From positions 32,001-96,000 of IMG/VR virus record IMGVR_UViG_3300010998_000002: a stretch of DNA of 64,000 bases; one strand, written 5' to 3'. The stretch is from a virus. Lineage: Duplodnaviria; Caudoviricetes. The notes below the pieces were generated by a model. That model searched no databases and was not told the DNA's origin. It saw only the letters and a list, made by a program, of their open reading frames with translations. The translations under genes were made by a program, and so were the position numbers. The first letter of the stretch is position 1, and every line of letters begins with the position of its first letter. This document shows positions 1-64,000 of the stretch, piece after piece.

Positions 1-262
1 CGAAAGTTTTAATAGTTGATTTTCTATCCAATGTAAAATATAATCTCGCACCTGTTAAATCGCAAAATTTTATCATTATAGGTTTTAGTTTTTGATAAGA
101 TTCCAAACTATCAATTAACCAATATTTTAAACTTGTAGAATTTGGATTTGTAGCCAATTCATTACTACCATCTTTTGACCGGATAATTGCTTCAAATTTA
201 TAATAACTTCCGTTTTTAAATTCTAAAAGTTTTTGTTCTATTTGTGTAAAATTATTAATCAT
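1..262 (-). CDS. Hypothetical phage protein, truncated by window edge (MINNFTQIEQKLLEFKNGSYYKF...)
   Basis: ATG at 262 preceded by GAAAGAGGG RBS and a promoter at ~280-318; frame open to position 1; not in ORF track. Confidence 0.75.
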   Translation of the reverse strand, partial: MINNFTQIEQKLLEFKNGSYYKFEAIIRSKDGSNELATNPNSTSLKYWLIDSLESYQKLKPIMIKFCDLTGARLYFTLDRKSTIKTF

Positions 263-319
263 CAATGCCCTCTTTCCTATATTATAGTATCATATTTTAC
301 TACATATTGTCAAGAGTAA

Positions 320-354
320 AGGAAAAGGCGTGCCGATTACCCGATGACACGCCC
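320..354 (-). terminator. Intrinsic terminator closing the radical SAM/NSSSSS operon
   Basis: Minus-strand stem GGCGUGUC/GGCACGCC (one G-U) followed by UUUUCCUUU. Confidence 0.75.
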
Positions 355-391
355 AAATAATAAATAGGAAATTCCAAGTCTTACAACAATA

Positions 392-982
392 TTAAAAACA
401 TACACCATCAAATTTTTCTTGAAGTTCTTTATATTTTTGCCATTCAGCATCCTGCTCATATTCTTTCAATTTTGCACATACCGGACAAAAAGATTCTGGC
501 ACTCCTGTATCATAAATATATTCAGATATAATATCGCCATATTCATCATCAAAATCTTCATCAGACATATCTTTATAATCAATATCCAAATCTTCAATAT
601 TTTCATTATCGGTTATTAATTTGCGCTGATAATATTCTATTTGTTCTTGAAGATAATTAGGATTTTTTTCTACATCTTTTTGATACCAGGTCGGAATCTT
701 TTTTGTACCATTTATCATATTTTGTAAATCTAGTATATCTTGTTCGGTTTCTTCTTTTTCAGATACAAAATGCTTTCTCAAATATTGATATTGTTCTTCT
801 TTTGTAGCGCTTTGCCTAAAATCTCTTTCTGCGTGTGCTAAATGAAATTGATGCCCATGCTCGCATTGCTCCATCTCAAAATCGGACAAACTACAATCAA
901 AGCCACTTTCAATTTGACCGCAAATGTTACATAAAAAACTACTACTTGATGAATTGCTTACAAAGCCATTTCGGATTTTCAT
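392..982 (-). CDS. NSSSSS-motif protein 6 (acidic, two CxxC plus CxxxH, possible Zn binding)
   Basis: N-terminus MKIRNGFVSNSSSSSF; CNIC, CEHGH, CPVC. Confidence 0.85.
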   Translation of the reverse strand: MKIRNGFVSNSSSSSFLCNICGQIESGFDCSLSDFEMEQCEHGHQFHLAHAERDFRQSATKEEQYQYLRKHFVSEKEETEQDILDLQNMINGTKKIPTWYQKDVEKNPNYLQEQIEYYQRKLITDNENIEDLDIDYKDMSDEDFDDEYGDIISEYIYDTGVPESFCPVCAKLKEYEQDAEWQKYKELQEKFDGVCF

Positions 983-1016
983 TTTAACCTCTCTTTCCGT
1001 TTTCTGTCTATAAACA

Positions 1017-1490
1017 CTAACCCATGTGGGTATTATAATCTATTGGATTGAATTTTTTAATTATTTTCTCACCGGCATCATACGGTATATAATTATCGTA
1101 TGAATCGTATAATACTAAATCAGTATCAGCAAAATTACTAATAGTATTTCCATACCAATCTTCTATATCAAAATCAGAATTTGAATTATTACTACGTTTC
1201 ATTTCACCAACAGTAGTAATTTTAATATTTTCATCCAATTCCTTTTCGTTATATTCACAAGCAATTCTATCTAAAGATTTTTTGGCATGCTCAATCCTTT
1301 CAACAATTGGGCGTGATTTCTTGTTATATTTTGAATATCCATCAAATAAAGTATAATCAACTACCGATTTAATTTCTGATTTATACGATTGTTCTTTGGC
1401 GAATTTTAATATCTTTTCTGCATCATATTCACCGGAAATTATAAAACTACTTGAACTACTATTACTAATAAATCCGTTTCTTATTTTCAT
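1017..1490 (-). CDS. NSSSSS-motif protein 5
   Basis: N-terminus MKIRNGFISNSSSSSF. Confidence 0.85.
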   Translation of the reverse strand: MKIRNGFISNSSSSSFIISGEYDAEKILKFAKEQSYKSEIKSVVDYTLFDGYSKYNKKSRPIVERIEHAKKSLDRIACEYNEKELDENIKITTVGEMKRSNNSNSDFDIEDWYGNTISNFADTDLVLYDSYDNYIPYDAGEKIIKKFNPIDYNTHMG

Positions 1491-1501
1491 TAATACCCTT
1501 C

Positions 1502-1807
1502 TTATGAATAATATCCATCATATATTAACTCAATTTTACTACCACTCATTAATTTTGCCATATCATCAGATGACAATATTGAAGATAACTCTTTAAATAC
1601 AGTAACACAGGCATCGCCAAGTTTTTCATCTTCTAAATATTTTCTTGCCCATAAACCTACACAATAGCCTTCTTCATCACCGTTAAAAAAATCTAAATCA
1701 CTATATTTTTCCTGTAAATTATAGTAGGTATCTTCATCTGTATGAACTCCGATGATGCAAAAACTTGAACTACTAGAATTACTTACAAAGCCATTTCTCA
1801 ATTTCAT
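1502..1807 (-). CDS. NSSSSS-motif protein 4
   Basis: N-terminus MKLRNGFVSNSSSSSF. Confidence 0.85.
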   Translation of the reverse strand: MKLRNGFVSNSSSSSFCIIGVHTDEDTYYNLQEKYSDLDFFNGDEEGYCVGLWARKYLEDEKLGDACVTVFKELSSILSSDDMAKLMSGSKIELIYDGYYS

Positions 1808-2204
1808 ATTCCCAAACCCTCTTGTATTTCTTTAGTATAGCATGAACTTCTGGATTGTCAAGAGCAAATAACTCATTGTAAAGTTTTGTTTTCTCCGAAC
1901 CCAAAATTACATCCTTTAGAATATAAACGCAACCAAATCCTCTGTCGCCTTCCAATTCTACAAACGCATCTTCATCATACGGACTACCATGACTTCCTTC
2001 AACGGTATCATCTGTCAATGCTGACATTTCTTCATAGAAATCATCACCATCCGATATAAATGATGTATATAATTTTCCGTCTAGTTCATAATAATCATAA
2101 CCACCTTTGGCATCTATTAACTCTTGTGCCTTTTTGACATTATCGCCAGAAATGATAAAACTTGAACTAGAACTATTACTTACAAATCCACTTCTAACCT
2201 TCAT
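1779..2204 (-). CDS. NSSSSS-motif protein 3
   Basis: N-terminus MKVRSGFVSNSSSSSF. Confidence 0.85.
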   Translation of the reverse strand: MKVRSGFVSNSSSSSFIISGDNVKKAQELIDAKGGYDYYELDGKLYTSFISDGDDFYEEMSALTDDTVEGSHGSPYDEDAFVELEGDRGFGCVYILKDVILGSEKTKLYNELFALDNPEVHAILKKYKRVWEYEIEKWLCK

Positions 2205-2532
2205 CTACATACTCCAAGTTCATAGAATTTAAAACTTTATAATAAATATCTTCTTCACCGTATTCAACATTAGCATACATAATAGTTTTATTTTCTTTTA
2301 CAGCATCATAAATAGTAGGTTTCCAACCGCCCGCTTCATCGTATTCTGCTAAATAATCTTCCCAAGAATTATAACCATATTCTTCTACAACTATTTCTCT
2401 AGCCGGTGCAATTGTAAATAAACTTTCAAGAATTTTCTTACAATTAGGGCATTCAAGCAAATTAGCATCATCAATTTGCACTATAAAACTACTTGAACTA
2501 CTATTACTAACAAACCCATTTCTTACTTTCAT
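2194..2532 (-). CDS. NSSSSS-motif protein 2
   Basis: N-terminus MKVRNGFVSNSSSSSF; one CPNC. Confidence 0.85.
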   Translation of the reverse strand: MKVRNGFVSNSSSSSFIVQIDDANLLECPNCKKILESLFTIAPAREIVVEEYGYNSWEDYLAEYDEAGGWKPTIYDAVKENKTIMYANVEYGEEDIYYKVLNSMNLEYVDEG

Positions 2533-2540
2533 TTTATCTC

Positions 2541-2921
2541 CTAGTGATTATTATAAACCCTTACATTAACTTCGCCATCAGAATCATCTTGAATTTCATT
2601 ACAAAATTCTTCCATTTCATACTGTTGATTACAAGTCAAACTATTACAAAATCCGGCACATTCATTACCATATTCAACAATATATTGATTATAATCTAAC
2701 TCATTGATTCCATAGTGTTTTCTTTCCCAATCATCTAAATTAGGTTGACTATTTGCCTTATCACACAAATCATTATATAGTTGTTCTACGGGGTCAAATA
2801 CACCTTCGCCATTTAACAATTCTCTAAATTCTTCCAATGTATATTTAGTTATATCTTGTGGAAGCGTTATTAAAAATGAACTTGACGAACTATTTGACAC
2901 AAAACCATTACGAATTTTCAT
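2541..2921 (-). CDS. NSSSSS-motif protein 1
   Basis: N-terminus MKIRNGFVSNSSSSSF; GGAG RBS. Confidence 0.85.
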   Translation of the reverse strand: MKIRNGFVSNSSSSSFLITLPQDITKYTLEEFRELLNGEGVFDPVEQLYNDLCDKANSQPNLDDWERKHYGINELDYNQYIVEYGNECAGFCNSLTCNQQYEMEEFCNEIQDDSDGEVNVRVYNNH

Positions 2922-2929
2922 TTACTCTC

Positions 2930-4132
2930 CTAATCCAACTTATACATCGGACATTTTCTTTCATTTTTTAATAATATTTCTCTAAATTTTTGTGTTTTTT
3001 CGGACTCCCAAACATCGGTTCTAAAATCCTGTGCATCCAAAACACTTATGCCATTTTGCCACATACCTTCATTTTCACAGAATGAGCAAGCAAAAAATTC
3101 GCCTTTATGATTAATATATGAACTAAAACAACTTGATTCACATGGCTCTGCGCACATTGCTTTTTGTTCATAATCTTTATCATTAGCAATTACTCTTAAA
3201 TAAGCATGCGCCGAACAACTGTCAAAACCTATATTAACACCCTTTTCTTCTGCGTATGCAATAATATGTCGGTATTGCTCATCTGTCAAATGATTAAATT
3301 TGCCAACGCCATTACCTTTAGGTTTGTATTTTAATAATACTACTGCCTTAACCTTACCTTTAATTCTTTCATCAGTAGTCAAATCATCAATAATTGATAA
3401 TATTTTATTATAAGACTTATCGTGTGCTATTGTATGGAAATTAATTTGTCTAACTCCTGCATTATACAACAATTCTACTGCTCTATACGACTTCTCTTTA
3501 TTATAAACCGATACTGCAACAGCACCACAATATTTAGCAGATAATTCGGCATATTCTTCATTCATATCTAAACCATGACATGTATAATTAGGTATTACAT
3601 CAAATTCTCTGCAATATTCAAGCATTCCAAAGAAATCTGGATTTGTGCCTATATCACAAATTCCAAATGCTATTTGTTGTAATAAACCTTCATTATAAAC
3701 CTTCGTTTCTAAAATATCTTCCGGCTCAATATAAATTTGTTTCACTCTTGCAATAATATCGGCTTTTGTATAACAACCTCGCCAAGATAAGTTCATTTCC
3801 GCCTTTATTGGCTCTTTACCACTCTTAAAAGTTGTTACAATAACAGTTTTTGCAACCTTATGAAAAATATCCCTAAACTCATCAAATGTCATATTATGAG
3901 TTTTTTCAACAGCACCGTTACACTTGTAACATTCTGGACATTGCCCCATGCATTTACCGGCAGAAATTTCTAAATCTAAAATTTCTGGCATTGGAGCATA
4001 TAACGGATTTTCATCTTTTGTTCTGCCCCAACGAGCAAAATATCCTGTTTCTTTATTAAATAAAGAATTATAATATTGCGACCTTACCATTTTGGATTTA
4101 TCGTTTTCTATCATTAACATTCCGTTAGCCAT
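2930..4132 (-). CDS. Radical SAM protein with C-terminal Twitch/SPASM-like Cys cluster
   Basis: CMGQCPEC (CxxxCxxC); C-terminal EPCESSCFSSYINHKGEFFACSFC...CP. Confidence 0.9.
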   Translation of the reverse strand: MANGMLMIENDKSKMVRSQYYNSLFNKETGYFARWGRTKDENPLYAPMPEILDLEISAGKCMGQCPECYKCNGAVEKTHNMTFDEFRDIFHKVAKTVIVTTFKSGKEPIKAEMNLSWRGCYTKADIIARVKQIYIEPEDILETKVYNEGLLQQIAFGICDIGTNPDFFGMLEYCREFDVIPNYTCHGLDMNEEYAELSAKYCGAVAVSVYNKEKSYRAVELLYNAGVRQINFHTIAHDKSYNKILSIIDDLTTDERIKGKVKAVVLLKYKPKGNGVGKFNHLTDEQYRHIIAYAEEKGVNIGFDSCSAHAYLRVIANDKDYEQKAMCAEPCESSCFSSYINHKGEFFACSFCENEGMWQNGISVLDAQDFRTDVWESEKTQKFREILLKNERKCPMYKLD

Positions 4133-4159
4133 CTATTTCCTCTTTCTTCTTATGATAAA

Positions 4160-4193
4160 ATCATATCAAATTTTTTAATTAAAGTCAAGAGTA
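4160..4193 (-). promoter_or_regulatory. Sigma70-type promoter of the radical SAM operon (class I, TACTCTTGAC)
   Basis: TTGACT-N17-TATGAT with extended TG, 28 nt upstream of the start codon. Confidence 0.75.
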
Positions 4194-4373
4194 GATATTT
4201 TCTTTTATCATTTGAGATATAATTTCATTACAATCTAAAATTTTTTCTTCAATCAATTGATGATTATCACAATATAATGGGCATTGCATACAAAAACCAA
4301 TACAAATTTTTTCTTTAGTTTCTGTATCGTATGTTATCGGAAATTCATCGTATTTATATAACTTAATTTTCAT
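4185..4373 (-). CDS. Small Cys-containing hypothetical protein
   Basis: 62 aa ORF coupled to the MTase stop; CxxxCxxCxxxC. Confidence 0.55.
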   Translation of the reverse strand: MKIKLYKYDEFPITYDTETKEKICIGFCMQCPLYCDNHQLIEEKILDCNEIISQMIKENIYS

Positions 4374-5152
4374 TTTCTTTCAACCTTTTAACTGCTATAT
4401 CATAATATTTCTTTTCTAATTCAATGCCAATAAAACGTCTATGCACATTTTGGCATGCTAGACAGGTACTTCCTACACCCATAGTATTGTCCATCACCAA
4501 GCACCCCCCCATTTGTATAAGTTTTGACTAAATATTCTAAAAGCGCAACAGGTTTTTCGTTTGTGTGTAATTTCTTTCCAGCCGGAGTTTCCGGAAAATC
4601 TAATAAAACGTCTGTCGGATAATTTGTATATTCTCTTGTAAATTCAGCCTTATGCGATGGTCTTTCTCCTGCGATTGTACCAAATCTACCTTTGCCTGCC
4701 TTAATAGTTTTATTGCATTCAATTAAACCCTGTGGATTATAAGTCATTCGTTTATCACCTAATTGAGAAGCATGCCCCATCGGTGCTTTTGAAAATACTA
4801 AAATATATTCACATTTTGTCATTGGTCTATTTTTGGCATGAACAAAATTTGTACTATTATTTTTAACCCATACCCATTGATATTTAAACAACGGAAGATT
4901 TGAAGATAATAAGTATGGCATAAATTGTCCACTTGCAAATAATACTATACTACCGGTATCACTTATTAATTGTTCGTATTTTTTCCATAATTCTTTTGCC
5001 GGTAAAATCTTATCCCAACTTGATGCAGTAGTTCCAAATGGCAAATCACATAAAATCATATCAACCTTAACACCTTTTGCAATTAAACCGTTCATTACTT
5101 GCATACAATCTTCGTTAAAAACTATACCATCTTTAAAAACCTTACTAATCAT
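4363..5152 (-). pseudogene. N4C/N6A DNA methyltransferase (beta class), frameshifted at a G7 tract
   Basis: DMILCDLPF catalytic motif and HTNEKPVALLEYLV; the SAM-binding motif (VMDNTMGVGST...RRFIGIELEKKYYDIAVKRL) lies in another frame after C7 at 4504-4510; likely start ATG 5152 after GAGGGA. Confidence 0.85.
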
Positions 5153-5314
5153 ATCTTCCCTCAAACTTTCTTTATTGCATCCATATTATACGATTGTTTT
5201 TTAAAGAAGTCAAGACAAGTCATCATTTTGAATAAAAACTCTTAAGTTTGAGCATTGATATAAAAATACCTTCATCCGACACTTGCTATGACAGCGTTTC
5301 AGAGAAGGTAAAAT

Positions 5315-5557
5315 TTAATATTTTGATTTTAACATCCGTTCTTTAATTCTTTTTAACATATTAATAACATCTAAATTAGGTAAATCATTATACGATTCTG
5401 ATTGACCTACTTGTTTTAAAATAGAATACTCCCAATCTCGTAAATAATTGCTAAAATATTCATACTTATCATGTAAAACGATACTTGCTTGTATCTTTTT
5501 GCAAGTATTAAAATATTTCTTCTGGTCTTTTAATTCTTCTTTTGATAATTCTGTCAT
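5315..5557 (-). CDS. Hypothetical protein
   Basis: ORF in operon, ATGA overlap with upstream gene. Confidence 0.65.
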   Translation of the reverse strand: MTELSKEELKDQKKYFNTCKKIQASIVLHDKYEYFSNYLRDWEYSILKQVGQSESYNDLPNLDVINMLKRIKERMLKSKY

Positions 5558-5928
5558 AAATTTACATGTTCCTTTAGTTTATTTAAACTTTCATAATCAT
5601 TAAGTTTAACGTAATAATCAACCAAATACATAACTTGCTTAACTGTAATCTTTTCAGTTTCAAACATAGCAAAACTTGTATCATCATCAGAAGGACAATC
5701 TAATAACATCCAACCTTTTTGTTTTACTAAAAAATCACGATATAAAACATTACCAAAGCCTTCTTCTTCCCATTGTTTTTCTTCATCTAATAAATTATTT
5801 TTAACAACATATTCACCAGCAAATTTTTCATGCTTACCCCAACGACATGAATAAAATATTCCGGTAGGTGTTAAAAATCCCATCGGCAGATTTTCATCTT
5901 TAATTTTACTATGAATAACTACAAGCAT
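5554..5928 (-). CDS. Hypothetical phage protein (GFLTPTGxFYxCxWGxH motif)
   Basis: ORF in a tight operon. Confidence 0.7.
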   Translation of the reverse strand: MLVVIHSKIKDENLPMGFLTPTGIFYSCRWGKHEKFAGEYVVKNNLLDEEKQWEEEGFGNVLYRDFLVKQKGWMLLDCPSDDDTSFAMFETEKITVKQVMYLVDYYVKLNDYESLNKLKEHVNL

Positions 5929-5930
5929 TT

Positions 5931-6137
5931 TTAAAAACTTTCATAATCAGTTATATTTTGTTTTTCACAATTTTCATTATCATTCCATTCATCTTGTAAT
6001 GCAATATGTAATGTATCTCCGATACCACCGCAGTTATTAGAAAATATCACGACATTTTCGTAATTATGAGTGGCACAAAATTTAAAAATTTGTTGTATTT
6101 CGTTATGTGTTAAAATTATCCATTTTTCTTCCGACAT
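5931..6137 (-). CDS. Hypothetical protein
   Basis: ORF coupled by TAATG overlap. Confidence 0.65.
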   Translation of the reverse strand: MSEEKWIILTHNEIQQIFKFCATHNYENVVIFSNNCGGIGDTLHIALQDEWNDNENCEKQNITDYESF

Positions 6138-6355
6138 TATCTATAAACCTCTGTGCGTTTTCCGGTAGTGCTATATTTTTCTACCTTTTTGATATTTGAT
6201 TTATTATTTTGATAATAAACTTTCGTATAACCAACCTTTTGACCTTTAGAGTTATATTGATTCAACTTATAATTTTTAGTTGAAGAATATTGACCGGCAA
6301 AAGCGACATTGCCTACTAACATTAATGCTAAAATCATAATTACTACTTTTTTCAT
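6137..6355 (-). CDS. Small secreted protein
   Basis: Signal peptide MKKVVIMILALMLVGNVAFA; basic mature part. Confidence 0.7.
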   Translation of the reverse strand: MKKVVIMILALMLVGNVAFAGQYSSTKNYKLNQYNSKGQKVGYTKVYYQNNKSNIKKVEKYSTTGKRTEVYR

Positions 6356-6454
6356 AAGTAACTCACTTTCTTTTATTTGTAACCATACTTATAGTATAAC
6401 ATATAACTACAGATTTTGCAATAGTAAAATGGAATAATATTAAGTTTTATTACG

Positions 6455-6479
6455 AAAAAAGCACCTATTTCTAGGTGCT
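6455..6479 (-). terminator. Intrinsic terminator of the ncRNA/tRNA transcript
   Basis: AGCACCUAGAAAUAGGUGCU followed by a U run on the minus strand. Confidence 0.75.
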
Positions 6480-6589
6480 ACTTATATGTATATTAGAGGT
6501 AAAATTGAAGGCGACAATGAGATTGATTACCCATATAATCCGATTACCCAACAGATTGTTTTTATTTAAACTATGTCGCCCATTTTAAT

Positions 6590-6667
6590 TGGTTGCAGAG
6601 GTTAGAATTGAACTAACTACTATTCCAGGTTATGAGCCTGGCGAGCCACCGTTGCTCCATCTCTGCT
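6590..6667 (-). tRNA. tRNA-Met(CAT), initiator-like
   Basis: AGCAGAG/CTCTGCA acceptor with 1:72 mismatch, GAGC/GCTC D stem, CCAGG-CTCATAA-CCTGG anticodon arm, GTTAG-TTCAATT-CTAAC T arm, encoded ACCA. Confidence 0.9.
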
Positions 6668-7239
6668 ACGCCCTATTTTAACCTTAATAGGAAGGATGAT
6701 TTAGTAACCGATAAAATCATAAATGCCGGCATCAACAGAGGTTTATTACACTAACATGTTGATAATGCGTGGTGTTTATCTCGTCAAACCTTTTCCCACA
6801 ACACACGTCTTTTATAACCTAAATAAAAAATAAGATAGTCTAATTTTCTCGTTAATTAGCAATCACTATACACCATTACTTTCGGCATAGTAGAAATGCA
6901 CCTAATGTAATCTCGGCGACTTAATCTTGAAAGATTAGGCAGTAGTGCCGTCAGCCACCCCAGAACTCAATGCTAGGGTAAAAGGAATCAAACCTTAATA
7001 ATCTTTTAAGCGACTTGCGTACCTCATTGACTTTCACTACTAAACCAAAGGGTATTACTCGCAAAAATCATGCGCAAATCTTTTAAAATAGGTGATGCAC
7101 CGGTGAATTTCCACTAAAATTTGACGTGGTGCATAGCCATCACCTACTCCGGAAAATTTATTTTATTTTCAAAGTTCTTTGTCTTTCAACATTATTATAA
7201 TATCATGAATTATATTTAATGTCAAGAGTAGATTTTTTA

Positions 7240-7476
7240 TTAGTGTCCTTTTACTGTTTTTACTGCATTATAGACAAAATGCCACATTTTATAAATCTTA
7301 TCCGGAAAATATTTATTATTACATCTAAAGCATAAACATTCTTGTTCTGTAATGTTAGGGTTATCTGTAATCCATGTATCACCACAATAAGGACATATTA
7401 TCACATTTACTGTATCATTCATGTTTTTCAAAACTCCAATAGCCATACGGAAAATAACAAAATCCACTAGGCACAT
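7240..7476 (-). CDS. Small Zn-ribbon-like protein (true start probably later, MNDTV)
   Basis: CPYC...CFRC. Confidence 0.5.
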   Translation of the reverse strand: MCLVDFVIFRMAIGVLKNMNDTVNVIICPYCGDTWITDNPNITEQECLCFRCNNKYFPDKIYKMWHFVYNAVKTVKGH

Positions 7477-7846
7477 TTGGACTATAATATGATAATAATT
7501 TTTCTAATGTATCAGTTTTATGCTTTTTCTTTTCTTCCCAAATTAAACATTCAAGTTCATAAATAGCCGAAAAGATTGCCATTTCATCACAAATACTCTG
7601 TAGAATTGTTATCTTACCTTTTTGATTACATACTATCATAAACAAAATAGAATCATCATAATCATGATAGCCAATAACAACATCTTTATCAAGCATTGAT
7701 GCAATGACATTTCTATCACCCATCTTTGTTTTAAATGTTTTATATTTATAAGCCATACCATTAAATTCTCTTGTATAAGAACAATTTTTATCGGTAATAT
7801 AATCATGTAATCTTTTTAGTCTTTTGTATGTATTTTTATTACACAT
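7415..7846 (-). CDS. Hypothetical protein
   Basis: ORF overlapping nrdG stop. Confidence 0.65.
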   Translation of the reverse strand: MCNKNTYKRLKRLHDYITDKNCSYTREFNGMAYKYKTFKTKMGDRNVIASMLDKDVVIGYHDYDDSILFMIVCNQKGKITILQSICDEMAIFSAIYELECLIWEEKKKHKTDTLEKLLSYYSPNVPSGFCYFPYGYWSFEKHE

Positions 7847-8309
7847 AATCCTTTCCTTTCTGATATATTTTTTGATTTGAAGTTGCTAATCGCACGCCTT
7901 CTTGTATATTTTTTGTAGTATATAAATCCGGTATATATGCACCACATTTTATATAATCACAGTATTCTTTAAATGCTGGTTGAATTTTTGCCAAATCTTC
8001 TCTGGCAAACAACCATATTTTTTTATTATAAAACGACAAATAACTTAATATTTCTTTAACGGCATTTTCGTCTTGATGATTAAAACTTCCACCTAAAAGA
8101 AATATATTATCTATCAAAGAATCAAATCTTCCAAAATAGCCTTCAATAGTATCTCTCCATGAATGCCACTCTTGACCGTTATGAAAATCTAATAGTTCCG
8201 GATTGCAACAATCTTTACAATGTGGCTTGTTGCATCCGGCAACAAATAAATCTAAAGATTTAGTTGCCGGACTATATTCAATATAATTTATATTTAACAA
8301 CTTACCCAT
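7839..8309 (-). CDS. nrdG: Anaerobic ribonucleotide reductase activase
   Basis: GCNKPHCKDCCNPE, DYIKCGAY, ATSNQKI; adjacent to nrdD. Confidence 0.9.
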   Translation of the reverse strand: MGKLLNINYIEYSPATKSLDLFVAGCNKPHCKDCCNPELLDFHNGQEWHSWRDTIEGYFGRFDSLIDNIFLLGGSFNHQDENAVKEILSYLSFYNKKIWLFAREDLAKIQPAFKEYCDYIKCGAYIPDLYTTKNIQEGVRLATSNQKIYQKGKDYV

Positions 8310-10276
8310 TATAACTCCACTTCTCCGTAGAATTGTCGTTGTGGAAAATCGTATTCTCGGCGTTCAGGAATCCAATTATCTACTTTGGTTAAAAAGCCTA
8401 CTACTCTTGTATAAGTACCTGTTATTTTACCACCACAAATCGGACAAGCATCAACATTACCTACTGACATGTGATTATTTTCACAACATTGTAATACTAA
8501 ATTAACGGCAAAATATACAACACCTTCTTTAACACTAGCATAGATTAAATTCTGCATAACATCAACATCCTTAATCTCTTGGTCTATGTTAAGATGACAT
8601 ATTGCTCCACCAGAAAAATATCTGTCAAATAAAGCCTGTATTTTAATTCTATCAAACATATTTACTCTTTTAATTAAAGGAATAAACTGATTTGAATAAA
8701 GTGTATAATTTTCATTATAACCTAAAGCCTTATCTTTTTTAGCCAATTTCACAGATACATTTTCACCTGGAATTTGCTCGCAATTATGTGGTGCTTTATA
8801 TTTATCTTGTAACTCGGCATTAGTGGTATTAATTACATTAAGAATTTCAAGAACATAATCCTGTCCTTCCTTTGTAGTAATGTCATAACCTAATATTTCT
8901 AACGCTTCATATAAACCAATAACACCAAAAGTAGAATATTGTCTTTTAAGTTCCATATATCCTAATGAATATAATGGCTGGCTTCCTGCCTTAATTGTAC
9001 GTTTAATAATATTTCTTTTTGCCTGATTAACAGTTTGACAATCCAAAACCAAATCTTTTAATCTGTGTAAAAATTCATCTCTTGGATTTTCTGCCTGCCT
9101 TTTACAAATTGTAGCAAGTTGTGGAAGATTGCCTGTTGCAACTCCTAGACTACCAATTTTTGTACTACCCGAACCAAAAGAATTAAAATATTCTCCATTA
9201 TCTCTTTCACTTCTTAATCTGCAACACGAACTTAATGTTGAAGATTTGCCAGCATAAATATTAATAAATCCAAACTGTAAATTCTTTTTAGCGATAAATG
9301 CTAAAAATTCATCATCTTGAATTTCATTATTTTCATCAATAGAAAAACAAGCAGTTGTAACCGGAAATGTAATTGGTTTTCTTGCCATTTCTCTATTCAT
9401 AATATCTAAATAAATTTCTTGTGCCTTTTTAATATTTTCTTTTGTAGCAGAATATTTAACATCATCTATCATTAAAGAATAAGCATCGCCTTCAAGCATA
9501 CCATCAAGAAAATTATTATCATAAACAGATACGTTGCTAAATAATGATTGCGAACCACGATAAGGTTGATTTAAACGATAAATAAACCCTGTTAGCATTG
9601 ATTCCATATATTGCCAACAAGCATTATCATCAACCATAGGAACATGGGCATCTTTCTTTGTTTTTAACATTTTATCCATATAAATAGATATAACAATCAA
9701 AAGGTCTGCAAGTCCTGTAGCACCTAATGTTGAATTTCCGGCAATAAGTGAAAATAACTCAATTTGTCCTAAAAATGACATTAAGTTTTTAGGTGGCTCA
9801 CTTCCACCACGACCATCAAATACTCCTGGAATACCATTAACTGCTGTATCGTATGTGGAATAATTAAAGCAATATGCCATTGCAGAAGAAAATCCTGTAA
9901 AATCATTTATATACATTCTGCCTGTAATTTGACTTTCTACAATCCAATCTGCTTTTTCTTTAGTTTCGGTTTTCTTTACTTCTTTCCATAATCTATAATA
10001 ACTATTAATTAAATGAAAGGGTTTTGCCGTTTCAATCTTATGAGATATAACAGATTTATCCGTAACATTAGCATTGGCATCAACCGATACATCAGCGGTA
10101 GTCATTGCTTTAAAAAATTTCTTTGATGATTTTGAAATATCTAATTGACTTCCAATACCGTTTTCTTCAATTAAATCTGCGCCATATTTTTTTTCTAATC
10201 CTAGCATTAAATCTTTAAAATCTTTTTTGTACGATTGTGATTCTAAAAATTTCTGTAAATTTGTCTGTTTTGTCAT
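8309..10276 (-). CDS. nrdD: Class III anaerobic ribonucleotide reductase (no ATP cone)
   Basis: TFPVTT, SSCCRL, EQIPGE, SGGAICH, CPICG, TRVVGFL glycyl-radical motif. Confidence 0.93.
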   Translation of the reverse strand: MTKQTNLQKFLESQSYKKDFKDLMLGLEKKYGADLIEENGIGSQLDISKSSKKFFKAMTTADVSVDANANVTDKSVISHKIETAKPFHLINSYYRLWKEVKKTETKEKADWIVESQITGRMYINDFTGFSSAMAYCFNYSTYDTAVNGIPGVFDGRGGSEPPKNLMSFLGQIELFSLIAGNSTLGATGLADLLIVISIYMDKMLKTKKDAHVPMVDDNACWQYMESMLTGFIYRLNQPYRGSQSLFSNVSVYDNNFLDGMLEGDAYSLMIDDVKYSATKENIKKAQEIYLDIMNREMARKPITFPVTTACFSIDENNEIQDDEFLAFIAKKNLQFGFINIYAGKSSTLSSCCRLRSERDNGEYFNSFGSGSTKIGSLGVATGNLPQLATICKRQAENPRDEFLHRLKDLVLDCQTVNQAKRNIIKRTIKAGSQPLYSLGYMELKRQYSTFGVIGLYEALEILGYDITTKEGQDYVLEILNVINTTNAELQDKYKAPHNCEQIPGENVSVKLAKKDKALGYNENYTLYSNQFIPLIKRVNMFDRIKIQALFDRYFSGGAICHLNIDQEIKDVDVMQNLIYASVKEGVVYFAVNLVLQCCENNHMSVGNVDACPICGGKITGTYTRVVGFLTKVDNWIPERREYDFPQRQFYGEVEL

Positions 10277-10290
10277 CGTTTCCTTCTCTC

Positions 10291-10953
10291 TTACAAATAT
10301 TCTTGTATTCTATCTATATCCCCACTTCTTACTAAACTTTGTTTTAATAGCGCAAAATATTTATCTACAATTTTTTTGACAGCCATTCTTGATAATTTAT
10401 ATCTCGTTCCCAAACTACCAAAAGACGTTTTATCTAGCGATTTATCATCGCTAAATTGCCAATAGTCTTTGAAAATTTGCTTATGTAATGGTTTAGAAAA
10501 CGGCAAATTATCAATATGCTTGTTTAAAATATCATATAAAACTTTATTATCAATATTTTCAACAACGGCTTCATTTGAATAACCGTTATTAATCCAATCA
10601 AAAGCGGTACTATCTATAAATTCATTAATACCGATTTTAACCGAACTTTTAAAAACATCAGATAAATGATTACTTAAACAAGTTTTATAATATGTAGATA
10701 ATTGTGTATTTTTTGAAATATCAAAATTTTCTATACATTTAACCAAACAAATGCTGGCTTCCTGCATAGCATCCTCAAAAAATAAATCTTGATTTGCAAT
10801 TCTATTTAAACATTTCTTATAATAGTGGCATACTTCTCTTGCTTCATCAATTAAAGCGTTATAAATTACTTTAAAAATTTTTTCTTTATTTTCTTTACTT
10901 GGTGTTTCTTGATATAATAATGCTAATTTTTCGTTATTGCCCACTTTACTCAA
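10291..10953 (-). CDS. Sigma70-family RNA polymerase sigma-like factor
   Basis: Region 2-like EDAMQEASICLVKCIENFDISKNTQLSTY; region 4-like HTH SFGSLGTRYKLSRMAVKKI. Confidence 0.75.
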   Translation of the reverse strand: MSKVGNNEKLALLYQETPSKENKEKIFKVIYNALIDEAREVCHYYKKCLNRIANQDLFFEDAMQEASICLVKCIENFDISKNTQLSTYYKTCLSNHLSDVFKSSVKIGINEFIDSTAFDWINNGYSNEAVVENIDNKVLYDILNKHIDNLPFSKPLHKQIFKDYWQFSDDKSLDKTSFGSLGTRYKLSRMAVKKIVDKYFALLKQSLVRSGDIDRIQEYL

Positions 10954-10961
10954 TCATCCTC

Positions 10962-13900
10962 TTAACTCACAACGGTCATATTATACTCAACCATAAAACT
11001 ACTTATACTTTGTAAATCTTGAATCCAATAATCAATTTTAGTAGTATATTTATTATCACCACAAATAATATTTAGTCGGTAATTTATATCCTCTAATTCT
11101 ATTATACTTGATTCTTTAATTTTTGTCAATACAGTTCTTAAACTCTCTTGTGGTATGTCTGCCCTTAATACAATTTCGCTATCTCTTGCAGTATTAAAGT
11201 ATCTTATACCTTCAAGTTTAAAATTATCTTCATATTTTTCTGGTGCATAAGATTTATTTAAGTAACCTATTATACGAAAATAATTACTTGGTTGATTTAA
11301 TTTATCTTCTAATTTAACATAAGTTTCACGTTTCATAAATGTAGTAATTTCATCACTATCATCTGTTAAAACTGCAAAATATGAACCATTACGAGTTCTT
11401 TTGATACTCTTTACCCTACCCATAAAATAAAATAATGATGTATAATCTTTACTACTTTTAATATCATAAATACTATCACTATCTATAAAATCTTGCATCG
11501 CAATTATTTCTTTTTTGGGATTATGTGAAATCGGAAAACCTAAAATCTCCATTTCATTTTCTTTTAAAACCGGAATACTAGGTTTTGTGCCTTCGCTATT
11601 TTTAAAAGATTTAATACCTACTTGAATAAATTGTTCTAACTTATCTTTTAATTCTTGCTTTTTATCTTTATCTTCTTTCTTTGTACCCTTAATATCTTTT
11701 ATAGATTGTTCAATTTGTTTATATGAATCATTATTTTTTAATACACTTTCAACATAACATCTAATCAAACAATCATAATAAGCAATATTGCCTTTTTTAT
11801 AATCGGCTTTTGATTTAGCCTTTGTTGAAAATTCAAGCACCGGAAGGTACTTATATGGGTTATTCTCTATACTATTAAATGCACCACACTTAATTAAGGC
11901 TTCTACAACAGACTTATTGATACTTGGCATACGATTCAATAAATTCTCTAAATTTTGGAACTCACCATTTTTTCTCTCTGCCAAAATAGGCTCTATACTT
12001 GAATTTCCGACACCCTTAATTCCATTAAAGCCAAAAATTATAGCATTCTTTTCTTCATCATGTTCAAAACTATAACTTGATTTATTAACATCTGGTGCTA
12101 CAACATCAATACCTAAACGATAACATTCATCAATATATGGATTAAGTTTATCTAAAGAATCAGAGTTGGCATTTAATAAAGCCGTCATATATTGTAACGG
12201 ATAATTTGCCTTTAAATATGCCGTTACATAAGATAATGCAGAATAAGCAAAACTATGACTTGCATTAAAACCATAACGACCAAATTTTTCTATCATATCA
12301 AAAACTTCATTTGCTTTTTGTTCTGAATGTCCATTAGCGATACAGCCATTAACAAAATGCTCTCTTTCTTTTGGTAATTTATCAATAAGTTTTTTACCGA
12401 CAATTTTTCTTAAACCATCGGCTTCCGGCATTGTATAACCAGCCATAACTTGTGATAATTGCATTAAATTTTCTTGATAAATAAAAAGTCCTAATGTATC
12501 TTTTAAATAATCTTCCATACCAGGAACAACATAATCAATTTTTTCTTTGCCGTTACGTCTATCAATAAAACTTTGTGTCAAGCCACTTTCTAATGCACCA
12601 GGTCTTGCGCCGGCATTAATAACCGATAAATCTGCCAATGTTGTAGGCTTGATTTCTCGGCATAAATGTTTCATTATATCAGATTCTAACTGAAACACAC
12701 CGCCTGTATTGCCGGCAGATATTAAATCAAATGTTTTTTTATCATCAAAAGTTATATCTTTAAAATTAAATTTCTTATCACCTAATCTATTCATAGCATC
12801 TTTAACGATAGATAAGTTTTTTAATCCTAAAATATCAAGTTTTAATAATTTTAAATCTCCATCAATTTCTGTCATTTCAAATGCAGAACAGTTGATTTTC
12901 TTTCCACTAGCATCTTCTATCCACATGACAGGTGTCAAATTTTCTAATGGCTGATTAGAAATTACAACTCCGGCCGCATGAACCCCACGTTTATCAATAC
13001 CACCTTCTAATTTTTTTGCAACATCAATAATTTGCGCAAATAAACTATCGGTTTTATACATTTTTTGTAATTCTTCCGATTGAGCAATATTCTCATCAAG
13101 AGATAAATTTGTATCTAATAACTCTTGCGAAATTCTATTTGCTTCAACAAATGGCATTTCTAATACACTTGCAACAGCCTTAAACGATGCTACACTTGTC
13201 AAACTACCATAAGTTGCAATATTACATACTCGTTCTTTTGTATATGTTTTTTCAATATAATCAATAACTTTTCCACGATTTATATCTTCCACATCACAAT
13301 CCACATCGGGCGCTGATATACGTTCCGGATTTATAAATCTTTCAAAAAGTAATTTATGTTCTATCGGGTCTAAATGTGTTACATAAAGACAATAAAGAAC
13401 TAATGAGCCTGCTCCAGAGCCACGACCAAAGCCTGTGGCAATATCGGCTTCATCCATAAATTTATATAAATCATGCAATACAAGAAAATAATCGGTAAAA
13501 CCAATTTTATAAATTGTTTCCAACTCATATTTTAATCGTGCAACATATTGTTGCATATTTATATTTTTACCGGCAAATCTTTTCTTAAATCCTTCTTGTG
13601 CTAATTGCATTAATTTCTGTAATGATTCTTTTTTATCGCCAAAAGTCGGATAATTATATTGATGTTGTAAAATATCATAATTTTCAATTTTATTATAAAT
13701 TTCTTCCGAACTTGCTAAAACTTCATTAAAAATATCTTCACCCAAATAAGAGATTGCCTGTCGCATTTCTTCTGTATTTTTTAAATAAAATTCATCAGTT
13801 TCAAAATTCATTCTATTCGTATCTGATATTTTTTTATGAGTTTGTTTACATAATAAAACTTCATGCGCAAAACTATCTTCTTTTTTTGCATAATGAGAGT

Positions 13901-14495
13901 CGTTTGTTGCAATGAGTTTTATTCCATATTTTTTTGCAAGTTGCACCAAAATCATATTAACAGGTTTTTGTTGTTTTAATTTATGGTCTTGTAATTCTAA
14001 ATAAAAATCATCACCAAATATTGACTTAAACTTTTTTAAATACTCGTCAATTTTTGGCATATTTTGAGCAATAATCATTTTAGGAATAATGCCAGCCAAA
14101 CAAGCACTACAAGCAATTAAACCTTCGGAATATTTTGCCAAATCGTCAAAAGTTATCCTATTTTTATAATAAAAATTATAATAAGACAAATTATGTAACT
14201 TAATCAAGTTTAACCAACCCTGCTTATTTTTAGCCAATAAGACTAGGTGATAATTATCTCTAGTTTGATTTTCTAAATCTAAAGTCATATAGGCTTCCAT
14301 GCCTAAAATTGGTTTAATTTCCTGTTTATTGCATTCTTTATAAAATTTTATTGCGCCAGCCAAAGACCCGTGGTCTGTAATGGCTAATGCAGGCATATTG
14401 TTATCTTTACCCCATTGCACATAATCTTCAACTTTAATTAAAGCATCCAATAAACTATAGCATGTATGTGTATGTAATGGTATTAATTCTGACAT
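10962..14495 (-). CDS. dnaE: DNA polymerase III alpha subunit
   Basis: PHP HTHTCYSLLD, AITDHG; GRGSGAGSLV, FERFINPER, PDVDCD, KLDILGL, YGFNASHS. Confidence 0.97.
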   Translation of the reverse strand: MSELIPLHTHTCYSLLDALIKVEDYVQWGKDNNMPALAITDHGSLAGAIKFYKECNKQEIKPILGMEAYMTLDLENQTRDNYHLVLLAKNKQGWLNLIKLHNLSYYNFYYKNRITFDDLAKYSEGLIACSACLAGIIPKMIIAQNMPKIDEYLKKFKSIFGDDFYLELQDHKLKQQKPVNMILVQLAKKYGIKLIATNDSHYAKKEDSFAHEVLLCKQTHKKISDTNRMNFETDEFYLKNTEEMRQAISYLGEDIFNEVLASSEEIYNKIENYDILQHQYNYPTFGDKKESLQKLMQLAQEGFKKRFAGKNINMQQYVARLKYELETIYKIGFTDYFLVLHDLYKFMDEADIATGFGRGSGAGSLVLYCLYVTHLDPIEHKLLFERFINPERISAPDVDCDVEDINRGKVIDYIEKTYTKERVCNIATYGSLTSVASFKAVASVLEMPFVEANRISQELLDTNLSLDENIAQSEELQKMYKTDSLFAQIIDVAKKLEGGIDKRGVHAAGVVISNQPLENLTPVMWIEDASGKKINCSAFEMTEIDGDLKLLKLDILGLKNLSIVKDAMNRLGDKKFNFKDITFDDKKTFDLISAGNTGGVFQLESDIMKHLCREIKPTTLADLSVINAGARPGALESGLTQSFIDRRNGKEKIDYVVPGMEDYLKDTLGLFIYQENLMQLSQVMAGYTMPEADGLRKIVGKKLIDKLPKEREHFVNGCIANGHSEQKANEVFDMIEKFGRYGFNASHSFAYSALSYVTAYLKANYPLQYMTALLNANSDSLDKLNPYIDECYRLGIDVVAPDVNKSSYSFEHDEEKNAIIFGFNGIKGVGNSSIEPILAERKNGEFQNLENLLNRMPSINKSVVEALIKCGAFNSIENNPYKYLPVLEFSTKAKSKADYKKGNIAYYDCLIRCYVESVLKNNDSYKQIEQSIKDIKGTKKEDKDKKQELKDKLEQFIQVGIKSFKNSEGTKPSIPVLKENEMEILGFPISHNPKKEIIAMQDFIDSDSIYDIKSSKDYTSLFYFMGRVKSIKRTRNGSYFAVLTDDSDEITTFMKRETYVKLEDKLNQPSNYFRIIGYLNKSYAPEKYEDNFKLEGIRYFNTARDSEIVLRADIPQESLRTVLTKIKESSIIELEDINYRLNIICGDNKYTTKIDYWIQDLQSISSFMVEYNMTVVS

Positions 14496-14636
14496 ATCTT
14501 CCTCTTTCTTCCTATAAGTATTCTATCATACTATAAGTATAAAGTCAATATAAAGAAAAGACACATCCTAAAGAGAATATGTCCTACATAATTTTTCTAA
14601 AAAACATTTACCACTAATATATTACCATATCTTATA

Positions 14637-15155
14637 CTAATTGTCAAGAGTAGAATATTTAGTATAATGTATTGCTTTAATTCCATTAGCACGATACATT
14701 TCTACGTTACGAATATCATCATCTATTGCCAAATCAATAAAAACTTTAGGTATAATATGAGTATGTAAAATATTATTTTTTACTTCGGCAGTAGGTGAAT
14801 AATCACAAGTATTTCTCATATAAAGATATTTTTTAATCCTATTCCAACCTTTAATATTTCTAAATACTGCATTTAATTGACCTTCCGTAATTTCTCGCAT
14901 TTTATGTATATCTTCTCTAGCAGTAATAAAATAAATATTTTGCAAACCTTTTTTAATAAGAATATCAATAAAATCTATCATATCGGCATTTTCACTCACA
15001 AGATAATAATGGTCGTGGTATCTATCCCAACCTTCTCTAGTATTATCTATTGGAATATATTTTTCCCATTCCCTGCTATCTAAAACACAATTATCAATAT
15101 CTAAAATTAAATTTTTAATATTATCTGGTACGATTTCACCATTTAACTTAACCAT
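14637..15155 (-). CDS. HAD-family phosphatase (PNKP phosphatase-like)
   Basis: LILDIDNC, FITAR, LYMR, AIDDD. Confidence 0.75.
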   Translation of the reverse strand: MVKLNGEIVPDNIKNLILDIDNCVLDSREWEKYIPIDNTREGWDRYHDHYYLVSENADMIDFIDILIKKGLQNIYFITAREDIHKMREITEGQLNAVFRNIKGWNRIKKYLYMRNTCDYSPTAEVKNNILHTHIIPKVFIDLAIDDDIRNVEMYRANGIKAIHYTKYSTLDN

Positions 15156-15750
15156 TTTTCCAGCCTTCCTTTATTAAAATACTCTCACGATTTTCATCTA
15201 TGTTATGATAAATTTTTCGCATATTCATAACATCATATAAATTCATTATTTGCATATTATTAGCATCTAAACCTATATCCATTGCCCTTAAAAATGGTTT
15301 GATTTTTCCATGCGTATGTCCGAAACAATGAAAAGCATCTTGGTAAAACCCTTCCCATTCTAATAATGGTAAATGTTGCAAATGAAACAAATTATCATTC
15401 CACCGAATTTTATAAGCCTGTTTACAATCTTGAATCACGCCCATTTGCCATAATTTTCGCAACTGTTTTTCTTTATCATGATTGCCAATGCTAACTTTTA
15501 TTATAGGTGTTAATGACCGGATAAATTTTATTAACTCCTCATCTTCATCCTTAAAACCAATATCGCCTAAAATATAAAGTGTAGCACTTTTACTCTTAAT
15601 CGTTGAATTAATAATATTCCTTATATATTGTGTATGCTCCTGCGGATTACTAAAACCTCTTAAAGAAATAGTCCTATTAATAATATTAGACAAATGCAAA
15701 TCTGCCGTAACATATATATCTTCAAAATTATGTAATGTATTAAATCCCAT
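15148..15750 (-). CDS. Calcineurin-like metallophosphoesterase
   Basis: ADLH, ILGD, GNHD, HLP, GHTH. Confidence 0.88.
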   Translation of the reverse strand: MGFNTLHNFEDIYVTADLHLSNIINRTISLRGFSNPQEHTQYIRNIINSTIKSKSATLYILGDIGFKDEDEELIKFIRSLTPIIKVSIGNHDKEKQLRKLWQMGVIQDCKQAYKIRWNDNLFHLQHLPLLEWEGFYQDAFHCFGHTHGKIKPFLRAMDIGLDANNMQIMNLYDVMNMRKIYHNIDENRESILIKEGWKNG

Positions 15751-16154
15751 TAATTACTCTCTTTCGGAATATTATCAACTCTAATAACATGCACGATTCT
15801 TTCACCGTTTTTAGCAATATTAATTGTATGCTTTGTACCCTTACTAATACCATTCCAAAATGCTATTACCATATCAGCATGTCTTACAATATCATGATTT
15901 CTTAAATAACCGGCACACTTACCATGACTATGCCATTTTGCTCTATAAATTTCTTTGGCATAATTATATTTATCTGCAAATTGTTCGGCTAATGTATCAA
16001 CCCCTCTTGCACCACCAGAAACAATAATAAATTCTAAATCTTCTTTTGGCATCAATTCTTTAACTTTAGATTCTACATAATCATAATTATTAAAATCTCT
16101 ACTGCCAATAATCGCTATTCTATATTCCATAAGCGAACTCCAGCAATTCATCAA
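15750..16154 (-). CDS. SLOG-family (DUF2493/YspA-like) protein
   Basis: IIGSRDF, SGGARGVD, AGYLRN, AFWNGISKGT. Confidence 0.85.
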   Translation of the reverse strand: MMNCWSSLMEYRIAIIGSRDFNNYDYVESKVKELMPKEDLEFIIVSGGARGVDTLAEQFADKYNYAKEIYRAKWHSHGKCAGYLRNHDIVRHADMVIAFWNGISKGTKHTINIAKNGERIVHVIRVDNIPKESN

Positions 16155-17646
16155 CCGCCCTATGCTCTAATTTATTTTTTGCTCTTGTGCAAGCAACATA
16201 TAGCAAATTTGCTTCATCCGGACTTGACATAGACCATCTATCACCATCGGCAATTTTTACCCATGACCATTCTAAACCCTTTGACCTATGCGCTGTAATA
16301 AGCGTATATTCTCTATCAGGATTTTCACAATCTTCTGACTTTCTTAATCTTTCTAAAACATCAATTAAATTATGTGCATTAAGAATAAAGAAATCAAAGA
16401 ATTTTTTAAAATCTAAACTTAAAACATTACTATTTCTAACTAAATAAGGATATAAATCAAAACCTTCTTTTTTTGCTATATTCACATAAGCATCTACATT
16501 TTTTGAACGTCTAATTTTAAATTTAGAACGATATACTTCTAAATCATCTTCACAACCAGATTTACTTGCTAATAATTGGTCGTAAAAATACAACATTTCT
16601 GCAAATGCTTCCTCAAAACAATCTGAATTAGTGCCATTAACAACATCCATAAAATGTACTTTGATATTATCTACTTCCTTCATTAAATTAACAGCATATT
16701 CAAACATACAAGAATTTGTCCTAAATAAGACGGTTTTCTTTGTTGTATCTTCAACATCTATTTTGTTATGAAAATTCTTAATTGAACCAGGCTTAAATTC
16801 TTTATATTTTTGTGCTAATATTTTATTAGCAATTTCGCACACTTCATCATTAAACCTAAATGATATAGTTAATGGAAGCGTGATACCATCAAATTTATCC
16901 ATAGAATTGATAGCATGATTCCATTGATAAATCTGCTGATATTTATCTCCAACTATCCAAATTTTTTCTCGTTGAACTCTTTTAATAATGCTTAACATAA
17001 AAGGGTTTAAATCTTGACTTTCGTCTAAAAACACATATTTATAACCTTTTACGGTATCTGCTGTATTAAGTGCGTATTCTTTAAGATACATATTATGGGT
17101 AAATTTCCCATGATTAAGAAAATAGGTATATAAATCTTTAAAAAATTTTATTTCATAACTTTTTAAATAATTGCTTTCTAATCCATATTTTTTGCTATCA
17201 CCAGATAATAAAGTTTCACAAAATGTATCTAAATCATCAAAAGTTGCGCAATAAGAGTTTAACATATCAAGCACATTTTTATATTTTGCATATTTATAAG
17301 ATGTGTTTAAATTTTTTACTTTCATATAATCTGCATAATCTAAACTCGGCATTACTTCAATATCGCCACCACGCAACAACGAAAAACGTCTTAATGCAAA
17401 AGAATGAGTTGTATAGCATTCAACATTCAAATCTAAACTATCAAATTTTCGTTTAGAATCTTCAACCATTGATTTATTAAAAACCAAATATAAAATTTTA
17501 ACTCCTGGTTGTGTTTTTCTAATTTCTTTAACTATTTCTACTAACGTAGAAGTTTTACCAGAACCGGCAAAAGCATTAATTTTAATCGTATCTTCTTTAC
17601 CATATATTGTATTTACTATGTCCTTTTGCTCTTGGGTTAATTCCAT
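16120..17646 (-). CDS. UvrD/Rep-like SF1 helicase
   Basis: AFAGSGKT, DESQD, VGDKYQQIY, SFRF, TAHRSKGLEW, LYVACTRA. Confidence 0.92.
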   Translation of the reverse strand: MELTQEQKDIVNTIYGKEDTIKINAFAGSGKTSTLVEIVKEIRKTQPGVKILYLVFNKSMVEDSKRKFDSLDLNVECYTTHSFALRRFSLLRGGDIEVMPSLDYADYMKVKNLNTSYKYAKYKNVLDMLNSYCATFDDLDTFCETLLSGDSKKYGLESNYLKSYEIKFFKDLYTYFLNHGKFTHNMYLKEYALNTADTVKGYKYVFLDESQDLNPFMLSIIKRVQREKIWIVGDKYQQIYQWNHAINSMDKFDGITLPLTISFRFNDEVCEIANKILAQKYKEFKPGSIKNFHNKIDVEDTTKKTVLFRTNSCMFEYAVNLMKEVDNIKVHFMDVVNGTNSDCFEEAFAEMLYFYDQLLASKSGCEDDLEVYRSKFKIRRSKNVDAYVNIAKKEGFDLYPYLVRNSNVLSLDFKKFFDFFILNAHNLIDVLERLRKSEDCENPDREYTLITAHRSKGLEWSWVKIADGDRWSMSSPDEANLLYVACTRAKNKLEHRAVDELLEFAYGI

Positions 17647-17648
17647 CT

Positions 17649-17915
17649 CTATCCTTCTTTCTTCATTTTCTGCTCTCTTGCAATTTCTCTTGCTCGTTGT
17701 TCAACACATTGCTTACAAAACCAAAATTCTGCCCCTGTATTTTTATCAACATGCTTCATAAGATTATAAACATTGCCACATTTTTGACATCTAATTTGTC
17801 GTGGAATTGGTCTATATTTTGCACTTCTATAAGGTTTTGTGCCTTTTTCATATTTATCAATAGCCTTTTCTTCCATTTCGGCTATTTGTTCTTTATCTAA
17901 TTTCTTTTCTTCCAT
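17649..17915 (-). CDS. Small Zn-finger protein
   Basis: CQKC...CKQC; GGAG RBS. Confidence 0.65.
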   Translation of the reverse strand: MEEKKLDKEQIAEMEEKAIDKYEKGTKPYRSAKYRPIPRQIRCQKCGNVYNLMKHVDKNTGAEFWFCKQCVEQRAREIAREQKMKKEG

Positions 17916-17972
17916 AACTCTCTCCTATGCCATAATTATACTACAAATTAATATATAATGTCAATAGTATAA

Positions 17973-18563
17973 TTATAACCTATTCAAATCATCTCTGGTA
18001 ATTCTATCACCATCTTTAAAACCTAATTCTAATAATCTTTGCGCCATTTTTTCACTTTCATGAGTATTATCTGCATCATATCTTTCACTATGATAATCAC
18101 AAAAAGTTATTTTAACTTCGGCTTTCCAACTGTTTGATAATAATGATTCTAATTCATTTTTATATCTAGCATCAGAAATACAAATATTATTATAACCCAT
18201 AGATATTGCACGTTCTATTTTTGCTTGATGTTGCTTTACCCAAAAATCAGGGTCTATTTCACGCATAGTTGCACCAATTCTTTGTAATAATAAACGACCA
18301 TTAATTTTACCATATCTCGGAACAAAAAACTTACCCTTTTTAAATAAATCATATTCTTCTGCATTTTCCGGTTGCCAATCCAACATTTTCCACACCATAT
18401 CTCTTAAACAATCGGCAAAATCAATTTGAATAAAATCTTCATTATCTATTAATTGTTGGCACGAATAACCCTTACCACTTCCCATTACTCCACAAAAAGC
18501 ATAAATCTTAACCAAATGAATACCTACCTTTCTTTTCCAATTTATTAACAAATCTCCAAACAT
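17973..18563 (-). CDS. Deoxynucleoside monophosphate kinase (T4 gp1-like)
   Basis: GVMGSGK, DFADCLR, RLLLQRIG, DFWV, ISDARYKNE, HESE. Confidence 0.85.
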   Translation of the reverse strand: MFGDLLINWKRKVGIHLVKIYAFCGVMGSGKGYSCQQLIDNEDFIQIDFADCLRDMVWKMLDWQPENAEEYDLFKKGKFFVPRYGKINGRLLLQRIGATMREIDPDFWVKQHQAKIERAISMGYNNICISDARYKNELESLLSNSWKAEVKITFCDYHSERYDADNTHESEKMAQRLLELGFKDGDRITRDDLNRL

Positions 18564-19198
18564 TCTCTTTCTCCTACCAAACTTAATAAAATTGCTTCGG
18601 CTATATTATCATCTTCTTTTTTGCAACCCTTACGAATTAAAAAATCTTCGGCATTTTTAAAATTATCTTTACAAAATTGAATACTTTGTATTTTAATTTC
18701 TTCTCGTTTTTCTTTTTGAGTTTTAGTTGTTAATTTATAATCAAATAATTTATGCCATTGAGTAGGTGAATATAACTTATACGATAACTCCAATATTGAA
18801 CATATAGTGGTATAAACACCTAAAGTCTGTGCATTTGCAAAAATAGCATCAATAGATGTCGCCAATCCAGATACTTGTCGTATTGGTTCTTCTATTATAA
18901 CCTCTTGGATATTATCCTTATATTGCAATAAAAAATCATATATCGCCTTATAGTTCCTAATGGCTCGTCTTTTTAACGCCTTTTTTTCTGCTTTTAATAT
19001 CTTGATTTTTGTCTTTGTTTTTTCTTGCGTTTCCAAAAACTTAATTTTAGCATCTATTAATTTTTCAGCATTTTTATCGTATTCTCTATCCGGATATTTG
19101 AATACATTTACAATTTTATCTCCACATGTAACAGCAACACAACCTGTAGTAGCCGTATCAATCCCTACCCGAAAAATCCTTTTATTTTCTTCGCACAT
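18545..19198 (-). CDS. RuvC-like Holliday junction resolvase
   Basis: VGIDTATTG, IIEE, SPTQW, DNIAEAILL. Confidence 0.75.
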   Translation of the reverse strand: MCEENKRIFRVGIDTATTGCVAVTCGDKIVNVFKYPDREYDKNAEKLIDAKIKFLETQEKTKTKIKILKAEKKALKRRAIRNYKAIYDFLLQYKDNIQEVIIEEPIRQVSGLATSIDAIFANAQTLGVYTTICSILELSYKLYSPTQWHKLFDYKLTTKTQKEKREEIKIQSIQFCKDNFKNAEDFLIRKGCKKEDDNIAEAILLSLVGERECLEIC

Positions 19199-19563
19199 TT
19201 ATTTTTAAAATTTCTCCAACCTTCTCGCACTTCGTACTTAAACACTACAACTGCATCTTGAATAGCATTTTTTAATTCAATCTTTGACATTTTTAAAGTA
19301 TTTTCAAACATTCTATAAAAAAGGTTTACATACTCCTCTATCTCACTAACCGTCATGGTTTCGGCTTCATACCCATAATAAGTTTTCAAATGCCACTTCT
19401 CTCTGTCAGAAATATGTAAACCATTTTCTATTTTATAAAAAAGTATTGATAAATACTCATAACTATCTATACCAACAAATTGTCGTATTAAATCAATTTT
19501 ATTATTTTGTTCTGCATCAAACGCTTCAATATATACCTTATTTTTCATTGGGCGCAACTCCAC
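19165..19563 (-). CDS. Hypothetical protein
   Basis: ORF coupled to dnaB. Confidence 0.6.
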   Translation of the reverse strand: MELRPMKNKVYIEAFDAEQNNKIDLIRQFVGIDSYEYLSILFYKIENGLHISDREKWHLKTYYGYEAETMTVSEIEEYVNLFYRMFENTLKMSKIELKNAIQDAVVVFKYEVREGWRNFKNKCAKKIKGFFG

Positions 19564-20977
19564 TAAACATTTGTTCTACAGTATCTTCCATTCTCGCTTG
19601 AACTTCCACGCTTTCTTTCAATCTTCCATCTTCAAATTCAAGCATAACATCTCGCATTAAATCTAAATCTCTATTTTTATCATTCGTGATAAACACTTTA
19701 CCAATCCATTCTGGGTGTTTTTCCCTAATGCTCGGAAAAATATCTGGCTTATATGTATGAATTATTTTATGAGATTCATTTGCCGGTACTTTAGAACCAG
19801 CCAAATCTTGCATTGTACCCCTAAATTCCTTTTGGTCTTTAAGTTGCTTTAAATATTGAAGTAACACTATAAAAGGAATTTTTGTATCTTTAGCACATCT
19901 TGTCCATTCTAAATATGCCTTTGCTACAACTTGCCAATCTTCTTGACCTTCTCCATCACCCATAACTTTTCCAGCATGGTCTATATAAACGCAAGCAATA
20001 CCACGTTTTAAATGTTCTTTTTTAACTGTTAATGCTATTTGCTTTGCCGTTAAATTTGAACTATCATCAATTAAAATTGGCAATGAATTTATAAATTTTG
20101 TAGCATCTGCCACACGTTGCAAGAATTTTTTGATTTCTTCTTCTGTTGGTTTAATACCCTTTTCAGTAAAATATAATCTTGGTCGTTTTAAATATTTAGC
20201 ATTAATTCCTGCTTGCATAGCAATTAAACGATTATAAATTTGCTCTTTTGTCATTTCTAACGAAAAGAAAATTATATATTTCTTAATATTATTAGCCTTT
20301 AACCACATAGCCATATTAAACATAATACTTAAAGAAAATTGTGTCTTGCATCCGCCATTCATACCGGCTAAAGTAATAACCTCTCCAGGACATGCGCCAT
20401 CTAATCCTGCATCTATCGTAGGATAGCCGAATGGAATACCTGTAATTTGATTAGGATTCATCATTTTTTCTAATATTGATTGTGTTACGGCTTTTGTATC
20501 AATATTAATAACGGAAAGTTTTGTTGTTGCTTGTAATCTATCCGATAATTCTAATGTTAAATCAGACAATTCACCCAAAATCATTTCTGGTGTTGCCATA
20601 TCCTTTGCTTTTTCTAAAAACCCTTCATAAAGATTAAGTGTTTTACGTTTAAAAGCAGATGTTCTAATGATTTGCGAATATTGCTTAACTTGTTTTTTTG
20701 TAACAAAAGTTCTACTATTAGCAAGTTTTCGCACCAACTCTGGTTCAATATCATAACCTAATGCACAAGCCTTATTCATAACCATAACATCGTCTGGCTC
20801 TACATCATCTTTATATAATTCAACAATACAATTATAAATTTGCCCAAATGCAGGAACGGAAAAATTAGCAGGATTTAATTCATCTATAACTTCAATAAGT
20901 TTGTCTGGCTTATATAATAATGAGCCTAGCAACATTTCTTCTGCCATTTTTGCATCTATATCTTTTTTTGCTACCAT
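19538..20977 (-). CDS. dnaB: Replicative helicase DnaB-like
   Basis: N-domain AEEMLLGSLL; TGIPFGYPTID, GMNGGCKT, FFSLEM, YIDH, LLQ, DLAGS, KNR. Confidence 0.88.
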   Translation of the reverse strand: MVAKKDIDAKMAEEMLLGSLLYKPDKLIEVIDELNPANFSVPAFGQIYNCIVELYKDDVEPDDVMVMNKACALGYDIEPELVRKLANSRTFVTKKQVKQYSQIIRTSAFKRKTLNLYEGFLEKAKDMATPEMILGELSDLTLELSDRLQATTKLSVINIDTKAVTQSILEKMMNPNQITGIPFGYPTIDAGLDGACPGEVITLAGMNGGCKTQFSLSIMFNMAMWLKANNIKKYIIFFSLEMTKEQIYNRLIAMQAGINAKYLKRPRLYFTEKGIKPTEEEIKKFLQRVADATKFINSLPILIDDSSNLTAKQIALTVKKEHLKRGIACVYIDHAGKVMGDGEGQEDWQVVAKAYLEWTRCAKDTKIPFIVLLQYLKQLKDQKEFRGTMQDLAGSKVPANESHKIIHTYKPDIFPSIREKHPEWIGKVFITNDKNRDLDLMRDVMLEFEDGRLKESVEVQARMEDTVEQMFSGVAPNEK

Positions 20978-21041
20978 TAAAATATTCTCTCTTTCGTTAA
21001 TATAATCTTATCAAAATTTTTAAATAAAGTCAAGAGTAAAG

Positions 21042-21068
21042 AAAAATGCTAGGAAAAATCCTAGCATA
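21042..21068 (-). terminator. Intrinsic terminator
   Basis: ATGCTAGGA/TCCTAGCAT stem followed by a U run on the minus strand. Confidence 0.7.
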
Positions 21069-21096
21069 ATAATCTCACTCTATACTATCAACCATT

Positions 21097-21810
21097 CTAA
21101 AATGGTATTTCTTCTGACACTTCCGCATCAACTTTTTTCTTTCTTCCTGCCTTTGCCTTTGTAGCCTTTTCTCCATCATCCACCGATGTTTCTTCCGTCT
21201 TTTTAACTTCTTCTACAATGGGATTATCAATTACAAAATTATTTTTTGCAATAACTTCTCGGCTTAATAATGTAGTAAATTGTGATACTATACTATGCGC
21301 TTCTTTAATATCACCAGCCTTACTATCTTCCTTTTCAAGAATTTTACTAACGGCTTTTAAGGCTTTAATTTTTGAATTACCCAACGATTCTAACACAACG
21401 CCATACAATGAATTATATCCGTTCATATATTCCCTACATTTTTCATTGGCTTCTTCTTGTGAAATTTTAACAACTTCACCATTTTTCAAAAATTCAATAG
21501 AATTAAAACAATTATTAAAGGCTTGATTTAACATTGCACCAATCATTTTAATTGTAGGATTATCAGATACTTTATAACCTTCAAAAAGATTAGTAAAACT
21601 ATCCGGCACTTCTACATTATAGTATTGTTTAGATTTCTTCAATGTAATTTTAGCACCTACACCGGAGAAAAATAAATATGCTACTTGATTTTTTAATGCA
21701 ATATAAATTGCTTCGGAGTTTTTGGTAATATCTGCATCATCCACCCAAATTTGGGCGAGAGGATTACCCTGTGCTGACACCGAAAACAGCATCTTTTTAA
21801 CTTCACACAT
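21097..21810 (-). CDS. Hypothetical protein ending in an SSB-tail-like EEIPF
   Basis: 237 aa ORF with GGAG RBS. Confidence 0.7.
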   Translation of the reverse strand: MCEVKKMLFSVSAQGNPLAQIWVDDADITKNSEAIYIALKNQVAYLFFSGVGAKITLKKSKQYYNVEVPDSFTNLFEGYKVSDNPTIKMIGAMLNQAFNNCFNSIEFLKNGEVVKISQEEANEKCREYMNGYNSLYGVVLESLGNSKIKALKAVSKILEKEDSKAGDIKEAHSIVSQFTTLLSREVIAKNNFVIDNPIVEEVKKTEETSVDDGEKATKAKAGRKKKVDAEVSEEIPF

Positions 21811-21813
21811 GAT

Positions 21814-22839
21814 TTACTCTCCCAAATTTAAGTCTGCCATATTCATATTAGCCAAAGCACTAAAATCAATTTCAGTATCAGCCGTTGCAGTTTCTTCTAC
21901 TTTAGTTTCTGCCTTCGGAGTTTCTTTAACTTCTTCTACTTTAGTTTCTTGTTTTACTTCTGCTTTTGGCTGTTCTGTTTTTACGGTTTCAGTTTTTGGA
22001 GCAGTTGTAGTTGCTACAGTAGTAATACCACCAAAAATATCACCTAGAGCATTAGCATCTACAGAATCCGGTGCTTCTTTAGTTCTTTTTGAACTTCCAC
22101 CTGTTCTACCAATACCTTTATCCCATGCAGTTTGGACAATTTCTATTTTTAACAAATTATATTTCAAAGAAATATCACCTGTATTATTATTTTTACTTCC
22201 AAAAGGTCTGATGGTAATATTAACTGTATCACCACTATTTACATATAAAGGTGTTTCTTGTTTTGTCTTTGGAGATACAAAAGATGTAACTTTTTCACCA
22301 TTTTCATATTTAAAGATTTCTGGTTCAACACCTTCACCTGTAAATTTATCAATAACTCTAAAATATTTAACTACCGGAATACCAATAGCCTTTTCAGCCT
22401 TATCAATTTTAGTAAATTTGTCTTTACCATCTTCATCTTTAGTCTTATCAAACATGCAAGTATTTGAAATTCTAATATCAAGATAATGTCTGCCGACATA
22501 TTTTTCCGGATATTTATTATTCAAAACATCTTTATCAGTAATAGCCTTAACAATACCTTTTACTACTTCAAGATTAGGATTGTGTACTTGTTCGGCTTTA
22601 AGATAATTTTGTCTAATTGCTCTATCTTTAGCCGGAAAATCGGTATCTGCCGGTAGCAAGATTTGAATATTATGTCCAAATTTTGCTTGTTTTGAACTTA
22701 AAGATGAATACAATACTTCACAATTTTCAATTGTAAAAACAGGAATTTTTAACAAATCCAAAGGATTTTCATAAGTTTCCTTTAAGGTAATAATATCATT
22801 TTCATATACTACCTTATTTTTTTCTTCTGTCGTAGTCAT
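21814..22839 (-). CDS. Probable single-stranded DNA-binding protein (T7 gp2.5-like OB fold)
   Basis: SGDTVNITIRPF...ISLKYNLLKIEIV pattern, long acidic low-complexity tail, first gene of replication module. Confidence 0.5.
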   Translation of the reverse strand: MTTTEEKNKVVYENDIITLKETYENPLDLLKIPVFTIENCEVLYSSLSSKQAKFGHNIQILLPADTDFPAKDRAIRQNYLKAEQVHNPNLEVVKGIVKAITDKDVLNNKYPEKYVGRHYLDIRISNTCMFDKTKDEDGKDKFTKIDKAEKAIGIPVVKYFRVIDKFTGEGVEPEIFKYENGEKVTSFVSPKTKQETPLYVNSGDTVNITIRPFGSKNNNTGDISLKYNLLKIEIVQTAWDKGIGRTGGSSKRTKEAPDSVDANALGDIFGGITTVATTTAPKTETVKTEQPKAEVKQETKVEEVKETPKAETKVEETATADTEIDFSALANMNMADLNLGE

Positions 22840-22939
22840 AAAAACTCTCCTCTTTTCTTTTATCTACTCATGGAATTAAAGCAATTCCAACAACACCAAT
22901 AGCATATCAAATTTTTAAGTAAATGTCAATACTAACATT

Positions 22940-23200
22940 TTATACACTCCGAAATATATGATTTCATAATACTTTTAACTTAATTTTATATTATTTAAGT
23001 TCATGAACTTTAAGTTAAAATTTTAAATTATATGAACTTAATTATTATACACTTCAATTTTATATTACTTTAAGTTTATATACTATACACTCCAGATATT
23101 GTATGAACTTTTATATACACTCCAATACATGAACTATAGGTATATATTATTTAAGTTCATGAACTTAAAATATTATATAATTGGAGTGTATATATTAGCA
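22940..23200. repeat. AT-rich repeat cluster A (AAGTTCATGAACTT palindromes, TATACACTCC repeats); candidate origin/operator
   Basis: Palindromes at 22997 and 23153; TATACACTCC at 22941, 23084, 23114; inverted copy at 23183. Confidence 0.75.
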
Positions 23201-23317
23201 TAATATAATAATACCCTTAATATATTAAAGACCTTATGATATTATACTCTTTTTTTTTAAAATGTCAAGAGTAATTTTTTATCTTGACTTATATAGAAAA
23301 ATTTGATAGTATGTAAT

Positions 23318-23380
23318 AGGATAAGAAATGCAGATATACTGTCATAAAACTCCTTTCTAAATAGTATTTCTTATCCTTTT
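23318..23380 (+). ncRNA. Putative ~63 nt hairpin sRNA with anti-SD loop
   Basis: TTGACT-N17-TAGTAT promoter places +1 at the base of a 14-bp stem (23318-31/23364-77) ending in a U run. Confidence 0.5.
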
Positions 23381-23399
23381 AATGGGAGAATTTACATAA

Positions 23400-23987
23400 A
23401 TGATAACAGTTATTTCAGGGCCGGTCAAAGCAGGAAAAAGTAAAAGATTAATTGAATATTATGAACAATTAAAAGATTATGGTGCTATGGTATTTTCATC
23501 AAAATTTTCATTAACTCATGGTGAAGATGTTGTATCACGATATGGCACAAGTGTTAAAGCCATTCCGATAAATAGTTTATTTGATATACCTAGTCATATA
23601 CCATCAGATAAAAGTGTATTTCATATTTTGGTTGATGAATTTCAATTTTTACAAATGAGTACAGGTGAATTAAAAGCATTTTTTGATAAGTATTATTACT
23701 ATTATGACTTTTATTTATTCGGATTGAATAAAGATTATCGCCGTTATCCGTTTAAGTTAATGGGTAGTGCAATGGCTTTAGCCGATAATATTAAAATTAT
23801 TGGTGGATATTGTGATATTTGTGGACAAGAGCCTAGTAAATATTCATTAAGATTAGAAAACGATAAACCGGCAGATATTGACAAAGAAGGTCAAGTTATC
23901 CTACTTGACGGAGAATATGAAGATGTTAAAATAGATTATAAAAGCATTTGTGATGATTGTTGGAGAAAGATTTATAGAAAAGGTTAA
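23400..23987 (+). CDS. tdk: Thymidine kinase
   Basis: GPVKAGKS, VVSRYG, VDEFQF, GLNKDY, CDIC...CDDC. Confidence 0.9.
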   Translation: MITVISGPVKAGKSKRLIEYYEQLKDYGAMVFSSKFSLTHGEDVVSRYGTSVKAIPINSLFDIPSHIPSDKSVFHILVDEFQFLQMSTGELKAFFDKYYYYYDFYLFGLNKDYRRYPFKLMGSAMALADNIKIIGGYCDICGQEPSKYSLRLENDKPADIDKEGQVILLDGEYEDVKIDYKSICDDCWRKIYRKG

Positions 23988-23991
23988 TTAG

Positions 23992-25632
23992 ATGTTTTCA
24001 CACGAACAAATTGTTGATTTCAAAAATAAAGTTAATAAACGAGAATTTTATAGACAATTTTTAGAATTAAGACAAAGCGGTAAATTGTTATGGGCAGTAT
24101 GCCCATTTCATAACGACCATAGTCCTAGTATGTCTATTGATGAAGATACAGGAATTTTTAGATGTTGGTCTTGTGGTGCGCATGGTGATATTTTAGATTT
24201 CTATCAAAGATTAACAGGCAAATCATTGTCCGAATCAATAATGGATATTGCTAAAAGTCAAAATATAAAAATTGAAATATCGGAAGAATTACGCAAAGAA
24301 TTAGAGTTAAAACGTGCATTATATTTGCTTAATGATAACATTGCAAATTTGTATCAACGAGCATTGGCGCAAAATAAAGAAGGGCAACAGTATTTAATCT
24401 CTCGTAATTTTTCACTTGATATAATCAAACAGTTTAGAATTGGTTATATTCCATCATTACCACTAAAGGATTTGGGCGAACAATTTATACCACTTCTTAA
24501 AACTGCGCAACTTGTTAATGTAAATGAAGATGGAAGTGTTTATAATTATTTTGGTACTCATAGAATTTCTATACCATTTTTTGATGAATACGGACATATT
24601 GTCGGATTTTCTTCAAGAACAACTGATAATCGTTATCAACCAAAATATTTACATTCACGAACAAGTAAACTGTTTCAAAAAAGTGAATTACTTTATGCTT
24701 ATAATTTTGCAAAAGAAAAAATTAAAGAAACAAAATCAGTAATTATTACAGAAGGACAAATAGATTGTATTAGATGCCATCAATACGGCATAACAAATAC
24801 TATTGCTACTTGTGGTTTGGCTTTATCAGACAAACAATTAAAATTATTAAAAACTTATGTTAAAAATTATTATATTATAGTTGAAGATAAAGCCGGTGAA
24901 AATATGGTTGATAAATATTATGATGTTATATCAACAAGTAATTATTGGGCGAATATTAAAATTATTCGTTTATATGAAGGTGATGAAAAATGTGATGCTG
25001 ATGAATTTTTACAGAAATATGGTAAAGGTGCATTTTTAGATAAGATTAAACATGCTAAACCATACCATGAATATAAACTTATTGATTCATTAAAAAATAT
25101 TAATTATAAAACCATTGAAGAAAAAAAGTTTCATATTTATAATAATAGAAAATATATTGCTAAAATTACACATCCGGTAGATAAAAAACAGTATATTGAA
25201 TTACTAGCAGAAAAATTAGAATTACCGGAAAATGATGTACGAAAGATTATTGCTAGGTCAGAATCTACCGATAATGATATTAAAATTGGAGATTATGATG
25301 ATAGGCGCACAACATCACAAAAATATATTTTAGCAACATTCTTTTCGGAATTTGGTGTGCAAACAGCATACGAAGTCATGCATAATAAATTAAAAATTTA
25401 TAATAGACTTGACAATAAATTCAGAAAAATATATAATAAAATAGTAGATGTCATTTTACTATACGGAGCAAATGCAGATATTATAAATGCAGTTCATAGT
25501 TTAGATATTATGACACAAGAGGAATTATCTATACTAGATGATGCCTATTTTAAGAGAGATGAATTTAATTATCTTGAAGATGAAGAAGAATTAGCACTTT
25601 TTCTCAAAGACCAAATAGAAAATTTAAGGTAA
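23992..25632 (+). CDS. dnaG: DNA primase
   Basis: CPFHNDHSPS...CWSCG Zn finger, GFSSR, PKYLHS, TEGQID TOPRIM, DADE. Confidence 0.95.
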   Translation: MFSHEQIVDFKNKVNKREFYRQFLELRQSGKLLWAVCPFHNDHSPSMSIDEDTGIFRCWSCGAHGDILDFYQRLTGKSLSESIMDIAKSQNIKIEISEELRKELELKRALYLLNDNIANLYQRALAQNKEGQQYLISRNFSLDIIKQFRIGYIPSLPLKDLGEQFIPLLKTAQLVNVNEDGSVYNYFGTHRISIPFFDEYGHIVGFSSRTTDNRYQPKYLHSRTSKLFQKSELLYAYNFAKEKIKETKSVIITEGQIDCIRCHQYGITNTIATCGLALSDKQLKLLKTYVKNYYIIVEDKAGENMVDKYYDVISTSNYWANIKIIRLYEGDEKCDADEFLQKYGKGAFLDKIKHAKPYHEYKLIDSLKNINYKTIEEKKFHIYNNRKYIAKITHPVDKKQYIELLAEKLELPENDVRKIIARSESTDNDIKIGDYDDRRTTSQKYILATFFSEFGVQTAYEVMHNKLKIYNRLDNKFRKIYNKIVDVILLYGANADIINAVHSLDIMTQEELSILDDAYFKRDEFNYLEDEEELALFLKDQIENLR

Positions 25633-25679
25633 AAAAATCTACTCTTGACTTTTAAAATTAAATATGATAATATAATAAT

Positions 25680-26330
25680 GTTGAACGATGACAAGTAATT
25701 CAGAAGTAATTGTAAAATGTAGTGAAGCAACCATTCAAACTAACTGCAAGTAGATTTTGAGTACCTGTGGATTTGACGAAGGACTACCTCTTTAGGCATA
25801 TAGAATGAACGAAGGTAATTAAGTAAACAATTTAGAACTTTGAAAATCAAATATTATAATGAGAATCTGTGCGAGAATAATCCTTTCTAGGGATAATCGG
25901 ATGCAAACAGAGTTTTGCAATAGACTTCATAGGCTTGTCAAAGCCGAATGTTTGTAGGTTATTTTGATGGAGATACCGTAACGCACACGTTGAATCGTAG
26001 AACGCTACTTTGAATTTATGGCTTATATGGCTGTATTGGATAAGAATGTCAGTATATTTGCTGGACTATCCTAGCGTATAGGATAGATTAGATTTTGAAC
26101 GTGGTACGCTTGCATAAGGCAGTTTGTAGTAAATGGCTATATTACATTCAGATGATGTCATAGAATGTGAGCATATAGGTAATCACTCCTACCGGCACTT
26201 TAAGTATTTTCTTGACGAAGAAAATATGGCTGATGGCGGAATAACGGCAAATGGCTATATCATCAAGATTTGTGGGTAACAGATAACTCCCATTAGATTC
26301 TCATTATAATATTTGATTTGATAGTTTTTT
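25680..26330 (+). ncRNA. Large structured non-coding RNA candidate, core enclosed by a perfect 25-bp stem
   Basis: 710-bp ORF-free gap; promoter at 25640-25673; 25844-25868 is the exact reverse complement of 26295-26319; internal hairpins. Confidence 0.7.
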
Positions 26331-26342
26331 GAGAGGGTTAAA

Positions 26343-27092
26343 GTGGAAGTAAAATTAATAAGTTATAATGATAATATCATAGATATTATTCATACGGCTT
26401 GTCGTACTTGTTATTCAAAATTAACACCGATAGAAATCTATAATAAAGATACTTACGCTGGTGAAGAATTTGATATATCAATAGAACAAGTTAAAGAAGA
26501 TAGAATAAAAAAAATTGAACTTATTAAAAAAGTTATGAATAGTGGGCATTTAAGCACTACAGAACATGCTTATTTTACTTTCGCTATTGCCGGAGTATCA
26601 AGAGCATTATTGGCTCAAATCACAAGACATAGGCTTTGTAGTTTTTCTGTTCAAAGTCAAAGATATGTAGAAATTAAAGAAAACCTAGAAGATTTAATTG
26701 TATTAAATACTTGCGGTACTAAATATCAAAAAATAGAATTATTATCAAAATATTTTGTATTTAAAGATGATAATGATTTATTTATTGATAGTTGCTTAAA
26801 TGCTTTAATTCAATATCTTCAATTAACAAAAGAAGGATATAAAGCCGAAGATGCAAGAAATGTTTTACCAAATGCAACAAAAACAAATATTGTTTTATCT
26901 TGCAATTTAAGACAATTAATGCACATTTGTAATTTAAGATTATGTAAACATGCACAATTAGAAGTTAGAACTATGGTTGGTAAAATGAAAAATGAAGTTT
27001 TATCTAAACCGGAATGTGAATGGTTAAAGCCATATTTAGTTCCTAATTGTAAAAATTGTACTGATTTTAGAGATTGTAAGGAGATTAAGTAA
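26343..27092 (+). CDS. thyX: Flavin-dependent thymidylate synthase
   Basis: GHLSTTEH, SRALLAQITRHRLCSFSVQSQRY, EDARNVLPNA, LRLCKHAQLEVR. Confidence 0.95.
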   Translation: MEVKLISYNDNIIDIIHTACRTCYSKLTPIEIYNKDTYAGEEFDISIEQVKEDRIKKIELIKKVMNSGHLSTTEHAYFTFAIAGVSRALLAQITRHRLCSFSVQSQRYVEIKENLEDLIVLNTCGTKYQKIELLSKYFVFKDDNDLFIDSCLNALIQYLQLTKEGYKAEDARNVLPNATKTNIVLSCNLRQLMHICNLRLCKHAQLEVRTMVGKMKNEVLSKPECEWLKPYLVPNCKNCTDFRDCKEIK

Positions 27093-27251
27093 ATGACGTG
27101 GTTAGCAATTTTAACAGCATTTTCACCAACATTAGCCTTTAAAGGTTTAACATTAACAACATTATGGAGTTGGTTCAACGTGCATCCATTTTGGGCATTT
27201 TTCACAATTGGAATGTTATGCAAATCAACACATATCAATATAAATAAATAA
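27093..27251 (+). CDS. Small hydrophobic protein, 52 aa (MTWLAILTAFSPTLAF...)
   Basis: AAGGAG RBS; fills the gap between thyX and the nuclease; below ORF-track cutoff. Confidence 0.6.
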   Translation: MTWLAILTAFSPTLAFKGLTLTTLWSWFNVHPFWAFFTIGMLCKSTHININK

Positions 27252-27264
27252 GAAAGGATTAATA

Positions 27265-28221
27265 ATGTATTTTTTAAATCGTGGTGATACAGATACATAT
27301 ATTACAATTCATAAAGAAGATGAGCAAAATTTTTATGATATTATCAATTCTGGAATTTTTACAAAAGAAAATAAATTTCGTCTTATTAAAGATAAAGCCG
27401 AAATTAAAAAAATTCTTGAAGAAAGATATGCAAGCCGAAACAGAGGAGAAGATTATACTGCCGGTTTACCTTCTGCAACATTAATTTCTTCTTCATTATT
27501 TCCGTATAATTTAGATTCGCATGCACCACATAATCATGTTGCTTTATTAAGATGGAATAATGATATTGATGTTGCAGAAATGCAGGGGCAAAAAGTAACA
27601 AATAAACTTTCAACCGATAGTGGTACTTTTATTCATGAAGTTTTAGAACTTGCATTAAAAGATAGGCAAACAAGAGTTTTTGACAAGTCTAAAGGTTTGC
27701 AGAAATATATTGATATGGTTTGCCAGGATAAAAATATTATTAATCTTATAGAAAATTTTGAAGAAAGAAAACCATATTTTGTAGAAGTTGCAACTAATGT
27801 TTTATCAAAATTTTTTAAAGAAGAAGTGCCTTTAATAGACCCAATTTTTGATGAATTATTTTTAGTAAATAAAGGCATACAGGGTGCAATTGATTTAGTT
27901 AATTACAAAAATGGACATTTGTATATTTCGGATTTTAAAACATCTAAAAAACCTATGTCTTATAATCAAGTTGCCGGTAAAGGCTATTTGCGACAATTAT
28001 ATATATATAGTAGAATGCTTTTAAATGCTAAAATTATTTCAAAAAAAGAATATGATAATTTGCATTTTCAAATTTATTTCTTTAATTGGAATAGTGGTAA
28101 TTCTGCAATATACGAATTTCCAAAATCGGAAGTTGATAAATCAAAAGGCTACTGCGAATTTATATTAAAATGGTATTATAAAATGCGAGATATGGATATT
28201 GATATTCATGAAGTAATATAG
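27265..28221 (+). CDS. PD-(D/E)XK exonuclease (RecB/Cas4-like)
   Basis: GTFIHEVLE, GAIDLV, ISDFKTS, QLYIY. Confidence 0.85.
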   Translation: MYFLNRGDTDTYITIHKEDEQNFYDIINSGIFTKENKFRLIKDKAEIKKILEERYASRNRGEDYTAGLPSATLISSSLFPYNLDSHAPHNHVALLRWNNDIDVAEMQGQKVTNKLSTDSGTFIHEVLELALKDRQTRVFDKSKGLQKYIDMVCQDKNIINLIENFEERKPYFVEVATNVLSKFFKEEVPLIDPIFDELFLVNKGIQGAIDLVNYKNGHLYISDFKTSKKPMSYNQVAGKGYLRQLYIYSRMLLNAKIISKKEYDNLHFQIYFFNWNSGNSAIYEFPKSEVDKSKGYCEFILKWYYKMRDMDIDIHEVI

Positions 28222-28234
28222 GAGAAAATTCAAA

Positions 28235-28700
28235 ATGAATGGAATTTTAGACAAAATTTTCGGAAGTAAAGAAGAAGCGCCAAGTATATCTGATGTTACA
28301 AAAAGAAATACAATCGGATATTGAAAATCAAGTTTCAAATTTGGAAGTTGCAACAGTAGAAGGTTCAATTGTAACAGATGATATACCACCTTCAATAGTT
28401 CATACACCTGTCGTAGAAGGTGAAAATAATATTTCTGTTGAAACAACACCTGTTGTAATTCCAGAAGGTGTAATTCCACATATAATTGGTGTAGCACCTA
28501 TTCATCATGATATATGTGATGGAGCAATAGATTATGGCGAAGTAGTAAAGTTAGAGCAACCATTATCTGATTCTGATATTAAATTTGATAATTTTAAATA
28601 TGAAATTAAAACGGCTATTAATAATTTTCAAACATTAGATTTAGAATCTGTTAATTTTAAAAATACATTATTGGAGATTATTGATAAATATAATGGGTAA
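28235..28700 (+). CDS. Acidic hypothetical protein, probably frameshifted at A5 (28300-28304)
   Basis: GGAG RBS then ATG 28235 (MNGILDKIFG...); removing one A joins it to the 28293-28700 ORF. Confidence 0.55.
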
Positions 28701-29295
28701 TATGAGTTGGGGTTTACCTTCCAATTTAACTAATTATAAAATAGAAAAAAATAGCGACTACTTAAAATTAATAGTCGCTAGTTATTTTCGTTTTAAACGT
28801 GGTTGTGATGTAGTATGTTCAGAATTTGAAATGTCGCCAAAAAATAGAGCAGATATTATTGCTACTAATAAAGGTATGCTAATAGAGGTTGAATGTAAAA
28901 CGTCTAAATCAGATTTAAAAAATGAATTTACCGCATCCACAAAGCAGTTAAAACATTTTTCTTTTTATAATTTTAAGAAAAAGTCTAAATATTATCCTGT
29001 GCCTAATTATTATTATATAATGATAACTAAAGAAATGGCGCAAGATAATGAAGTTATTGGATTAATTCATCAACTTAATCCTAATTATGGAATTTTGGTT
29101 GAAGATGGTTGGAGATTTCCGCCAATTTCAAAATATCCTGCTAAAAAACTTCATGATAAAAATATATTGACCGGAAGTTTTATGAATAAAATTTATCAAA
29201 GATTATGTGCCGATAATATTTCTTTAAGAAGAAAAAAATATTTTTCTGATTTAGAACAAAAAAATGATGTAGCATTATTAAAAACTACATCATAA
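28681..29295 (+). CDS. PD-(D/E)XK nuclease, MmcB-like
   Basis: RADIIA, IEVECKTSKSDL, PNYYY, YGIL. Confidence 0.7.
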   Translation: MINIMGNMSWGLPSNLTNYKIEKNSDYLKLIVASYFRFKRGCDVVCSEFEMSPKNRADIIATNKGMLIEVECKTSKSDLKNEFTASTKQLKHFSFYNFKKKSKYYPVPNYYYIMITKEMAQDNEVIGLIHQLNPNYGILVEDGWRFPPISKYPAKKLHDKNILTGSFMNKIYQRLCADNISLRRKKYFSDLEQKNDVALLKTTS

Positions 29296-29427
29296 AAATA
29301 TTAGACTTAAAAATTTTAGTTTTGAAAAGCCGTACTACGAGAGGGTTCGTAGTCGGTATTTTTATATCAATGCTCATTTTTGAAAGTTTAAGTATAAGGA
29401 TATAACTTTATACCTAAATAAAATAAA

Positions 29428-29451
29428 AACGCCAAATTTTTGTTTGGCGTT
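29428..29451. terminator. Terminator between convergent gene blocks
   Basis: AACGCCAAA/TTTGGCGTT stem with A/T flanks. Confidence 0.65.
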
Positions 29452-29478
29452 AATAATATTATTATAGAATTATGAAAA

Positions 29479-29847
29479 CTATTGATTTTTTTCTTTAACT
29501 TCTCTTATCATATCATATATAATATCAATCTTTTCCATTCTAGGTAAAATTTGCGCTACAGTTTCTTCAACTTTAGCAATACGAAAATCATGCTTATCAG
29601 CCATTTCTTTTGTAAAAAATTTATCATCTACATCATGCATAATTTCGTTTTGCACCTTTCTAACTTTTTCACCCATATCACCAAATGATTTTGTAAAAGA
29701 AAGTTCTATATTATGTATGCTTTCGGTAAATTGTTTTTCTAATTGAGTGCCGGCATCTTTTGAAGTAAAAAGATATTTACCGACAAAGCCAATGATTATA
29801 CAGACGAGTATTACTATTAGTGGATGTGCGAGCATTATTGATTCCAT
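29479..29847 (-). CDS. Holin-like membrane protein
   Basis: N-terminal TM helix plus coiled coil, next to the endolysin. Confidence 0.5.
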   Translation of the reverse strand: MESIMLAHPLIVILVCIIIGFVGKYLFTSKDAGTQLEKQFTESIHNIELSFTKSFGDMGEKVRKVQNEIMHDVDDKFFTKEMADKHDFRIAKVEETVAQILPRMEKIDIIYDMIREVKEKNQ

Positions 29848-29900
29848 TTATTTTTCTCCATTTTCATATTCTACATAATACTATCTTATAATCATCAAAA

Positions 29901-30425
29901 TTAAATATATTTTAAATTATTTTTATTTTTAACTTTATTAACTATATACCATTTAACTTTATTTCTTATAAAGTTTCCGACATTTTCTTTGTTTGCTGTT
30001 TCTTTAGGATATGATGGTATAAAGATTATATCCACTTTTCCGCTAGGTTTTTTTAACTTTCTATCTCTTTCGTAATGTGTTTGAACTTCATTTACGTTTA
30101 TATTATATTTAACACATAATTCAGCCAATACATAAAATGCTAATTCAATTTGTTGTGCCGTAATTGGATATGTAGGTGAAGTATTTGTTTTAAAATCATA
30201 ATTTAGATTTGCACAAATAGCAACTCCGATATTTCCTGTATTTGCTAAAGCACAATGCGGTGCATATTTTCCATCACCTGTATTATCATTATCTTCTGGT
30301 TTGTATATACCTTTTTTAACATACGCTTGTTTTGTTTTAGGATTATAAGCAATCATGTAATGATAATCATTAAAAAATTGTTCATATCTGCCTACCGTAT
30401 GATGTAATGTTATTCTATAGGGCAT
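29901..30425 (-). CDS. Endolysin, N-acetylmuramoyl-L-alanine amidase (Amidase_2-like)
   Basis: ITLHHT, YHY, APHC...NTGNIGVAI, VQTHYE. Confidence 0.8.
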   Translation of the reverse strand: MPYRITLHHTVGRYEQFFNDYHYMIAYNPKTKQAYVKKGIYKPEDNDNTGDGKYAPHCALANTGNIGVAICANLNYDFKTNTSPTYPITAQQIELAFYVLAELCVKYNINVNEVQTHYERDRKLKKPSGKVDIIFIPSYPKETANKENVGNFIRNKVKWYIVNKVKNKNNLKYI

Positions 30426-30435
30426 TATGTTCTCC

Positions 30436-31314
30436 TTATTTAATACGAACTACATAATATCCACTACCGTTAATCGGTCTGCATTCTGTAACTCCATTTT
30501 GATAAACACTAGATGAACGAGAAGCATCAAATGCCAATGTTTCAAACCAACCTCTCGTACCATCACAACCATTACCGGCTTGTGCTTGACGATAAAAACA
30601 GCCTGTTGGATTTTTAGGTAATCCGGTTTCATTTTCTTGCGAATCAAAGAATGTGCCTGTGATATTTGGTGATGCACTACCTTGTATAGTACCAAATACA
30701 CGACCCCTATCTCTATTCGTGCCACCATCCCAACCACGAATAAACATACCACGATAATCTGGTACGTTAAATGTAGTAGAGCCATTTCCAGCACCAAAGG
30801 CAGTTCCAACCATTGCAAAATATCCTGCATAAGTAGTACGAGAAATAGCACGCCCATCACATGGTACTACGACAACATCTGCCGGAAGTGAAGGTATAGT
30901 TGGATAAGACAAACATTTAACTTCTCCTAGCCACATACTACCATTAATTGCCTTATCAACATATTCTTTATTAACAGCATCCGTATTATTAGACGGTGTA
31001 TAAGTTAATGTAATTTTATTATTGCCCATATTAAGCAATCCTGTCATTACACCGCCTGCTTTAGATAATTTATCATTATATAATTCTTCAATATAATCAA
31101 CTATCCATTTAACAGTAGAATGAACTTGATACCAAAACATATTAAATTTATTTGCATCTGGTCTTGATGTTAAATCTGTTTCAGTTTCACCGTCATTATT
31201 ATAACCATCAAGAATTTCACCGGTAGTCATAGCCGATTTTGAACTATTATTACTTGCAAATAATGTATCAAATGGTAATATATTATCGCCTGTCGGTTTT
31301 ATAGGGTATGACAT
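30436..31314 (-). CDS. Tail fibre protein with tail-collar domain
   Basis: DAVNKEYVD, PCDGRAISRTTYA, GNGSTTFNVPDYRGMFIRGWD, ECRPIN. Confidence 0.85.
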   Translation of the reverse strand: MSYPIKPTGDNILPFDTLFASNNSSKSAMTTGEILDGYNNDGETETDLTSRPDANKFNMFWYQVHSTVKWIVDYIEELYNDKLSKAGGVMTGLLNMGNNKITLTYTPSNNTDAVNKEYVDKAINGSMWLGEVKCLSYPTIPSLPADVVVVPCDGRAISRTTYAGYFAMVGTAFGAGNGSTTFNVPDYRGMFIRGWDGGTNRDRGRVFGTIQGSASPNITGTFFDSQENETGLPKNPTGCFYRQAQAGNGCDGTRGWFETLAFDASRSSSVYQNGVTECRPINGSGYYVVRIK

Positions 31315-31790
31315 TATTTTCCTTCCTGTTGTTTCTTCTCTTTATCCCATCCACAAAATTTTTGAAAATTATCAACTGCTAAAAACATAACTCTGCGTTT
31401 AATTTTATTAACGCCTGCTACTCTTAATAACCTTTCAAAAATAATAGAACTTAAATATCTATCATATCCAATAAAATCATGATTTTCACATAATTTATCA
31501 TGAATCATAGACGGTATTCTAAATCTATTATCTGATGGACTTCCTATTAAATTCCATAAGCCAAAAGGAATATTAGCGCCATTCCAACGATAATGTTTCT
31601 CTACAGGAAATATATAAGTTTTATCACCATATTTAACAGTAACTTCAATTTCGTGTAAAAGTAAATAAGGTTTTTTATTAATGTCTTTTATTTCTTCTGG
31701 CGTAGAATTTGGAGTTGCATTTAATGTTTCTGTTCTAGGCATACGACTAAATTGTATAGTAACTATTTCATCTGCATACCAAGTAATCAT
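31314..31790 (-). CDS. DUF1353-like protein
   Basis: NGANIP...SMIHDKLC motif. Confidence 0.65.
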   Translation of the reverse strand: MITWYADEIVTIQFSRMPRTETLNATPNSTPEEIKDINKKPYLLLHEIEVTVKYGDKTYIFPVEKHYRWNGANIPFGLWNLIGSPSDNRFRIPSMIHDKLCENHDFIGYDRYLSSIIFERLLRVAGVNKIKRRVMFLAVDNFQKFCGWDKEKKQQEGK

Positions 31791-31826
31791 AACATTATCT
31801 CCTATTTATTATTATAGTAATTATTA

Positions 31827-32045
31827 TTACTTATCTTCTTTTTTAAATATATCGTTTATAATATCAGTTGCTTTTTCTTTTATGATAGCAAAGATTTCTT
31901 CTTTCTTTTCTTCAAGAAATGAAACAACTGCTTCTTTAACTTTTTCTAAAATTTCATCTTTGTTTTCAAGTAATTTTGCTTTATAGTTTTCAATCTGTTT
32001 AGCAATTACTTTTTCTACGATTCTGTCCAAGAATTTCATACTCAT
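31827..32045 (-). CDS. Small coiled-coil protein
   Basis: AAGGAG RBS. Confidence 0.65.
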   Translation of the reverse strand: MSMKFLDRIVEKVIAKQIENYKAKLLENKDEILEKVKEAVVSFLEEKKEEIFAIIKEKATDIINDIFKKEDK

Positions 32046-32166
32046 TTCTCCTTATTATGTTTTGATGGATTTTTGCCGATAGGAATGGTGATTTGGAATC
32101 TCCAACCACCATGTATATCTGTCGGCATTATCCGAAAGTATTTAAACCAATTAATTATTTTATTTA

Positions 32167-32535
32167 TCATAATGCACCTAGTTTTGTTAAGGTTTGCAAT
32201 ATGCCTTCTATATATTTATCACCGTTAAAATTCGGTAATTTTATACCCATAAATTGAGATAAATAACGAACTATATTTTCTTTAACGGCATATCTGCGAA
32301 TATCATCACAACCCCTCGCACAATTATTTTGTTTGGTTGCCAAGACAAAATTCTCCAAACAGGATTTACCACCCTGCGAGTGTGGTTTCAAATGTTCTAA
32401 TGTAACATTTTTAGGCGTTAATTTATCACCATAAAAGCCATAAATAACTTTTGGGAATTTTCCTTTTTTATATAAAGTTTTTAATGGTGAATTATAACCA
32501 AATGAAATTGGGTTGGGGTTAGATTCTATTCTCAT
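32167..32535 (-). CDS. HNH endonuclease-like protein
   Basis: TLEHLKPHSQGG...NFVLATKQNNCARG. Confidence 0.8.
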   Translation of the reverse strand: MRIESNPNPISFGYNSPLKTLYKKGKFPKVIYGFYGDKLTPKNVTLEHLKPHSQGGKSCLENFVLATKQNNCARGCDDIRRYAVKENIVRYLSQFMGIKLPNFNGDKYIEGILQTLTKLGAL

Positions 32536-32538
32536 ATA

Positions 32539-33258
32539 TTAGTCCATACTTGTATAACATTTTGCGATTAAGGCTTCAAGATACGTTAATCTTGAATCAA
32601 AAGTAGAATATCTTGTTTCTAATTCTGTAGTTTTTGCTAAAATGGTTGCAACGTCAATTTCTGACGTATTAACTATCGTATCACCCACACGATAGTACAA
32701 AAGTTTATTACTTGAAATATACTCTGTATTATTGTTATCGCTATATACCGTAACAGACCTATTATCATTTACTTTGTTTAATAAAGAAGTATCTAATGTA
32801 AATTGTTGATACCACTTTGTTCTAGGCAAAATAAATTCTTCATTTGTTTGGTCTAATACATAGAAATCTGCAATTCCTGTGTTTACAAATAAACTATAAA
32901 CCGCAGATTTTTGACTAACATCTGCTATATATCTGCCGTCAGCCGTCAGTTTACATGGAATATTCCGATAAGTTGTACTGACGGCACTTGCATCATTATA
33001 TAATTCAATTATTTTATCAACTGCTGTTGAATAAGTGCTAGTGATGGTTGAACCCTGCAATGCCCAACCAACCGCTTCATCACCAGATAATACATGGTCT
33101 GCTACCATCATAAAAAATAATGGTAAATTAGAGCCACCGCCACCACTTGCATTATCAACATAAGTTTTTATTGCCTTTTGGCTAGGAACGAGATAATCAG
33201 AAGCACTTGCACCACCTAAACTTGTATCAGTATCTAGGTTGTAAAATTTTTGTGCCAT
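32539..33258 (-). CDS. Tail fibre-associated protein
   Basis: SQKAIKTYVD fibre motif; shares a domain with the DGR target. Confidence 0.6.
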   Translation of the reverse strand: MAQKFYNLDTDTSLGGASASDYLVPSQKAIKTYVDNASGGGGSNLPLFFMMVADHVLSGDEAVGWALQGSTITSTYSTAVDKIIELYNDASAVSTTYRNIPCKLTADGRYIADVSQKSAVYSLFVNTGIADFYVLDQTNEEFILPRTKWYQQFTLDTSLLNKVNDNRSVTVYSDNNNTEYISSNKLLYYRVGDTIVNTSEIDVATILAKTTELETRYSTFDSRLTYLEALIAKCYTSMD

Positions 33259-33265
33259 TTATCTT

Positions 33266-34762
33266 TTATCCTATAATTACTGCCTTATATGTTCCTGCTG
33301 TTATGCTTGCACTTGCATTCATTTTAACAACGATATTGCTTGCACTACAACTAACTTCACAAATTACTTCATCACCAGATGATACTTCTTTAATCATAAC
33401 ATTAACATCTGCATCACCTAGAGTATTTGAGATTGTCCAAGTAGCAACACCACTTGAAGGAGTTAATGCAGGGTTAGTTGCTGTTAATTTGCCTGTTTTG
33501 CCTGCTAATGCTGTAGCAATTGCCTTTTCGGATGCTAAAGCAGAATCGCTTGCGCTTGAAGTTGCACGAACCGATGTTTGTAATACACCAGATTTCAAAT
33601 TAGAAGTTGTTAAATTTGAAATTGTATTATTATCAGCATCAATTGTTTTATTTGTTAATGTATCTGTGCTAGATGCTGTAATGAATGAACTTGTATCAAC
33701 AAATCCTGCAAATACATCATATTTATAAGTACCAGATGTATATTCAACGATTACAACATTTGTTCCTGCTGGATATGTGATACCAGCACCTTCAACGAAG
33801 TCCGCAGTTGTTGTAAATTCTGCTGACATATTATACATCCAGCCAACGTGTGCTTTAACCAATGTGCCTAAACTTGCTACATCTGCTACAGATGCTTTAG
33901 GTATAATTACACTTGCTACAGCATTAGCAATAGCAGTTGCAACAGCACCAGAAGTAATTAATTTGCTTGAACTTTCTGTAACTGTCGTATCAACTTTTGC
34001 AGAAATTTGACCGCTAGTATTACCATATCCTAAATAATTTGCAGAACCACTAGCAATAGATAAATCTGTTAATGCAATTTTTGATGTGATAGAATTAATA
34101 TCACTTGCAGTAACCGTTACACCATCAAGAATGTTTAATTCTGCCGTAGTAATTGTTGCACCATCTAAAATATTAACTTCATCTTTAGATGCTGTAACAT
34201 CTGTAATTTTTGCTAAAGTTAAATTTGGTATATCTGATGCTTCAAGCGTTGTTCCTGCTGTAACTTGACCTTCTGCATTGATAGTAAGTTTTGTGTAAGT
34301 TCCTGCTGTTGGTTTTGTAGCAAGTTTATCAACTTTGCCTGCTAATTGCTTTGGATTAACAGCCAATACTTCGGAAGTACCTGTTATTACTTCTGCATCT
34401 GTAGCAATTTCAATAATACCTTTTGCAGATGTTGATGCTTCTGCTACCTGTGCTTTTAAGCCATTAGCATTTTGAGAAAGTGTAACATTACCAGCATTTG
34501 CGCCACTAGCAAGATTTAATTCAACTTTGCCAGCATCATCGCCTGTTAATTCTTTTACACCATTTTGGAAAGTATATACTTTTCCTTGACTTGTTGCATC
34601 TACCCAAGATGTACCGTTGTAAATAAGCCATGTTTTGTTTGCCGTATTCCAATAGTGCTGACCTTCAACCGGTGCGGAAGGTGCTAACGCAAGATTGTGT
34701 TCAACGGCGTTTTGAATTTCATTTTGATTTAAGTTTAAATCTGATAATACTTGTTTTGCCAT
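33266..34762 (-). CDS. Tail fibre / structural fibre protein
   Basis: A/T/S-rich repeats, KGIIEIAT, GTYTKLTINAEGQVTAG, TLTNKTI. Confidence 0.7.
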   Translation of the reverse strand: MAKQVLSDLNLNQNEIQNAVEHNLALAPSAPVEGQHYWNTANKTWLIYNGTSWVDATSQGKVYTFQNGVKELTGDDAGKVELNLASGANAGNVTLSQNANGLKAQVAEASTSAKGIIEIATDAEVITGTSEVLAVNPKQLAGKVDKLATKPTAGTYTKLTINAEGQVTAGTTLEASDIPNLTLAKITDVTASKDEVNILDGATITTAELNILDGVTVTASDINSITSKIALTDLSIASGSANYLGYGNTSGQISAKVDTTVTESSSKLITSGAVATAIANAVASVIIPKASVADVASLGTLVKAHVGWMYNMSAEFTTTADFVEGAGITYPAGTNVVIVEYTSGTYKYDVFAGFVDTSSFITASSTDTLTNKTIDADNNTISNLTTSNLKSGVLQTSVRATSSASDSALASEKAIATALAGKTGKLTATNPALTPSSGVATWTISNTLGDADVNVMIKEVSSGDEVICEVSCSASNIVVKMNASASITAGTYKAVIIG

Positions 34763-34776
34763 TATAAATTTACTCC

Positions 34777-35190
34777 CTAATTTAAAATTGCTTTACCCTT
34801 AAAAGGTGCTTTCATTGTAATTATGCAAGTATTAGTATCAATATGAGTAATTTCACATACTACTTCTGTACCAGCACTATCTACAACTGTCGCCGTTGGG
34901 TATTTGCCTAAATTGTGATTAATTATCCATTCAGCAGAAGATTCATTTTGTTCATGAACAAAGTTTTTATCTTTATATTTTTCTATTTGTTCAATGGTTT
35001 GTTCTATGACATCTTCTATTTGTTCAATTGCAGTTTCTAATTGTTCTGCATATTGTTCGGCTAAATCAGCAGATTCTTTGGCTTTTTCTGCCCAAGATTT
35101 TGCTTGATTAGCATTTATACTCCCTCTGGTTTGTTGGCAATCAGAGTAAACCCTAATACCAACTTTATCATGATTATACATTCGTTGCAT
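34777..35190 (-). CDS. Structural accessory protein
   Basis: WIINHNLGKYPTATVVDS motif; AKSWA heptads. Confidence 0.6.
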   Translation of the reverse strand: MQRMYNHDKVGIRVYSDCQQTRGSINANQAKSWAEKAKESADLAEQYAEQLETAIEQIEDVIEQTIEQIEKYKDKNFVHEQNESSAEWIINHNLGKYPTATVVDSAGTEVVCEITHIDTNTCIITMKAPFKGKAILN

Positions 35191-35584
35191 CTACAATACC
35201 CTCAACTATTTTAGGATAAACGTAGAGTCTATTCCATTTTCCAAAATAGCCACCATCGCAACAGCGACATTCTCCAACATGCAATGTATCTTCAAGTCCT
35301 GTTTCGGGGTCGCATAATTTAACTCCCCAATAAAACATAGAGCATTGACGGTTTATAGGTACTTCAAGTTTTTCAGACATTGCTTTTGTGATTTCAAATT
35401 CAACTTCATCTAAACCTTCACTATCTATTTTTAATTCGTCAAATATTAATTCTCTAGTTTCTGGATTTCTGATGGCTAAATATACTTCATAACTTTTATC
35501 GGTAGGTATGCCATCTACGACAATACTGCCGGTGTCGCCCTGTATAATTTTTAAAACGCCATTTTTGGTAACTTCAATTGACAT
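35174..35584 (-). CDS. Structural accessory (BppU-like Ig-fold) protein
   Basis: IIQGDTG N-terminal motif; own promoter. Confidence 0.45.
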   Translation of the reverse strand: MSIEVTKNGVLKIIQGDTGSIVVDGIPTDKSYEVYLAIRNPETRELIFDELKIDSEGLDEVEFEITKAMSEKLEVPINRQCSMFYWGVKLCDPETGLEDTLHVGECRCCDGGYFGKWNRLYVYPKIVEGIVDATNV

Positions 35585-35640
35585 ACTTATCCTCTTGTTC
35601 TAAATATATTATAGAAATTTTTTGAGATTTCGTAAACTAA

Positions 35641-36273
35641 TTATCCCAAATTTATTTCTCCAATATTTAATGATGTATCAACTGCCAACATTTCTGCTAT
35701 TGCCTGTCCTTTAAAATTAGCAATCCAAGTAGATGTATTTAATTGTTTAACAGTTGCTTGTTGTAGTATAGTGGTGTACTTATCTTCAACACCGAAACAA
35801 TCCGTATCTATCATTTTTGTAGCAAAGTTTTTAATTGCTATAAATTGTTCTCTTGTAAAATTCAAGAATGTTGGTTTGCCTTCTAAATCATAACATTTCC
35901 AATGATTTATAACTTCAATTTCTGGATTACTAACAACGTCTAAATATTTTGTCGTTGTCATTAGAATAGATGTTGCGTTTGTTTCAAAAATATAACTACT
36001 ATTAAGTGTTACACCACCATAAGCGACTTTTGCTTTTAATTGATATAATTGTTCTTGTAATTCTTTTGCAATTTTAACTGCATTTAATTCTTTTTCTTTA
36101 TCAGTTCCGGTAATATCAACTAATTGACCTTCAATAACATAGGCTTTATCTCTATCAACTATTGCATCATTTTCTTGTTCTGTAACTGTAATATAAGGTT
36201 CTGCAACATCAAGATGTTCTGGGTATGCACCTATTACTTTGCCGGTTTCTGCATTATATCTAACTTTAATCAT
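35641..36273 (-). CDS. Tail fibre assembly-like protein (DUF4376-like)
   Basis: Position after fibre/DGR; GGVTL...FET...WK pattern. Confidence 0.5.
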   Translation of the reverse strand: MIKVRYNAETGKVIGAYPEHLDVAEPYITVTEQENDAIVDRDKAYVIEGQLVDITGTDKEKELNAVKIAKELQEQLYQLKAKVAYGGVTLNSSYIFETNATSILMTTTKYLDVVSNPEIEVINHWKCYDLEGKPTFLNFTREQFIAIKNFATKMIDTDCFGVEDKYTTILQQATVKQLNTSTWIANFKGQAIAEMLAVDTSLNIGEINLG

Positions 36274-36599
36274 TATGCTTGTACCTCATTTTGTTGTCTA
36301 TAATCTTCTAAAGCCTGTGTAGGATTATCAATAATTTCTTCTGCTTCTTCTACAGTAAATCCTAAACGGAATAATTTTGCATACTCATCTTCTTTTAATT
36401 CTAATTGAAGAATATCATTATCTGATTCTTGTATCATGTGAGTTTCATCATCAATACCATCTTCTTTTTTTGCTAAAACTGCTACTATTTGCCAAGTATA
36501 TCTGTCATCTAACAAATCTTGTAATGTTGCAATGGCAGACACCATATCCTCATACAAATAGTTGAAAAAATCTGCTTTTGTGTTTAAGTAATATACCAT
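36273..36599 (-). CDS. Acidic hypothetical protein downstream of DGR RT
   Basis: GGAG RBS; LNTKAD...KLFRLGFTVEE. Confidence 0.7.
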   Translation of the reverse strand: MVYYLNTKADFFNYLYEDMVSAIATLQDLLDDRYTWQIVAVLAKKEDGIDDETHMIQESDNDILQLELKEDEYAKLFRLGFTVEEAEEIIDNPTQALEDYRQQNEVQA

Positions 36600-36612
36600 G
36601 TCTAATCTCCAC

Positions 36613-36924
36613 TTATGTTAAAGTATAATAATTATTTTGTTTTATAATAACAGCACAAAAAGGTAATTTGCTTTTATATTTCATTATTTGTCTTTCTAAT
36701 ACTTGTGAAGTAGTAAAAAATATTTTGTACTGTGGAATATCGTCAATATATTCAGTTATAACTTGTATTTTATTATAAGTTTCACCTTTCTTAACTTTAC
36801 TAGGTTCTTTTTTAATTCCTGTAATAAGAACTTCCTTATTTAAAATTTCATCAATTTTAATTTTGTCGCCTTTTAAGAACTCGTCATTTTCAAATTCGCA
36901 ATACTTTGGGTAATCTTGAAACAT
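36613..36924 (-). CDS. Small protein overlapping the DGR RT 3' end; candidate accessory factor
   Basis: 103 aa, overlaps RT by 52 nt; beta-rich pattern, not Avd-like. Confidence 0.65.
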   Translation of the reverse strand: MFQDYPKYCEFENDEFLKGDKIKIDEILNKEVLITGIKKEPSKVKKGETYNKIQVITEYIDDIPQYKIFFTTSQVLERQIMKYKSKLPFCAVIIKQNNYYTLT

Positions 36925-37928
36925 CGTTTAACTTCTCTTATCCTATTTTCTAAATTGATATGCTTTCTAAAGTTATGACTATTCGCCCATCGTGTATATC
37001 CTTCAACGGAAGATAAGTGAGATAGCATTTTTTCGGGATGAATATGACCTTTATCATATTCTTTATATAATTTCTTTAATCGGCGGATTATTCCTCTTGC
37101 TGTTCGTTTTCTTAAAAGAATATATCCTTTAAAATAACGATACCCAAGAAAATCCACTCCTCTTGAAACATGAAACAAATCACATTTACTCATCATTAAA
37201 TGTAATTTTGTATCTAAAAATTCTTCTATTCGTTTTGCAAAATCACGAAGTTGTTTTTTATCATTGCTAAACACTAAAAAATCATCACAATATCTGATAT
37301 AATCTTTAGCCTTTAATTCTTGTTTAATAAAATAATCTAATTGTGTTAAATAAATATTGCCAAACCATTGACTTGTTAAATTGCCTATTGGACAATTAGT
37401 TTCGCCTTCAAATGAATAAATAATATCCTTTATTAACCATAAAACATTTTTATCTTTAATTTTTCTTTCTATTAGATTATATAAAACTTGATGATTTATG
37501 CTAGGATAAAATTTTTTAATATCCATTTTTAAGCAATATTTATTTCTTTGAGCATAACTATTGGCTCTAACTAATCCTGCATGTAATCCTCTATTTGGTA
37601 TGCAGGCGTATGTATCTTTTATAAAAGTTCTATGAAAGATAGGTGCTATTACATTCATTAAAGCATGTTGTAATATTCTATCTGGAAAAAATGGTAATAT
37701 ATAAATTACTCTCTTTTTAGGTTCATAAATTATTCTTGTATTATAATTTGCTGTTGTAAAATTATGATTTATTAAATCTTGTTGTAATTTTTTTAAATTA
37801 CCTTCAACATCTTTTTCAAATCGTTTAACAGATTCTAAATTTCCTCTGCCTTCTCTTGCTTTTGTATAGGCTAAATAAAGATTTTCATAAGAAATTAATC
37901 TTTGCCATAAATTTCCATATCGTTTCAT
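36873..37928 (-). CDS. DGR reverse transcriptase
   Basis: EPKKR, PDRILQHA, KMDIKKFYPSI, PIGNLTSQWFGN, YIRYCDDF, GVDFLGY. Confidence 0.96.
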   Translation of the reverse strand: MKRYGNLWQRLISYENLYLAYTKAREGRGNLESVKRFEKDVEGNLKKLQQDLINHNFTTANYNTRIIYEPKKRVIYILPFFPDRILQHALMNVIAPIFHRTFIKDTYACIPNRGLHAGLVRANSYAQRNKYCLKMDIKKFYPSINHQVLYNLIERKIKDKNVLWLIKDIIYSFEGETNCPIGNLTSQWFGNIYLTQLDYFIKQELKAKDYIRYCDDFLVFSNDKKQLRDFAKRIEEFLDTKLHLMMSKCDLFHVSRGVDFLGYRYFKGYILLRKRTARGIIRRLKKLYKEYDKGHIHPEKMLSHLSSVEGYTRWANSHNFRKHINLENRIREVKRCFKITQSIANLKMTSS

Positions 37929-38154
37929 TTGGTAATGTTTCTTCTAATATTATTATACGAAAAATTACAAAAATAATAAACACCCTCACTTTCGCTAATG
38001 AAATCAACTACTAGCGAAGGTGTTTTAATTGCTTTGTATTTTGCTTATTCAATCTTTCAGAATAAACAGGGTTATGGATTCAGCCTGCATATATTACATA
38101 CACCCTAGCAATTACAGGATGCGAATATAAATAATATTCAAGTAATATTACAAT

Positions 38155-38268
38155 CTCACGCCACGACAACCGTTGTTGGCATTCACGTTAGAACGAGTAT
38201 TATTCGCATTACGAGAACGAGAACCGCAGTTAGTGGAGTTATTCCAATTACCGCCTGCTTTCAGGATA
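38155..38268 (-). repeat. DGR template repeat (TR)
   Basis: 114 bp ungapped match to VR; AAY-codon rich; all 18 differences are TR adenines. Confidence 0.96.
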
Positions 38269-38598
38269 ATAACCCATAACCTTTTCTCACCCATCATGCA
38301 CTCTTTGAAATCAAACTTCCACAAAATTATTTTACAACGGTTTTATGGAAGTGAGATTATTCAAAGAGTTTAGACAGGGTATAGCGAGAAGTGGGTAATC
38401 TTTTGGGTAATCTATTCACTATATATTATATGTTTATTAATTATACACTTTCCGATTTGCGGTGTGGCAAGCCACACATACGAGTAGCGCTGTGCGACCT
38501 TCGTTTTGTTCGTAGCAACGAGAAGTCGGAACATCGTGTTAGACGAGGAGATACGCCCCTTTATCGTCTAAAACCCTCGCTACGCTTGGGTTTCCGTC

Positions 38599-40191
38599 TT
38601 ATCTGGAAAATTTCGGCAGGCTCACGCCACGACAACCGACGTCGGCATTCACGTAAGAACGAGTACAAGCCGCAGCACGAGAACGAGAACCGCAGTAAGT
38701 GGAGCAACCCCAATAACCGCCCGCTATCAGGATATATGGCATACCATAGGATTGACCTCTAGTTCCTTCATCACCATAGCCATTCCAACTGCTACCACCA
38801 GCAGGAGCAATTTCGTCAAGCCATTGCCATATCAAACCACAGCATTCTTCAACGAAATAGCCAGAAATCATACGTTTACCAGCAGTATCTAAATGTCCGC
38901 CAGCCGTAAATGGATTTGGTTGTGCCGAGCCAGCAACGGCAGTTTTTTGGTTGCTACCTTCTGCAAAAATCATAAATTCTACATCTCTTGCAGGGCGTTT
39001 TCCAACTAATTGCAAATCCCATTGATGTTGAATTGGGGTACGAATATTCGTCATGGTAGCACCATAAGCAGAAGCCGTAGAAGTTCCTGTACCGGATTGT
39101 AGATAAATATCTACCCATAAATCAAGTAAATCAACGTAAACCATGCCGGCAGGATTACACATTGGTCTATGTGTTTCGCACCATACAGAGTTTGGAATAA
39201 TATCGCCAGCCGAATAACCAATTGCCGGATGCGAACTCCATAACGAAGGTGCTGATGTAGGTAATGCTGGAGCATTTGAACTTGTAACAGAAACACATAA
39301 TGTATGGAATCCACCAATGCAGTATGCAGTATTACTATTATATCCATACGGATATGTAGCATTAAGTGATACTACAATATCATATTTGTTTAAATTTGCA
39401 GTTTCTACCAAATAAACATAATAGTCTTTTCCTGCCGTAAAGCCAGACCCCTGGTCTAATTTTGCTGTTGCAGAAAATTCTAAATCTGTCGGATTATAAT
39501 ATGTTCTTTCGTAACCGTTTAATTTGAATTTAAGATATGTATCACCTTTTAAGATTAAAGATGTATGTGTACTACCAGGTTTTAAAAATTGCTCACGATA
39601 ACAATTTAATTTTAATAAATTTTTATGTGCAATTACTATGTCTGTTAAAGGATTTATTAATCTAGGTAGATAAAACTGTTCATTAGTTGTGTCAATTATA
39701 TAATATTCTGAATAACCAATTAAAGCATAAATATTATCAACAATTGGTTTATTTGCTATATCTGTAATTTTAGTGCCATGTGATGTATATTTATAAGAAA
39801 TTGAATAAGCACCAATTGTATCTGTTCTAGTTTCTGTTGTAGAATTATATTCTGCTAATAATTGCGCATATCCTGTGGCATCATTTAATGCGGTTGCGCC
39901 AATTGTAAACATATTTGATAATGCAAGTTTATTATTACCGTCAGTATTAAGTAATGCTAATGTTGATAAGTTATTATATGCAGTATCGTAATTGGATTTT
40001 AATGTATCTGTTAAGTTGTTTTTGGAAAATCCTAAACCATCTGTTAATGTACTAATGTTATCAACCGTAAATTGTGATAACTGTGTAACCGTAATCTTTT
40101 TATCATCCGATGAATCAGAAATATCGGTGATTGGCAATATGTCGTTGCTTGCTACGGTTGAAATTTGTGCTTTGTCATTAAATCTAACCAT
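38599..40191 (-). CDS. DGR target: Mtd-like tail receptor-binding protein with C-terminal CLec/FGE-type domain
   Basis: Contains VR; GLIWQW...AGGYW...CGSRSR...VGCRG; IGGFH, WVDIY. Confidence 0.9.
   Translation of the reverse strand: MVRFNDKAQISTVASNDILPITDISDSSDDKKITVTQLSQFTVDNISTLTDGLGFSKNNLTDTLKSNYDTAYNNLSTLALLNTDGNNKLALSNMFTIGATALNDATGYAQLLAEYNSTTETRTDTIGAYSISYKYTSHGTKITDIANKPIVDNIYALIGYSEYYIIDTTNEQFYLPRLINPLTDIVIAHKNLLKLNCYREQFLKPGSTHTSLILKGDTYLKFKLNGYERTYYNPTDLEFSATAKLDQGSGFTAGKDYYVYLVETANLNKYDIVVSLNATYPYGYNSNTAYCIGGFHTLCVSVTSSNAPALPTSAPSLWSSHPAIGYSAGDIIPNSVWCETHRPMCNPAGMVYVDLLDLWVDIYLQSGTGTSTASAYGATMTNIRTPIQHQWDLQLVGKRPARDVEFMIFAEGSNQKTAVAGSAQPNPFTAGGHLDTAGKRMISGYFVEECCGLIWQWLDEIAPAGGSSWNGYGDEGTRGQSYGMPYILIAGGYWGCSTYCGSRSRAAACTRSYVNADVGCRGVSLPKFSR
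38621..38734 (-). repeat. DGR variable repeat (VR)
   Basis: 3' end of the 530 aa gene; A-to-N differences only. Confidence 0.96.
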
Positions 40192-41378
40192 TATAAAAAT
40201 CTCACTCCATTATTAGTGCCTGTCGTACTTTCTTTTAAAGAGTCGTTGATTAATAACTCCCCTGTCGTATTATTTCTTAAATAAAAATTATATATTGAAC
40301 CGGAATTAAAATATTCACCTTCGGAAGTTCCTAAAAATATTTTCATTCCTTCCCCTGCTGATACACTATGTTGTCTAGTATCTGTATCTACTACATTACC
40401 ATTTATCAATAAACTCCAAACATTACCAACTCTTTTAATTGTAACAGCAGTATTTTCATTTACTGTTAATGAACCACCCATTAAAACAACGTCTGCATCT
40501 GCATCCGCATATCTATTTCCTAATCCATCATAATAATATGTTAAACCTATATCATTATCGGTATAAACATTAGGCTCTGTTTTAAACACAATACCGTCTA
40601 ATGGATTGTAATAACATTTAACAGATACAAATTCGCTTGCAAATGTTGTGTTTTGTGAAAATATTGGAATTATTGTATCGTCTGACGTATTGGTAAATAC
40701 ATCGGGTTGTATATTAAAACTTAATTCAAAATCATCATCTGCTGGAATGACTTGATTATAAGTTATAAACGCATTATTTTTAAATAAATTATAAAATTTG
40801 TGAAAAGTAACTTGATTTAAGGCTACTCCTGCCGGAAGTGCATTTTTTATAATTGCATGAGCATCTAATGTTTCTAAAAGTGATGCTCCGTAAAGTCTGA
40901 TATATTCAATTCCTGCTGGATAATTTTCACCTATACGAACTAATTTTGCATTAAATAATAGTTTACATGCTTCAATTAATTCATCTAGCGAAGTATCGGT
41001 ATTGTTTTGAATTATCTTTGCTTTAATTGCATTTCTAAAACTTGCATCGGTTCTTGCTACTTTTGTACTTCGTAAAGAACTTGTACCTTTAAACTTACCA
41101 GCACCAAAGCCTTCTGGTGTTGTACCACCAAACGTAAAGGCATCTACAGGTGTTGGTGTATAAACCCTGTTTTGTCCTACTTTTTTTCCAATATAATCTA
41201 GCCAAGTTCCATTTGCAGTTGTATAATCTAGGTTATATAACAATTGCCAAGCAATATTTTCAATAATTTGGTATCTATCACCGGATTGTTTGGCTAGTCT
41301 ATATAATTCTGGAAATTGTAATAAATAAGGTATCATGTCAGATAAAGCAAGTTCATTATGATTATCTATCTGAATCAT
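40191..41378 (-). CDS. Baseplate wedge protein (DUF2612-like) with C-terminal beta-sandwich extension
   Basis: ANGTWLDYIGKKVGQNR, FRNAIKAKIIQN, LPAGV. Confidence 0.75.
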   Translation of the reverse strand: MIQIDNHNELALSDMIPYLLQFPELYRLAKQSGDRYQIIENIAWQLLYNLDYTTANGTWLDYIGKKVGQNRVYTPTPVDAFTFGGTTPEGFGAGKFKGTSSLRSTKVARTDASFRNAIKAKIIQNNTDTSLDELIEACKLLFNAKLVRIGENYPAGIEYIRLYGASLLETLDAHAIIKNALPAGVALNQVTFHKFYNLFKNNAFITYNQVIPADDDFELSFNIQPDVFTNTSDDTIIPIFSQNTTFASEFVSVKCYYNPLDGIVFKTEPNVYTDNDIGLTYYYDGLGNRYADADADVVLMGGSLTVNENTAVTIKRVGNVWSLLINGNVVDTDTRQHSVSAGEGMKIFLGTSEGEYFNSGSIYNFYLRNNTTGELLINDSLKESTTGTNNGVRFL

Positions 41379-41391
41379 TATTATTTCCTTA

Positions 41392-42558
41392 TTATGAATT
41401 TTGTGTTATTGTGATATTTTCTGTACTTAATATAGCCAATTCCCTTTTGCCGATTGTTATATAATCTGCCCAAGTAGAATCTGTATGCTTTTTAATTTTA
41501 AATGCTGTTACGTTCTTAATTTCTGGATGAGCATTTAAAACATAATATAAATTATAAGCATAAATGCTATCGCCTACATTATATAAATCTTCAAAGGCTT
41601 CATATAATTCTGCTCTTAAATCTTCTTTCCATTCTTCTGTTTGAACAGTATCAGAAATAAACTCAATTAAATAATCAACTTGAATTTCACTAGGTCTTGT
41701 AAAGCCAATTGAAAATATATTGCCATCGTCATCCGTTACACTTTTAACAGTTGTACCGTATGCTTGTATTCCTGCTGGTTTTTTACCAAAAATTGCTCTT
41801 GCAATTTCATCTTCATCGCCACCCTTAACTACTATTTCAAATGATTTTGGTGGTAATGTATCAACAGTATTCATTGTATCATTTTCATAAGCATTAATAT
41901 AGGTAACTTCCGAAATCTGTGATACACTTGCTTTTATAGAAGATAATATTGAACTTGCAGTATAAGAAACGGCATCTTCACGTCTTGCTCTTAATTCTTC
42001 ATCTGTTTCTGTATCACGACCTACTGTAGCCGTTCCTTCTGTGTTATATGCTACAGAAGATATACCCATACTAGGTGTTTTTAGTGAAAAATTAGATGTT
42101 GGTAATGCTGTAATTGCTCCGTAACTTGTTGCTTGACAAGTAATATTAACAGTTCCATCTTCTCCAATCGCAAATGCGTTTTGATTTATATAATATTCAT
42201 CTGTTCTTTCATCAACAATTGTGATTTCACCAGCGTTTTTAGTAGTTCCTGCTGTACCTGTAATAGTTATAGGAATTGTTGATTTTGTTGCGGTATAACG
42301 AGAAATATTGTTTAAAGCACATATAAAATCTAGCCATATACCTTCTGCCTGGTCTGGGTCTAATTGCATAGCAATATAAAGTAATAATTCTTGTATTGCT
42401 AATTCTCTATCTGCATCAACGGCTTGAAGATTTGCAACGGCAGATTCGCCAGAAATATAAAAATCATCTCCATATAAATCTTTACAAACTTCTTCTCTTT
42501 CGGCTAATATTTCTGTCAAAGGTTGAATTATTAAACCATTAGCATCATATTCAATCAT
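41392..42558 (-). CDS. Baseplate J-like protein
   Basis: AEGIWLD, GRDTETDEELRAR, YENDT, GGDEDEIA, KPAGI, FTRP. Confidence 0.88.
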   Translation of the reverse strand: MIEYDANGLIIQPLTEILAEREEVCKDLYGDDFYISGESAVANLQAVDADRELAIQELLLYIAMQLDPDQAEGIWLDFICALNNISRYTATKSTIPITITGTAGTTKNAGEITIVDERTDEYYINQNAFAIGEDGTVNITCQATSYGAITALPTSNFSLKTPSMGISSVAYNTEGTATVGRDTETDEELRARREDAVSYTASSILSSIKASVSQISEVTYINAYENDTMNTVDTLPPKSFEIVVKGGDEDEIARAIFGKKPAGIQAYGTTVKSVTDDDGNIFSIGFTRPSEIQVDYLIEFISDTVQTEEWKEDLRAELYEAFEDLYNVGDSIYAYNLYYVLNAHPEIKNVTAFKIKKHTDSTWADYITIGKRELAILSTENITITQNS

Positions 42559-42563
42559 TTAAT

Positions 42564-42911
42564 TTATCCCTGTAAAATTTCAATTATATTTTCACTTGTT
42601 TCGTATATAGTTCTGACACTTGCATTAATTACAAATATTTGTCTATTTGTAGTATCTTTTTGTCGTTTAATCTGAATATCCGTAACGGCAACAACTCCAT
42701 CAATGGCTTCTATTTGTTCTTTAATAAATAACTTCATTAAAGTTTCATTATTCCAACTATTTTTATAATTAACTCCGTAATTATCATTTAAGAAAAAATC
42801 ACCTAAAAAACTTCGTACCCCAACTATAATTTGCTGGTGTATTCTATCTCTATTATCAACAAATTCATTAAGTGCTTTTTTATTTACAAAGTCTAATTTT
42901 ATATCTTTCAA
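42564..42911 (-). CDS. Baseplate gp25/W-like protein
   Basis: LGDFFLNDNYGVNY, IDGVVAV; synteny. Confidence 0.7.
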   Translation of the reverse strand: MKDIKLDFVNKKALNEFVDNRDRIHQQIIVGVRSFLGDFFLNDNYGVNYKNSWNNETLMKLFIKEQIEAIDGVVAVTDIQIKRQKDTTNRQIFVINASVRTIYETSENIIEILQG

Positions 42912-42969
42912 AACTATACCCTTCTACTTTTGTTATATGCAAAATTTCAAATTTTGTAAACTTTTATTA

Positions 42970-43678
42970 TTAATTCGGTGGAGATGTAGGAGAGCCAAGA
43001 TTTCCGGTATGCGTATGAGATTTACCAGACTTACCACCGGCTATAAACATCGGTATCACCTGTAATTGTACCAGAAGATGTAAAATCTCCGGTCTGTGTA
43101 TAACTTCCTGTTTGTGTAATATCACCATTTACTACCAAATTACCATTTAAAGTCATAGTAGGAGTTGATACCACCAATGTATTGTCAGCACCAACAGTAA
43201 ATGTAAATACGTTATCAGAAGTTGCCATAATAATTTTAGCATTAGAATCAACAGGAATTATTTTACCTAATGGCAAAAATCCATTAGTGAATAAACCATA
43301 ATTTAAACTATGCCATTCTTCTGTATAATCAAAATCAAAGTTGCCTGTAGTAATTAAATCATCAACAGAACTATCAAAAAATTCTATTGTTCCAATATCA
43401 CCAATTCTAACAGGAAGTATCATATACGCACTTCCACTATAAATAGGTTGTCTAATCGGAATATTTGGTATAATAGGATAAGGTACTAGATTTCCTGCTT
43501 CGTCATAATCATAATCTAAAATTTGTATATCTACTTGATTATTAGCATAATCAACAGCCGTAACTCTTGCTGGTAATTGTACTTTTATTTCCGATTTTAA
43601 ATCATTTAAACGATTTGCTAATACAGCACCAGGACTCATACTAGCCTTTTCGTATTTTTCTTCATAACTTTTAGGCAT
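42970..43678 (-). CDS. Baseplate central spike (Gp138-like), frameshifted near the C-terminus
   Basis: LPARV, LPVRIGDIG, H-S; HxH tip (KSHTHTG...TSPPN) is in the +1 frame after AAA 43045-43047. Confidence 0.8.
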
Positions 43679-43681
43679 ATT

Positions 43682-44569
43682 TTAATTAACCTTTAATACT
43701 AATTTTGTTTCATAATCTTTGCCAAAATTATCTATTTTAGATTCAATTTTAACAATAGGATAAATGCCTTCTATATCTTGAAAATCTAATTTGACAAAAT
43801 TACCAATATTTACAGTAGGTAAAAATGGTGCTTCTATAGATACTTCTTTATTTGCATTAAAATCTGGTCTAGGACAAATACCACCATGAAGATAATATCC
43901 ATAAACATCCGATTCTGCATTTTTGGCAAAAATATTTATAATATTATTTTCAATTGAACAAACACAATTTCCGGTAGCGCATATTTGTCTTAAAACATTT
44001 CCAAGCGTGCCATGTGCTATATATCCTTTAGCAAATGTTTTTTCTACTAATGGTGATATATTGCCGATACCAATTGTAGTTTGTCTTTTAATATAATAAA
44101 TTATATCATTTAAAATTTTAGTATTAGTAACAGTACCTTTATATGATTGAGAATAATAATTATTAATAAATGTAGATTTAATACTATCTTGTAATTCTAT
44201 TACTGTTGCTACATCATTGCCATCATTTTCTCTTACAATTGGTGGTGCTTCGTATTCAATTTTAGCAGGCTTTTTAGATTTTCTTTTAGATGTAGAAGAT
44301 TTATATTTTTTCCATTTTTTTATATCTCTTAAATCGCCCTGAAATATTAAAATATATCCTTTATCATTAGTATCGGTATATACTCTAATGTGCGTTGCTT
44401 TACTATTTAATAAATTATAAGTTGCTTCGGATAAATTATATAAAGTAACGCTACAATAATTAGGTGTGCCATCATCGGATTTTTTTAGTTCTACACTAAT
44501 ATCGGCTTCTTCAATTATAACGTCAGCACCGACAATTTCTAATTTAATTTTAGTGTATAACTGTTGCAT
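43682..44569 (-). CDS. Baseplate hub protein
   Basis: PNYCSVTLYNLS, LIFQGD; synteny. Confidence 0.7.
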   Translation of the reverse strand: MQQLYTKIKLEIVGADVIIEEADISVELKKSDDGTPNYCSVTLYNLSEATYNLLNSKATHIRVYTDTNDKGYILIFQGDLRDIKKWKKYKSSTSKRKSKKPAKIEYEAPPIVRENDGNDVATVIELQDSIKSTFINNYYSQSYKGTVTNTKILNDIIYYIKRQTTIGIGNISPLVEKTFAKGYIAHGTLGNVLRQICATGNCVCSIENNIINIFAKNAESDVYGYYLHGGICPRPDFNANKEVSIEAPFLPTVNIGNFVKLDFQDIEGIYPIVKIESKIDNFGKDYETKLVLKVN

Positions 44570-44922
44570 TATTCATCCTCGTCTGCGAAATAATTTATAC
44601 AAAAATCTGTATGAAAATTATCTACACGATATTCTGTTTCATCTAAATTTTCAATTTGGGCAAAAAATAATTTACCACTCCAATCTGTATCGTAAATATG
44701 TTTAGATATTTCAATACCATTTACCAAGCAAATATTTCTTACATAATAGTAATCTTCATTATCTTTTTTTGTAAAAATAGATAAATATACCTTTTCATGC
44801 CTAATATTCCAAGCAAATTCAAAAAAGTATAAATTACCGTTTAATTCTACTTGTTCAACAATATATGGATGTTGCAATATATTTGGTAAATTTATTGTTA
44901 CATATTCTAAAAAACCAGCCAT
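44569..44922 (-). CDS. Small baseplate protein
   Basis: VELNGNLYFFEFAWN; synteny. Confidence 0.6.
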   Translation of the reverse strand: MAGFLEYVTINLPNILQHPYIVEQVELNGNLYFFEFAWNIRHEKVYLSIFTKKDNEDYYYVRNICLVNGIEISKHIYDTDWSGKLFFAQIENLDETEYRVDNFHTDFCINYFADEDE

Positions 44923-44932
44923 TCAAATTATC

Positions 44933-46159
44933 CTATATATTATGAGTTTTATTATAATTTTTAATATCTTTTATTTCTTGTTTGGTATATTTTCTTGAAC
45001 CAGATAGCCAACCTTCTTTTTCAAACCTAGCAATATCACTTTCTGTATATGGTAAACCTTTATCTTTACACATTTTTGCCATTTCGGTTGCACTTTTACC
45101 TAGTTTATATTGCCTTCTTAAAAATTCATCTGCTTGTCTGCTTGCAGGATAAATTCTATTTTGGTTTGTTTTAGTTGCTGTTTGCGCTTGACTTTTTACA
45201 CTATTAGTGCTTTTTTTAATACCACTTTTAACATTGCCATTTTTAGCAGTACCGGCTTTGCCACTATTTTTTTGAGCATAATTTTCTAATTTAACATATT
45301 CCAATGTCCATTCTGGTACTTCTACTACAGACATATTGCAAGTTAAACTATTCATGCCCTGTGGTGTAAAGGTTAAGTTAGTAAAAAGACAATTTGTTAA
45401 TTTGTATTGATGATAAACATCTTTATCATTTATATAAACATCAAAAGGAATTTTATCATTTTTTAATTTTTCTAATTGGTCTTTAATCTGATACATATCA
45501 GTACCTTTACGACTATTAGTTGATAAAAGCAACTCAAAATCTTTTGTTTTATTTTGATTACTAACAGCCGTTGCGATTTCAAAACCTTTTTCAGTTTTTC
45601 TGGTAGGTACTTCAATACCCCAAGTTTCATTATCTGTAGTGATGATTTTAAGTTTTAAAACTTGAACATCAATATCATTAATACTCTGTTCTTCTTCTTG
45701 ATTTTCTTTATCCATATTTTTAGATAAAAATTTAGAAAAATCTTTAGAAATAACCCCAGAGCCAAATGGCATTAAGGCAGTATATAATGAAGATGGGGTA
45801 GGAAAACCCATATCAGTTGCAGTATTATCCAAAGCATTAGTACAACTACCTACAAAATCCTCTGCTACTTCCGGTACTGTAATTTTACCATCAGACATAA
45901 CATCATAAACAGAAGATGATATTCTACCTAAAACAGCAGTTGATAATGCTTTTCCTGCGATATTTTGACCTATTTTACTTGTAAAGCCTGCTAATGCCAC
46001 AGTAGCAATATTAGACTTTAAAACTGTATTCAAAAGATTTCTACTTGATTTTGCAATTTTAACATCATAAGGTTTAACTTGTACCTTATCTCTATCTTGC
46101 CCATATACAATCATTAAGTAGGCATCATTTTCTAATTCTACATTAGCAGTTTGTACCAT
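44933..46159 (-). CDS. Tail tube initiator / Dit-like baseplate protein
   Basis: Directly after tape measure; PTRKTEKG motif. Confidence 0.5.
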   Translation of the reverse strand: MVQTANVELENDAYLMIVYGQDRDKVQVKPYDVKIAKSSRNLLNTVLKSNIATVALAGFTSKIGQNIAGKALSTAVLGRISSSVYDVMSDGKITVPEVAEDFVGSCTNALDNTATDMGFPTPSSLYTALMPFGSGVISKDFSKFLSKNMDKENQEEEQSINDIDVQVLKLKIITTDNETWGIEVPTRKTEKGFEIATAVSNQNKTKDFELLLSTNSRKGTDMYQIKDQLEKLKNDKIPFDVYINDKDVYHQYKLTNCLFTNLTFTPQGMNSLTCNMSVVEVPEWTLEYVKLENYAQKNSGKAGTAKNGNVKSGIKKSTNSVKSQAQTATKTNQNRIYPASRQADEFLRRQYKLGKSATEMAKMCKDKGLPYTESDIARFEKEGWLSGSRKYTKQEIKDIKNYNKTHNI

Positions 46160-46168
46160 TATTATATC

Positions 46169-47848
46169 CTATTTTTTATTTTTACTATCTGCGTAAATAT
46201 GTTTAAGATATTCTGTATTATCTTTATTAGTTTTATTTAATACTGCTTCAAGTTCACTTGCAGACAATCCATTAGCGTTAATATGATTATTATAAATAGG
46301 ATTAATATTTACATTAGATGAACTTGCAGGATAATTAGCCAAAGGACTACTGATTAATTGTTGTTTATAAATTTCATCCCAACTATTTTTATCTGGCGTT
46401 ACACCTGGAAAAGTTGATTGATTTTTACTTTTATTAAATGCCGGAATCCACTTCCATAACCAATCTATTAACCAATGCCATTTCTCCCACCACATTTGAA
46501 GCGAAGTGCCTAAATGGGTAAAGAAATCGGTAATTTCACTCCATAATAATTTTAATGAAGTCGTAACTTTTGGAAAGAATAAATCTAATAAATCCCATAA
46601 TAATTTAATTACATCTATTACTGTCCAAATTACAAAAACAATTTGTCCAATTACAGGAATAAAATTAATTAATCCTTTTAAACCAAAAGCAAGTAAACGT
46701 CTAACAATAAGTGATATTGCTTTTAATGCAATTTTACCAGAGATGCCTTTTTTAAATAATATTTTTAAAGCACCACCGACAGTATTTCTTAATTTTGTAA
46801 AACTACCTTTAACTACATTAAAGCGTTTACCAATTTTATCAATAAAACTTAATCCGGTCTTTCCACCTTTTCCAAAACGTCTGAACATTCTGCCTAAATG
46901 TCGGAAGTATTTAAACATCCTAGAAAATAGTTTAATACCAGAGATTAATAAAAATATTGCAACAATATCTTTTAATATTTTATAAAATTTATCGGCATGT
47001 TCAACAATTTTGTCTAAAGTATCATTTAAACGTGTTAAAACATTTGCTAAATCAGTACCAAATCCTGCATCTGCAATTGCATATCTTACCCTATCCCATT
47101 GATTTCGCAACCTTAACATTTGAGCATCGGGTTGTTTCATTGCTTCTGCTAATGCTTTCGGGTCTGCAAACTGTTGTTTTGCATATTTTGAGAAAAGCAT
47201 TAAGAATTGGTTAATCATTTTTTGATTACCTTTAGATTGCTTTTGAAATTTCTCAAACCAATCTGTGCCGGTAATTCCTAAATCATTAACTGCCTTTTCT
47301 GCTAAACCTATTGCGTTCGGAACATGAGTACCAATTTGCATACGCAAGTCTTGTGAATAAACAACACCTTTAGATGCCATTTCACGAAGGGCGTATGTTA
47401 CACGTTCAAATTGATATTCGGACATGTGAAGTACCCTAGATACCTCTGTCCAATCTTGAAACACTTGCTGTGCGCCACTATCACCCAAACCCTTTGCTGT
47501 CGCAGCATAGAAAATAGAGTATGAATCTGCAATACTTTTCATAGGCATTGCTGTCCTTTCTGCCAACTTAAATGCCCATTGTAATTGCTCATTGGCTTTT
47601 GCTTGTGATTGAGTAATAGCAAAGAACCTAGATTTCATAGCACCCATTTCTCTGGTTGCATTCACTAGGCTCATACCAAATTGTTTTAACCCAGAATAAA
47701 CGTCATAACCAATAAAAGTGCTAAAAAGGTTTTTCAAACTAAACAAATTGCCATACGTTGATTGCATTTGTTTATTTAAAACTTGAAAACCATTACCTTT
47801 GACGGTGGGTTTGAATAATAATAAAAATTCGTCTAATATTCCAGCCAT
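46169..47848 (-). CDS. Tape measure protein
   Basis: ALREMASKGVVYSQDLR tape-measure motif, hydrophobic Trp-spaced region; synteny. Confidence 0.85.
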   Translation of the reverse strand: MAGILDEFLLLFKPTVKGNGFQVLNKQMQSTYGNLFSLKNLFSTFIGYDVYSGLKQFGMSLVNATREMGAMKSRFFAITQSQAKANEQLQWAFKLAERTAMPMKSIADSYSIFYAATAKGLGDSGAQQVFQDWTEVSRVLHMSEYQFERVTYALREMASKGVVYSQDLRMQIGTHVPNAIGLAEKAVNDLGITGTDWFEKFQKQSKGNQKMINQFLMLFSKYAKQQFADPKALAEAMKQPDAQMLRLRNQWDRVRYAIADAGFGTDLANVLTRLNDTLDKIVEHADKFYKILKDIVAIFLLISGIKLFSRMFKYFRHLGRMFRRFGKGGKTGLSFIDKIGKRFNVVKGSFTKLRNTVGGALKILFKKGISGKIALKAISLIVRRLLAFGLKGLINFIPVIGQIVFVIWTVIDVIKLLWDLLDLFFPKVTTSLKLLWSEITDFFTHLGTSLQMWWEKWHWLIDWLWKWIPAFNKSKNQSTFPGVTPDKNSWDEIYKQQLISSPLANYPASSSNVNINPIYNNHINANGLSASELEAVLNKTNKDNTEYLKHIYADSKNKK

Positions 47849-48056
47849 TTCTACCCTATATTCGCAGTTGCCTTTTCTATTTCATCGCCTATTTCTTTTA
47901 TTTGGTCGGCTTCTTCTAAATATTTAGAAAATAATAAAACCATATCCGGCAAACACCAATCTTCAATTAATGAAGGTTGCATGTGTTCTTTTCTACTAAT
48001 AGTGGCGATAATCGCTTTAAAAAACTTTTCTTCTTCCGTATAATAATCAACGGTAT

Positions 48057-48542
48057 CTAACCAAGATTTTGTTTCATTTCGTTCGTTAGTTGTGTTAGAG
48101 CCGTTTCCAAGCCTTCTGCTTTCGGCAATGAGTTGGCTTGTAGTCTTTCGTTTAGTAGATGCAGACCCCTTTCTATTAATGTAGGCAACGATTGAAAAAA
48201 ATCTTTGTCATTCTCCATAATTACTTTATATAGTAATTGAGGAATCTCCATAAATCTACCGGCAAAATGTTCATCAAAATCTGGTATTAATCTATCATCA
48301 CAGTAAAGTTGATTTTTATCAACAAATGTATCTAATAAATAATCAAAATCATTCATTACCAATTCATATAATTTGGCATTAAATTCTTCAACTTTTCCCT
48401 GTGTTAAACATGGCAATAAAGCACCTGTTTTAGCAGTAAATCTTCTCGTTGCTTCAAATGCTTTACGACCACCAATTAAATAAAACTTGTATCTGTGTTC
48501 GCCTACTTTAACTTCTCTTTGTGGCATTCCCATAATTCTCAA
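48057..48542 (-). CDS. Tail assembly chaperone (G); -1 frameshift product (GT) extends to 47851
   Basis: FDEHFAG motif; T TTT TTT at 48201-48195; -1 frame open to TAG at 47851. Confidence 0.8.
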   Translation of the reverse strand: MRIMGMPQREVKVGEHRYKFYLIGGRKAFEATRRFTAKTGALLPCLTQGKVEEFNAKLYELVMNDFDYLLDTFVDKNQLYCDDRLIPDFDEHFAGRFMEIPQLLYKVIMENDKDFFQSLPTLIERGLHLLNERLQANSLPKAEGLETALTQLTNEMKQNLG

Positions 48543-48646
48543 TCTCCTTAAAATGTCTAATATTTTTAAAACGAGATGCGAGGGTGGTAAAAATTACCAC
48601 CCATATCTCTATAAATTTTATACAGAAAATTTTATATTCCGTAAAC

Positions 48647-49054
48647 TTACGAAATTTCAAAATCTTCTTCACATTCAATTGTAAATGCGTACCCATTACC
48701 ACCTGTTAATGCTACTGCATCATAAGATTTTACGTTAGATGCTGTAGAAGTCCAAGTTCTTTGTCTGTTAGGGTTTGTATCTTTTACAATTAAGTTTTCA
48801 ATTTGTTTCTTTTGATTATGATAATTTTCTAATTTGTAACTTGAAGCACTATGAGAAAATAGTGTAAAAGTCAATTGGTCTATCTTATCATATTTCCAAA
48901 CTGTTTCGTGTCCGCCAGATTTTCCTTTGATAACATCAGAATTTTCACCACCGGCGGTAATTTCAATATCTGCATCACCAAATTCATCTGGGTTAATAGT
49001 ATATCCATCAAATGAGATATAGATATACTTCGGGTCTATTTGATTTCCTGCCAT
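48647..49054 (-). CDS. Tail tube protein
   Basis: Between sheath and chaperone; DPK..ISFDG, LTFTL. Confidence 0.75.
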   Translation of the reverse strand: MAGNQIDPKYIYISFDGYTINPDEFGDADIEITAGGENSDVIKGKSGGHETVWKYDKIDQLTFTLFSHSASSYKLENYHNQKKQIENLIVKDTNPNRQRTWTSTASNVKSYDAVALTGGNGYAFTIECEEDFEIS

Positions 49055-49068
49055 AATTCATTATCTCC

Positions 49069-50220
49069 TTATGCTTGATATACTAAATTAATTTCAACTT
49101 TCTTTGCGTTAAGTGCTATTTCAACATGCGCTTGAACAACAAAGCATTTTTCAGCAAATTTAGATGCAAATTGTTCTTTAACAGTTTGTCTTGAAAGAAC
49201 TTTTAATTCTTGACCTTTTTGCAAAGTGCCATCTTCCGATAAACTATCAGATGCAATTAATTCTTCATTTTGTAACTGTTTCAAAACTGCTTTTAATTTG
49301 CCTTCAAGTAATGCTCCACCCCTATCATCATAAGGCGGTTTCATTTCAAGAGCATCCATACCAGCAGATTGTAAATTCAAGATAATTCTATCTAAAATAA
49401 CTTGCTGTTGAATTTCATCACCATTACTCATATAACCACCAGCAGTTAAAACTCTTGTCATATAAGAGCCTGCTTGTCCGATATATGGAGTATAGTAGTT
49501 TACATAGTTTTTGTCTAATTTAGATTTCTGATTATCTGATAATTCATCTTTTGTAATTCCAGACGGTTTATCAAATACACCGGAAATTCTACCAGGTGTG
49601 CCAAAACAATGTATAGCACCCATAGCACCATTTAAAAATTCATCAGTTAATTCATGGTAATATAAAACACCTTTTGTGTTTTTGTCAGCCAATCTTTTAG
49701 CGATGTTGTCTATTTCTTCTTCGCCACTTTCGCCTTCAACTGTAACTTTTCCATCTGTTAAAACTTCTGGCTCATTTGTTTGAGCATGAGGGATTTTTCT
49801 TTTATCAGCAAAATAACCCATAAATGACATAATATCTTCATCGTCAGCAGAAGTTAAAACCCAATGATAAGCATCTGTATAACCTATACGGATTAACGCA
49901 GATTCAATATCGTTGTCGGTTGATAACACTTGACAAATGGCAACTTTTTCTACAGCAGATTTGTTCATACCTGTATTTACTTTTTGTGTAAATACATCTT
50001 TTGCACACTTGTAAACAGGGTGCGTAGTAGGAAATTTCTCACCAACTCCTGTAAGTGATTCAAATTCTTCATATCCATCTGTGGAGAAAGTTTGACCTTC
50101 AAGCAAATCAGAATTTTCAAATCTTGCTACAATTGCCAAATTTTTGAAATAACCATCAATACTTGTTGTGATTATTTCTTGCTCATTGACGATTATGATG
50201 TTATCAATATTTGTACTCAT
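49069..50220 (-). CDS. Tail sheath protein (DUF3383-like)
   Basis: KPSGIT, NYY, GYMSNGDEI, KPPYDDRG; synteny. Confidence 0.75.
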   Translation of the reverse strand: MSTNIDNIIIVNEQEIITTSIDGYFKNLAIVARFENSDLLEGQTFSTDGYEEFESLTGVGEKFPTTHPVYKCAKDVFTQKVNTGMNKSAVEKVAICQVLSTDNDIESALIRIGYTDAYHWVLTSADDEDIMSFMGYFADKRKIPHAQTNEPEVLTDGKVTVEGESGEEEIDNIAKRLADKNTKGVLYYHELTDEFLNGAMGAIHCFGTPGRISGVFDKPSGITKDELSDNQKSKLDKNYVNYYTPYIGQAGSYMTRVLTAGGYMSNGDEIQQQVILDRIILNLQSAGMDALEMKPPYDDRGGALLEGKLKAVLKQLQNEELIASDSLSEDGTLQKGQELKVLSRQTVKEQFASKFAEKCFVVQAHVEIALNAKKVEINLVYQA

Positions 50221-50258
50221 TAATCGTTTCTCCTATATTTACAATTTTTTATTACTTT

Positions 50259-50936
50259 TTAATTTGTATCTATATCAAAATCTACAGATTGTGCAATTCC
50301 ATCTTCATCTTCGTATTGCACTTCGGCATATATACCATGAGCCACATCCTGTTCACGTTTAGAAATTTGGTCGTATCTAAACACACAAGAAAAACGATTT
50401 GTATGCCTACTTTTTGTATCTTCAAAAATGCTAATATCTGTTATTTCGGATAAATTCTTATTCTGGGAGCATACCAAAATAGGAGTTAAATAATCATTTT
50501 CATAACAGAAATAATCCGAAGCCGAGCCAGACTTCAATAACATTCTTAAATATGAACAAGCGTTGTGTGATAAATTTTGAGCCTGCAACGCTGTTAAGTT
50601 TAAATTTTTATTTTTCATTGAACTAACCGTAAAATTTACAGTTATTTCATGAAATTCTTGCATTTTATAATAATATTTACCATCTGTATCTTGATAAAAT
50701 TCGTCATCAACACCCCAATTTACTGTTTCATCGCTTATCACGTCTAAATAGCAATAAGTAGCATCTAATGGTCTATCTTTAACGGTATCAGACCAAAATA
50801 CATTTGGTGAATTTTTTATTGTTTCTCCATCTAGGTTTACATAACTAGATAGATTAAAATATTCGGGAAATTCGGCATGAAGGGTATTATATGCCCATTT
50901 TAAAACTGCCGTTTTAAATAAACTTATTTCATTCAT
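50259..50936 (-). CDS. Tail terminator / neck protein
   Basis: Synteny upstream of sheath. Confidence 0.5.
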   Translation of the reverse strand: MNEISLFKTAVLKWAYNTLHAEFPEYFNLSSYVNLDGETIKNSPNVFWSDTVKDRPLDATYCYLDVISDETVNWGVDDEFYQDTDGKYYYKMQEFHEITVNFTVSSMKNKNLNLTALQAQNLSHNACSYLRMLLKSGSASDYFCYENDYLTPILVCSQNKNLSEITDISIFEDTKSRHTNRFSCVFRYDQISKREQDVAHGIYAEVQYEDEDGIAQSVDFDIDTN

Positions 50937-51351
50937 CTAATAATGCACCTACTGTTCCTAACGATGTTTCTTCTTCGCCAATATAAGTTCTATAACAATG
51001 AACGATACCGCCTGCCGTCATAGGCTGACTAGGAACAATAACTTTAAATTTAACATTGTCAAATAAAGAAGTTATTGTTGCACCATTTGGAATAGGCTTT
51101 TTAGAAAAAATACGTCTAGTAACTTTACTTCGTAAACCTTCCGGAATATCTTTTAAATCATCTTTATAATTAATTGGAATTAATGCCAAATTAATAGGTG
51201 TATCAACAGATTCGCCTTCAATTTCACCTTCTTCAAAATCATAAGTAATTTCTGATGGTACGGAAATTATACAGGGTTGCGCACCTAAATTATGGTCTAT
51301 CATATCATCAACTACTTTTTTAAACTTATTCCAATTTGGTGGTAACGGCAT
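50929..51351 (-). CDS. Head closure-like protein
   Basis: Synteny; LKDIPEG motif. Confidence 0.5.
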   Translation of the reverse strand: MPLPPNWNKFKKVVDDMIDHNLGAQPCIISVPSEITYDFEEGEIEGESVDTPINLALIPINYKDDLKDIPEGLRSKVTRRIFSKKPIPNGATITSLFDNVKFKVIVPSQPMTAGGIVHCYRTYIGEEETSLGTVGALLDE

Positions 51352-51354
51352 TGT

Positions 51355-52014
51355 TTATTTCCTATTAAATTCTGCTATCATTTTATCTATTTGAGTTAAA
51401 AATTTTAGGCTTTGTTCTTTAACCATTCCGGATTCTGCGGTTCGTTTATTTTTACCACGAATAGCCTGTAACATTTTTGAACTATCTATTAATGGAAAAT
51501 CAAAACCTTTAATTTTTTGTGTAATTTCAGAGTTTCGTGCCTGTTGATTAGTCATTACTTCTCTTTGTTTTACTGCCATTTCTTCTGCAATTGCATCTAT
51601 GACATGTTTGGAATTTGTACGACCACCACGAATTGTTGTTTTATTAAGATAAGTTATAATAAACGCCCTTACTCTATCTCGCATATCATTCCACGCATCC
51701 TTTAACTTCCATAACATAATAAATGGTCGTGATGGTCGGTGTAAAATTGCACCCTTTGGAATAGTAATTGTATCTCCATCTGCCGTAGGAATAGTGGCTG
51801 TTTTAGTTTGTGTCCAACTAGCATCAGTTTCTAAAACACTTGCTAATTTGGCTAATTTTATTTTTTTATTTCCACTACCGGCAGATACCCATTGCCTACC
51901 CTCTTGTCGCCAAATTCCAGAACAAGCAGAAAAAGCCTGTAACCAAATAATTTTTTTGACTAAATTCTTTAAACCTTTTCTCTTGCAAATAATTTGTACG
52001 GTTGATTGCGCCAT
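51355..52014 (-). CDS. Neck / tail completion protein
   Basis: PSRPFI, NSEITQKIKGFDFPLIDS. Confidence 0.6.
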   Translation of the reverse strand: MAQSTVQIICKRKGLKNLVKKIIWLQAFSACSGIWRQEGRQWVSAGSGNKKIKLAKLASVLETDASWTQTKTATIPTADGDTITIPKGAILHRPSRPFIMLWKLKDAWNDMRDRVRAFIITYLNKTTIRGGRTNSKHVIDAIAEEMAVKQREVMTNQQARNSEITQKIKGFDFPLIDSSKMLQAIRGKNKRTAESGMVKEQSLKFLTQIDKMIAEFNRK

Positions 52015-52018
52015 TTAT

Positions 52019-52480
52019 TTATCCTTCGTAATAAGGGCCGGTCTGTTCATCGTTATTTCTACGAACTTCGTATTCTAAATCAGAAGTTTTAGGCGGTATA
52101 ATTTCGCCATCTTTCATTCTTTGATAATTTTCATGCCTATCTTCCTGATAAATTCCAAAGGTATATGGCACGCCAGCACACAATGGATTTAAACCATCTT
52201 TAATACTTTGCTCTAGGTTGTTAAGCAATGTTTGATAATTGCTTGCTTTTGATTTACCTTCTTCATACTCAATTGTATCAAGACGATATGTATCGCCACC
52301 ACTACTAGCATATTTTGATACTAATGCTCGTAAAGCCATAATTGCAGATTGAACAAGATTGCAATATGACATTTGGTAATATGCTTCTAACTGTTCATTG
52401 GAAAATTCAAAAGCATCTTCATTTGTATCATTAATTAAGGCTCTAATTTGCCCTATGTAATTTGTGTAATCTACAGCCAT
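52019..52480 (-). CDS. Head-tail adaptor protein
   Basis: QIRALINDT...FSNEQL motif; synteny. Confidence 0.6.
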   Translation of the reverse strand: MAVDYTNYIGQIRALINDTNEDAFEFSNEQLEAYYQMSYCNLVQSAIMALRALVSKYASSGGDTYRLDTIEYEEGKSKASNYQTLLNNLEQSIKDGLNPLCAGVPYTFGIYQEDRHENYQRMKDGEIIPPKTSDLEYEVRRNNDEQTGPYYEG

Positions 52481-52485
52481 TGATA

Positions 52486-53019
52486 TTACTTACCTAAAAC
52501 TTTTAAAATTTCTTTCTTTGTTTTTAAAGGCACTTTTTTTCTCATGTCCTTAACTTCTATACCCAACTTATCAAAAATCGTCTTTTTGAAAGTTATTTTA
52601 TCCAAACCCAATTTTTGAGCAAGTATAGTGTACGTTTCAGAGGTCGTTTTTTTAGCCTTTTGATTTTTTGATTTATTTGATGAAGTATTTTTTTGTGGTT
52701 TAAATATTTTTTGAATATAACCTACATAACATAAATTTTTAATTACTTCATCACTTGTATTTTGTATATCTTCATCTGCAATTTTTTCACCAACTTGATA
52801 ATATTTTCCATTAAGCATAATATCTGGATATTGGCAAATAAATTTGCATAACTTATTTTCAATTTCTTCAAAGCATCCATGTTCATCAAGTTCTACATGT
52901 ACTTCATGAAAAGGATTATATAAAAATATATCGCCTGCTTTATAAGAAGGCATAGCCATTTGATTAAGACTAGGGATGTCATAACGACATTTCATTGGTA
53001 TTAAAATTTCTTCCATCAT
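52486..53019 (-). CDS. Hypothetical protein with basic C-terminus
   Basis: ORF after the capsid gene. Confidence 0.65.
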   Translation of the reverse strand: MMEEILIPMKCRYDIPSLNQMAMPSYKAGDIFLYNPFHEVHVELDEHGCFEEIENKLCKFICQYPDIMLNGKYYQVGEKIADEDIQNTSDEVIKNLCYVGYIQKIFKPQKNTSSNKSKNQKAKKTTSETYTILAQKLGLDKITFKKTIFDKLGIEVKDMRKKVPLKTKKEILKVLGK

Positions 53020-53039
53020 ATCATTTTTCCTTAAAAGTG

Positions 53040-53180
53040 TAAAAAGAAAGTGGGTGTTTAACGAAAGGGATTACACCCACTATTAACTGTACGAGGATTT
53101 AACAAGTGGGATAAAAAATCCCACAAGTCATAATCCACTATATAAAACATATTAGGCTTACATAATGTAACCTAATACCT
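53040..53180 (-). terminator. Hairpin cluster / terminator after the major capsid gene
   Basis: GTGGGTGT/ACACCCAC, GTGGGAT/ATCCCAC and ATTAGG/CCTAAT stems; U-rich tail on minus strand. Confidence 0.6.
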
Positions 53181-53191
53181 ACGCTACATCA

Positions 53192-54151
53192 TTAAGATAT
53201 AACATTTGTCAAAAGAACTGCGCCTTCTTCCATTGAAACAACAATTGTGAAGTCTTGTACTACACGAATAACATCAGCAGTAATTTTTTCTTCACGATAT
53301 GTTTGAATGATGATACCGTTAGAACCAGCACCATAAGTGTTAGTGTTGTAGAAACATTTAACAGCAGATGGATTAGTAGCACCAGCAACATCACCTTTGT
53401 AGTATAACAATGCTACATTAGAAGTTGCGATAGTTCCGATAGTTTGTTGTGCCTGTCCATCAGCAGTAGTTGTTTCGCAACCAGCCATGATGTAAAGGTT
53501 TTTCAAACCGAAGAATTGAGCCAATTTTTGTGCTGTCAATTCTTTATCAGCATCACATCTTAATCTAGCCAAGATAGTTGCATTTTCAGTTAATGCGTTA
53601 AATATATCTTCTGTGATTAAAAGTGAATCTGGGTTTACGCCTAAAGCATGTTTGATTTCAAGTTTCATTTTCTTGATGTCTGCGATAGGATTAGAGTTAG
53701 CAACATCCCATTTAATGAATTGTTTGCCTGTTGCTCCAGATGCTACGCCAGAATATACATGAGAGAAGTTTGCAGAAGTTAATTTTTCAGCAAGTCTAAT
53801 GTCAAATTGTGCATAAGCATCTTCTACCATTTTTGCAGAGGTATCTTCTGCTTCGTTTGCAAGTCTGTTTCTGTCGCCGATAGGAATTTCATATCCTTCT
53901 TGTTCGCAAGCAAACTGTTTTTCTTTAACGCCAAGATTTACTCTCTTGAACTCTGTACCTTCTGCTCTTTTTTCTATATTACGTCTGCGGAAATCGCTTG
54001 CAGACCAAACTTTGTAATTGCCGTTAAATACTTCCGTAGGAATCATCGGAATAGCACCGTTTACAACGGCAAAATCTTCTCTACCTTCCAAAAGTGCGAT
54101 AGCACGTTTTGTTAGGGTTTCGTCAAATTGTGCATCAGTATGTTGTATCAT
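53192..54151 (-). CDS. Major capsid protein
   Basis: 319 aa, KWDVANSNPIADI, GVNPDSLL; high-expression codon usage; synteny. Confidence 0.8.
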   Translation of the reverse strand: MIQHTDAQFDETLTKRAIALLEGREDFAVVNGAIPMIPTEVFNGNYKVWSASDFRRRNIEKRAEGTEFKRVNLGVKEKQFACEQEGYEIPIGDRNRLANEAEDTSAKMVEDAYAQFDIRLAEKLTSANFSHVYSGVASGATGKQFIKWDVANSNPIADIKKMKLEIKHALGVNPDSLLITEDIFNALTENATILARLRCDADKELTAQKLAQFFGLKNLYIMAGCETTTADGQAQQTIGTIATSNVALLYYKGDVAGATNPSAVKCFYNTNTYGAGSNGIIIQTYREEKITADVIRVVQDFTIVVSMEEGAVLLTNVIS

Positions 54152-54200
54152 TTTAATTACTCCTAACTTTTAAATTTACTCTACTTTTTGCTTTTACCAA

Positions 54201-54533
54201 TTAAAGTACCACTACATAGATAAGGTCATTTTCAGCACCATCTTCTAATGCTTTTGCAACAGCCAAAGCACTTTCAGCCTGTTCAACGAACTTACCATTT
54301 GCATCAACTGCGAGCAATGCACCAAAATCAACAGCACCACCCAATTTTGCCTTTGTGATTTCGCCTACCATAGCGACACCAACTGCTTTTCCTTCTTTGC
54401 CGTCATTCATAAGAATACCCAAGCAATCTACTCCTGCTTCACCAGCAATTTCAACGCCATTTGCGCCTGCTACGATAGCAAATCCGTATTTTCCGGTTAA
54501 ATCTTCACCAGCAATAAATGATTTCTTTGCCAT
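54201..54533 (-). CDS. Capsid decoration/cement protein (DUF2190-like)
   Basis: Ala/Gly-rich, AGEDL, VDANGK, AKALE. Confidence 0.7.
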   Translation of the reverse strand: MAKKSFIAGEDLTGKYGFAIVAGANGVEIAGEAGVDCLGILMNDGKEGKAVGVAMVGEITKAKLGGAVDFGALLAVDANGKFVEQAESALAVAKALEDGAENDLIYVVVL

Positions 54534-54575
54534 TTTTAATTTCTCCTAATTTTTTATATCAAATCTTAATTTCTA

Positions 54576-55625
54576 TTATTTTCTGTTACGAACTTTACTA
54601 GAAAACTTTTTAGCATCAGCCAAAGTTCTATCACCATTTACATAAAGAAATGCTTGATTTTCTGTTAAACCATGCTCTTTCATAGCCTGTTCAACTTTTG
54701 CATTTTTTTCTGCATTTTCGTCAATTTCAACTTCATTATCATGTCCAATTTCTTCACAATCTTTAAGATTTTTAACTGACAATTGTTTTAATGAATTAAA
54801 AATAACTTTTTTAGTATCTTCTGATAAAGCAGAATTTTTGATTTCAAAAATCATATCAACTTTATCTTCTAATTTTCCTGGAACACCACCAAAGTCTTTT
54901 TCAACTTCTTTAGATAAAGCCATTTTTTGCAATTCTAATTCTTTTTCAGCCTTTTCAGCCTTTAAGTTTTCAATTTCTTGCAATAATTGGTCTTTTTCAG
55001 ATTCTTGAACTTCATCAGTAGTTTCCGGTATTTGAATTTCGTTTACTTCTGTAACTTCAACAGAGTTTTCTTCACCTTCTTCAACTTGCTCTTGTTCTTC
55101 CGGTTGTTCTTCTGTTTCTTCTACTTCTTCCGCCGGTTGTTCTTCTTCAACAACTTCTTCTTCTGGTTCTTCTTCAACAGGTTCTTCTTGTCCATCTTCG
55201 GCAATTTCTTCTTCTGCCTGTTCTGTTTCTACGGTTTCATCATCAGATGGCTCATTTTCTTCTGATTCATTGCTAGGTTGTTCGTCTTGCTCTTGACTTT
55301 CAACTTCCGTTTCTTCTGATACAGATTCTTCCTGGACATCCTCGTTTACTTCTGCGGTTTCTTCTGTAACGACTTCATCTTTAATACCTAATGCAGATTT
55401 TACAGCATCTACAACTGTATTGATTTTATCTAAAATCAAATCATTTTTTTCTTGTTCCATTTTTAATGTATTCTCCTTATTCGTACTTGCTATGCTAGGT
55501 GCAATGTCAATAGTTTTAAGAACATCATCAGTAGTTAATTCTTTTAATTGTTCTTGCTCTTGTTCATCCTCTAGTTTTTGCATACTTTTAGAGAACCACA
55601 TTGTAGTCGGATTAAACATTTTCAT
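54576..55625 (-). CDS. Scaffolding protein
   Basis: Long Glu-rich tract plus coiled coil between protease and capsid. Confidence 0.65.
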   Translation of the reverse strand: MKMFNPTTMWFSKSMQKLEDEQEQEQLKELTTDDVLKTIDIAPSIASTNKENTLKMEQEKNDLILDKINTVVDAVKSALGIKDEVVTEETAEVNEDVQEESVSEETEVESQEQDEQPSNESEENEPSDDETVETEQAEEEIAEDGQEEPVEEEPEEEVVEEEQPAEEVEETEEQPEEQEQVEEGEENSVEVTEVNEIQIPETTDEVQESEKDQLLQEIENLKAEKAEKELELQKMALSKEVEKDFGGVPGKLEDKVDMIFEIKNSALSEDTKKVIFNSLKQLSVKNLKDCEEIGHDNEVEIDENAEKNAKVEQAMKEHGLTENQAFLYVNGDRTLADAKKFSSKVRNRK

Positions 55626-55732
55626 CTTTGCACCTTCCTCTCTTTTACACTAATGTTTTTTAACACATTCGGAGCATCTTTTGGCTTTTCCGCAATGGTT
55701 AGTTTTACATTTTTAGGATTGGTTATAATCAT
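55622..55732 (-). CDS. 36 aa protein (MIITNPKNVKLTIAEKPK...)
   Basis: GGAGAGG RBS; ATGA overlaps with both neighbours; below ORF-track cutoff. Confidence 0.5.
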   Translation of the reverse strand: MIITNPKNVKLTIAEKPKDAPNVLKNISVKERKVQR

Positions 55733-56364
55733 AATGTACCCCCTCTCCTATTTTCAAAAGGAAAGTCATTATTATAACCGAGTTCATATTGGTTTTTTCT
55801 AGCCAAATACTCGTCATAAATTTTATCTAATGACAATAATGCTGTTGCTCTACTCATTTTAATATCAGCAAATCTATGTCTTATTGTTTCATCTGCCGAT
55901 AACCACAAATCAGCGTTATTTATTTCTTTTATTAAGTTTTGAGTGTAGCCTTTTTCTCTATCTGCATTTTTATCAAAAGTTCCATAAACCAATTCGTCAG
56001 TTGTTCTTTGAATATTTTTTGCTTCTGATACAATGTCAGATGTTTTACCCCAAGCCATTCCACTTGCTTCGTGAATAAGCATTTTGGTATTTGCACCAAT
56101 TACCCTTAAACCTGGAGTTCCTGCTGTGGCTAAACAAGCACCACAACTTGCTACAATTCCACTTGCTATTGTAATAGTATCTTTTGGACTATCTTGTATT
56201 AAATCTAGTAAAACACTTAAACACCAACAATAACCACCTGGACTATCTACTACAATAACATTATAGCGTTGGTCGGGATTAGCCTGCATTTGTATAAAGG
56301 CATTTGTATAAAGGTCGTTATATGCCGGATGAAAGGTGTTTACGGTTAAATAACTAATTCCCAT
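55729..56364 (-). CDS. ClpP-like prohead protease
   Basis: DSPGG, VASCG, MLIHE, DLWLSADE. Confidence 0.85.
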   Translation of the reverse strand: MGISYLTVNTFHPAYNDLYTNAFIQMQANPDQRYNVIVVDSPGGYCWCLSVLLDLIQDSPKDTITIASGIVASCGACLATAGTPGLRVIGANTKMLIHEASGMAWGKTSDIVSEAKNIQRTTDELVYGTFDKNADREKGYTQNLIKEINNADLWLSADETIRHRFADIKMSRATALLSLDKIYDEYLARKNQYELGYNNDFPFENRRGGTL

Positions 56365-57803
56365 TATTTATCCTCATCTTCTTTTTTCTGTTCATCATCT
56401 TCTATTGGTTCTGCTTCGTCTGGATTGACAGCACTATCGGCTGTTTTTTCCGCTAATTCTTCTGAACCGTATGCCCAAGTATTGACTTCTCTACGTCTTT
56501 GATAGTTATCAAATTCTTCTTGTGTTATAGTAGGTGTATCATTACCAAGTAATCGTTTCAGAATTGCGTTACACATACCTAATGTTGGCGGTACTAAACC
56601 AGATTTATCGGCAGATTGAATAAATAACATTAAGTTAGTTAAATCCAAATCACCAATTTCAGAAAATTCAATAGTTGGCATAAGAGATAAATCTATTAAA
56701 TTCTTTTCCAAAAGCGTTGGAATTAATTTAAAATTGATTACTCTTTTTATTTCATCTAGCATTTCTTTTACTAAATTAGTAAAAATTTTAATTTTAGATT
56801 GTGAAAAACTACCAGAAATACCAGATTTTTGTGCTGTTAAAAAGAAATCAGATAATAATGCAACGGAGATATTTCTATCTTCTCTTGCGATAATTTTATC
56901 TGCATCTGGTATATTTCCTGCTCCACTAGAAATAATGCCTACTTTAATATATTCTGGATGTGCAATTGCTACGTCTGTACCGGCTCTAATATTTTGCGCC
57001 GTATCTTTTATCCATTTTTGAGTTTGTAAATATGCAGGGTTTTTTGTTGTAGGGTCTAGGATTGGTGCTGGCGCTTGAATATCCAGCAACCCATCAAATC
57101 CTCTCTCATATCGTATATCTTCATTTAAAGAAGTCCGCTTTTTCTTTAAATACGGTGTTACACAATTGAGATATAAACTAACACCCTCTGGATTATTATT
57201 AAAACTACGATGTTTGAAGTGTAAAAGTTTTTCATAAGGAATTTCTTTTTCTTCAAATTTATTGGGGTCTTTTTGGCTCACGCTAATTATATTGCGGTAG
57301 TTTTCGTCATAATTCCACTTTGTAATACTGCCCTGATAACGAGATGCTAGTTTTGCTAACCCTATAAGTCCATCGTCAAACTTTGAACTTTTATCTTTAT
57401 CCTTATTTTCTCCGTTTCTAACCTTATAAACAGGTTCTATAATAGCAAAGCCATACTGTGAGGCGGTTAAAGCATTAGCAATTACTTCTTGAAACGAATG
57501 ATTAAGGTCTTGAAATAAACATTGGTCTATAAAATCTGCAATTTTTTTTGCTTCGGCTGTATCATCTTTAGGTTTTATACTCCATTTAACAGAAGATGCA
57601 GTTGATTGATACATATTATTAAAAGCACCAATGGTTGAGTCAAATTTAACCATTTCTTCTAATAATTTTATCTTTTTCGGCCCCCGTAATGGAATTATAC
57701 TTTCTTCTCTTACTTTTCCATTACTAATGGCTATACCTGTATAACCTAATTCTTCGCCAACAGTTTTTTTTGTTTTATAACTTGTACGATTTCTTTTTGA
57801 CAT
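56364..57803 (-). CDS. Portal protein
   Basis: Follows TerL; YGFAIIEPVYK, IPYEKLLHF, NPEGVS. Confidence 0.82.
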   Translation of the reverse strand: MSKRNRTSYKTKKTVGEELGYTGIAISNGKVREESIIPLRGPKKIKLLEEMVKFDSTIGAFNNMYQSTASSVKWSIKPKDDTAEAKKIADFIDQCLFQDLNHSFQEVIANALTASQYGFAIIEPVYKVRNGENKDKDKSSKFDDGLIGLAKLASRYQGSITKWNYDENYRNIISVSQKDPNKFEEKEIPYEKLLHFKHRSFNNNPEGVSLYLNCVTPYLKKKRTSLNEDIRYERGFDGLLDIQAPAPILDPTTKNPAYLQTQKWIKDTAQNIRAGTDVAIAHPEYIKVGIISSGAGNIPDADKIIAREDRNISVALLSDFFLTAQKSGISGSFSQSKIKIFTNLVKEMLDEIKRVINFKLIPTLLEKNLIDLSLMPTIEFSEIGDLDLTNLMLFIQSADKSGLVPPTLGMCNAILKRLLGNDTPTITQEEFDNYQRRREVNTWAYGSEELAEKTADSAVNPDEAEPIEDDEQKKEDEDK

Positions 57804-59518
57804 TATAAAATCCCATCATTAGAAATGTTGATTGCGCCAAATGCACATGGCATATAAAAATCATCTCCCATTTCAGCACAAGCGAATACAATACTGTCTG
57901 CCAAGTCTGATGACCTATCTATTTTGTTTTTAAGTTCCGCCTTACTGATAATTTTAATCTTACCACTTTCGTTACGGCTATAAGTAATTGCAGACAACTC
58001 TTGTCGTAACATTACCGAATCTGGTAATAATAATGGTAATTTACCCTGTGATTCCGGTACTTGTGGTCTTAAAGGATTCATTAAAGTTCTTAAATTCCAC
58101 CATACTTCATCACGTTTACGAGAAAATGTTTTTTTGCGTTCATCATTTTCTGCTTTATTAAAAATAAAATCTGTATCTTGTTGTCCTGCTCCACCACCTG
58201 TTTGAATGCCAAACACCGGTAGTCCAGAATCTTTTAATATTAAATATTTATCTCGCCCAACACCATCTTGTTCTATGTTAATGCGATTAACTTCATATTG
58301 TTTATGAAGTTCAGTGATTTTAGCGATTAAATCAAATAACTCTAAATTAAATGTTTGAGCAAAAACAATTTTATTACCATTTCTTATTGCTATTGCTGAT
58401 TTATCGTTTCCTGTACCCTGTCCGATGTCGCAACCCATTACTATTTCTCCAGGTTGCCAATAACTATCATTATGATAATTATTCATCGCTTGATTTATCC
58501 AATCTTGTGGAAATACAGCGTTTTCATCTCCGCTAGGAAATTCAGCCAAGCAACGAGTTTTAAATTCATAAGAATCTGGTGTACCACCATAATCCATTAA
58601 AATTCTATATGCTTGAATTGGATTAATCAACCATTTAGAAAATGGTAATAATGCTTGTTTAACATCATTTTCCCAACCGGACAAATTATCTTCTTGTTTG
58701 TATTTATAATAATTAGTTTTACAATATTTGTCTAATTTATTGCGCCAATAGGTTGGGTCTTTTTCATCTTTTAAATAATCTTCAAGTTTAATATTTGGAT
58801 TAATAAAATTAGGTGTATCAAAACAACTAATTTTAATTTGATGCCATTCGGAATTTTCTTTAAAACTATTAAAAAATGTTCCGAAATTGCCATTAGGTAA
58901 TGTTGTGTTTCCAATCATTACTTTCTTAACAATTAAGCCAGAAGATGTAATACCTTCAAAATCAGAAAATGCACTATCACTTATACCCTGTGCTTCATCA
59001 AAGATACATAAAACATAAGTGCCATGTTTACCTACATTTTTATTCTCGCCTTCGGTAGAAACACCCATAATGTAGTTTTTATTTCCATAGCGAATTTCTG
59101 CTAGGTTTTTATTTTCAGACAGTTTACCAAAAAGAGTAATTTCTGGATTACCTGTTAATTCTCTTAATTTTTCGGTAGCCTGTGCGATAAATGCTCTTAT
59201 AGGATTATATACATTCTCTCTAACCTGTGCAAAATTAGGTGCTGTAAACAAAACTATTGTATTATCAACATCATCTTCCAAATAGCAATAAAAAAACCAT
59301 ATTGCTACAGCAGATAAAAGTGTAGATTTACCAACTGCGTTTGCAGAACGAATTGTTACGTTATTGTGTTTAACAATTGCAGATAACATTTTCTTTTGGT
59401 GATATGCTAGATTAAGTCCTAGAATTTCACTCATAAATTCTGCTGGATGTGTTCGCCAATATTGACGTTTACTCGCCAATTCATCAAGAGTATATTTTTT
59501 CTTTTGTTTATCAGCCAT
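57803..59518 (-). CDS. terL: Terminase large subunit
   Basis: RSANAVGKS, IFDEAQG, IGN, GCDIG...DKS, RSSDLADS. Confidence 0.9.
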   Translation of the reverse strand: MADKQKKKYTLDELASKRQYWRTHPAEFMSEILGLNLAYHQKKMLSAIVKHNNVTIRSANAVGKSTLLSAVAIWFFYCYLEDDVDNTIVLFTAPNFAQVRENVYNPIRAFIAQATEKLRELTGNPEITLFGKLSENKNLAEIRYGNKNYIMGVSTEGENKNVGKHGTYVLCIFDEAQGISDSAFSDFEGITSSGLIVKKVMIGNTTLPNGNFGTFFNSFKENSEWHQIKISCFDTPNFINPNIKLEDYLKDEKDPTYWRNKLDKYCKTNYYKYKQEDNLSGWENDVKQALLPFSKWLINPIQAYRILMDYGGTPDSYEFKTRCLAEFPSGDENAVFPQDWINQAMNNYHNDSYWQPGEIVMGCDIGQGTGNDKSAIAIRNGNKIVFAQTFNLELFDLIAKITELHKQYEVNRINIEQDGVGRDKYLILKDSGLPVFGIQTGGGAGQQDTDFIFNKAENDERKKTFSRKRDEVWWNLRTLMNPLRPQVPESQGKLPLLLPDSVMLRQELSAITYSRNESGKIKIISKAELKNKIDRSSDLADSIVFACAEMGDDFYMPCAFGAINISNDGIL

Positions 59519-59699
59519 ATAATCCTTAAAGTGTCAGCATCCTTAATAAAAAGTGCCAAAATAAAAATGAATTAAAATAAAACCTTTGTACTATTTTGGC
59601 ACATAAACACTTTTAAGGATGATTGATAGTATTATTTTCTCTTTCTAAAAATGTTATACTCACTATTTTAAAAAGTGTAAACTTTTTGCTTAAAATATT

Positions 59700-60000
59700 A
59701 TAATTATTTAATACTATTAAAACAGTTATAAACCAATAGTAATCTATATTATAAGATATATGATATTTAATTATATAAATATTAAAGTTCATGAACTTAA
59801 AGTATATATAATTTTAGGTATATTTAATTTAATTATATAATTTTCTTCTTTATTTTATCTTGAAATAAAATAAAGAAGAAAAACTAGAGTGTATATAATT
59901 GGAGTGTATAATAATTAAGTTTATATTAATTAAAGTTTATGAACATGTAGTTAATATATTAAGATGTTTATATATAAGGTGCTTATATAATAAGGGAGTT
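59700..60000. repeat. AT-rich repeat cluster B, related to cluster A
   Basis: AAGTTCATGAACTT at 59785; GAGTGTATA twice; 17-bp inverted repeat 59841-57/59866-82. Confidence 0.7.
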
Positions 60001-60094
60001 ATATATTTTACCACAAAAATTTTAAAAGTCAAGAGTAGAATTTTAAGGTTTACAAAATATTAAAAAAAAACTATAATATTTTTGGAAGGATGAT

Positions 60095-60808
60095 ATGGAT
60101 AAAATAGAAGAAAAAGTTTTAAAAAAATATAAACGTGAAATTTCACGAATTATTAAAAATAAATATCGTAATAAATCTCAAATAGAAGCAGAAAGACAAA
60201 AATACTGTCTAACGGCAACAAATAATATGCGTAAATCCATATCAGCATTAGCACAAGATATTTTTAAAACCTATTTGCCTATTATTGAAGAAGAAATAAA
60301 TACTAAATTAGAAAAATTTAGACAATCAGATAAATTCCAAAAAGCAATACAGGCAGAATTAAAAGTTAATAAAAAAAAGATTAGTTGTAAATCTTTAAAA
60401 AAATTTCAAGAGTTTGAGATAGGAGTAAATAACTCTTTATTGGATAATCTTTTACAAGAGATAAATTCCGATACAAAAGAGCCAGAAATTAGCCGAGAAG
60501 AAGTAAAATATATTTTATTATCAATTTTATATAAAATTATTGATTATCTTAAAGAAGGTTATAAAATCAAGATTGGAACAATGATGTCTATTTGGTTAGA
60601 CCAAAGAGATATAAGAATTAATTTACCGGAAGTTAAAGAAAGAATTTTATCTGATAGATTAATTCCTAAAATTGCTTTAGGTAGTGCTTTTAGTTATAAA
60701 CTATTTCAAGCAATTAATGAAGATAATGTAGCGATAATGAATTACTATCAAGCAAAAATGGAAAGATTTTTGATGTTGATAAAGAAACGAAATCATGAAA
60801 ACAATTAG
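60095..60808 (+). CDS. DNA-binding protein with C-terminal HU/IHF-like domain
   Basis: ISREEVKYIL...IIDYLKEGYKIKIG...PKIALG. Confidence 0.5.
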   Translation: MDKIEEKVLKKYKREISRIIKNKYRNKSQIEAERQKYCLTATNNMRKSISALAQDIFKTYLPIIEEEINTKLEKFRQSDKFQKAIQAELKVNKKKISCKSLKKFQEFEIGVNNSLLDNLLQEINSDTKEPEISREEVKYILLSILYKIIDYLKEGYKIKIGTMMSIWLDQRDIRINLPEVKERILSDRLIPKIALGSAFSYKLFQAINEDNVAIMNYYQAKMERFLMLIKKRNHENN

Positions 60809-61085
60809 ACTTATAGATTTAATAAATGATATTAAAGGCAATAAAAATATCAGTAAAAAAAATATAATGCGTGTAATTAGAGCATTGCCAAAAGTTATGG
60901 CAATGATGCTAATAAAAAAAGAAGAAATTAAATTTACTTCATTTTTTAAATTAGGTTTTAGAATTGCTAAAGATAGAATTATAAAAAGTTCTATAACAAA
61001 AGAAATGTTGCACATACCACAACATTTACGCTTTAAAGCCACGTTTTATAATGAATTTAAACATTTTTTAAATAGAGAAAAATAA
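60795..61085 (+). CDS. HU/IHF-like DNA-binding protein
   Basis: 96 aa basic; ISKKNI, EEIKFTSFFKL, ITKEMLHIP. Confidence 0.7.
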   Translation: MKTIRLIDLINDIKGNKNISKKNIMRVIRALPKVMAMMLIKKEEIKFTSFFKLGFRIAKDRIIKSSITKEMLHIPQHLRFKATFYNEFKHFLNREK

Positions 61086-61447
61086 TGAAAAACATTAAAT
61101 TAGCATACCTTAAATTTGCCGATAAATTAGATAATTGTCTAATAGAAGTGGCATTAGACTATCCAAAATATGAGGATATTAAAGCATGCTATTTATATGA
61201 ATTATTTTATTTTGATACTCTGAAAGAAAAGATTACCCAACGAGAAGAAGAAATAGTGCAATATGGCATTATTAACGGAGAATTAGCACCATTTTACATA
61301 CAAATTGAAGAAAATATCTATAACCAATTAAAAGAATATTTTAAAAATACAACCGAATATGAAGAATGCAAATGGCAAGATGATGTGTCGTTATTAAATG
61401 CTATATTGAATGTATATAGACAAGACCCAAAATCATGGGAAACATAA
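61085..61447 (+). CDS. Hypothetical protein
   Basis: Coupled ORF. Confidence 0.65.
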   Translation: MKNIKLAYLKFADKLDNCLIEVALDYPKYEDIKACYLYELFYFDTLKEKITQREEEIVQYGIINGELAPFYIQIEENIYNQLKEYFKNTTEYEECKWQDDVSLLNAILNVYRQDPKSWET

Positions 61448-61952
61448 GGACAATATGGCAATTAACCCTCTTAACGGCTATGACAGAATTGCAAAATTCA
61501 TAGCCAGCAAACCGGTGCAAAAAATCATCCGTTTTGCCGATAAGAATCCGGCATTATTCCAATCGGCTACTGTATTTACTACAGCATCTTTATTTCGCCC
61601 TGCAACCATAATGGGTACTCCTGCAAAAACAGAAGATAGACGTAAAGATAATTTGTATAGTGCAAGTAAAAGTGTAGCATCTGGCATAACAGATTTAGCA
61701 TTTTCTACAGCATTATTTATTCCTGCTAATAAAGGAATAAATAAAATTTCCGATAAAATGTTTCAAAATCCAAAATCATTATTGTATCAAGATGCCAAAG
61801 CATGTAAAATGTATAAAAATCTTGTTAATCGTGGTTTAAAGATTGCCGTAGTGCCAATAATAGCATATTTGAATTTTAAATATTTAAAAAATATTGCTAA
61901 TTTTATAAGCGATAAAATAATTGCGAGAGGTAATTATAATGAAAATACCTAA
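61410..61952 (+). CDS. Basic membrane-associated protein (likely start at MAINP)
   Basis: Several moderately hydrophobic helices; AAGGA RBS before internal ATG. Confidence 0.65.
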   Translation: MYIDKTQNHGKHKDNMAINPLNGYDRIAKFIASKPVQKIIRFADKNPALFQSATVFTTASLFRPATIMGTPAKTEDRRKDNLYSASKSVASGITDLAFSTALFIPANKGINKISDKMFQNPKSLLYQDAKACKMYKNLVNRGLKIAVVPIIAYLNFKYLKNIANFISDKIIARGNYNENT

Positions 61953-62400
61953 AATCTCGCAAGCAATACAAAAAATGGCTAAAAGAATAGCCAACGATGA
62001 AAAACTTTATGATAAAATGAATAATGTCATACTTCCTATTGGTGAAACAACCGTAGCAACAGGAATGTATGCTTATTTTATTGAAAAGAATAAAAAAATT
62101 GAAAAAGAACGTAAACCAGCACTTCAATATCAAAATTTAATTTGTGGTGTTGCTGGCGCAACTTTGGCAAATGGTGTTAATAATTCAATACAAAAACATC
62201 AAGCCAAGATTATTGAATCTTTAAAAAGAAATAAAAGCATCCAAAATCCGGAAGGATTAATCAACGGATTAAAAATTGCTATGCCGGTAATTATTTTTAC
62301 TTCAATTATTAGGTTTTTAATTCCGGTCATCTCAACTCCGATTTCTTCTAGGATGCATGAAATTCAAGAACGTAAAAAAGCAAATTCGCTTAACTCATAA
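61921..62400 (+). CDS. Basic membrane-associated protein (likely start MKIPK)
   Basis: Hydrophobic helices; RFLIPVISTPIS. Confidence 0.65.
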   Translation: MREVIIMKIPKISQAIQKMAKRIANDEKLYDKMNNVILPIGETTVATGMYAYFIEKNKKIEKERKPALQYQNLICGVAGATLANGVNNSIQKHQAKIIESLKRNKSIQNPEGLINGLKIAMPVIIFTSIIRFLIPVISTPISSRMHEIQERKKANSLNS

Positions 62401-62423
62401 AAACCTCTTAAATTCTTTTGACG

Positions 62424-62448
62424 AGCAGGGTATCACACCCTGCTTTTT
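62424..62448 (+). terminator. Intrinsic terminator
   Basis: AGCAGGGT/ACCCTGCT followed by TTTT. Confidence 0.8.
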
Positions 62449-62507
62449 CTTTGTCTTGACATTTAAAAAATAATTTAGTATAATTGGTTTATCAAAGAGG
62501 TTAAAAA

Positions 62508-62978
62508 ATGAGAGTAAAAAAATTTATAGGTAAAATAGCAAAAATTTGTGCGTATATTCCTGTATTATGGAACGATGAAGATTGGGATTATTCTTATTTA
62601 CTAGATTTAATAAAATTTAAGTTAAATAGAATGAAAAATACTATCTATAAAAATAATTTTATTGCTAGATATGAAATTAGAGATATTTGTATTGGCATAA
62701 ATCAAACAATAGACCATATCAACAATTATCAAAATGATTCTAAAGCCTATAAAGACATTAATGGTAATTTACCATTTAAAGTTGGTTTTAAACATAAACA
62801 ATTAGAAAATGGTTGTTATAATTTAATTACATGGAATGAAGATGAAGATAGACAACTTAATAAACAAGAAGAAGAAATATACGATAAGTATATCAAAGAT
62901 TGCTATGACTTTGAACAAAAAGAATGGGAAGCAATTTTTGATACAATAAAGAAAGAAGGTCAAAAATGGTGGGATTGA
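62508..62978 (+). CDS. Hypothetical phage protein (WNDEDWD...WWD type)
   Basis: TTGACA-N17-TATAAT promoter and GAGG RBS. Confidence 0.75.
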   Translation: MRVKKFIGKIAKICAYIPVLWNDEDWDYSYLLDLIKFKLNRMKNTIYKNNFIARYEIRDICIGINQTIDHINNYQNDSKAYKDINGNLPFKVGFKHKQLENGCYNLITWNEDEDRQLNKQEEEIYDKYIKDCYDFEQKEWEAIFDTIKKEGQKWWD

Positions 62979-63343
62979 AGTCAAAAGAACCTGTATATGT
63001 TACATATACTTGTAAAAAATGTGGTAGTGCATTTGTAGATTTAGACCCAAATGACGATATTAACGAAACACCATTAAGAACTAGATATTGTCCAGATTGC
63101 GTAGCAAAAGGTTATGTTAATGATAAATTTGTAAAAAAAATTACACTAGAACAGCAAAGACAAAAAGATATTAAAACTAAATTAAAAGCCAATAATATTA
63201 CTGATGATAAAGATATTTCTTTTATAAAAAAATATATTAATAAACAAATTGCACACAAAGAATCTACAGGGCAAAGAATAATTTTAAACTATATTTTTAA
63301 AGATGCTTTAGAAGTATTAAGTTATCAATCATGGAAACAATAA
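62966..63343 (+). CDS. Zn-ribbon protein
   Basis: CKKC...CPDC. Confidence 0.65.
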   Translation: MVGLKSKEPVYVTYTCKKCGSAFVDLDPNDDINETPLRTRYCPDCVAKGYVNDKFVKKITLEQQRQKDIKTKLKANNITDDKDISFIKKYINKQIAHKESTGQRIILNYIFKDALEVLSYQSWKQ

Positions 63344-63425
63344 TAAAACTTAATTTACTATTGACAAAAATTGAGTTATGAGTTATACTTATAATAGATA
63401 GAATAAAAAATGAAAGAGGTCTAAA

Positions 63426-63668
63426 ATGGGTTTAATTCAAGAATTAACAAGATATTTAGAAGTTCAAGGTGATGTCGCAGTTTTAACTAAAGAAAACGAT
63501 GAATTGCGAGAAAAACTTAACAAAGTATTAGAAGAACGAGATAATTTTGAATATTTATATGAAGTTCAAAAACAAAGAAAAAATAGTGCTTTAGACGAAA
63601 TTATATCATGTCAAAAACGAATTGACTCATTATTAAGACAATTAGCGGAAAAAAATGGTGGAAAATAA
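63426..63668 (+). CDS. Coiled-coil protein
   Basis: TTGACA promoter, GAGG RBS, heptads. Confidence 0.7.
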   Translation: MGLIQELTRYLEVQGDVAVLTKENDELREKLNKVLEERDNFEYLYEVQKQRKNSALDEIISCQKRIDSLLRQLAEKNGGK

Positions 63669-63852
63669 AAAAATTCAAACATACGAATATTATTGCAATA
63701 TTCTTGATACAATGTTAAGTGATATGTCAAATGTTACATTAAACGACATACAAGATGTGATGGATGAATTACATACAGAGATAAATAAGATAGAGATTGA
63801 GGAAAAAGAAGATGAGATGTCAGCCGATAAAACCAATAGGGGCGAATATTAG
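63655..63852 (+). CDS. Small acidic hypothetical protein
   Basis: Overlapping ORF. Confidence 0.5.
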   Translation: MVENKKIQTYEYYCNILDTMLSDMSNVTLNDIQDVMDELHTEINKIEIEEKEDEMSADKTNRGEY

Positions 63853-64000
63853 TTTTTTAAATAAAAAACAACAACCGGAAGAAAAGAAACAAGTTGTAGA
63901 AATTAAAATTAAGACTCAAACAGGCGATACTTTTGAAAAATTACCGCCAAAAGACGGACAAGAATAATGAATGATAAAGAAATCGCTAAAAGAGTAATAA

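Follow-up and report, generated by a model that had tools for sequence, protein, structure and literature searches.

What is the function of a radical SAM gene that a phage carries in one operon with six genes for small proteins, all opening with nearly the same 16 residues? This question was raised by the minus strand of the DNA analysed here (a stretch of 64,000 nucleotides, hereafter the window), in which six closely spaced ORFs (392-2921) lie downstream of a radical SAM gene (2930-4132).

Organization of the operon

The ORF coordinates and translations confirmed the arrangement described in the initial annotation, that of a radical SAM gene and six packed, tagged ORFs of 101-196 aa, within a complete genome of 108,612 bp. 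The radical SAM enzyme (2930-4132, minus strand) has 400 aa, matches phrog_7293 (E 5e-74) and gave a predicted structure with a pLDDT of 92.4. The six ORFs, referred to here as clients 1 to 6, lie on the same strand: client 1 at 2541-2921 (126 aa, tag at 2874-2921), client 2 at 2194-2532 (112 aa, tag at 2485-2532), client 3 at 1779-2204 (141 aa, tag at 2157-2204), client 4 at 1502-1807 (101 aa, tag at 1760-1807), client 5 at 1017-1490 (157 aa, tag at 1443-1490) and client 6 at 392-982 (196 aa, tag at 935-982). Four of the junctions leave gaps of 8, 8, 11 and 34 nt; at the other two, client 3 overlaps client 2 by 11 nt and client 4 overlaps client 3 by 29 nt. The operon's neighbours are replication and nucleotide-metabolism genes, not structural genes.

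A single promoter (4160-4193) and a single terminator (320-354) had been assigned to the operon, and both assignments stood in part. A sigma-70-like promoter candidate, a consensus match only (TTGACT-N17-TATGAT with an extended -10 TG), is present at 4188-4160(-), about 28 nt 5' of the radical SAM start codon, whose ATG is preceded by a AAGAGGAAA ribosome-binding site. However, internal promoter-like matches at 3289-3261 and 1861-1834 score above this site, and such matches are abundant in the AT-rich DNA of the window (61 found versus 42 expected). With the consensus match as its basis, a single promoter for the operon is plausible. At the other end, a terminator-like hairpin (320-354, minus strand; 9-bp GC-rich stem, 11-nt loop, then UUUUCCUUU) starts 38 nt past the last stop codon. 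The 312-362(-) segment that contains it folds with a dG of -14.4 kcal/mol (z -2.9), although a consensus scan for terminators made no call at the operon end.

The N-terminal tag

All six clients open with MK[ILV]R[NS]GF[VI]SNSSSSSF, the near-invariant 16-residue motif that had been reported for them. A degenerate DNA pattern for GF[VI]SNSSSSSF matched six times in the window and in none of 100 shuffles, and across the complete genome its matches were those of the operon's six genes only. The codons of the six tags have 70% nucleotide identity versus 91% amino-acid identity, and their pairwise differences comprise 94 synonymous and 21 non-synonymous changes; judged from these sequence comparisons, the tag is therefore conserved at the protein level.

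A logo of 327 unique proteins, in every one of which the tag was at the exact N-terminus, gave the layout M1 K2 h3 R4 x5 G6 F7 V8 S9 N10 S11 S12 S13 S14 S15 F16, followed by two hydrophobic residues (positions 17-18). M1, N10, S11 and S12 were invariant, and K2, R4, G6, F7, V8, S9, S15 and F16 were at least 94% conserved. Natural variants included H, Y and W at residue 7 and Ala at residue 9.

Co-occurrence of enzyme and tag

Surveys in both directions indicated that the two components travel together. Among 80 phage loci with an enzyme homologue, 68 had N-terminally tagged ORFs within the 8 kb searched; these amounted to 285 ORFs, all 285 on the enzyme's strand and 232 of them downstream. The 12 loci with no standard tag nearby comprised eight with a variant form or a greater distance and four fragments. 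Loci L013 and L014 had a GHV tag variant, L067 a tagged ORF with a GTG start, and L039 tagged genes about 8.5 kb from the enzyme. Four of the 12 were RB16/KP15-type loci, and in each of the three searched (RB16, KP15 and CfP1) a distance of about 20 kb separated the enzyme from two tagged genes; overall, some tagged genes were 20-170 kb distant.

In the reverse direction, 40 contigs were picked by the tag DNA pattern alone, eight of which were already among the enzyme loci. The enzyme was present in 30 of the 40 (the eight known loci and 22 of the 32 others), including all seven newly searched genomes that were at least 90% complete, and every tag-picked contig that lacked it was at most 36% complete. 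A profile search dominated by the tag returned 26,062 protein clusters (50% identity), and among the best 150 of these the tag was at residue 1 in 145.

These searches answered the call in the initial annotation for a profile of the 16-mer and a co-occurrence check. The near-complete genomes searched did not bear out the case in which the motif occurs mostly apart from a linked radical SAM gene, as the enzyme was found in all of them that had the tag. The pair is general and recurs in large phages, RB16 of E. coli among them. Its operon linkage is common (the 68 loci) but not obligatory, as the separation of about 20 kb in T4-like enterobacterial phages shows. Conservation across loci was confined to the enzyme and its tagged ORFs, and neither a protease nor an exporter nor an immunity gene was found to be conserved nearby. 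No description of such an enzyme-plus-tag module was found in the literature that could be searched.

The client proteins

Outside the tag, local alignments among the six clients gave raw scores of 26-46, which is chance level. Their pI values are 4.1-5.1 and their Tyr contents 6-9%, in agreement with the earlier description of them as dissimilar, acidic and Tyr-rich, and two of the six carry CxxC pairs as had been noted (two pairs in client 6, one in client 2). When the tag was removed from 328 clients, the remainders formed 92 clusters, 58 of them singletons (client 2 is one), with a median pI of 4.7 and no Pfam family common to the clusters. The client 6 family was present in 22 fetched loci, and a search for look-alikes of client 6 returned viral hypothetical proteins only.

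In an AF2 model of client 1 alone, residues 1-10 were disordered and a small alpha/beta domain opened with a strand at residues 13-19; a fold search against the PDB gave no match. Together, these data support the view that the clients are folded, unrelated proteins of no known domain, the diversified set that had been proposed.

The radical SAM enzyme and its predicted complex with the tag

The CxxxCxxC motif of the enzyme is C61/C65/C68. A four-strand beta element (residues about 6-35) precedes a core that is a partial TIM barrel, and the C-terminal domain is twitch-like with conserved C306/C331/C349/C394. Judged from its cysteines, the enzyme has one auxiliary-cluster Cys set, so that of the SPASM/Twitch domains named in the initial annotation it has a twitch-like one and not the full seven-Cys SPASM set. 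No family-level match was found in the curated families (NCBIfam, Pfam). The predicted fold matched SuiB (Z 24.2), SkfB (22.5), anSME (20.2), CteB and PqqE (both 19.5) and ChlB (18.5), and the enzyme thus appears to be a divergent radical SAM protein whose predicted fold is that of enzymes maturing peptides and proteins (SuiB, SkfB and anSME).

Modelling of the enzyme with the tag gave an ipSAE of 0.88 versus 0.00 for the best control, a score that expresses model confidence and to which likeness to the solved SuiB-SuiA, anSME-peptide and ChlB-ChlA complexes could contribute. Three runs shared at least 59% of contacts, with a partner pLDDT of at least 50. The model passed its controls. Of solved complexes, 58 of 80 reached the mark applied, as did 2 of 110 mismatched pairs; these figures carry over only roughly, since alignments and ligands of our own choice went into the model. 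Tag residues 1-18 were placed on the N-terminal strand of the enzyme (29-35) and through the active-site barrel, with barrel and twitch contacts at 153-157, 180-184, 202-206, 229-233, 262-267, 300-308, 326-333, 337, 339 and 349-351. The deepest residues in the modelled barrel were G6-F7 (F7 contacting enzyme residues 182, 203 and 204) and not the distal Ser run, which speaks against the initial view that the enzyme acts on the Ser run. Of the 57 enzyme positions with a conservation of 90% or more, 30 belong to the 55 residues in contact with the tag (odds ratio 14, p 5e-15), an enrichment that is not independent proof, as conserved barrel linings are expected in any enzyme. Binding of residues 1-18 as modelled would need an unfolded or nascent client, or else fewer contacts, because residues 13-19 are a core strand in the client-alone model.

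Variation among loci supports the view that tags within one genome change in concert. All four tags of L013 and L014 have F7H, and their enzymes alone have Q153S, at a contact residue; in L075, all three tags have G6S plus S9A. H7 and Y7 tags are also paired with a Q153 enzyme (L057), Y229 enzymes are also paired with ordinary tags, and the cases of co-variation are single evolutionary events. Together with the two-way co-occurrence and the complex model, this concerted change favours the earlier proposal that the motif is a recognition tag for this radical SAM clade.

Proposed mechanism and alternative explanations

We consider it probable that these phages encode a two-component system in which the enzyme binds and covalently modifies the N-terminal tag of unrelated small clients. 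The binding mode is predicted by the model; catalysis on the tag, its chemistry and its biological role we infer. Tag residues 2-7 would be captured as an added strand next to strand 30-35 of the enzyme, where K2 and R4 would lie opposite acidic enzyme residues that are conserved, and G6-S15 would be threaded between the barrel and the twitch domain. A 5'-deoxyadenosyl radical would then drive a covalent change, most likely around F7-V8-S9-N10. Our first preference for the chemistry would be an aromatic-to-C-beta crosslink on F7-x-S9, as in triceptides, followed by Ser oxidation to formylglycine and then by epimerisation. One modification site alone leaves the invariance of the whole N10-S15 run unexplained. 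The tag would be retained on the mature client, because no protease or exporter is conserved nearby and residues 13-19 are the first client strand; proteins of many kinds would thus come to bear one and the same modification at their N-termini. As the clients are small, acidic, fast-diversifying and encoded among replication genes, our guess at the biological role is host take-over or counter-defence.

The tag might instead be a docking peptide only, with the variable domains as interchangeable receptors for host or phage targets and the enzyme modifying a third party or another part of the client. The predicted binding is equally compatible with pure docking, one docking motif would be common to many unrelated small domains, and residues 13-19 lie within the client fold, which would tether the domain beside the enzyme. 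We regard this as unlikely, since in the model the tag takes up the part of the barrel that separates the SAM site from the twitch domain, on invariant active-site residues and with no obvious room for a second substrate, and the strictly conserved small polar residues 9-15 exceed what a docking strand usually needs. That the tag is an address for another machine (capsid packaging as for the T4 internal proteins, secretion or targeted proteolysis), the enzyme being at most accessory, is to us a quite unlikely explanation. It would fit a short, strictly N-terminal sequence common to diverse small phage proteins in variable loci, and the distance of some tagged genes from the enzyme. However, tag and enzyme were found together in every near-complete genome, the loci have no other conserved partner gene, the operon does not lie among structural genes, the predicted complex is specific to the enzyme, and the tag logo contains none of the acidic residues that a T4 prohead protease site requires.

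It is very improbable that the tag is an N-terminal core peptide that is modified and then cut off, the variable C-terminal part being a discarded follower. The nearest folds of the enzyme are indeed RiPP maturases, and the aromatic-x-Ser motif of the tag resembles triceptide cores (PMC11499958), but the loci conserve no protease, exporter or immunity gene, the supposed followers are folded, individually conserved domains, and a phage has no evident need for 2-13 different followers per identical core. Scarcely tenable, and already disfavoured, is the reading of the motif as no more than the opening strand and loop of a fold common to the clients, with an incidental radical SAM linkage. Although residues 13-19 do form the first strand of the predicted client domain and positions 17-18 are hydrophobic, the disorder of residues 1-10 in the client-alone model, the unrelatedness of the domains that follow and the lack of a known fold match speak against it, and chance falls far short of explaining the two-way co-occurrence or the location of all 285 ORFs on the enzyme's strand.

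Comparison with known systems

The best structural match of the enzyme was SuiB/StrB, the radical SAM/SPASM maturase that crosslinks Lys and Trp in streptide (SuiA; PDB 5V1T), with 314 residues aligned including the N-terminal part. The substrate peptide lies across the barrel opening in SuiB and, as modelled, in the phage enzyme, and radical C-C crosslinking of a short motif, established for SuiB, is only a candidate chemistry for the phage enzyme. The two have 14% identity and no sequence-level match. SuiB carries two auxiliary clusters and an RRE domain of some 100 residues, whereas the phage enzyme has an all-beta N-terminal element of about 47 residues and a single four-Cys set. SuiA, the substrate of SuiB, is a small peptide that has a leader and is secreted, whereas the phage tag is the very N-terminus of whole, diverse proteins with no linked protease or exporter.

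The anSME/AtsB enzymes (PDB 4K36-4K39; fold match Z about 20) act on whole proteins and not on RiPPs, modifying a Ser or Cys that lies within a short motif; we likewise propose that the phage enzyme modifies a short motif of whole proteins, and Ser oxidation is a candidate chemistry given how rich in Ser the tag is. However, the (C/S)xPxR motif is not in the tag, the SPASM domain of anSME is a full one with two auxiliary clusters, the phage enzyme has no NCBIfam or Pfam family-level match, and the anSME enzymes serve one client family (sulfatases) as opposed to thousands of unrelated phage clients. The synthases of triceptides (three-residue cyclophanes) ChlB, HaaB, HtkB and XyeB (PMC11499958; PDB 9GMC) act on an aromatic-x-x motif such as the tag holds in F7-V8-S9, F7 being deepest in the modelled barrel, and they accept the tag's variant residues H, Y and W (residue 7) and Ala (residue 9) (PMC11499958). 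In contrast, they have no family-level sequence match to the phage enzyme, ChlB ranks below SuiB and SkfB as a structural match, triceptide precursors are small peptides with leaders and often repeated motifs, and triceptide chemistry would not explain the invariant N10-S15 run.

The FxSxx-COOH peptide systems, which belong to actinobacterial conflict systems (Kaur et al. 2020, PMC7159879), likewise have a radical SAM/SPASM gene next to genes for small proteins that diverge rapidly but retain a single short terminal motif containing F-x-S. That motif is C-terminal and is freed by a zincin metallopeptidase, whereas the phage tag is N-terminal with no linked peptidase; the former systems are also linked to vWA/AP-ATPase genes in Actinobacteria, whereas the carriers here are phages. 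A likeness in layout is that to the capsid-targeting sequence of the T4 internal proteins, also a short, conserved and strictly N-terminal sequence common to unrelated small phage proteins from variable loci. The T4 signal is recognised by the prohead scaffold and cleaved by the prohead protease, and no radical SAM enzyme takes part. In contrast, the tag described here lies among early or replication genes, and a radical SAM enzyme both accompanies it and is its predicted binding partner.

The radical SAM operon and its genomic setting

The operon lies on the minus strand and begins with the gene of a 400-residue radical SAM enzyme (2930-4132), an ORF with a CxxxCxxC motif at C61/C65/C68. It is followed on the 3' side by six ORFs (2541-2921, 2194-2532, 1779-2204, 1502-1807, 1017-1490, and 392-982, all minus strand) for small proteins, here termed clients, each of which starts with the 16-residue tag MK[ILV]R[NS]GF[VI]SNSSSSSF. 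ORF calls and a scan with a DNA pattern for the tag bore out the packed arrangement described in the initial annotation, with intergenic gaps of 8-34 nt and overlaps of 11 and 29 nt at two junctions. The degenerate tag pattern had 6 matches in the window and 0 in 100 shuffles, and the complete, terminally repeated phage genome of 108,612 bp had the same six and none besides. The proposal that the block runs from one promoter to one terminator held in part: a sigma-70-like promoter candidate (4188-4160, minus strand, a sequence match) and a terminator-like hairpin with a 9-bp GC stem and a U-rich tail (320-354, minus strand; dG -14.4, z -2.9) bracket the block, but further promoter-like sites lie within it. 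Because of these internal sites, one transcript for the enzyme and six clients is only plausible.

The genes in the window include those for DNA polymerase, helicases, primase, anaerobic ribonucleotide reductase, tail, portal, and terminase, and its source is a large tailed phage, probably of an anaerobic host. The NrdD-type ribonucleotide reductase gene (8309-10276, minus strand), about 4 kb from the operon, suggests an anaerobic host, in keeping with an oxygen-sensitive radical SAM enzyme. The operon sits at the margin of the replication and nucleotide-metabolism block and adjoins a DNA methyltransferase gene (4363-5164, minus strand). The latter is apparently split in two, the C-terminal motifs being in a 49-aa ORF that overlaps one of 241 aa, consistent with a frameshift at a G tract. 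Directly upstream of the enzyme gene, and overlapping the proposed promoter, is a 62-aa Cys-rich ORF (4185-4373, minus strand) with six Cys, including CIGFCMQCPLYC, which was not conserved among other enzyme loci. A nucleotide search with the operon gave no match in GenBank phages.

Co-occurrence of the enzyme and the tag

The initial annotation had proposed a test of co-occurrence between the tag and this radical SAM clade, and linkage was found in both directions. An alignment of 19 diverse enzyme homologues retrieved 80 phage loci, of which 68 had ORFs bearing the tag at their very N-terminus within 8 kb of the enzyme. These 68 loci held 285 tagged ORFs, every one on the same strand as the enzyme gene and 232 of them downstream. 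The 12 loci without a standard tag nearby comprised two with a GHVSNSS variant (L013 and L014), one with a GTG start (L067), one with tagged genes about 8.5 kb from the enzyme (L039), four of RB16/KP15 type, and four contig fragments. In each of the three RB16/KP15-type phages searched (RB16, KP15, and CfP1) two tagged genes are separated from the enzyme gene by about 20 kb; those of RB16, RB16p106 and RB16p111 (1111-1578 and 4989-5501 of the RB16 piece L144), flank the gene of the 739-aa RB16p109, which has a vWA domain at its N-terminus.

For the reverse survey, a DNA pattern of the tag with restricted codon choice yielded 50 stretches in 40 viral contigs, a sample rather than a census. Eight of these contigs were already in the enzyme set, and the enzyme was present in 22 of the other 32. 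It was present in all seven of the new contigs that were at least 90% complete, and the tag-found contigs without it were all at most 36% complete. Most tagged genes were less than 10 kb from the enzyme gene, with some 40-170 kb distant in large genomes. Among 185,579 cellular species genomes, 18 enzyme loci were found, all on MAG contigs and 12 with adjacent tags. When same-strand neighbors were clustered over 81 loci, the enzyme and the tagged ORFs were the sole conserved components, with no protease, exporter, or reductase, the next family occurring in 8 loci. The system is also present in cultured phages of E. coli, Klebsiella, Enterobacter, and Cronobacter (RB16, RB43, KP15, and relatives). 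The enzyme-plus-tag system is real, widespread, and uncharacterized.

Tag conservation and client diversity

The tag is kept at the protein level: the tag codons of the six clients have 70% nucleotide versus 91% amino acid identity and their pairwise differences are synonymous in 94 cases and non-synonymous in 21. Past residue 18 the mutual similarity of the six clients is at chance level, and all are acidic (pI 4.1-5.1) with 6-9% Tyr. Among 327 unique tags, M1, N10, S11, and S12 were invariant and K2, R4, G6, F7, V8, S9, S15, and F16 at least 94% conserved; in the tag logo position 5 is free and positions 17-18 are hydrophobic. Over 378 tags, position 7 was F, H, Y, or W, apart from two tags with M, and S or A stood at position 9. 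Clustering of 328 clients without the tag gave 92 groups, of which 58 were singletons; the clients had a median pI of 4.7 and a median length of about 129 residues.

A tag-dominated profile search of 1.84 billion representatives, a check that had been proposed beforehand, identified 26,062 clusters (50% identity) at E ≤0.001, and the tag was at the exact N-terminus in 145 of the best 150 matches. Eight of these 150 (P0156-P0163) bear two tags, the second following an internal MK.R; they could be genuine tandem fusions, or else neighboring genes joined by read-through or mis-calling. Another match, P0164, has the sister tag form MKVRLDFVTNSSSSSY.

Of 102 client representatives, one matched Pfam (DUF4325) and 14 matched phrog_7397. 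Searches of the six window clients against Pfam, NCBIfam, and PHROGs gave only phrog_7397, a family annotated without function, which was matched via the tag. The look-alikes of the 196-aa client (392-982) in the ESM Atlas were all viral hypothetical proteins. In the AF2 model of client 2541-2921 (pLDDT 76.5), disorder extends over residues 1-10, and a small alpha/beta domain opens with a strand at residues 13-19; a Foldseek search of the PDB gave nothing below E 0.05. The initial annotation would have given way had the tag been simply the first strand of a characterized domain; with residues 1-10 disordered and no PDB match, it is not. Rather, the model has the tag as part free N-terminal arm and part anchored in the client fold. 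The orthologs of this client (alignment A2) have an invariant terminal His, mostly after Asn (...NH), and invariant Y80, Y84, G85, and E87.

Fold and cysteine motifs of the enzyme

The CxxxCxxC motif provides the ligands of the SAM-binding [4Fe-4S] cluster in the radical SAM superfamily (PF04055), and C61, C65, and C68 of the enzyme were Cys in 95-98 of 99 aligned homologues. In the RB16/KP15-type enzymes it is replaced by Cx7CxxC (C-NGPAGKL-C-GF-C), for example in RB16p156 (6965-8119 of the RB16 piece L129). The window enzyme had no PF04055 match at E up to 1, and many homologues at 40-58% identity have a precomputed one. More than 600 homologues were found, some with Pfam radical SAM or SPASM matches. 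The AF2 model of the enzyme (pLDDT 92.4) has a partial TIM-barrel core. Among the 1000 solved chains ranked highest by Foldseek, 240 aligned to it at Z ≥8, and the best 50 of these were all radical SAM enzymes. The nearest folds were SuiB (Z 24.2, the top score), SkfB (22.5), anSME (about 20), CteB and PqqE (both 19.5), and ChlB (18.5), at sequence identities of 12-16%. About 47 residues ahead of the barrel form four beta strands and are helix-free. The barrel carries an extra segment of about 50 residues (residues ~96-147, strands and a helix in the model) that is shared with the closest relatives and absent from most homologues.

Of the SPASM and twitch domains mentioned in the initial annotation, only twitch fits the enzyme. 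The SPASM domain is a seven-Cys motif, CX9-15GX4C, a gap, CX2CX5CX3C, a gap, and C, that holds two auxiliary clusters; the twitch domain (BtrN, SkfB, MoaA-like) is a shortened SPASM with one auxiliary cluster that includes the CX9-15GX4C hairpin. The enzyme has the hairpin (C331-X12-G344-X4-C349), and four C-terminal Cys (C306, C331, C349, and C394) are conserved in the 99 aligned homologues, C352 being variable, while the CX2CX5CX3C block is absent from this alignment, so that the full seven-Cys SPASM motif is not present. This pattern points to a twitch-like C-terminal domain with one predicted auxiliary cluster. Pfam SPASM (PF13186) was sub-threshold (E 0.8; 10.5 bits versus a cut-off of 21.5), NCBIfam gave weak matches to MftC and ScmE, and PHROGs gave phrog_7293, a family annotated without function. 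The enzyme profile had no significant match among PDB sequences, the top one being BtrN (E 0.038), a weak match through the C-terminal helix.

Predicted enzyme-tag complex

As the initial annotation had also suggested, the complex was predicted; the input was the alignment of the enzyme together with residues 1-45 of the client, SAM, and two clusters. The ipSAE was 0.88 in three runs versus 0.00 in three controls, the three runs sharing at least 59% of contacts with a partner pLDDT of at least 50. Among solved complexes, 58 of 80 reach the pass mark, as do 2 of 110 mismatched pairs; with our own alignments and ligands in use, these counts apply only roughly here, and the pass may owe something to resemblance to solved maturase-peptide complexes. 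In the model, residues 2-7 of the tag form a strand alongside enzyme residues 30-35, K2 contacts enzyme position 42, which is Asp in 86 of the 99 homologues, F7 contacts positions 182, 203, and 204 deep in the barrel, and the remainder of the tag is flanked by the strand ends of the barrel and by the twitch domain. Conservation reaches at least 90% at 57 enzyme positions, and 30 of these belong to the 55-residue contact set (odds ratio 14).

Concerted change between tag and enzyme is an independent, suggestive hint that the enzyme reads the tag. All four tags at loci L013 and L014 have F7H, and their enzymes alone have Q153S, at a contact residue; at locus L075 all three tags have G6S and S9A. 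We consider this suggestive only because these are single events and there are exceptions, namely locus L057 and Y229 enzymes with normal tags.

Proposed function and alternatives

In the mechanism we propose, the enzyme would bind the N-terminal arm of the clients and modify it by radical chemistry, and the modified tag would stay on the mature client. The initial annotation had placed the modification on the Ser run; since F7 is deepest in the complex model, G6-N10 is a likelier candidate site than the distal Ser run. Candidate chemistries would include a Phe-Ser cyclophane at F7-V8-S9, oxidation of one of the invariant Ser residues S11 and S12, and epimerization; Ala at tag position 9 argues against a chemistry that needs the S9 hydroxyl. 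We give roughly even odds to the reading that all proteins starting with MKxRxGFVSNSSSSSF receive one and the same covalent mark at the N-terminus from a single enzyme, such as a cyclophane staple between Phe and Ser or an aldehyde derived from Ser, in a general viral protein-tagging system and not a RiPP pathway.

The complex score describes a predicted binding mode and says nothing on affinity or catalysis, and a tag that serves for docking only, with the clients as adaptors, would fit the same contacts; we regard this as unlikely. That the tag is a sorting signal read by another machine would suit its N-terminal position, and seems to us improbable, given the predicted contacts and the linkage with the enzyme. 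We hold it very improbable that the N-terminus is released as a core peptide, as in systems that mature a short peptide, because clustering of neighbors over the 81 loci found no conserved protease or exporter near the enzyme. Least credible, and close to dismissed, is a purely structural motif: residues 13-19 do form a strand of the client model, but the tag is linked to one enzyme across clients of unrelated sequence.

If covalent tagging by one enzyme is correct, that enzyme would mark the fast-evolving small-effector repertoire of phages, tens of thousands of protein families in public data. It would add a new type of phage post-translational modification, in which a 16-residue address at the N-terminus lets one radical enzyme act on a large number of whole proteins that are otherwise unrelated. 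The clients are small, acidic, fast-diversifying, and encoded next to replication genes, from which we would guess a role in host take-over or counter-defense. For about 26,000 client clusters (50% identity), nearly all of them large-phage proteins without annotated function, the common handle would offer an experimental way in. As the system occurs in cultured phages, ordinary genetics and mass spectrometry would serve to test it, for instance in RB16 with the enzyme RB16p156 and the clients RB16p106 and RB16p111. Some phages carrying the system are under study for therapy, and the tag-enzyme pair might serve as a tool for site-specific protein modification.

Comparison with known systems

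Literature searches on the tag motif, the RB16/RB43 radical SAM protein, phage radical SAM/SPASM proteins, and viral RiPPs, with subscription journals mostly outside their reach, returned no description of the module; a "radical SAM maturase" among sugar genes in a cyanophage paper is a different enzyme. Two other candidates were rejected. Glycyl-radical activation was considered because R-x-G-F is like RVxG[FY]; the different spacing, the N-terminal location of the motif, and the twitch domain and peptide-maturase fold of the enzyme spoke against it. A phosphate-binding loop (a PP-loop, flavodoxin, or LMW-PTP-like first strand and loop) was set aside as the post-tag domains are unrelated and the start of the tag is disordered in the model.

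The RRE of RiPP maturases is a winged-helix domain of about 80-100 residues that binds the leader peptide. In contrast, the enzyme has a short all-beta N-terminus and no RRE-type Pfam match, and its model has the tag recognized by strand pairing with residues 30-35. In RiPP clusters the precursor is small and a leader peptidase, an exporter, or both are linked to it, whereas here neither is linked and the clients, with a median of about 129 residues, are predicted to be folded. Sulfatases that are substrates of anSME/AtsB carry the motif (C/S)xPxR or (C/S)xAxR; in the tag logo no Ser is followed by Pro or Arg, and Pfam found no sulfatase domain among the 102 client representatives. The capsid-targeting sequence of T4 internal proteins is N-terminal and ends in a prohead-protease site with Glu, but the tag logo has no acidic residue at positions 1-18. 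In FxSxx-COOH systems the conserved motif is C-terminal and is released by a linked zincin metallopeptidase (PMC7159879), while the tag is N-terminal and no peptidase is linked. The module is therefore outside full SPASM enzymes, RRE-dependent RiPP clusters, anSME, and FxSxx-COOH systems. It would be a new form of radical SAM protein/peptide maturation.

Triceptide synthases use an aromatic-X-X motif and accept H, Y, and W at the aromatic position and Ala at the third (PMC11499958). Tag residues F7-V8-S9 fit this motif, as a pattern match only, and the accepted residues are the natural variants of the tag at positions 7 and 9. At E up to 1, NCBIfam gave no match of the enzyme to a characterized cyclophane-maturase family; in fold similarity, the triceptide synthase ChlB ranks below SuiB and SkfB. 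In its proposed workings the module resembles radical SAM maturases guided by a short motif, such as SuiB, anSME, and the triceptide synthases.
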